Positions 1 through 28,468 of a DNA stretch of 28,468 bases are shown here, piece after piece. Under the pieces are notes generated by a model. It searched no databases and was not told where the DNA came from. It saw only the letters and a list, made by a program, of their open reading frames with translations. The stretch covers positions 1 through 28,468 of the forward strand of contig JBEPVF010000016.1 in NCBI GenBank assembly GCA_041691135.1, in the 5' to 3' direction. Source of the DNA: Candidatus Peribacteria bacterium. Its GTDB lineage: Bacteria; Patescibacteriota; Gracilibacteria; Peribacterales; Peribacteraceae. Position 1 is the first letter of the stretch; each line of letters begins with the position of its first letter. The position numbers and the translations under genes are program-made.

Positions 1-176
1 AAGAACCAAAAAGAAGCGCACCGCCTATGACCCACCTCACTTCCTTGTCGCGCCTATGGGCTTGCGACAAGGAAGTTCGTAACTACTCATCCCCACCACA
101 TAGGCGGAGGGGGTTATTGTCTGGAATAGCGAGTAGGCGAAGAGGCTCGGCGGCCTCTAGCCGCCTGGGAGTAGTG
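1..176. repeat. Dispersed structured intergenic repeat, copy 1 (truncated by window start)
   Basis: Aligns by eye with 7013-7221. Perfect 13-bp stem ACTTCCTTGTCGC (39-51)/GCGACAAGGAAGT (64-76), then an AGGCGG/CCGCCT-closed multibranch. Confidence 0.9.
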
Positions 177-222
177 AAGGGGATCCTCGGTTTCGTCGGC
201 GCCGTCGGTTTCCTCGGAGTCC

Positions 223-1524
223 TCAATTATCGATCTTCTCCTGAATACCCGGCAGCGATGGATCGAGTTGTAATGCTTGCTCGTACGCTGCCTTCGCTTT
301 CTCCGTATCGCTCATCTTTTCGTATACGCTGCCAAGGAGTTCGAAGGCTTTTCCGTCGGTCGGCCATTTGGTTGTTGCCGTCGTCGCGGCAGCGAGTGCT
401 TCGTCGTTGTTTTGCAGCGCGAGTGCGACAGAGACGACCGTCGCCTCATCGGCGAGGGTTGCATCTTTATCGGCGGCCAATGCTTTGTACTGCTGCAGAG
501 CAAGACCCTGATCGTTGGCTTTCACTGCTTCGCGGGCCAGGAATGCATGCACTTCTTTCTCCGGTTGAAAGCCATTCTTGAGCGCATACTGGGCGAAGGT
601 GATTGCGTTCTGATGATCATTGAGTGCGGCGTGCGCGCGAGCCAGAAAGTACTGCGTCTCGGGTTTTTCGGGATCCAGATTGTAGGCTCGTTCCAGCGAT
701 GCGAGCGCCGTTTCATCGCGTTCGGTCGTCAGCTCGCAGAAGCCTTTCACGATCCAGGCATCGCGATAATCATCCTGCTGACTCACGACTTGCGTGAGCA
801 GCGGCAGAGCCAGTTCACACTGTTGCGTTTCGGCCAGTGCGCGGGCGAGCAGCGTGACAAGATGAATATTAGGACTGTCGGGAAACAGCGCGTATTCGTC
901 GTACGCATCCTGCAATACTTTGGCATATGACCGCAGTACGGGATCCCAGCCGCCGATCACCAAGGCGAGTTCCTTCTTCGCATTCTCGTGATCCGCTTGG
1001 ACCAAAAACAACAGCGCCTGCGCATAGTGCCGTTGCGGTGATTCCCCTCCGCCATTGATCACGTCCTGGGCTTTGGATAGTTCACCACTGCGAATATCCA
1101 GGATCGCTTCCAGAAGGAGCAGATCTTCGGCTCGTGCGCCGGCGCTCTTCAGTTTGACCATCGTCGTCCGCACACCATCCGTCTCGCGACGCTGCAGCTG
1201 CGCCTGTGCCAACTTTCGTAATGCCGTCACGCCGCCGCCCTCGCGTACCGCCTTCTGATACTGGTCCTCGGCGTCTTTCCAGTTTCCCTGCAGCGCTAGT
1301 AAATCACCCTGACGCAGTGACAAAAGCGCCTCGTCGCCGGCGCCAATCGGCGTGTCGTCCAGTGCGGAGGGGAGAGGTGTGCTGTCCACGCCGCCGATTC
1401 CCTGCAACTTCTTTTGTAGTTCACTGCTGGTGTTGTTCATTTGATACCACAAGAAGCCCAAAATGCCGCCCGTGACGAGTACAGCGGCAATCACCGGCAG
1501 TAGAATGCGTGTGGGAAATTTCAT
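223..1524 (-). CDS. Membrane-anchored tetratricopeptide repeat (TPR) protein
   Basis: 433-aa ORF with an N-terminal hydrophobic helix and TPR-like helices (ALASLERAYNLDPEKPETQYFLA; AKAAYEQALQLDP). TATTCT lies 7 nt upstream of the ATG. Confidence 0.85.
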   Translation of the reverse strand: MKFPTRILLPVIAAVLVTGGILGFLWYQMNNTSSELQKKLQGIGGVDSTPLPSALDDTPIGAGDEALLSLRQGDLLALQGNWKDAEDQYQKAVREGGGVTALRKLAQAQLQRRETDGVRTTMVKLKSAGARAEDLLLLEAILDIRSGELSKAQDVINGGGESPQRHYAQALLFLVQADHENAKKELALVIGGWDPVLRSYAKVLQDAYDEYALFPDSPNIHLVTLLARALAETQQCELALPLLTQVVSQQDDYRDAWIVKGFCELTTERDETALASLERAYNLDPEKPETQYFLARAHAALNDHQNAITFAQYALKNGFQPEKEVHAFLAREAVKANDQGLALQQYKALAADKDATLADEATVVSVALALQNNDEALAAATTATTKWPTDGKAFELLGSVYEKMSDTEKAKAAYEQALQLDPSLPGIQEKIDN

Positions 1525-1670
1525 CGAGGAAAGAATACAGGGTTAGGCGAGATTCATCTACTCACGAAAAGTGACCGATGTGGCCGAAGTGGCAGAGGGG
1601 ACCGGGGATTGCTCGTCACAATTCACTTAGTTTTTTGCTTTCTGCATTCATGGATAAGTCTTCAAGATCA

Positions 1671-1699
1671 TTGACAATAATCAGTTGTAATTTTAGCCT
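1671..1699 (+). promoter_or_regulatory. Sigma70-type promoter for the 1706 ORF
   Basis: TTGACA (1671-1676), 17 nt, TAGCCT (1694-1699); ATG follows 6 nt later. Confidence 0.6.
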
Positions 1700-1705
1700 T
1701 TAGCT

Positions 1706-1951
1706 ATGGACAAAGCTGATAATTATTATTCTCTTTCTGAGGCGCAGAGAGCGCAAGTGATTGCCTTTGCGAAAGGCAATTCCGACCGGTTTAGAGAGTT
1801 GAACGAGGTGACAATAAGAGAGCTCAGTGCATGTTTAGCCGGTGAAAGTGATCAAGATCTGCTTGAGAGGGTTGTGCGGGAACTCAAAGATCCGAATTCG
1901 CCTTCTAGTAGGGAACTCGAGGGTGCGCGACGAAGCATACAGGGCTTCTAA
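1706..1951 (+). CDS. Small hypothetical protein (81 aa)
   Basis: Fills the gap between two minus-strand genes and has its own promoter; no recognisable motif. Confidence 0.6.
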   Translation: MDKADNYYSLSEAQRAQVIAFAKGNSDRFRELNEVTIRELSACLAGESDQDLLERVVRELKDPNSPSSRELEGARRSIQGF

Positions 1952-1984
1952 CATTTTGTGTTTCTGCCCGTGGCTATCTTCCTG

Positions 1985-2590
1985 TTAGTCCTCAACAGCC
2001 GGGCTCAGTTCGCCATCTTCACTCAACGCACGTGAGACTGTCGATTTAGCGGCGGCATCGGCGAGGTGCTTGGGGAGGACGGCTTCGATGGCGCCCCATT
2101 TGGCGTCGCTGTCTTGAGGCAGAAGGATAGTCACCTGATCGCCGACCTCGGCGCGGTAGAAGGTGACGGAGGCCAAGAGCACGCGGAAGGCTTTGCCTTC
2201 GGCGAGGACTTTGTACTGACCGTCTTCCTGAATCAGCAGGCCCAGTGCCGTGCGGCGGGGGATGGGTGCGATTTGCTTGTAGATGAATTTGCCTTCGTCG
2301 GTGATGGTCAGTTTCATGCCGTCGCTTTCGACGAGCTTGCTCTTGGAGGCGTAGTTGGCCGGAACTGGATACGTCTGGCCGCCGGAATCCACCATGTTCT
2401 GGCCGTCGAAAATACCTTCGATGACTTTGCCACCCACTGCGGACGACATCGTGCCGGCGCGGAGCATGTGCTTCTCGCGGCCCGTGTCGATCACGCCTGT
2501 CATATCACGAAGCAGGGCATGTGCCGTTTTAAGAGACGACATAGCACTGTCGATCAATTCCTGCACTTGGATGAGCGTATCGTCGGACAT
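1985..2590 (-). CDS. Conserved CPR-type hypothetical protein (201 aa; start re-called at MSDDTL)
   Basis: Motif GKVIEGIFDGQNM...YPVPANYASKSKLV..D.MKLTI...GKFIYKQI, recalled as a family widespread in Patescibacteria. The longer ORF-track start overlaps the PfkB gene. Confidence 0.8.
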   Translation of the reverse strand: MSDDTLIQVQELIDSAMSSLKTAHALLRDMTGVIDTGREKHMLRAGTMSSAVGGKVIEGIFDGQNMVDSGGQTYPVPANYASKSKLVESDGMKLTITDEGKFIYKQIAPIPRRTALGLLIQEDGQYKVLAEGKAFRVLLASVTFYRAEVGDQVTILLPQDSDAKWGAIEAVLPKHLADAAAKSTVSRALSEDGELSPAVED

Positions 2591-2609
2591 GGGACGGGAG
2601 GGAAGTGTA

Positions 2610-3587
2610 TTACGAGAGCGACGGGAGAACCTCGACGTCCAAGCGAACGGATGTGAGTCTGCGTTGCATCTCGGTGTCTGTGAGGAGTCCCTGCTGTGCT
2701 CCAATGAAGGAGAGGACGCTCGCAGCGTTTATAGTACCTGCACGGAGGCAATTTGGCAAGTCCCAGCCCGAGGCCAGCCCATAGGTCATTCCGACTCCGA
2801 ATGCATCGCCGGCGCCGGTCGTATCGACGATTTCGCCGTTGCGCAGAGCGGGGCAATGGTAGAAGTGCGTACCATCGTAGGCGAAGGTGCCATTCGCACC
2901 ATCGGTAATGCTCACTACGCGTGGTCCGAATGAGGCGAGGCGCTTAAAGGCATCGGCCACAGTCAACTGGCCGCTGAATGCCAATGCCTCCTCTTTATTG
3001 AGCAGAAGAAGCTTTGTATTGGCCATCAGAAGGCGATTGAGTTCGTAGTCGACTCCCTGTTCGATCTGACAACCGCCCGGATTCCAGGTGAGGCCTGGTC
3101 CCTTGACGATGGCGAGCAGGGCGATCAGGTCATCCTCGATCATGCAACTGCGTTCGTGCAGGTGGTTCAGATAAATCCAATCCATCTGCGCCGCCGCCTC
3201 GCGGTCGAATGTGCTGTCCTGCAAGTGCACGTTGGTGCCGGCAGTGTAGAAGATCGTGCGTTCGCCGCCCTTCGTGCCGACGATGATCGAGAAACTGGTC
3301 GTTTCGTTCTCCACTTGTGTGGCCAGATCTGTCTTCACGCCTTCGCGCTTCAGATTATCCATCAGTTTTTCGCCCCACTGATCGCAGCCGAGGACGCCGC
3401 AAAATGAGGCGTCACAGCCCAAGCGCTTGAGTCCGACCGATGTGTTCGACGCGCCGCCGCCGCATGATTCCTTCACTTCCGACACGGCGATCTTGCTGCC
3501 GATCTCAATCGTCGTGAGCGTGCGTTCGGTGTGGGCCAGAAGGTCGAACGTGGCACCGCCGATGGAGAGAGTGTGAAGTGGGGTCAA
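2610..3587 (-). CDS. PfkB/ribokinase-family carbohydrate kinase
   Basis: N-terminal GGGASNTSVGLKRLG and C-terminal DTTGAGDAF signature; TTG start. Confidence 0.92.
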   Translation of the reverse strand: MTPLHTLSIGGATFDLLAHTERTLTTIEIGSKIAVSEVKESCGGGASNTSVGLKRLGCDASFCGVLGCDQWGEKLMDNLKREGVKTDLATQVENETTSFSIIVGTKGGERTIFYTAGTNVHLQDSTFDREAAAQMDWIYLNHLHERSCMIEDDLIALLAIVKGPGLTWNPGGCQIEQGVDYELNRLLMANTKLLLLNKEEALAFSGQLTVADAFKRLASFGPRVVSITDGANGTFAYDGTHFYHCPALRNGEIVDTTGAGDAFGVGMTYGLASGWDLPNCLRAGTINAASVLSFIGAQQGLLTDTEMQRRLTSVRLDVEVLPSLS

Positions 3588-3633
3588 AGGAATTGAGAAT
3601 TGATACTTAAAAATGCAGAATGAAGGAAGGGTC

Positions 3634-6024
3634 CTACGTCTTGTAACGGTCGTTCATCATTCTGGCGAACGCGCGCATCTGCTTCTTTGTTTTGCGCTGT
3701 TTGCGGTGGAACGAGAAGCCGAGAATCGTCAGGAACAGCGCAGTCCACCAGGCGATGGGCGGCAGGCCGACATGGGGATTCTGGGCACCCGGATGGAGAG
3801 TGATGAGCGGCGGAATATCATTCTTATTGATGGGGGATTCCTCGGCCGGTGCGGCGTGGAAGATACCGGTGCCGGTGGGTGTGCCCTGCGTGCTTGCGGC
3901 AATTTCGATAAGCTTTTCGCCCGTAATTGTCACCGGGACAAGTTGTACATAGTAGAGGACGCCGGGCAGAAGATCAGTCAGGCGATACTGCTGCAAGGCA
4001 GGATTGATCACCCGCTGTTCGCTGAGGTCGTCCGGCTTTACGCCGAACAATACGACGTACGCACCGAGCGAAGGTGCATCCGGAAAATCCCAGCTGAGGG
4101 TGAGGTCGCTCTCGCCGGGGATCGCTTGCAGACGGATGCCCTTGGGCGTGGCCGAGACGGTGTCGCTGCGAAGCGTGCTCTCGCGATTGCCGAGCAGTGC
4201 GGTGACGGCGAACAGGTACTTCACGCCGGGCGAGAGACCCTGCACGATGGCCGATGGCGTGTCGTTGTTCGTGTCCATCGTCTTGGCGAAGACGGGTTCC
4301 TGATTCGTCTGGCTGTCATCGGCTTGTCCGATGTAGATGCGGTACCCTTCGACATTCTCGGGGACGGCACTCCACGAAATCTTGGCACCGTTCACCTGCG
4401 CGTCAGCATGAACGCTCTGGACTTGCGACAGTCCTTTGGGTGCCACGGTCAGCGTTTGTTCGAGCGTGGTCGCGTTACCGGCATCATCGGTGGCCGTCGT
4501 GATGGCCGAATATTTATCTTCGCGGCTGGGAGCGACGAACAGGGTCTGGTACATCGTCGGATTTGAGGGGTTCTGGGCAAACATGGATGTTTTGCCGTCG
4601 ATGACTAGTGCGATGCTCTTCAGATCCGTATCACTCACTTGTGTCATAGCCAACACGTTTGCACCTGCTTCGGGTGACGGCGGCGAGAAGGTGATGGTTT
4701 GGAGAGCTGGAGCGCTTGTATCGACAGTGAAGCTCACCGTTGCCGGCGAGAGTACGCCCTGCTCATCCGTTACGGTTAACGTTGCCTGCTTCGTTCCGTC
4801 GACAAGGTCGACGAAGGCGGCGAACTTTCCGGTCTCATCGGTCTGCGTATTCACCGGAGCTTTGCCGCCGGTCACCATCAGGTTCGTCAGTGGCGCGGCT
4901 TTCCCGCTCACCTGTACCTGCATAGTGTTGACGGCATTGTGCGGCGACGTGATCTCGATGCGGCCGCTTACTCCCGTGTCGCCATCGCTGCTGACCACTA
5001 CTTTTATCGTTCCCTTGATGCTCGGATCGTTGGCATCTTCCACATGGATTTCGTGCACGCCGGGGACCGAGAATGTCAGTGCCGCCGGTACATCCAGCTG
5101 ACCCTGCGATTGGGTGAGGAACTTGAGTTTTCCGAATCCGTTGCGGTCGCTGTTCACGTCGCCGGGCAGGATGGCGGTGGCATCGTTGGTGACAGACACG
5201 TACACCGATCCGTTGTAATCGGGAACCAAATTGCCTTTGGTATCCACGGCACGAATACTGAAGGCGAACGGTTCGCGGACGGTCACCACTTTCGGCGATT
5301 GAACATCGAAGCTGGTGATGACGGATTGGGCATAGGCCGTCGGAATGATGCTGGCCATCAGACTGTCGCCGCCGATAGCGGCCATGCCGCCGACGAGCAG
5401 CGTGAGGCGGGTGTCGATAACCGTATTGCTCAGAACATCGATGGCACTCAGTGTCGTTTGACCGGGTGCCGTGCTTTCCACATAGAAGCGCTGCATGCCG
5501 CTCGCATCCGTTGCCTCCGTCAAAGGCGTAGCAGTATCGGTGGCACGCGTCGTAATCAAATTTGCCGGACGGCCAGATAGGGGATTGGCGTATGCGTCAC
5601 GCAGCGTCACGCGGATCTCGGTGCCAGCGGTATGACCAAGTCCGATCTGCATTTGCTGTGTTTCGATCGATGAATTATGAGCGTCGACGGCGCCCGGTCG
5701 CACGGCGAAATGTGCATTGGCCGGAAGAGCCTGGCTGTTCTGGTCCACTGTCACGGCGTACACACCCGCTTCCTGTACGCTGCTGCCGGGAATGTTTACG
5801 GTTGCATTGCCCTGCGCGTCAGCCTGTGTGTGCAGCACAATCTCGGCGCCGGATGGCGATTGCACTACGACATCCATCGGATTGAACGAGAAACCGGACA
5901 GGGAAACGGACGTGCCGATCCCTGCAAAGGTATCGCTCACCTGCAAGTTGCCCACCGCCATTGCTGGCAGGGGAAAGGAGCACATGTGTACGACCAGAAG
6001 AGCGAGGAAGAGTTTTTTGTGCAT
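3634..6024 (-). CDS. Secreted Ig-like/fibronectin type III surface protein with C-terminal membrane anchor
   Basis: Signal peptide; Big-like segment (RVTLRDAYANPLSG); two FN3-like units (ISW...GYRIY...GLSPGVKYLFAVTA; LSW...LLPGVLYYVQL); C-terminal TM plus basic tail. TGCTATAAT upstream. Confidence 0.85.
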   Translation of the reverse strand: MHKKLFLALLVVHMCSFPLPAMAVGNLQVSDTFAGIGTSVSLSGFSFNPMDVVVQSPSGAEIVLHTQADAQGNATVNIPGSSVQEAGVYAVTVDQNSQALPANAHFAVRPGAVDAHNSSIETQQMQIGLGHTAGTEIRVTLRDAYANPLSGRPANLITTRATDTATPLTEATDASGMQRFYVESTAPGQTTLSAIDVLSNTVIDTRLTLLVGGMAAIGGDSLMASIIPTAYAQSVITSFDVQSPKVVTVREPFAFSIRAVDTKGNLVPDYNGSVYVSVTNDATAILPGDVNSDRNGFGKLKFLTQSQGQLDVPAALTFSVPGVHEIHVEDANDPSIKGTIKVVVSSDGDTGVSGRIEITSPHNAVNTMQVQVSGKAAPLTNLMVTGGKAPVNTQTDETGKFAAFVDLVDGTKQATLTVTDEQGVLSPATVSFTVDTSAPALQTITFSPPSPEAGANVLAMTQVSDTDLKSIALVIDGKTSMFAQNPSNPTMYQTLFVAPSREDKYSAITTATDDAGNATTLEQTLTVAPKGLSQVQSVHADAQVNGAKISWSAVPENVEGYRIYIGQADDSQTNQEPVFAKTMDTNNDTPSAIVQGLSPGVKYLFAVTALLGNRESTLRSDTVSATPKGIRLQAIPGESDLTLSWDFPDAPSLGAYVVLFGVKPDDLSEQRVINPALQQYRLTDLLPGVLYYVQLVPVTITGEKLIEIAASTQGTPTGTGIFHAAPAEESPINKNDIPPLITLHPGAQNPHVGLPPIAWWTALFLTILGFSFHRKQRKTKKQMRAFARMMNDRYKT

Positions 6025-6189
6025 AAATCATATAATTATAGCAGAAACAGCCGTTCGGCTCAATGCAGACAGGCCAGAGGAAGGCCCGACGGGCAAGCAG
6101 GCCCGGAAAGGCAGAACGGCTTGTTAAATTTGCCTTTCCTGCCCTCTCTGCCTTTCCTGTCTTCCGCATTGTGCGCTATCCTACGCGCC

Positions 6190-6759
6190 ATGCGACGTCT
6201 TCCGATTCTCCTGTCTTCTGTTCTATTGCTCGTAGCCTGTAGCGGCAGTAGTAAAACCTCCGGTGTTACCTGCAAAGAGCAATTTTGGAATGGATCGGTC
6301 GGGACGTGTCTGCCGGTCGGTTGGTCGGTGGTCCCGCGCGAAAAGCTGACCGAACGCGGATTGCCGGACGAGGTGGTGGCTGCTTTTGAGCGCGAAACGG
6401 CCGCAGCCGGACAGACGCCGGTTGTTCTCGTCACCAAACAAACACTCGCACAGGATGTGGATGCCAAGACGTACAGTGATGCGAGTATCCGTTCCGTCAC
6501 CGGACTGGCCGGCTACAAACTAATCGACACGCGTGCTCTTAAAATCGATGGCCAGGATGTACAGATTCACATCTACACCGCTCAACCGAATGCCGATGAA
6601 CCGGCGCACCGTTTTTACCAGCTGAGTGTCGCGACGAAGGGCGCAGGTTACACCTACACGGGCCTCACGCCGCTGTCGGTGGATAGCACGCTGGAGAGCG
6701 AGGTCTTGCTCATGATGAATAATGCGACGCTGGTGGCGCCATCGACGAGCAGTAAATAA
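6190..6759 (+). CDS. Lipoprotein, possibly PsbP/DcrB-like fold (189 aa; start re-called)
   Basis: MRRLPILLSSVLLLVAC lipobox; TATCCT 7 nt before ATG 6190. The fold guess comes from the LPVGW...IDGQDVQIHIYT pattern. Confidence 0.75.
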   Translation: MRRLPILLSSVLLLVACSGSSKTSGVTCKEQFWNGSVGTCLPVGWSVVPREKLTERGLPDEVVAAFERETAAAGQTPVVLVTKQTLAQDVDAKTYSDASIRSVTGLAGYKLIDTRALKIDGQDVQIHIYTAQPNADEPAHRFYQLSVATKGAGYTYTGLTPLSVDSTLESEVLLMMNNATLVAPSTSSK

Positions 6760-6835
6760 TGGTGATAGAGGATTTCCTTTATGAGGAGCGTTGGTGTTGC
6801 TAGGACAAATTGGTTACACTTTAGCCGCATTTATT

Positions 6836-6910
6836 GGTGCCGTAGCCAAGTAGTAAGGCAGGGGTCTGCAAAACCCCCATACGTGGGTGCAATTCCCACC
6901 GGCACCTCCA
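6836..6910 (+). tRNA. tRNA-Cys(GCA)
   Basis: Acceptor GGTGCCG/CGGCACC, anticodon arm GGGGT-CTGCAAA-ACCCC, T stem GTGGG/CCCAC, U73 discriminator, encoded CCA. Confidence 0.96.
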
Positions 6911-6981
6911 TTCATAGAGCGGGCTTTCTCCCCGCGGATGGTCATGATTTCCCAGCACCAACCTTCCCAATCACCAGTGGT

Positions 6982-7225
6982 GTTCTTTTTCTTGTCTCCC
7001 CGCGACAAGAAAAAGAACCAAAAAGAAGCGCATCCGACTTCGCCTGCGGGCTACGCCGGACAGGCCGCCTCTATGACCCACCTCACTTCCTTGTCGCGCC
7101 TAACGGTTTGCGACAAGGAAGTTCGTACCCACCTATCCCCACCACATAGGCGGAGGGACTGTTCCCTGGAATAGCGAACGTGCGAAGAGGCTTGGCAGCC
7201 TCTAGCCGCCTGGGTGTAGTGGAGA
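6982..7225. repeat. Dispersed structured intergenic repeat, copy 2
   Basis: 15-bp perfect stem 6982-6996/7004-7018, 13-bp stem 7085-7097/7110-7122, multibranch around 7136-7225. Homologous to 1-176 with a 32-nt insertion (7033-7064). Confidence 0.9.
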
Positions 7226-7317
7226 GAACTTAAACACACACATCTCCCTCTTCCGGCAGGTCTCTAATGTTCAACGACGAGCAGACGATCACCACTCCCT
7301 TTGCGGCAGGAGCTGGA

Positions 7318-7338
7318 GGGAGAGGGCCGGGGTGAGGG
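7318..7338. repeat. REP-like CCCTCACCCCGGCCCTCTCCC motif (minus-strand reading)
   Basis: GGGAGAGGGCCGGGGTGAGGG on the + strand, matching a widespread intergenic palindrome family recalled from other bacteria. Confidence 0.55.
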
Positions 7339-7441
7339 AGCACCAGCTCACGATGAATCAACCAGCTTCGACCAACCGCGAAGAAAGCGGCAGCGCCATG
7401 CTGAATATTGCACTGATGCCCATGCAGCAATCTCTCTGTGG

Positions 7442-7837
7442 CTACCTCTGTTCTGTATACTTCGCATCAATCGCAATGCCGCCGCGCACGTTGAACCGCA
7501 CCGTCACATCCACCGACAACGGCTGCACGAATTTCATCATGTCTTTGCCGATATCGATCGCGAGGTGTTCGTGGAACACGCCTTCGTTGCGGTAGCTTTC
7601 CAAATACAGTTTCAGTGATTTCGATTCGACGACGTACGTGTCCGGTTTGTACGTGATTTCAATCTCGGCGAAATCCGGTTGCTTGGTGAGCGGACAGATA
7701 CACGTGAACTCGGTGCAGTGAAGCGTCACTTCCATCTGACCGGGTGCATGATTGGGAAACACCTCCAACGTGCGTGATGCAGCGGCTTTGTTGCCGAGCT
7801 TGGTGAGTGATGCCAGGTCTTTTTTGGTAGTTGTCAT
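7442..7837 (-). CDS. queF: NADPH-dependent 7-cyano-7-deazaguanine (preQ0) reductase, unimodular
   Basis: CPLTKQPDFA, the ESKSLKLYL QueF motif, FHE and RGGI. Confidence 0.95.
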   Translation of the reverse strand: MTTTKKDLASLTKLGNKAAASRTLEVFPNHAPGQMEVTLHCTEFTCICPLTKQPDFAEIEITYKPDTYVVESKSLKLYLESYRNEGVFHEHLAIDIGKDMMKFVQPLSVDVTVRFNVRGGIAIDAKYTEQR

Positions 7838-7857
7838 CAGTGTTCGGAGGGCAGTGA

Positions 7858-8553
7858 TCAGGCTTGAAAGCTGAGAGGGGAGAAGTTGGTATCGATATCG
7901 TAGTGATCCATCTGATCAGCGCGCTTCAGGTAGCCGACAACGACATACGTGAGCGGCGTGGCGATGGTTTCGAAAGCCACTTTAAACAGCCACTGGGTCA
8001 GAATCACGGTTGGGAGCTGTGATGCAGGTAACACACCCCAGAAGGCGATGGAGATGAACAGGAGCGAGTCGAGCCCCTCACCGACGATGGTGGAACCGAT
8101 GGTGCGCATCCACAAATACTTTCCTTTGGTCTTGATCTTCATCTTCGCCAAGATGTATGCGTTGGCAAATTCTCCTGCCAGATAGGCGACGAAGGACGCG
8201 CCCAAAATACGCGGGATTGCGCTGAGCACGGCTGCGAAGGCGCTCTGTCCGTCGTAGAACGGTGCCGATGGCAAACTGATGGCAATAGCTATGATGACGA
8301 CGGCGATAAGGTTGCAGACGAATCCGAGCCAGATCACCCGGCGCATCGCGGCATAGCCGTACACTTCGGTGAGCACATCCGACAGAATGTAGCTGACGGG
8401 AAAGACGATCACCGCTGCCGGCAGAAATAATCCGCCGAACGCAGCAATTTTGCCGGCGATGATATTGGATACCAGCAGTGTCATGATAAAGAGGCCCGAG
8501 AGGACCTGAAAATTGCGCGACGAGGACATCGGAGGCGTAGGGATGAGAGGCAT
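7858..8553 (-). CDS. yhhQ: Queuosine precursor transporter (YhhQ/Vut_1 family)
   Basis: Multi-TM protein with SNIIAGK, FPVSYILSDVLTEVYGY, RILGASFVAYLAGE and RTIGSTIVGEGLDS; directly upstream of queF. Alternative start at 8529. Confidence 0.9.
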   Translation of the reverse strand: MPLIPTPPMSSSRNFQVLSGLFIMTLLVSNIIAGKIAAFGGLFLPAAVIVFPVSYILSDVLTEVYGYAAMRRVIWLGFVCNLIAVVIIAIAISLPSAPFYDGQSAFAAVLSAIPRILGASFVAYLAGEFANAYILAKMKIKTKGKYLWMRTIGSTIVGEGLDSLLFISIAFWGVLPASQLPTVILTQWLFKVAFETIATPLTYVVVGYLKRADQMDHYDIDTNFSPLSFQA

Positions 8554-8663
8554 GCGCCCATGGTAGCAGATAAGGCGGTAAAAGCTGCAGTAGACCGTAT
8601 ATTGCTAATATATTATTTTTATAGTATAATATTATCAAATACACATCCTTCCCTCCTCTTCTC

Positions 8664-9035
8664 ATGAAGAATCATCACAGTGGCTACGTGGCCTTCGGTG
8701 CGACATTCGCGCTTCTGCTCCTGATTACGGGGCTGAGCACGCAGTCGACGATCGCCAGTGCATCGTCGTTCAAGTCCTTCCAGGACCAGTCGCAGGTGAA
8801 CCGCGTGTTCCAGCGCGGCAAAATCCTCCGCATTCGCGATGCTCTCCCAGCCTATGATCTGCCTGATGCCGTAACAACGCCGGACGTCGATCCTTCTCAA
8901 TCTGCTGCGTGCGGAGTGGCAAAGGATATCGTTGGCAGTTTGTCGGTATCAGTCACGCTGACAAGCGCTACCAAGGCTCAAAAAGCTGATATGCAGGATC
9001 AGATGGATGGGTTGCTGGCCAAGTACTGCTCCTAG
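8664..9035 (+). CDS. Secreted/membrane hypothetical protein (123 aa)
   Basis: N-terminal hydrophobic segment, two Cys, followed by a terminator-like hairpin. Confidence 0.7.
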   Translation: MKNHHSGYVAFGATFALLLLITGLSTQSTIASASSFKSFQDQSQVNRVFQRGKILRIRDALPAYDLPDAVTTPDVDPSQSAACGVAKDIVGSLSVSVTLTSATKAQKADMQDQMDGLLAKYCS

Positions 9036-9058
9036 GGAGGCAACCGAAGTAACCAAAG

Positions 9059-9087
9059 AAACCGAGGAGAGAACGCCTCGGTTTTTC
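9059..9087 (+). terminator. Intrinsic terminator
   Basis: AAACCGAGG (9059-9067)/CCTCGGTTT (9076-9084) with a T run. Confidence 0.6.
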
Positions 9088-9232
9088 TATGTGAAGCGGA
9101 TACCGTTCAGTTTCATCTTTTCCGAATGATCGTCGGTTCCCTCGGATTCGTCAGTTTCCTCTCCACTACTCAAAAAATAATAATAAGGACATTGTCTCCT
9201 CGAGCCACATCTGCTACTGTCTGCAAAATACC

Positions 9233-10282
9233 ATGACGAGCACCTCTCCCGCTCCGGCTTCGAAGAATCCCAAGGACTTCGTCATCGCCACCATGGGCAG
9301 CCACAGTGCGCTCCAGATTCTGAAGGGCGCGCGCGACGAAGGGATGCGCAATCTCGTCATCTGTAAAAAGGGAAAGGAAAAACCCTACCAGAGCTACGGT
9401 GTTGCCGACGAGATTATCCTGATCGACGACTGGTCGAAGTGGGATGACGCATTGGAAGCTGAGTTGCAGAAGCGCAACGCGATCATGATTCCACATGGCT
9501 CGTTTGTGGCGTATCTGGGACCTGAACGCATCTGCAAGCTCAAGACGATGTATTACGGTACCAAAGAGATTCTTAAGTGGGAGAGCGACCGTACGATGGA
9601 GCGCGAATGGCTTCTCAAGTCCAAACTGCAACTGCCGCGCGTGTTCGAAAAGCCGGAAGACATCGACCGTCCGGTGATCGTCAAATTCCACGGAGCCGGC
9701 GGCGGATTCGGCTACTTTGTCGTCAAATCGGCCGAACAATTCTACGAAGTGAAGAACCGCAAATACCCGGATGAGCATGACTTTGTGATCCAGGAATACA
9801 TCGTGGGTGTGCCGGTCTACATTCATTACTTCTACTCACCGATCACGGGTGAACTCGAGATCATGAGCTTGGATAAGCGCTACGAATCGAATGCCGACAG
9901 TATCGGCCGCATCCGCGCCGAGGATCAATTGGCCGCCAATATCCACACCAGCTACACCATCGTCGGCAACATGCCGCTGGTCATCCGTGAATCGATGCTG
10001 CCGGAGCTGTTCGATATGGGGCAGAATGTAGTGAATGAGAGCCAGAAATTGTGCGGCAAAGGCCTGTTCGGTCCGTTCTGCCTGGAGACGATTGTGACGC
10101 GCAAGCTGCAGGTGATTGTGTTCGAAATCAGTGCTCGCATCGTGGCCGGCACGAATCCGTTCATCGAAGGATCGCCGTACACGGCGCTGAAGTACGATGT
10201 GCCGATGTCCACCGGTCGCCGCATCGCGCGCGACATCAAGCAGGCTATCGAGAGTGGGAGGCTGGCGGAAGTGCTTGGATGA
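9233..10282 (+). CDS. purP: PurP-family ATP-grasp FAICAR synthetase (formate-dependent AICAR formylation)
   Basis: IATMGSHSALQILKGARDEG, IPHGSFVAY, LKWESDR, RYESNADS, GPFCLET and FEISARIVAGTN are characteristic of archaeal PurP. Confidence 0.88.
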   Translation: MTSTSPAPASKNPKDFVIATMGSHSALQILKGARDEGMRNLVICKKGKEKPYQSYGVADEIILIDDWSKWDDALEAELQKRNAIMIPHGSFVAYLGPERICKLKTMYYGTKEILKWESDRTMEREWLLKSKLQLPRVFEKPEDIDRPVIVKFHGAGGGFGYFVVKSAEQFYEVKNRKYPDEHDFVIQEYIVGVPVYIHYFYSPITGELEIMSLDKRYESNADSIGRIRAEDQLAANIHTSYTIVGNMPLVIRESMLPELFDMGQNVVNESQKLCGKGLFGPFCLETIVTRKLQVIVFEISARIVAGTNPFIEGSPYTALKYDVPMSTGRRIARDIKQAIESGRLAEVLG

Positions 10283-10375
10283 ATTTTTGAGCATGGTGGC
10301 AATACTCAAAGAGCGTGACCGTCCAATCCTCCATTCTTCATTCTCAATTTCAGCTCCTATCCCTACACTTCTTCC

Positions 10376-11509
10376 ATGGATTCCACCTCCCTCCTTTCCG
10401 GTTACGATCAGAAGAAGCTGACGGTGGGAGTGCTCGGTGGCCATAGCGCGTTGGACGTATCGAGCGGCGCAAAGAAGCATGGGTTCACCACGCTGACTGT
10501 GGCGCGGAAGGGCCGCGAAAAAACGTATACGGAGTACTACCGGACGCGCGAAGACCGGGGCTGTGTCGACGAAACAATTGTGCTCGATTCTTTTCAGGAT
10601 ATCCTCAAGCCCGAGCATCAGAAGACGCTGCGCAAGAAGAATACGATCTTCGTCCACAACCGGTACTTCTGGGTATACTTCGACGATTTTTCCAAGGTGG
10701 AAAACGAGTTCGAGGTGCCGATCTTCGGCTCGCGGACGCTGCTCAAGCTCGAAGAGCGCAATCAGCCGTACAATCAGTATCATCTGCTGAAAGATGCAGG
10801 AATCCGCACGCCGAAAGTCTACGACAATCCGGATCACATCGATGGGCTGTGCATCGTGAAGGCGGCGGAGGCGGCGCGCAGCTACGAGCGGGCGTTCTTC
10901 CTGGTCACCGATAAAACAACGTGGCTTACCGAAGGATCGCGGTTGGAAGTGGCCGGCAAGATCAGCAAGGGCTGGGAGAATGCGCTGATCGAAGAATTTA
11001 TCATCGGCGCGCACGTAAACTTCAATTTCTTCTACTCGCCGCTCACGGGAGAACTCGAATTACTGGGTACTGACATACGGCGGCAGACCAACCTCGATGG
11101 CTTTCTGCGCATGACGGCCGATCAGCAGCTGAAGGCCCTGACGTATGCGGATGTGAAGATGATCGAGACGGGACATCAGATCTGTACGGTGAAGGAATCC
11201 ATTCTGGAAAAAGCATTTGAACTCGGCTGGAAGTTCGTGAAGGCGACGCAGAATCTGCCGAAGGAGCTGGATCCATCCGGAAAGGGGATCGTAGGACCGT
11301 TCGCGCTGCAAGGCGCAGTCGTCGCGGACGAAGGCAAAGAAGATATCGTTATCTTTGATGTCAGCTTCCGCATCCCCGGTTCACCGGGTCTGGCTGCCAC
11401 GCCGTACATGCAGTACCTCTACGGCAAACCGATGAGCGTCGGCGACCGCGTGGGCATGGAAATCCGCAATGCGGTGGACGCCAACTGTCTGGAGAAAATC
11501 ATTACATGA
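10376..11509 (+). CDS. PurP-like ATP-grasp paralog (DUF1246/DUF1297 family)
   Basis: GGHSALDVSSGAKKHGF, ERAFF, TDIRRQTNLDG, ETGH..CTVKES, GPFALQG and FDVSFRIPGSPG. TACACT 6 nt before the ATG. Confidence 0.85.
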   Translation: MDSTSLLSGYDQKKLTVGVLGGHSALDVSSGAKKHGFTTLTVARKGREKTYTEYYRTREDRGCVDETIVLDSFQDILKPEHQKTLRKKNTIFVHNRYFWVYFDDFSKVENEFEVPIFGSRTLLKLEERNQPYNQYHLLKDAGIRTPKVYDNPDHIDGLCIVKAAEAARSYERAFFLVTDKTTWLTEGSRLEVAGKISKGWENALIEEFIIGAHVNFNFFYSPLTGELELLGTDIRRQTNLDGFLRMTADQQLKALTYADVKMIETGHQICTVKESILEKAFELGWKFVKATQNLPKELDPSGKGIVGPFALQGAVVADEGKEDIVIFDVSFRIPGSPGLAATPYMQYLYGKPMSVGDRVGMEIRNAVDANCLEKIIT

Positions 11510-11513
11510 CCGT

Positions 11514-11549
11514 CCGCCTGCCCCGCATGGGGCAGGCGGTGGCGGTTTT
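11514..11549. terminator. Hairpin between convergent genes
   Basis: CCGCCTGCCCC-GCAT-GGGGCAGGCGG perfect 11-bp stem; TTTT at 11546-11549. Confidence 0.6.
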
Positions 11550-11940
11550 ACGATGGGGTCGCCGGCTTCGTGGCTGGTGGCTGAACATGCGCGAGAGCCT
11601 CCTCACGATTTCGGCTGATATGGAACCGCCGATCGAAACTTGTGGTTCGAAAGAGCTGGTATGGCACCTCCGAGATGTTGTAGAGCGACAGTTTGCCGCC
11701 ACTTCTCTCGACGCGCCCCTTCAGGAGAATCAACTGGGAGAGACAGTCTGACGAGAGCAGACAAACTTCCTCCAGATCCAGTGTAACTCTCAAGAGCTGA
11801 TCGTCAGGAAACAGTTTGTTCAACTCCGCGAACGCCGGCCGGGTTGCGCTAGTGTCAAAAAGATGACGGACTTTGCAGCGGAAATTGAAGACGTCCTCTG
11901 GGGTACCAGGGTTCGCTGTCCAGTAATGCAACTTTTCCAC
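11548..11940 (-). CDS. STAS-domain anti-sigma factor antagonist-like protein
   Basis: VTLDLEEVCLLSSDCLSQLI...GGKLSLYNISE...LFRTTSFD...REEAL pattern; GTG start preceded by AGGAG. Confidence 0.8.
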   Translation of the reverse strand: MEKLHYWTANPGTPEDVFNFRCKVRHLFDTSATRPAFAELNKLFPDDQLLRVTLDLEEVCLLSSDCLSQLILLKGRVERSGGKLSLYNISEVPYQLFRTTSFDRRFHISRNREEALAHVQPPATKPATPS

Positions 11941-12025
11941 GATAGTTTCTCCTAAAGACCTGAAGCGACTAGTAAAACCGCCTTATAGTTACCATAGATA
12001 CCCAGAAGATCTTGTCAATTATTCC

Positions 12026-12388
12026 TTACTTCGCTGAGCTCTTCATCGTACTCACAAGCGAACACGTCACTCCTTCGTCCTCGCCAGTATCGTTACAGCC
12101 GGGGAGCGGCTGACACTGCGTTGCGAGGCCGTTGCTGTACAGAATGTAGCCAGTCTGCTGCGTTTGGCACTGCTTCAAACATTCATTGGGTCCCACGGTG
12201 GAGCCGTCGTAGGCGTAGTCAACTTTGATGGGTGTTCCTTGGCAGGGGATGCCGCTGTCGGTCATCGCGGGGCGGCTTGGTGCCGGTGGATTGATCGGCA
12301 TGCTGGTATCGCGGAATGCCTGAAAGGCGACGATCAGCAATATGACCGAAAAGAAGACGAGCGGGATACGGCTTTGGGACGTACTCAT
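12026..12388 (-). CDS. Small membrane-anchored Cys-rich protein
   Basis: N-terminal TM, Pro-rich linker, six Cys; TATGCT 6 nt before the ATG. Confidence 0.8.
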   Translation of the reverse strand: MSTSQSRIPLVFFSVILLIVAFQAFRDTSMPINPPAPSRPAMTDSGIPCQGTPIKVDYAYDGSTVGPNECLKQCQTQQTGYILYSNGLATQCQPLPGCNDTGEDEGVTCSLVSTMKSSAK

Positions 12389-12460
12389 AGATCTAGCATA
12401 GCTTTGGTGAGCTGGAAGTTAAAGTCACGACGGTTCATCGGTACCTGATAGCCGACTATC

Positions 12461-13432
12461 TCACTGTTGAGGAGTCAGAGTTATGACCTCAGTCAGGGTT
12501 GCTTTCGATCTCGGATTCTTTCCACTCAAATCCAGCGAGAGATGTGCGATGACAGCCGTGATACTTCCCTGTGTTGCTTGGGCAAAAGCATCCGTTTTCT
12601 CGAAACACGGTTCAGGACCATCCGTGCCAACGAGCGTGGGAAGTAGGGGATCGCTGTTATAGCCAAAGATACACACTTGGTTTCCTGTGATGCTATACAT
12701 ACCGGTCAGAGTCACTTTTCCATCAAATTCAGCCGTATTTCCATTCAACGCCGTGACAATCATTCCTCCCACCTGTTTGCCCACCACTAAGTCATTTCGG
12801 TTAAAGACGTCCGTGCGATCCAGAGTCCTGTAGCTAGCTGACGGCCGATCGGTAATAACGGCGAGTAAACGGTAGCGAATTTCGGCCATTTGTCCCCTGG
12901 TGAGCAGTTGATCAAATGATGTGATGTTCGTAGGGATGGCGTGCTTATCTGCCAGATACGTAACATATACCTTGTACCAAGGCTCAGAAGCAGTGTCCGG
13001 CAACGTATCTCCTTTCTGATCCATGTCGCTCAGGACGATGATCTTTGCTGCTTCCACAAAACTAATCTGCTGCGAAGGTTTGAACGTCCCATCGGCATAC
13101 CCAGAGATGATCTTTCTGGATTTGAGCACACATACCGACGGTCCGTACCACGCATCAACGGCAACATCCGGAAAAGATTGCACCGTAAGACACCCAGAGG
13201 GATTGAAGTCGCCTGGATCCAGAATCTTTGCAAACTCTGCCCGGTTCAAGGTGCTGTCTGGGCGAAATGTGCCATCGGCATACCCACTGATGACGCCTCT
13301 CTGCTGCAAGTATTCGATTGCCTGTGCATTGGCATGCGTGGAAAGGACATCCGAAAATGCAGCGAATGCCGTGCTCTGGGAAACAAGCCATAGCCCAAGG
13401 CTGGCACTTGTTATGAAGGCGGAGCGTGTCAT
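12461..13432 (-). CDS. S-layer homology (SLH) domain protein (start re-called at MTRSAF)
   Basis: Signal peptide, then FSDV...GVISGYADGTFRPDSTLNRAE, FPDV...IISGYADGTFKP and a third unit ending LTRGQMA. Confidence 0.88.
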   Translation of the reverse strand: MTRSAFITSASLGLWLVSQSTAFAAFSDVLSTHANAQAIEYLQQRGVISGYADGTFRPDSTLNRAEFAKILDPGDFNPSGCLTVQSFPDVAVDAWYGPSVCVLKSRKIISGYADGTFKPSQQISFVEAAKIIVLSDMDQKGDTLPDTASEPWYKVYVTYLADKHAIPTNITSFDQLLTRGQMAEIRYRLLAVITDRPSASYRTLDRTDVFNRNDLVVGKQVGGMIVTALNGNTAEFDGKVTLTGMYSITGNQVCIFGYNSDPLLPTLVGTDGPEPCFEKTDAFAQATQGSITAVIAHLSLDLSGKNPRSKATLTEVITLTPQQ

Positions 13433-13530
13433 GAATGAGGGGGTATACGAGAAGTGTAACAGATGGCAGCCGCCACCGGAGATATAATTCAGTGGCGAAC
13501 TCATATGAACTCGTTATGATGTCCCGGCTT

Positions 13531-13605
13531 GGGGTTGTAGCTCAATGGTAGAGCACCTGCTTTGCAAGCAGGGGGTTAGGGGTTCGAGTCCCCTCAACTC
13601 CACCA
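13531..13605 (+). tRNA. tRNA-Ala(TGC)
   Basis: GGGGTTG/CAACTCC acceptor with G3-U70, CCTGC-TTTGCAA-GCAGG anticodon arm, TTCGAGT T loop, encoded CCA. Confidence 0.97.
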
Positions 13606-13749
13606 CGTTATATAAAGAAATACCGACTTTTTGTTTATCTGAAGAGCAAAAGTCGGTTCGAAGAAGAATAGCTCGAGCATCCAGGATTTGAACTCAGTCG
13701 AGTCCAGAGAGTTGCAATCTTTGTACAAGAGTGCGACAGATTGCTCACT

Positions 13750-13908
13750 ATGAATGATTTTAGAGAGAAGCTCCCTGCGAAATGGAAAAACTACGATTTC
13801 ACGAATGCCATTGGTCTTCTGCTTCTCATGCAGGAAATACAAAAACAGGAACCACTAGATGAAACTGGTGTTATAAAAATTGATGAGGATGGGACGCGAT
13901 TGTACTGA
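13750..13908 (+). pseudogene. 52-aa ORF or 3' gene remnant
   Basis: MNDFREKLPAKWKNYDFTNAIGLLLLMQEIQKQ...LY*. The frame stays open upstream apart from one TAG near 13669, which suggests a truncated gene. Confidence 0.35.
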
Positions 13909-13922
13909 ACGCTTGTGAGCTA

Positions 13923-13951
13923 TTGACAAATATAGTTTACATGTGTAATTT
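13923..13951 (+). promoter_or_regulatory. Sigma70-type promoter of the racemase leader
   Basis: TTGACA (13923-13928), 17 nt, TAATTT (13946-13951); GTG follows 7 nt later. Confidence 0.7.
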
Positions 13952-13958
13952 ACTATTA

Positions 13959-14018
13959 GTGAAAACTTCTCGCTCCTCCACAGTCTCATTCTATTACAGC
14001 CGCTCTAAACGGATGTGA
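13959..14018 (+). CDS. Putative leader peptide 1, MKTSRSSTVSFYYSRSKRM
   Basis: GTG at the predicted transcription start; TTC-TAT-TAC codons; the stop codon lies inside the antiterminator strand. Confidence 0.55.
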   Translation: MKTSRSSTVSFYYSRSKRM

Positions 14019-14044
14019 GCGGTCTTGTGCCTAATCTGAACTTC

Positions 14045-14074
14045 AAGCCCTCGCATCTGCGGGGGCTTTTTTTT
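14045..14074 (+). terminator. Attenuator terminator 1
   Basis: AAGCCCTCGC-ATCT-GCGGGGGCTT running into an 8-T tract. Confidence 0.85.
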
Positions 14075-14158
14075 ATGAAATTTCGTCCTTCACCATTACT
14101 GGCTTCGCCGACCTATTACGAACTCATCTGTGATGTGGGCGGCTACAGCTATACCTGA
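14075..14158 (+). CDS. Putative leader peptide 2, MKFRPSPLLASPTYYELICDVGGYSYT
   Basis: ATG immediately after terminator 1; the same TAT-TAC pair; four Tyr in 27 aa. Confidence 0.45.
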   Translation: MKFRPSPLLASPTYYELICDVGGYSYT

Positions 14159-14180
14159 ATTCTCCCGAATTCTCCTGAAT

Positions 14181-14206
14181 CCCCTCACATCTGAGGGGCT
14201 TTTTTT
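14181..14206 (+). terminator. Attenuator terminator 2
   Basis: CCCCTCA-CATC-TGAGGGG, then C and 7 T, ending 23 nt before the racemase ATG. Confidence 0.85.
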
Positions 14207-14229
14207 ATTTATTTTTTCTCTTCATTACC

Positions 14230-14934
14230 ATGAAATCATCCCTTGGAATCATCGGCAACGTCGGTGTTGATGGCACCGCTGAATTTTTGAAAGAGGTCAT
14301 CAAAGAATTGGATCATCAGAAAGTTGGCACACTCCCCCGCATCATTGTAGAAGGTGTTGAAGTCAATCGTGCTGACGAGAGATTGCTGCTTGTGCATGAG
14401 ACAACTCACCCTTTCAAGAAGCCGCTGCAGAACAGCGCTCAGCGACTTGCTGAGGCGGGAGCAGACATCGTTGTTTTGGCTTGCAATACCTTACATGCTT
14501 TACAGGCAGAAATACGTTCCGCTCTCTCAGGAAAACAATGCGAATTCTTCAGTCTCACAGATGCAGTTTCTGCCCACTTAGCAGAACAGGCAATACAACG
14601 TGTTGGCATTGTCGGCACAAGTGTCACTACAGGATTATTTGAGAACACATTGAGGCAGAAAAATATTCAGCAAGTTTTGCCAGAGGAGACTATTCAAAAA
14701 CAACTCAATGAATCTATTCGCCGCATCGTTACGAGTGAAGCTCGCAGCGATGAGTGGAGACACACGCAAGATGCGATAGAAAACATACGAGAAAAGGGCG
14801 CAGATGCATTTCTTATCGCATGTACGGACCTTTCCCAACTATCTATAAATTCATCAGGAATCCTCCAATTCGATTCCACTCCTATTCTTGCAAAGGGAGC
14901 AGTGAGACGGCTTATGGAAATTGATACAAACTAA
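14230..14934 (+). CDS. Aspartate/glutamate racemase-family protein (PLP-independent, RacX/YgeA-like)
   Basis: LGIIG..G N-terminus and two catalytic Cys motifs, LACNTLH and IACTDL. Confidence 0.88.
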   Translation: MKSSLGIIGNVGVDGTAEFLKEVIKELDHQKVGTLPRIIVEGVEVNRADERLLLVHETTHPFKKPLQNSAQRLAEAGADIVVLACNTLHALQAEIRSALSGKQCEFFSLTDAVSAHLAEQAIQRVGIVGTSVTTGLFENTLRQKNIQQVLPEETIQKQLNESIRRIVTSEARSDEWRHTQDAIENIREKGADAFLIACTDLSQLSINSSGILQFDSTPILAKGAVRRLMEIDTN

Positions 14935-14947
14935 AATATTATCCGTG

Positions 14948-14976
14948 AAAGCAGCCAGACTCTATGGCTGCTTTTT
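14948..14976 (+). terminator. Intrinsic terminator after the racemase
   Basis: AAAGCAGCCA/TGGCTGCTTT 10-bp stem with a T run. Confidence 0.75.
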
Positions 14977-15022
14977 CATAGACCCAAATAAATTCTGGGC
15001 AAATTTCTGATAAAATATGAAT

Positions 15023-15757
15023 ATGGCTAATCAGATACTTGTCCAGTTCAACACATTCGGTCCGCCGCTTCGGAAGGAGGAAATTCCAAGTATCCTTGGT
15101 AAGAAGCCAGAAAATCTTTTTGAGGAACATAGGAACGAGACACTGGAACATTTTTTCGGAATCCCGGCGGCTGGGTTTACTGAGGATTTACTTATACGGT
15201 TCATCGAGATCACGGATAAGGAAAGTTTTACGAGCATTGTTCCTGTCATTCAGCCGATTGTCCGTCCTTTGGTTTCAGCCAAGCGGAATTATTGTTTTGG
15301 AGACTATCCTGCTGCTATCTCTTCATGTGGCACAGCAGGAGAAATGATGGCGATTTTTCTCTGGCGTACTGCGAATATCACCCTAAAAGGACAACCTATG
15401 ACCGAGGAACATGAAACACAATTATTTGGAACCACCTTCGAGAAATTAGGCCAGGAAAGGCGTATCGACATTCTGAGTGCAATGGGAACAATCGATGAGA
15501 AGCAAAGTCAGAAATTCAACGACATCCGTGGTGTCCGTCGTCGATCTCTCCACTACTGGGAACCCTCTGAGAGCGAGCAGAAAGACGCTCTAAGAATCAC
15601 AAAAATTGCTCTTGGTCTTGCAAAAGATATCGCTGATATCCAGCTGGATGAAGGTAAAATCAAGAGCGTTAGCGCATTTCTTCTGCGGTGGTTCGACGGG
15701 CAGAAGATCGAAGAGCCCACTAAAGATTCGACACCTTCTCATCCTGCTACTTCATAA
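15023..15757 (+). CDS. HEPN-superfamily (DUF4145-like) protein
   Basis: AKRNYCFGDYPAAISSCGTAGE helix and IRGVRRRSLH (Rx4H). TGATAAAAT extended -10 lies 6 nt before ATG 15023. Confidence 0.6.
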   Translation: MANQILVQFNTFGPPLRKEEIPSILGKKPENLFEEHRNETLEHFFGIPAAGFTEDLLIRFIEITDKESFTSIVPVIQPIVRPLVSAKRNYCFGDYPAAISSCGTAGEMMAIFLWRTANITLKGQPMTEEHETQLFGTTFEKLGQERRIDILSAMGTIDEKQSQKFNDIRGVRRRSLHYWEPSESEQKDALRITKIALGLAKDIADIQLDEGKIKSVSAFLLRWFDGQKIEEPTKDSTPSHPATS

Positions 15758-15764
15758 AAGTGAA

Positions 15765-15965
15765 AGTTCGAAACTTGTCCCGACAGCTCATTGACAGTGC
15801 ATTGCCTTTTATAGTGTGAGAGTACATTTCATCATTTCTGGATCAATGAGAACGGATTTTATGAAAATCAGAGAATTCCTTAGCCCGATGAGCTTTTCTG
15901 ACTGTTCAAGTGGCTTCACTTTCTGACGGCTGTCGAGTTCGAAGTTTGTCCCGGCATCTCCACCA
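15765..15965 (+). repeat. Two 25-nt direct repeats resembling a tRNA-Ala/tmRNA 3' end (att-like)
   Basis: 15765-15789 vs 15936-15960 match 21/25; 15948-15965 matches tRNA-Ala 13588-13605 at 15/18. Confidence 0.55.
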
Positions 15966-16086
15966 TCACGAACTTCGCACAACAAAAATGCCATTTAAGG
16001 CAGAACTATGATCTTTTGTATTTTCTAGGTCTGACAAACAAATCCCCCACATCCGTGACATGGAGGTTGTTTTCTTTGTGTATACG

Positions 16087-18564
16087 TTACTTGATCTCCG
16101 TCATCGTGTTGCCCGATTGATTCACTTCGGTAGGCGTAATGGTTTCCTTGATCCAGATGAAATGACCAGCATGATTACTGAGCGTATTATTTGTGATCGA
16201 GAGATTCTTCACGAGACCGAGAACTGAGTTGACGCCGATACTGTAGTCACCGCCAGTGACTTCGTTGCCGCTGATTTCTCCCTGGTCGATATCATTTACC
16301 TGTATTGCCCCTTCCTTGTTCGGAACATCGTAGTAAGTGACTTTATTATTCTTGATGATCAGTCCGTTTACTCGACTGGCACCGATACCGCCTTCGCCGA
16401 TCACCGTGTTATTGGTGATCGTCACACGTTTGTCGATGATCTGCTTTACGGCGCTATTGGAACCGACTGATATACCGCAGCCGTAGTTGTCCTGGAATGT
16501 GTTTCCGCTGACTAGAATGTCCTGCAGGATATCGCCTATACGGTTGGATTCGATGTCGATGCCGCAGCCGCCTGCAGCGGTACCTCCGCCATGGGTGGCT
16601 ACGTTGTTTATGACACTCAGGCGCTGTCCCTGAATGAGCGCGATATTTACGCGGTCGTTGTTATCCAGGGTATTTCCCTCGATGGTGATGTCCTGAGGCA
16701 CATATGGAGACGTGCCTGCGACGTAGATGCCATCGCCTATGGAGCCAAGGATGTCGGAATCAGGCATATTCTTGATTGTCAGACCTTTTATCAGGACAGA
16801 CTGTGCACCGGTACCGATATGGATACCGTAACGGCCAGCCGTCGGTGATGTTTTCTTGTCACCATCGATCATTCCAGGTCCCAGAATACTGACATCGGTG
16901 GCACATTCGATGCGGATCACCCCTTTCCAGGTCAGAGTCGGTCCAGCCTTCAAGATGGCTCCATCAGCCAGGGTCACCTGTTTATAGCTGGAATCGATAT
17001 AGATTTGCGTGCCGATAAGATACGTACCAGCCGGTATCAGGATATTTCGGATATTTTGAGCTGCAGCGTACTTTATGGCTGCATTGATAGCAGGTCCATC
17101 GTCTGTCACGCCGTCTGCTTTTGCTAGCAGGATAGGAGTGCTTCCGTCGGGGTTCTTGTATCCTTTGACATTCAACACCTGGTCGCTGACCTGAGTTGGC
17201 GGGGGAGGCAGTGGCTTGCACATGCCGGCTGCGCTGTAGACGGTCGGTGGCAGTGAGGGGGCGGACGTTGCGACGGAAGAATTTGTACCAGATGTGACGG
17301 AGCATGATACTTTTATCGGGTCGGAAGCGGCTGCATTGTTGATGGTATTCGGATCCTTGTCCGGACCGCTCGCAAGTCCTGTCATTTTTTCGATCTGTCC
17401 GGTGCACATGCTGATGGCAACGTCAAAGGAGATAGTGGAAGTAGAAACTGCACCTACAGCCAGTGCAAGGCCTGTGCTACAGGTCAGTATCCTGCCGTTC
17501 ACGCCGCACAGAGGGTTGTCCGAACTGTTGAATGTCAGGCCGTTTGGAATCGGTAGGCTGAAGCTTGCCGGTTTGGTGGCATCCTGCGGACCTGCGTTTG
17601 TGACAACCACCTTATACAACGCAGCCTCCGATCCATACGACACCTGTTTGCTCACAGCGTTGATGCCGAGTGTGATATCGGAGCCGACGGCTGCGGCTGC
17701 GTTCACGTTCACGCCGCACGGAAAACCGATGTTGATGCCGTTTTGCTGTACCTGGTAGACGACTGTTTGGAAGTCCGATACCTTTGGCGTATACGTCGTA
17801 TGGAATGTGATTTTGCCACCCGGTGGTACCGCTTGCGGCAGCGGAACGTTTGTCGAGAGTCCCATCTGGTGCAACTGATTGCCTTGGGGAGTCCATGTAC
17901 TGTTGCCCGTATTCTGATAGGTGATATCGATAGGCAATGGAACACCTACTTTCGCATCGAGTGTTGTTGCGGAGATTGGGGAACACGTCGCACCGAGCAG
18001 GTAGTACTTGTCGCTGGTTCTTAGTACACGTATGCCATCGGCCATCACCTGCCCGACTGCGCCGGCATTGCCGATTTGCACCGTAATAGTGCCGTCAGTA
18101 CTTGCGGCCCAGCCGATCAACTGCCATACCGCGCCATCCACCGTATCGCCTTGCGGAGGGATATTCTGGCCCACTGGCGAAAGACTGACATCCTTTTTAC
18201 CGGTATTGATAAGGTAGGACGCATTCCAGGCAAAGCTCTTTAGAGACTTTGCATTTGCATTCCACGTCGCAAACACTTTGTAGCTCCCGATGGGGAGCTT
18301 TGTAAACGTCCACGTTCCCGTATTCTTAGTATCTGTCGGTATTAGATATCTATATTGCTGTTTGTAGGCGAGCGGATCGTTGGCTACATGCCAGTCGCCA
18401 TTTTGGGCCGTGAACCCCGGCGCGCCCATGCTGTCATCGATGATGATACTGCCGTCTCCGCCGATGAGGCTCGCTTGGAAAACGAATACAATACTGATGA
18501 TCGTCACTGCTACAACAGACGCGAGCAACGCAATCATCAAGTATTGTTTTTTCCTGAGACGCAT
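16087..18564 (-). CDS. Membrane-anchored multidomain protein: golvesin/Xly CBD-like, Ig-like, DUF11-like and right-handed beta-helix (pectin lyase fold)
   Basis: N-terminal TM; IIIDD...GDW...GSYKVFATW...VMADGIR; YQNTGNSTWT; VTNAGPQDA...DPNTINN; ADGVTDDGPAINAAI...IPAGTYLI; repeated I..N beta-helix rungs. Confidence 0.8.
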   Translation of the reverse strand: MRLRKKQYLMIALLASVVAVTIISIVFVFQASLIGGDGSIIIDDSMGAPGFTAQNGDWHVANDPLAYKQQYRYLIPTDTKNTGTWTFTKLPIGSYKVFATWNANAKSLKSFAWNASYLINTGKKDVSLSPVGQNIPPQGDTVDGAVWQLIGWAASTDGTITVQIGNAGAVGQVMADGIRVLRTSDKYYLLGATCSPISATTLDAKVGVPLPIDITYQNTGNSTWTPQGNQLHQMGLSTNVPLPQAVPPGGKITFHTTYTPKVSDFQTVVYQVQQNGINIGFPCGVNVNAAAAVGSDITLGINAVSKQVSYGSEAALYKVVVTNAGPQDATKPASFSLPIPNGLTFNSSDNPLCGVNGRILTCSTGLALAVGAVSTSTISFDVAISMCTGQIEKMTGLASGPDKDPNTINNAAASDPIKVSCSVTSGTNSSVATSAPSLPPTVYSAAGMCKPLPPPPTQVSDQVLNVKGYKNPDGSTPILLAKADGVTDDGPAINAAIKYAAAQNIRNILIPAGTYLIGTQIYIDSSYKQVTLADGAILKAGPTLTWKGVIRIECATDVSILGPGMIDGDKKTSPTAGRYGIHIGTGAQSVLIKGLTIKNMPDSDILGSIGDGIYVAGTSPYVPQDITIEGNTLDNNDRVNIALIQGQRLSVINNVATHGGGTAAGGCGIDIESNRIGDILQDILVSGNTFQDNYGCGISVGSNSAVKQIIDKRVTITNNTVIGEGGIGASRVNGLIIKNNKVTYYDVPNKEGAIQVNDIDQGEISGNEVTGGDYSIGVNSVLGLVKNLSITNNTLSNHAGHFIWIKETITPTEVNQSGNTMTEIK

Positions 18565-18654
18565 ACGTGGATTGGGTATTGATATTAAATAGATTATATC
18601 ATTTTTTTAATAAAATAGCCATTACGTGCCAAGGAAAGGCTCAAAAATTGAAAC

Positions 18655-18915
18655 TTATAGTCCAACTGGGGTCGTTGTCTGCGGCTGTATCCCCGGAATC
18701 AAGGAGACAATCGGCCACAGCAGAAACTGCAGTGTGTCCGTCATGTACGCCACGCTCCAGAAAAAGCCGATGAGTCCCAAGATAATGACGAGGTTGTAGA
18801 CGCCGCCTACTTTCTGCATCCATTCGGCGTCGCCGATCATATCGCCCACCCGTTCGCGGTACTTCATCATGGCGAACGATGCCACAATGCCGAGGAGACC
18901 GAAAATGATGCGCAT
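18655..18915 (-). CDS. Small integral membrane protein (86 aa; start re-called at MRIIFG)
   Basis: Two to three hydrophobic segments; its ATG overlaps the trxA stop (TGATG). Confidence 0.8.
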   Translation of the reverse strand: MRIIFGLLGIVASFAMMKYRERVGDMIGDAEWMQKVGGVYNLVIILGLIGFFWSVAYMTDTLQFLLWPIVSLIPGIQPQTTTPVGL

Positions 18916-19235
18916 CAGGCGATGGCGGATTCGACTTCGCTCTTCATATCTTCCTTCGACTTCGCGCCTACGAATTGCGCGCGCATTTCGCCGCCCTTGA
19001 AGATGACGAAGGTGGGAATGCTCATCACGTTGTACTTGCCCGGCACGGTATTGTTTTCGTCGACGTTCATCTTGGCAATCTTCACCTTGTCGCCCCACTC
19101 TGCGCTCAACTCCTCGATGATCGGATTCATGGCTTTGCAGGGGCCGCACCACGGAGCCCAGAAATCAACAAGGACAGGCGCATCTGCCTGCAGGACTTCT
19201 GTATCGAAGGTGGCGTCGGTGACATCGTGGGCCAT
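18915..19235 (-). CDS. trxA: Thioredoxin (start re-called at MAHDVTD)
   Basis: VLVDFWAPWCGPCK and SIPT motifs; 106 aa. Confidence 0.96.
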   Translation of the reverse strand: MAHDVTDATFDTEVLQADAPVLVDFWAPWCGPCKAMNPIIEELSAEWGDKVKIAKMNVDENNTVPGKYNVMSIPTFVIFKGGEMRAQFVGAKSKEDMKSEVESAIA

Positions 19236-19296
19236 GAAGGTCGGGGGAAATTGTTCGAGAAGTATAGGCTTCTTCGGATGAATTGAGAACTGAATC

Positions 19297-20577
19297 TCAT
19301 TCAATGCCTCGCGTCAGAATGCTGTGCGTAATTTGCTTTCCCATTTCTACGCCCGGTTGTCCGTACGGATCGATGCGGTAGAGCTTACCCAGGAAGGCGG
19401 CTTCGGTGAGCATGATGAAGAACAGTTGTCCCAAGTGGTACGCGTCGAGACGCGGGAGGGCGATGGTCACTGACGGACGCTTTACATTGGCGAGTGCCTG
19501 GCTGGTGCCTTCGTAACAGGCGTCGAGCAGTTGGCCGAACGTCTTGCCGGCGATGAACTTGTAGGCGGGGTCGATATCCGACGGCACTTCCAGACGCGGT
19601 TTTTCGATCTCGGTGATGAACAGGTGCCACATTTTGCGCGGGCCCTGCATCCATTGCTGAAGTAGGGAATGCTGATCCTGTGTACCGATAGCGGCGAGGG
19701 GGATCGGATTCCAGGTTTGCGTCTTGCCCAGGCTTTCGGCAATCAATTGCTGATTCCAACGTGCAAGCGATTGCAGACGCTGGCTGTAGGGCATGATCAC
19801 GCGCACAGGATAATCGCGTTTGGTGTCGAGCAGGAATTGCATCGCCGCGAGCATCGCCGCCGGATTGTCATCTAGGTTCGGTTCCTGACATAGGGTGTCC
19901 ATTTCTTTGGCACCGCGCACAAAACCGTCGACATCCGCTTCCAACAGCGCCAGCGAAAGCAGGCCAATAGGCGTGAAGATCGAGAAGCGCCCGCCCACGG
20001 CCGGTGGCAGAGGCAGCATGTGAATACCTTGGTCCAGGCAAAAATCATGCAGAAAACCTTTCTCGGGATCGGTGATCGCAATCACACGTTCGTAGGCTTT
20101 GTCTTTGCGTACTTTTTTCAATTCTTCGTAGCACAGGAAGAACAAGCTCATCGGCTCCAGCGTCTCGCCGGACTTGCTGGCAATCACCACCAGTGTCGAG
20201 CGCCAGTTCACGATTTTCATCATTCGAAGGAGCGCGGTTGGGTCCAACGTATCGAGGACAATGAAGTCCACCGATTCGGGTTCCTCGAACACTTCCTGGA
20301 TCACGCGCGGTCCCAGGCCCGATCCGCCGATGCCGATCCAGACGATCGTCTGAATACCTTCGCCTTTAATGCTCATGGCGGCTTCCTTCACTCGATCGAT
20401 TGTCTGTTTGTCATACGGATCCATCGACCAGGCATGTTCGCCTTTTTGACGTTCGCTCAGCCAATCAGTGATGTGCCGGCGCATCGGTGTGTGGAGCGCC
20501 GTCAGCTCCTGGTCGGGAATGCCCATCGAGGGCGTGATGGCTTTTCCCATCGCGAGAGCAGTGTCTAAGTGAAGCAT
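19297..20577 (-). CDS. pgi: Glucose-6-phosphate isomerase
   Basis: IGIGGSGLG, ASKSGETLE, VGGRFS, QLIAESLGK, DQHSLLQ and DPYGQPGVEMGK. Confidence 0.93.
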   Translation of the reverse strand: MLHLDTALAMGKAITPSMGIPDQELTALHTPMRRHITDWLSERQKGEHAWSMDPYDKQTIDRVKEAAMSIKGEGIQTIVWIGIGGSGLGPRVIQEVFEEPESVDFIVLDTLDPTALLRMMKIVNWRSTLVVIASKSGETLEPMSLFFLCYEELKKVRKDKAYERVIAITDPEKGFLHDFCLDQGIHMLPLPPAVGGRFSIFTPIGLLSLALLEADVDGFVRGAKEMDTLCQEPNLDDNPAAMLAAMQFLLDTKRDYPVRVIMPYSQRLQSLARWNQQLIAESLGKTQTWNPIPLAAIGTQDQHSLLQQWMQGPRKMWHLFITEIEKPRLEVPSDIDPAYKFIAGKTFGQLLDACYEGTSQALANVKRPSVTIALPRLDAYHLGQLFFIMLTEAAFLGKLYRIDPYGQPGVEMGKQITHSILTRGIE

Positions 20578-20717
20578 GGGGGGATGATAGCAGAGGTAAG
20601 GTCAGGAGGGAGAAAAAGATTGTTACAAAAAAGTGAGAATTGAAAATAGAGAGGAAGAATCATGGCAGTTATTCTACTGCGATGATTGCTTCCAATATTC
20701 TCAATTACCGAGGTCTT

Positions 20718-21299
20718 TCATAATGATCGCAGTGCTGCTGCCACTCTCTCTTCGGTCGTCGCGACATCCGCCGGTAAATCTTTGAGCACCTGCAGAATCG
20801 TGGGGGTGTCGTAGCCCAAAGAGGTGAGGGCCGACACGGCATCCTGGTCGTATTGGGATGCGCGGGGCAGGTCGGGACCGTTCTCGCCGAAGATGTCGGG
20901 GTGTTTTTCCACCAGCGAACGCAATTCAATCAGCAGTTTTTCGGCTGTCTTTTTGCCAATGCCTTTGACGGAGGTGAGGATACTTTCGTCCTGCGTATGA
21001 ATGGCGGTGAGGAGCATGCTGCGTGGCACGGCGCATAACTCCAGCGCCAGGCGCGGGCCGATGCCCTGTTTCTTGATCAGCTCCTCAAACAATGTGCGGC
21101 CGGCACGGTCGGGAAAGCCGAATAAATCCAGCCGATCTTCGCGGATGTAGGTCGAAATCCAGACCATCTGAATGCTTCCTTCCTTCAGCAGATCCCACGC
21201 GTCGATCGGCACAGTCACGCGGTAACCGACGCCTTGCACGTCGACGGTGATTTCGCCGGGATCGAGTCGGTGGATAGAGCCGCGGAGGTGAGCGATCAT
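20718..21299 (-). CDS. ruvA: Holliday junction branch migration protein RuvA (start re-called at MIAHLRG)
   Basis: VQGVGYRV, IRED..DLFGF, HhH motifs GIGPRLAL and GIGKKTAE, C-terminal ALTSLGY. Confidence 0.96.
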   Translation of the reverse strand: MIAHLRGSIHRLDPGEITVDVQGVGYRVTVPIDAWDLLKEGSIQMVWISTYIREDRLDLFGFPDRAGRTLFEELIKKQGIGPRLALELCAVPRSMLLTAIHTQDESILTSVKGIGKKTAEKLLIELRSLVEKHPDIFGENGPDLPRASQYDQDAVSALTSLGYDTPTILQVLKDLPADVATTEERVAAALRSL

Positions 21300-21484
21300 G
21301 CTACGAACGGTAGCAGAGGTGACCGAGGTGACAAGAGTGACCGAAGAGAAAGATTGTGAGGAATTAGGAGGAATTCTGTTCTTCGTTTTCCTCATCCTCT
21401 GCCACGTCGGTCACCTTTGTCACATCTGGATCGGTATTTTCGCATTCTAGTGTAGAAGCTATTAATATGGTATAATTGTAAGAA

Positions 21485-22732
21485 ATGCACATCAATTCCT
21501 TCAACCGTACCGTCGTGGCAGGCGTTCTGCTGACACTGTTGGTGCCGGCGCTGGGTTTGGCTGATACGGTTGTCACTTCGCTTCGCTCTACCAATGCGCA
21601 GGATGCGCAGACGCTCACGCAACAGCTGCTGAAGGACAGGAAGCAACAGGTACAGAACCTGGCGTCACGCAAACGGTATTTGCGCCTGCACATTGTGCGT
21701 CTGAATCAGGAAATTGCGGTGGATCAGAAACGCTTGTCGGGAGCGCTCCTTCAGCTGGAGACGACGCAAGTGGATTTGGATAGCGAGACGAAGCGCCTGC
21801 TCGAATTCATTCGCTACGTACATTTGCGTCAGCAAACGACAACCGATGTAGGACCACGTGCCGTGCGCACGCTCTTCAGTACGATGATCGGTCGAACACT
21901 AGGCCAGCAGGTGGATGATGATTTGCGCAGTACGGCACTCCGCCGGGCGCGCGAAGAATTACTGTCATCTCTGCAGGGATCGACGATCGACGAAAAACGC
22001 CTGTTGATTCAGTTGGATTCCACCGTCGTGGCGATGTCGGCGGATCTCGAAAAAACACGCAAGCAGTACGCCGATGTGCAGAAGAAATATGACGAGGCAT
22101 TCCGTGGATTGCAGGTGGCTCTGGGCCAGGCCGATGTGTCGGACGAAGCCAAGCAGGAAGAGCGCGCCGTCGTTGCCGATATCCGCGGAGAAGTGGCGCG
22201 TGCGCAGGAAAAATTGCAGCGTCTGCAAGTGCGCAGTGAGCGCGATGCAGAGCGTGACCTGTTCCGCCTCAAACTGTTCGATCCGCGACCGGGCACACAC
22301 TTGGAAACAGCCTCGCCGGCCGACAAACTGGATTTCATGTGGCCAGTCAACGGTCCGGTCTCGGCCGGGTTCAACGATGCGAGTTACCTCAAGCACTTCG
22401 GCTTTCCGCATCATGCCGTCGACATCGTGACGTACCAGGGAACGCCGGTACAGGCGGCGGCCAAGGGAGTGGTGTTCGTGGTGCGCGATGGCGGAGCAAA
22501 AGGCTTCTCGTACATCCTGCTCGGACACGCCAATGGCTACACCACCCTGTACGGACATCTGTCGGTGTTGAGCGTGCAGGCCGGACAGGAAATCGATAAG
22601 GGACAGGTGATCGGCTACAGCGGTGGCACGCCCGGGACGCACGGCGCCGGTCCATCCACCACCGGACCGCATTTGCACTTCGAAGTGACGCAGAACGGTG
22701 TGTACGTGAATCCGATTACAGTGTTGCCGTAA
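21485..22732 (+). CDS. Coiled-coil M23 peptidase (murein hydrolase/EnvC-like architecture)
   Basis: Signal peptide, long coiled coil, WPV, HHAVD (HxxxD), YGHLS and TGPHLHFE (HxH). Confidence 0.9.
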   Translation: MHINSFNRTVVAGVLLTLLVPALGLADTVVTSLRSTNAQDAQTLTQQLLKDRKQQVQNLASRKRYLRLHIVRLNQEIAVDQKRLSGALLQLETTQVDLDSETKRLLEFIRYVHLRQQTTTDVGPRAVRTLFSTMIGRTLGQQVDDDLRSTALRRAREELLSSLQGSTIDEKRLLIQLDSTVVAMSADLEKTRKQYADVQKKYDEAFRGLQVALGQADVSDEAKQEERAVVADIRGEVARAQEKLQRLQVRSERDAERDLFRLKLFDPRPGTHLETASPADKLDFMWPVNGPVSAGFNDASYLKHFGFPHHAVDIVTYQGTPVQAAAKGVVFVVRDGGAKGFSYILLGHANGYTTLYGHLSVLSVQAGQEIDKGQVIGYSGGTPGTHGAGPSTTGPHLHFEVTQNGVYVNPITVLP

Positions 22733-22818
22733 GTATTTTCTGAGGATCGCCTCAGTAAAAATCGTTCAGAAGTTGTTTGTATGTTGACATTCCGTCAGTG
22801 AATTTTACCGTAGGGACA

Positions 22819-23697
22819 ATGGACAGTGCTGAATCGTTATCGGAAGGCAAAAGCAATATTTTACTCTCGCCGAATGCGTCGTCGAAAGTAGTACGTAACG
22901 TGCAGGAATCACTGCAGGAGGGTTTAAGAGATGTATTGCGCACAGTACATCTGAACGCCGACAATCTAAGAGCGAAGACTCGCCTGGTGAAAACGCCAGA
23001 AAGAAAAAGTCGTAAGGCTCGTTTCCGCTTACCAACCCAGCAGCCGCATGTGTGGGTCGTTTCTTGTAACGATGCGCCTTATGAATTGCGAGATTGCTTC
23101 CGGTATATTGTTAATTGCCAAGATTACCCGACACTCGGGGTAGTCATAGAAGAGATTCGTGCGGCCTTGCAGCGCTTGCCTGCGAATATGCATGATGCTT
23201 TGCTCGACTGGCAGCAGGAATTTGGAGATATGTACGAATTGGATGCGGAAGGCCGGTGGCCTGCCGGTGTGTGCCAGGTCGAGTACGATGAATTCTGCGC
23301 GATAGAATTGGCAGCTGATTCTGATGAATATTTTCTGCATGAAGATATATTTGATGCCAGTACAGAAGAATCACCTAATAAACACGGATCATCACCTTTT
23401 CTCCAGAAAGTCACCGCTATTAAAGAAGCCCGGCAGCAATTGATTGCGGCGATGGAAGAAAGTCAACATGACTGCGAGTTACGTGATCCGGTCTATCTTG
23501 CTTTTCCACCAGATGAAGCATGGAGGGTACACATTAAATATACGTGTCGTCTTTCGGATTACGCCATTCTTAAGAATAAACTATGCAAAGAAGATTCCTC
23601 TCAGATTTTTTTCGTAGAGCAGTTGCCATGTGGCCCTGGCGTCATTGAAGAATTCGTATTTTCTCGTGAGTATTGCCTGGAAAGAAGCTTCGGTTGA
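22819..23697 (+). CDS. Hypothetical acidic protein (292 aa; start re-called at MDSAES)
   Basis: Long ORF; TTGACA (22784-22789), 16 nt, TACCGT (22806-22811), 7 nt, ATG. Confidence 0.7.
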   Translation: MDSAESLSEGKSNILLSPNASSKVVRNVQESLQEGLRDVLRTVHLNADNLRAKTRLVKTPERKSRKARFRLPTQQPHVWVVSCNDAPYELRDCFRYIVNCQDYPTLGVVIEEIRAALQRLPANMHDALLDWQQEFGDMYELDAEGRWPAGVCQVEYDEFCAIELAADSDEYFLHEDIFDASTEESPNKHGSSPFLQKVTAIKEARQQLIAAMEESQHDCELRDPVYLAFPPDEAWRVHIKYTCRLSDYAILKNKLCKEDSSQIFFVEQLPCGPGVIEEFVFSREYCLERSFG

Positions 23698-23768
23698 TTC
23701 TCTATAACTTGGATGTGCCTGTGACCATGTGTGGAGCGTACGGTAGCAGGGGAGACCCCATAAGTTAC

Positions 23769-24434
23769 TTATGCTGGTCCGATCACCACCACAAACTCGC
23801 CTTTTTTTGTTATCTGCAGCGACGAAAGACGTTCTACAGTTGTCGATAACACCTCTTCGTATAGCTTGGTCAGTTCGCGTGCCACGACGATGGGTCGCTG
23901 AGGCTGATCTTTGAGCGCCTCGGAAAGCTCGTGGAGTGTTTTTTCGATGCGATGGACGGATTCGTAGAAGACAATTGTGCGTTCTTCGTTCTTCAACGAT
24001 TCAAGCAGTGTCTTGCGTCCTTTTTTGAGCGGCAAGAATCCCAAGTACATGAATTGATTGATCGGCAGTCCGCTGGCGCTGAGTGCAGCCAGAAAAGCCG
24101 ACGGTCCGGGGATCACTTCGATCTGTATTCCTGCCTCACGTGCTGCCGAGACGATGGCATAGCCCGGATCACTGATGCCCGGCGTACCCGCGTCACTCAC
24201 CAGGGCAAAATGTTCTTCTTTCCTTAAGCGTTCAATGAGCCATGTCACTTTGCCCGCGTCACTGTAGCCGTGCAGGCTGATGAGTTCTTTTTTGGGAATC
24301 TCCAACTGCTTGAGCAGATTGCCCGTTACCCGCGTGTCTTCGCAGACAATGGCGCCACATTTCTTGAGCGTTTCGATAGCGCGGAGCGTGATATCTCCTA
24401 AATTGCCGATAGGTGTCGAAACGATGGAAAGCAT
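23769..24434 (-). CDS. rsmI: 16S rRNA (cytidine1402-2'-O)-methyltransferase
   Basis: VSTPIGNLGDITLRA, CEDTR, LVSDAGTPGISDPG, IPGPSA and ARELTKLYEE. Confidence 0.96.
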   Translation of the reverse strand: MLSIVSTPIGNLGDITLRAIETLKKCGAIVCEDTRVTGNLLKQLEIPKKELISLHGYSDAGKVTWLIERLRKEEHFALVSDAGTPGISDPGYAIVSAAREAGIQIEVIPGPSAFLAALSASGLPINQFMYLGFLPLKKGRKTLLESLKNEERTIVFYESVHRIEKTLHELSEALKDQPQRPIVVARELTKLYEEVLSTTVERLSSLQITKKGEFVVVIGPA

Positions 24435-24537
24435 AGGCTACTAGCATACGCGATTGGCACTTCCTTCATAGTTCATACACACAATGAAGTGTGTATTTCT
24501 TGCATTCCGTTCTTTCTTGATGAAAAATGCCCGCCCA

Positions 24538-24915
24538 ATGTCTCTGGAGCAATCATCATTTGGCGCCAATAATAAGAAAGAAGCTGTGCTCAGTCAGGCA
24601 GAGATTGCAGCGAGATTACATCAGATGGCCGATAGCGGCTCACGGGGCTATGCATGTCTTGTGAATTTTGCCAGTCTCCGTGGTCAGGACTATGCGCCGG
24701 ATCAAGGAGTACTCAAAGAATTGCTTGATAATGGTATTATCAATCGCAAATTTGATTTCTTGGTAGATCCTGCAACGCTTCAGTCTGTAATGGAACAGAG
24801 GGAGAAAATGGATTGCTCTTTCAAAGGTCAAAGATTTATTGGAGTGCCTCGCAATGCCACGCCTCGAAGCTGGGAAATAGACACACCGCCCATGATTCGT
24901 CTCTTGGATCAGTGA
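24538..24915 (+). CDS. Hypothetical protein (start uncertain: 24484, 24520 or 24538)
   Basis: ORF fills the rsmI-gyrA gap; no recognisable motif. Confidence 0.55.
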   Translation: MSLEQSSFGANNKKEAVLSQAEIAARLHQMADSGSRGYACLVNFASLRGQDYAPDQGVLKELLDNGIINRKFDFLVDPATLQSVMEQREKMDCSFKGQRFIGVPRNATPRSWEIDTPPMIRLLDQ

Positions 24916-25001
24916 TCGTGAAAAGAACACAATTTTGCCTCACACGCTTGGATTTATTGCGAAATACGCTATTCTAATCTGGAACTCACCCGCCTTTTCT
25001 T

Positions 25002-27620
25002 ATGCCTGCAAGCGAACCGTCGAAGAATCAACCGGAGCTCGAAGGAATCTCCCAAATCGGCAAGATCGAACCGCGACCCATCGTGGCCGAGATGGAGGAA
25101 AGCTATTTGAACTACGCGATGAGCGTGATCGTCGCCCGCGCCTTGCCCGATGCACGTGACGGACTAAAGCCGGTGCACCGTCGCATTCTGGTGGCGATGC
25201 AGGAAGAAGGGCTCACGCCGAGCCACCGCTACTCCAAATGCGCGGGAGTTGTCGGAGAAGTGCTCAAAAAGTATCACCCGCATGGCGACTCATCAGTGTA
25301 CGACGCGCTGGTGCGTTTGGTGCAGGATTTCTCGATGCGCTATCCGCTGATCGACGGACAGGGAAACTTCGGTTCAATCGATGGAGACAGCGCTGCTGCC
25401 TATCGTTACACCGAATCCAAGCTCAAAAAGATCGCAATGGAGCTGCTCGCTGACTTGGATAAAGATACGGTCGACTACCAGCCGAACTACGATGGATCAC
25501 GCCGCGAACCGCGCGTATTGCCAAGCAAGATTCCGAACCTGCTGCTCAACGGCACTGTCGGCATTGCCGTGGGTATGGCAACGAACATTCCGCCCCACAA
25601 CCTCAATGAACTCATCGATGCGACGCAGTATCTGATCGAAAACCCGGAATCAACCGTCGAAGATCTGTTGAAGTTCGTGCAAGGTCCGGACTTTCCGACT
25701 GGCGGCATCGTGTACAACAAGGAGGCGTTGCGTCAGGCGTACCTGACCGGTCGTGGCAGCGTGGTCGTACGTGGCAAAGCAGAGATAGAGGAGGGGAGCG
25801 GCGGCCGCTATTACATCCGCATCAGCGAAATACCGTATCAGGTGAACAAATCAACGATGATCGAGAAGATGGCGCAGCTGGTCACCGATAAACTGATCAT
25901 GGGTATCTCGGATATCCGCGACGAATCCGATCGCAATGGCATCCGTATCATCATCGAACTCAAGAAGGATGCGTATCCGCAGAAAGTGCTCAATCAATTG
26001 TTCAAGCAGACCGAACTGCAGAGCAGTTTCGGCTACAACATGATCGCGCTGGGCGATGGCATTCAGCCGCGCCTCCTTAACCTGCAGGAGCTGCTCCAGA
26101 TCTTCATCGAGCACCGACGGGTGGTGATCACCCGCCGCGTGACGTACGAACGCGATCGCGCCAAGGAACGAGCGCATATTTTGGAAGGACTCAAGATCGC
26201 GCTCGATAACATCGACGAGGTGATCGAAACCATCCGTAAGAGCGAGACAAAAGAAGTGGCGAAGATGAACCTCATGAAGAAATTCAAACTGAGCGACCTG
26301 CAATCGGATGCCATTCTGCAGATGCGTCTGCAGACGCTGGCGGGCTTGGAGCGCAAGCGCATCGAAGATGAACTGAAGGAGCGTCTCGCCTTCATTGCCG
26401 AATGCGAAGGGATCCTGCGCGACCCGAAGAAAATCGACGGCATCATGCGGACCGAGCTGGTCGAAGTGAAGAAAACATACGGCGATGTGCGCCGGACGAC
26501 CGTCGCTCCATTCGAAGTCGGGCAGTTCAGTGCCAAAGATACGATCCCGAACGCGCCGATGATGGTCACCCTTACCCGTGGTGGATACGTCAAACGTCTG
26601 AGTCCGCTGCAATTCCGCGCACAGCATCGTGGCGGCAAGGGAATCAAGGGTCTGACGACCAAAGATGAAGATGAGGTGATGTCGCTCCTCTATGCGATGA
26701 ACCACGACGATCTGCTGTTCTTCACGAACACGGGTCGCGTGTTCAAGGCGCCGGTGTACGAAGTGCCACAGGCCAGTCGCGTGGCCAAGGGTCAGGCGAT
26801 CGTGAACCTGCTGCAGTTGCAGCCGGGTGAGCGCATCGCGGCCATTCTCAAATCGAATTTGGAGGACAAAACGCACCTGTTCATGGCCACCAAGAACGGG
26901 ACGATCAAGCGGACGGAGCTCACGGAGTTCGATAACATCCGCAAATCAGGATTGATCGCCCAGAAGATGCATCCTGGTGACGATCTTCAATGGGTGCTGG
27001 CCACCAGCGGCAAAGATGAGATCTTCCTGCTCACCAAGAAAGGGAAGGCCATTCGTTTCAACGAGAACGACGTGCGTGCCATGGGACGTGCGGCTGCCGG
27101 CGTGCGTGGCGTCAAACTCGGAACCGGCGACGAAGTGGTGGAGGCAGCGGTGATTTCGGATCAGGACAGCAACCTGCTGGTGGTGATGGAGAACGGACTC
27201 GGCAAGATGACACATGTGGATGAGTATCGTTTGCAGGGGCGTGCAGGCAGCGGTGTGAAGGCGGCGCAGCTGACTGCTAAGACCGGCGATATCGTGGGTG
27301 GGGCTGTGCTCAGAAAGGGGGAAGATGGCGACCTGCTCTGTGTCTCCAAACAGGGTCAGATGATCCGCATGCGTCTGTCGGACATTCCGTCCCGAGGCCG
27401 CGCCACACAGGGTGTGATCGTCATGCGCCTGAATGCGGGCGATAAAGTGGCGTCCGTGAGCGTGGTGCTCGAGGACAAAGAAGCCGAACTTGCCATGGAA
27501 CAGGCTGCTCTGGAACAGCGCGAGGGCGAAGTGGAAGAATTGATCGAAGAAATCGAATCGATCGAGGAAGTTGCCAAGAAAGCGGCGAGAAAGGCGAAAA
27601 GAGCGGCTAAAGCCGGCTAA
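25002..27620 (+). CDS. gyrA: DNA gyrase subunit A
   Basis: [29 protein letters not shown] active-site Tyr, GyrA-box QHRGGKG and beta-pinwheel repeats. Confidence 0.98.
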
Positions 27621-27687
27621 AGTGAGATTTGAGTCCTTTCGTCAATAACTTGCACCTGCTTCAAAAATAAGTACAATCCTCCAGCTT

Positions 27688-27900
27688 ATGAAGACCGGTA
27701 TCCATCCTCAGGTATTCCAAGACGCCAAAACAACCTGCGCCACGTGCGGGACCGTCTTCCAGATTCCAAGCACGATCGAAACGCAGTCAGTCGAAGTCTG
27801 CCGTATGTGCCATCCGATCTACACCGGAAAGCAGCAGAAGGATCTCAAGGGCGGACGCGTCGATCGCTTCCGTCAGAGAATGGCGAAGAAAGAAGCGTAG
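27688..27900 (+). CDS. rpmE: 50S ribosomal protein L31 (Zn-binding type)
   Basis: MKTGIHP, CATCG, CRMCHPIYTGKQ and GRVDRF. Confidence 0.96.
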   Translation: MKTGIHPQVFQDAKTTCATCGTVFQIPSTIETQSVEVCRMCHPIYTGKQQKDLKGGRVDRFRQRMAKKEA

Positions 27901-27906
27901 AAGGAA

Positions 27907-27961
27907 CCTTCGAATTCGATGTACGAAATTCGAAGGCGGTCTTTTTTTCGTACATCGAATT
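27907..27961 (+). terminator. Overlapping hairpins downstream of rpmE
   Basis: 10-bp stem 27907-27916/27927-27936 before a 7-T run; alternative 16-bp stem 27913-27928/27946-27961. Confidence 0.6.
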
Positions 27962-28199
27962 TCATACGTAAAGAGTGAGAAATTTGAATAATCCGCAGAG
28001 TGCTTTGGTGAATGCTTTTCGCATTTAGTGTGACAACTAAAGTATGCTTTTTAGAGATGTCATGTTCACTTGGTTGATTGAACACTTAAAGTGATCAATT
28101 ATACATCTTGGCTTATAGAAGCCATGAAACTGTTCACAAAATATATTCAACACATCTGTTCGTGTTCTGGCGATGCCAACTCGTTGCGGCGGATAAATC

Positions 28200-28468
28200 T
28201 GACCATTACGCTAATACGATCCAGTTAGTTCAGGTCTGGATTACACCCACAAACAATACAGACAAACACGTTTCCTTTTGATCCCTCACACCACCGGTCA
28301 TCCGCAGAGAGAAGGGTAGCCATCGAGCCAGTTTCGCTCGTTCCTCCCGGCCACACTTCCATCACCACTTCTGGACCACACTGGGTATAGGCACGTGACC
28401 GTGCTGCTCAAAGGTGGCCACCCTCCTCTCTGCTCTGCAATACCGCACACGACATGAGAGGCTGCTGT
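28200..28468 (-). ncRNA. Unidentified structured RNA, probably truncated by the window end
   Basis: Nested stems 28283-28294/28449-28460 and 28304-28322/28415-28433; their non-Watson-Crick positions are all G-U on the minus strand. No credible ORF. Confidence 0.55.

Follow-up and report, generated by a model that had tools for sequence, protein, structure and literature searches.

The racemase gene in this DNA is probably controlled by a leader-peptide transcription attenuator of the ribosome-mediated type, which is doubled in series ahead of the gene and responds to how much charged tRNA-Tyr is available. Most likely, the leader switches the racemase gene on at tyrosine shortage, a reading that follows from relatives in which the same leader precedes the gene of a tyrosine-pathway enzyme. 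The window, i.e. the whole stretch analysed, comprises 28,468 nucleotides of a Candidatus Peribacteria bacterium. Its host, described as CPR-like in a preliminary description made from the letters alone, is indeed a member of the Candidate Phyla Radiation (CPR). Our reading is based on sequence and comparison, namely on the ORFs, on three alternative helices with their conservation and on the link to TyrA-like genes. From these we infer translation of the ORFs, stalling of the ribosome at Tyr codons and read-through in response.

The elements are arranged in the order promoter-like site, ORF1, terminator 1, ORF2, terminator 2 and racemase gene (Table 1). ORF1 begins 9 nt behind the end of the promoter-like site, which was not recovered by a consensus promoter scan because of its weak −10 box. 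At the equivalent place in eight genome homologues, TTGACA/TTGCCA-type −35 and TAnAAT-type −10 boxes were recognized by eye. Terminator 1 has a local ΔG of −15.5 kcal/mol. Its 5′ arm and loop (14048–14059) constitute strand 3 of the antiterminator, and the start of ORF2 adjoins its U-tract. For the segment with terminator 2, which includes a small upstream hairpin, a local fold of −12.7 kcal/mol was obtained, and a T-rich gap of 31 nt lies between terminator 2 and the racemase ATG. Direct reading of the sequence agreed with the tandem layout, coordinates and pairings of the preliminary description, and the differences between the two units (U–G versus U–A, A–U versus G–U) preserve pairing as it had proposed.

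Table 1. Features of the double leader and the downstream gene (positions in the window)
Feature	Position	Strand	Details
Promoter-like site	13923–13949	+	−35 TTGACA 13923–13928; −10 TGTAAT 13944–13949 or TAATTT 13946–13951
ORF1, leader peptide 1	13959–14018	+	GTG start, 19 codons, TGA stop 14016–14018; peptide MKTSRSSTVSFYYSRSKRM
ORF1 Tyr-Tyr codons	13992–13997	+	TAT-TAC
Unit 1 strand 1	13999–14005	+	GCCGCTC; partner GAGCGGT 14017–14023
Unit 1 strand 2	14010–14023	+	CGGATGTGAGCGGT; contains the ORF1 stop codon; alternative partners strand 1 or strand 3
Unit 1 conserved strand	14012–14022	+	GATGTGAGCGG; complementary segment CCCTCGCATC at 14048–14057
Terminator 1	14045–14074	+	Stem 14045–14054/14059–14068, 10 pairs (7 G–C), loop ATCT, then T8; U-tract to 14074
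ORF2, second leader ORF	14075–14158	+	ATG start, 27 codons, TGA stop 14156–14158; peptide MKFRPSPLLASPTYYELICDVGGYSYT
ORF2 Tyr codons	14114–14119; 14144–14146; 14150–14152	+	Tyr-Tyr TAT-TAC at 14114–14119; two further Tyr codons
Unit 2 antiterminator strand	14132–14142	+	GATGTGGGCGG; complementary to CCCCTCACATC at 14181–14191 (direct reading)
Terminator 2	14181–14206	+	Stem CCCCTCA/TGAGGGG 14181–14198, 7 pairs, loop CATC; U-tract 14200–14206 (T7)
Asp/Glu-racemase-family gene	14230–14934	+	234 aa; Pfam PF01177 Asp_Glu_race 81.3 bits (cut-off 31)

The ORF1–ORF2 leader was detected in eight other genomes of the family and on seven further distinct metagenome contigs, giving 16 sequences with the window. 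A pattern scan of 200 family genomes returned the leader in seven, the host genome (G000) included, and one false match, while the reversed control pattern gave three matches. The covariance model R1 had seven strong matches in 151 family genomes, and a second draw of 151 genomes searched with R1 added two leaders (G202 and G068). Among 17 loci from a metagenome pattern scan, 12 were true, seven of them new and distinct; the other five were rejected as chance matches within coding DNA. Also rejected were a pattern match at L043, located inside a long ORF, and weak R1 matches in G121, G096, G094, G104, G248 and G274, which proved on inspection to be plain gene-end terminators. When the leader was compared with 41 relatives by BLAST, G022 was the one real match and the rest was noise from T-runs. 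In all 16 sequences the leader is located directly upstream of a co-oriented gene. No tRNA-Tyr gene adjoins the element; the neighbouring tRNA genes are those for Ala, Thr, Asn and Arg. Judged by this comparison, the leader is a conserved element and not a product of chance.

Within the window, GATGTGRGCGG occurs twice (0.05 expected) and CCCTCRCATCTGNGGGG, allowing one mismatch, likewise twice (0.00 expected), both patterns having been derived from the data. Over the 1.74 Mb genome, the terminator motif is confined to these two sites and the 11-mer is present eight times. Both units fold better than shuffled sequences (z of −3.2 for unit 1 and −3.3 for unit 2). Elsewhere in the host genome, no repeat of the leader was found. 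A crude scan of this genome for further leader ORFs, defined by three identical residues together with a terminator, gave 34 candidates, none of them convincing; the one inspected (WWW) lies antisense within coding DNA. Attenuation by leader peptides is also encountered elsewhere in the class, a leader with six Thr codons and a terminator being located 5′ of a ThrRS-like gene (G300).

Hairpin 1:2, the 14-pair antiterminator and the terminator of unit 1 are kept in all 16 sequences, in line with the 1:2/2:3/3:4 attenuator logic that the preliminary description had assigned to it. The homologous ORF1 has 17–20 codons and terminates inside the GGATGTGAG motif in every case. Start, open frame and stop in strand 2 are likewise retained throughout (16/16) despite diverged N-terminal codons (pS 0.71, pN 0.56). 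The Tyr codons occupy a fixed position just 5′ of strand 1, as a Tyr-Tyr pair in 14 sequences and as a single Tyr in two (G048 and L068). Hence, when homologues were checked for loss of the frame, the pairing or the Tyr pair, frame and antiterminator proved to be retained without exception, but the pair itself was not. Frame-specific selection on the ORF1 peptide was not found, as expected of a pure sensor.

The RNAalifold consensus of the aligned sequences is the antiterminator. Of the cells in helix 18–23/35–40 of alignment A6, which corresponds to hairpin 1:2, 92.6% are paired, and there is one compensatory change from C–G to U–A. Hairpin 1:2 together with the terminator is paired in 88.1% of cells, compared with 44–53% in slid controls, and the antiterminator in 92.1%, compared with 30–56%. 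Compensatory changes from C–G to U–A and from G–C to A–U are present in G068. Covariation is thin, with one or two compensatory pairs per structure, and for the antiterminator it did not exceed that of shuffles, 80 of 500 of which reached its score.

In folds constrained by a ribosome footprint at the ORF1 stop, the terminator had a probability of 0.61–1.00 in all 16 sequences; when the footprint was placed on the ORF1 Tyr codons, the value was at most 0.33 in 13. Exceptions to the latter at equilibrium were window unit 1 (0.99), G022 (0.81) and G193 (0.61). For window unit 2, the terminator had a probability of 0.95 in free RNA, 0.34 under Tyr stall and 0.95 with the ribosome at the stop. Here, a ribosome on the ORF2 Tyr pair leaves the 14132–14142 strand to pair in the model with the 5′ arm of terminator 2. 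The footprint folding proposed in the preliminary description thus fits the attenuator model for unit 1 in 13 of the 16 sequences and for window unit 2, but not for window unit 1. Since the terminator of window unit 1 persists at equilibrium under Tyr stall, its switch would have to be kinetic, as is that of the E. coli trp attenuator. In transcripts cut short of the 3′ arm, all 16 sequences form the antiterminator with a probability of 0.87–1.00. Hairpin 1:2 is weak, and free RNA at equilibrium mostly favours the antiterminator.

According to the model that we propose, transcription would start a few bases 5′ of ORF1. When Tyr-tRNA is plentiful, the ribosome would reach the UGA in strand 2 (CGGAUGUGAGCGG) and cover this strand, whereupon strands 3 and 4 would pair and terminator 1 would end the transcript near 14074. 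A ribosome stalled on the Tyr codons would instead cover strand 1 and leave strand 2 free to form the 14-pair antiterminator with the 5′ arm and loop of terminator 1, so that RNA polymerase could continue. Read-through would also free the G-run of strand 4, which lies 9 nt 5′ of the ORF2 AUG, and might thereby render ORF2 translatable. At terminator 2 of the window the same choice would be made again, a stall on the Tyr pair of ORF2 freeing GAUGUGGGCGG for pairing with CCCCUCACAUC.

The conservation of unit 1 also bears on the idea that a trans-acting factor, such as an RNA-binding protein, a T-box-like tRNA or a riboswitch ligand, sets the choice between terminator and antiterminator, with the short ORFs playing no part. 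Nucleotide conservation of the RNA strands extends past the ORF1 stop, and the ORF1 peptide is not conserved, both of which would fit such a factor. However, this idea does not account for the ORF1 start, frame and stop maintained in every sequence or for the Tyr codons fixed 5′ of strand 1. Moreover, the T-box and riboswitch families of Rfam were unmatched at E up to 10 across positions 13400–14400, and the element of about 110 nt holds no extra conserved domain. We regard control by a trans-acting factor as very improbable.

Just as improbable, in our view, is that the two units are independent small genes or RNAs with their own terminators, with an ungated racemase gene driven by its own promoter. 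A good intrinsic terminator does close each unit, and attenuated transcripts could double as small RNAs; the available excerpt on rnTrpL describes an attenuated transcript acting in this way (PMC6614838). On the other hand, the consensus scan, which also missed the site at 13923, detected no promoter-like site at 13359–14286. The invariable position of the leader directly 5′ of a co-oriented gene and the complementarity of the terminator loops to upstream coding strands also speak for a leader that gates the gene behind it.

This gene encodes a TyrA-like protein, i.e. one of the prephenate dehydrogenase family with an ACT domain, in 13 of the 16 sequences, a racemase in two and a protein without match in one. 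The preponderance of TyrA-like genes lends independent support to the sensing of Tyr, which had originally been read from the codons. Two TyrA-like copies were profiled with Pfam and NCBIfam: PDH_N scored 34.3 (cut-off 26.5), an ACT domain was found, and prephenate dehydrogenase models matched with E-values down to 4.7e-21, although their scores lay below the cut-offs. Five further copies from genomes are 56–65% identical to these two, and the seven metagenome copies were recognized by inspection of their first codons. All six complete close TyrA-like loci in the 200 family genomes carry the leader, while R1 detected none at E up to 1 at the loci of nine distant TyrA homologues. Chorismate synthase was searched for in two carriers of the TyrA-like gene (G132 and G193) and not found, and the true role of the TyrA-like enzyme is therefore uncertain.

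The racemase of the window is 56% identical to its leader-bearing homologue in G202. Both Cys motifs, ACNT and ACTD, are present, are conserved in this homologue and align with the Cys-bearing motifs of 3ojc. The best NCBIfam models remained under their cut-offs (CuyB, NF052483, 116.1 versus 190; asp_race, 86.1 versus 93.1). A search for TyrA homologues returned none in G000 and G022 and only an ACT-like fragment in G202. The racemase has no known connection with tyrosine. Its gene would be a Tyr-starvation gene, and its product might plausibly provide L-Tyr from D-Tyr in a genome in which TyrA was not detected. For the 152-aa gene behind the leader of G022, Pfam and NCBIfam gave no match and the Atlas none of use.

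Unit 2 has a terminator and antiterminator of its own in three of the 16 sequences only, the window included, and the double attenuator is therefore a minority form. Scored by the covariance model of unit 1, unit 2 reached 16.9 bits (E 0.027), the second-best match in the window and mainly derived from the terminator, which argues weakly for homology of the two units. Of the two homologous attenuators in tandem initially described, the tandem is real in the window, but it is not general, and the homology is weakly supported. Among the 13 tyrA-type sequences, eight could be aligned over unit 2, five being dropped as their start was not recognized; these eight showed neither a terminator nor a conserved RNA structure (alifold −2.65 kcal/mol). 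In tyrA-type loci, ORF2 has no conserved stop and mostly extends over the start of tyrA. We rejected the possibility that it forms an N-terminal extension of TyrA, as it is in frame in G048 only and the other frames differ.

The ORF2 peptide is conserved. Tyr-Tyr is found in all 16 sequences, and 15 aligned sequences yielded the consensus M-x7-G-x2-[TS]YY[EQV]L[IVF]C[DN][AV]..[YFL].Y. In 15 of the 16 sequences, the start codon keeps its position and the stretch up to the Tyr pair keeps its length. In the core, pN/pS was 0.31 in frame versus 1.02 and 1.28 in the other frames, although the use of all pairs over related sequences overstates this support. By this measure, purifying selection acts on the 26-codon peptide, and specifically in its own frame. 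A plain sensor of Tyr codons needs no selection on its peptide, and the simple model thus leaves the constraint on ORF2 unexplained. The preliminary reading of ORF2 as a Tyr-codon sensor therefore holds in so far as window unit 2 folds as an attenuator, but does not account for the selection on the peptide. ORF2 was never found without unit 1, and a profile search across 401 genomes of the class detected it in five, all of family f1.

These observations raise the alternative of a Tyr attenuator in unit 1 combined with an ORF2 that works as a peptide, either as a nascent chain with a regulatory, ribosome-arresting role or as a trans-acting small protein. One possibility for the nascent chain is that free tyrosine or a related metabolite triggers the arrest, which would control the terminator in the window and the overlapping tyrA start elsewhere. 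Selection in the ORF2 core with none in ORF1, the fixed start and length, the unstructured tyrA-type regions in which the ORF overruns the tyrA start, and the constant company of unit 1 would all be in accordance with a working peptide. Against this, the best-conserved residues are the four Tyr codons, the pN/pS values are inflated as stated above, and neither Pfam and NCBIfam (no match at E up to 10) nor the Atlas offered a match that gives a function. Additionally, a 1-nt indel in the host genome alters the N-terminal third of the peptide, which must thus be dispensable. Overall, we consider a working ORF2 peptide rather unlikely. A bolder version, to which we give somewhat less credit, holds that ORF2 is a new nascent regulatory peptide, M-x7-G-x2-T-Y-Y-E-L-I-C-D-A-S-G-Y-R-Y, whose sequence-dependent stalling, possibly triggered by tyrosine or a related metabolite, serves as a second checkpoint of a different mechanism beside the classical Tyr-tRNA attenuator, and that the module has been reused in tyrosine-auxotrophic CPR bacteria for a racemase salvaging L-Tyr from D-Tyr.

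With the Tyr attenuator as the preferred reading, the element provides a defined marker for a tyrosine-limitation regulon in uncultured Peribacteria. It also offers a clue to the functions of an uncharacterized racemase and a divergent TyrA-like enzyme, both of which would be under the same sensor in genomes where a large part of the shikimate pathway was not detected. Should the ORF2 peptide prove to be an arrest peptide, its interest would extend further. Leader-peptide attenuation is textbook knowledge in Proteobacteria and Actinobacteria. Our literature search found no published case in the CPR, no published leader reading tyrosine alone and no report of the present element.

Among known leaders, Rfam offered sub-threshold leader and sRNA matches only, driven by the terminators (E up to 10, positions 13400–14400). 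Phe_leader (RF01859) scored 27.7 against a gathering threshold of 55 bits, and the leader is thus not a member of this family; Leu_leader (RF00512) scored 23.2 against 50 bits. The two ORFs of the Salmonella mgtCBR leader read different signals and are not known to use two canonical intrinsic terminators. In contrast, the ORFs described here share the same Tyr pair, each with a hairpin and a U-tract. As far as the excerpt consulted goes, both leaders contain a pair of short ORFs, each believed to steer RNA structures that decide on transcription into the coding region; it speaks of 'tandem attenuators' and anticipates that translation of the two ORFs controls the stem-loops (PMC3641672). In the part of the sources at hand, TnaC and SpeFL are described as peptides that respond to free ligand inside the exit tunnel and act by Rho-dependent termination (PMC8429421, bioRxiv 10.1101/604074). 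ORF2 offers a possible parallel to these, as a conserved leader peptide whose sequence would matter beyond its codons. However, the Rho RNA-binding domain PF07497 was found in none of five genomes searched, compared with nine of 14 control genomes, which renders a Rho mechanism of this type unlikely, and we dropped a Rho-based action of the tyrA-type ORF2. The racemase belongs to the Asp/Glu racemase superfamily (PF01177; 1jfl, 3ojc) by fold family and by both catalytic Cys motifs, but is distant from its solved members (E 1.9e-14 at best).

In Corynebacterium glutamicum, the aroR leader ahead of aroF contains Phe-Tyr-Phe and, according to the excerpt available, responds to Phe whereas Tyr availability is without effect (Neshat et al. 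2014, in PMC11802643). To judge from this excerpt, aroR resembles the present leader in encoding a peptide with aromatic codons, Tyr among them, that controls a gene of the aromatic pathway through attenuation; the present one differs in conserving Tyr codons only and in targeting a TyrA-like or racemase gene. The element also resembles E. coli trpL-trpE and pheL-pheA in design, with a short leader ORF carrying cognate codons, alternative helices 1:2, 2:3 and 3:4, and an intrinsic terminator before a gene of the sensed pathway, which in the relatives is the TyrA-like gene. Unlike these, the present leader would sense Tyr, has its stop codon inside strand 2, apparently starts its mRNA only a few bases from ORF1 and carries a second conserved ORF.

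Direct reading of positions 13600-15300 and the ORF list of the window agreed with all the coordinates given in the preliminary description for the promoter box, the ORFs, the terminators and the racemase gene. ORF1 with terminator 1 is referred to here as unit 1 and ORF2 with terminator 2 as unit 2.

Features of the leader region and its neighbouring genes in the window
Feature	Position	Strand	Details
tRNA-Ala gene	13531-13605		upstream of the leader
TTGACA box	13923-13928	+	direct reading
ORF1	GTG 13959 to TGA 14016-14018	+	peptide MKTSRSSTVSFYYSRSKRM; Tyr pair 13992-13997
Terminator 1 (strong, intrinsic)	14045-14068	+	10-pair stem, then T8 (terminator scan)
ORF2	ATG 14075 to 14158	+	peptide MKFRPSPLLASPTYYELICDVGGYSYT; Tyr pair 14114-14119; further Tyr codons 14144, 14150
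Terminator 2	14181-14198	+	stem, then T7 (terminator scan)
Racemase gene	from ATG 14230	+	234 aa, Asp/Glu racemase family; Pfam 81.3 bits vs cut-off 31

Two motifs common to both units each occurred twice in the window compared with 0.05 and 0.00 expected occurrences, the patterns having been derived from the same data, and no further copy of the terminator motif was present in the 1.74 Mb genome beyond the two leader sites. Both units folded more stably than shuffled sequence (z about -3.2). An Rfam search of the leader gave nothing above threshold, the top model being Phe_leader (27.7 vs 55 bits). By eye, a -10-like hexamer lies 9 nt from the ORF1 start codon in six of nine genomes (13944-13961 in the window and homologous loci), a distance at which the ORF1 mRNA would be leaderless or nearly leaderless; GTG and TTG are among the start codons of the ORF1 homologues. 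Directly past the racemase stop, an 8-pair hairpin AGCAGCCA...TGGCTGCT followed by TTTT was seen by eye at 14950-14976, absent from the terminator scan, which suggests a monocistronic racemase transcript. The flanking ORFs of 246 aa (15017-15757) and 55 aa (13741-13908) had no match in Pfam or NCBIfam and in Pfam, respectively. Further upstream, an ORF at 10376-11509 (plus strand) carries DUF1246 and DUF1297 domains, which we take to be a PurP-type pair otherwise typical of archaea.

Homologous leaders were sought at several taxonomic levels. BLAST of the leader against 41 relatives gave one short match, in the family relative G022, where the full tandem of ORF1, terminator, ORF2 and terminator is found. 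A degenerate pattern of the ORF2 core matched in 8 of 200 family genomes (a reversed control pattern gave 3 matches); seven, including the genome of the window (G000), were true tandems, and the eighth was rejected as it sits within a long ORF. A covariance model (R1), for which seven sequences of unit 1 were used, had seven strong matches (E at most 5e-17) among 151 family genomes; another sample of 151 genomes contributed the family relatives G202 and G068. Four weak matches in family genomes proved on reading to be plain gene-end terminators, and among 151 class genomes there was no true match beyond the family. Likewise, an ORF2-peptide profile run on 401 class genomes found the peptide in five only, each of them a member of this family that also has unit 1. 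Of 17 loci matched on metagenome contigs by an exact-pattern scan, 12 were true, 7 of these being new and distinct, and 5 were chance matches within coding DNA. The comparison set thus comprised 16 distinct sequences from nine genomes and seven metagenome contigs. The leader is conserved in the family. The genome had rightly been called CPR-like, one relative being a Candidatus Peribacter sp. of the phylum Peregrinibacteria. No second leader copy was found in the window's own genome, and the four genomes that belong to its genus lack the racemase. The module of leader and gene often adjoins tRNA genes, as in the window and at the loci L041, L042, L036 and L039; these are Ala, Thr, Asn and Arg genes and in no case Tyr. 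The module may lie in variable genome regions.

Our data support the view that unit 1 is a classical leader-peptide attenuator with alternative 1:2, 2:3 and 3:4 helices, as had been proposed. RNAalifold of seven sequences gave the antiterminator as consensus, in which CGGAUGUGAG.GG.. pairs with the 5' arm and loop of terminator 1. In nine sequences, 88.1% of cells were paired in hairpin 1:2 and the terminator compared with 44-53% with a slid partner; for the 14-pair antiterminator the values were 92.1% and 30-56%. High conservation of the strands leaves little covariation in these helices, and shuffle controls were not clearly exceeded; in G068, hairpin 1:2 has a single compensatory change (C-G to U-A), as does helix 2:3 (G-C to A-U). 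The loop of terminator 1 is conserved and complementary to strand 2, while ordinary terminators have no need of a conserved loop. The UGA stop of ORF1 lies inside strand 2 (14010-14023 in the window) in 16/16 sequences, and its Tyr codons lie 2-5 nt upstream of strand 1 (13999-14005). ORF1 has 17-20 codons throughout, with Tyr-Tyr in 14 of the 16 and a single Tyr in the relative G048 and the locus L068. Its peptide showed no frame-specific selection (pN/pS 0.79 and 1.02 in frame, close to other frames), as a pure codon sensor predicts.

Folding under ribosome-footprint constraints agreed with attenuation in part. With the ribosome at the ORF1 stop, terminator 1 formed in all 16 sequences (P 0.61-1.00), and with the ribosome on the Tyr codons its probability was at most 0.33 in 13 of them, the exceptions being the window (0.99), G022 (0.81) and the family relative G193 (0.61). 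Transcripts ending just before the 3' arm of terminator 1 favoured the antiterminator in 16/16 cases (P 0.87-1.00). As terminator 1 persists at the Tyr stall in the model of the window, the switch there would have to be kinetic: the antiterminator would form first and then resist displacement by the -15.5 kcal/mol terminator, presumably as in the E. coli trp attenuator.

The gene that follows the leader in 13/16 sequences encodes a protein of about 390 aa starting MES(L)S.IIG..VGVVGVGKWG. Family scans of two copies gave Pfam PDH_N at 34.3 bits (cut-off 26.5), NCBIfam prephenate dehydrogenase models down to 4.7e-21, all under equivalog cut-offs, and an ACT domain at the C terminus. Five other genome copies of this TyrA-like protein share 56-65% identity with the two scanned copies, and the seven metagenome copies were assigned from their first codons only. 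Within 200 family genomes, the close TyrA-like group had the leader at all six complete loci, a seventh being broken by a contig end; R1 found none at the loci of nine distant TyrA homologues (29-32% identity). This link to a tyrosine-pathway enzyme is the chief independent argument for taking the conserved Tyr codons as the signal. A caveat is that the tyrosine/shikimate pathway is patchy in the genomes examined: chorismate synthase was found in one of five (G022) and not in G132 and G193, which bear the TyrA-like gene, and chorismate-mutase-like ORFs were present in all five, three above cut-off. The whole genomes of G132 and G193, with leader, TyrA-like gene and chorismate-mutase-like ORF, seem to hold a terminal tyrosine branch without the shikimate trunk.

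The racemase follows the leader in two genomes, G000 and G202 (56% identity between them), and in G022 a 152-aa protein of no recognised family takes its place. A TyrA homologue was sought in all three; none was found in G000 and G022, and G202 had an ACT-like fragment only. We speculate that the racemase serves tyrosine salvage, e.g. D-Tyr to L-Tyr, solely on the grounds of its regulation in common with the TyrA-like gene and of the TyrA not found in G000.

The two units had been described as homologous. They share TAYTAC and GATG(T/C)G(A/G)GCGG and, in the window, a terminator, but R1 gave unit 2 of the window 16.9 bits (E 0.027), mainly via the terminator; an origin by duplication is plausible. 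Folding of unit 2 in the window agreed with the proposed attenuator, P(terminator 2) being 0.95 both without ribosome and with the ribosome at the stop, and 0.34 with it on the Tyr pair. A tandem attenuator is plausible in this genome, but the unit 2 terminator occurs in three of the 16 sequences only (G000, G202, G022). In each of these, the stretch of ORF2 encoding C-D-V-x-G has its complement in the terminator 5' arm or loop, with the register differing between them, so that these terminators appear fitted to the coding strand. No hairpin with U-tract after ORF2 was found in six tyrA-type genome copies folded singly or seen on reading the seven metagenome copies, and alifold of 8 of the 13 tyrA-type sequences (five without recognised start left out) indicated no conserved RNA structure (-2.65 kcal/mol).

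The ORF2 peptide itself is conserved, with the consensus M-x7-G-x2-[TS]-Y-Y-[EQV]-L-[IVF]-C-[DN]-[AV]-x-x-[YFL]-x-Y. Its core had a pN/pS of 0.31 in frame vs 1.02 and 1.28 out of frame, although all pairs of 15 related sequences overstate the independence of this signal. By reading, differences between close relatives were almost solely synonymous; in G000 a 1-nt indel alters the N-terminal third. Sensing of Tyr codons alone does not call for such a peptide; its conservation reflects either the four Tyr codons together with overlapping constraints, or an activity of the nascent peptide itself. A Rho-dependent mechanism like that of TnaC or SpeFL is unlikely, since a search of five genomes for the RNA-binding domain of Rho found it in none. 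The stop of tyrA-type ORF2 is not conserved, and the frame crosses the tyrA start in most copies, in all three relative frames; ORF2 translation could possibly interfere with tyrA initiation. At L036 in G048, ORF2 and the TyrA-like gene share one frame without intervening stop, and automated gene calling would yield a fused TyrA with an N-terminal extension.

From the observed sequence features, alternative helices, conservation and TyrA link, we infer the following course for the window. Transcription would start at about 13957-13959 and ORF1 would be translated immediately. With ample Tyr-tRNA, the ribosome would reach the UGA and cover strand 2, and terminator 1 would work; with scarce Tyr-tRNA it would stall at the Tyr pair, strand 2 would pair with strand 3 (14048-14059) and the polymerase would go on. 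The ORF2 AUG abuts the U-tract of terminator 1 (14060-14077), and the sole purine-rich Shine-Dalgarno-like run 5' of it is the G-run in the 3' arm of that terminator, so that ORF2 initiation may need a read-through transcript. Once freed, this run (14060-14065), 9 nt upstream of the AUG, may act as the ORF2 ribosome-binding site. The same choice would recur at terminator 2, and racemase would be made only after both terminators were passed. The evidence supports this attenuation reading for unit 1; for unit 2 of this genome the reading is plausible.

Leader-peptide attenuators are a textbook kind of control, as in E. coli trpL and pheL. At L059, a locus of a class-level relative (G300:C2, about 1390-1620, minus strand), the leader ORF MHIRLNTTTTTTARRVV, which includes an unbroken run of six Thr codons, is followed by a hairpin and T-run and then by a ThrRS-like gene with tRNA-synt_2b and tRNA_SAD domains; the arrangement resembles a leader-peptide attenuator in which Thr codons control an aminoacyl-tRNA synthetase gene. 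A full-text search of freely accessible main texts found no report of leader-peptide attenuation in the Candidate Phyla Radiation or Patescibacteria, and the literature searched, mostly titles and abstracts, held no description of a Tyr-codon leader before tyrA. Among related systems, the C. glutamicum aroR leader (Phe-Tyr-Phe) responds to Phe and not Tyr according to a review (PMC11802643), Salmonella mgtCBR has 'tandem attenuators' with two leader ORFs (PMC3641672), sensing by TnaC and SpeFL depends on the peptide (PMC8429421; bioRxiv 10.1101/604074), and the leader peptide peTrpL acts in trans (PMC7298713). The leader described here would add a Tyr-specific attenuator from a CPR genome, one that is doubled and has been re-targeted to a racemase.
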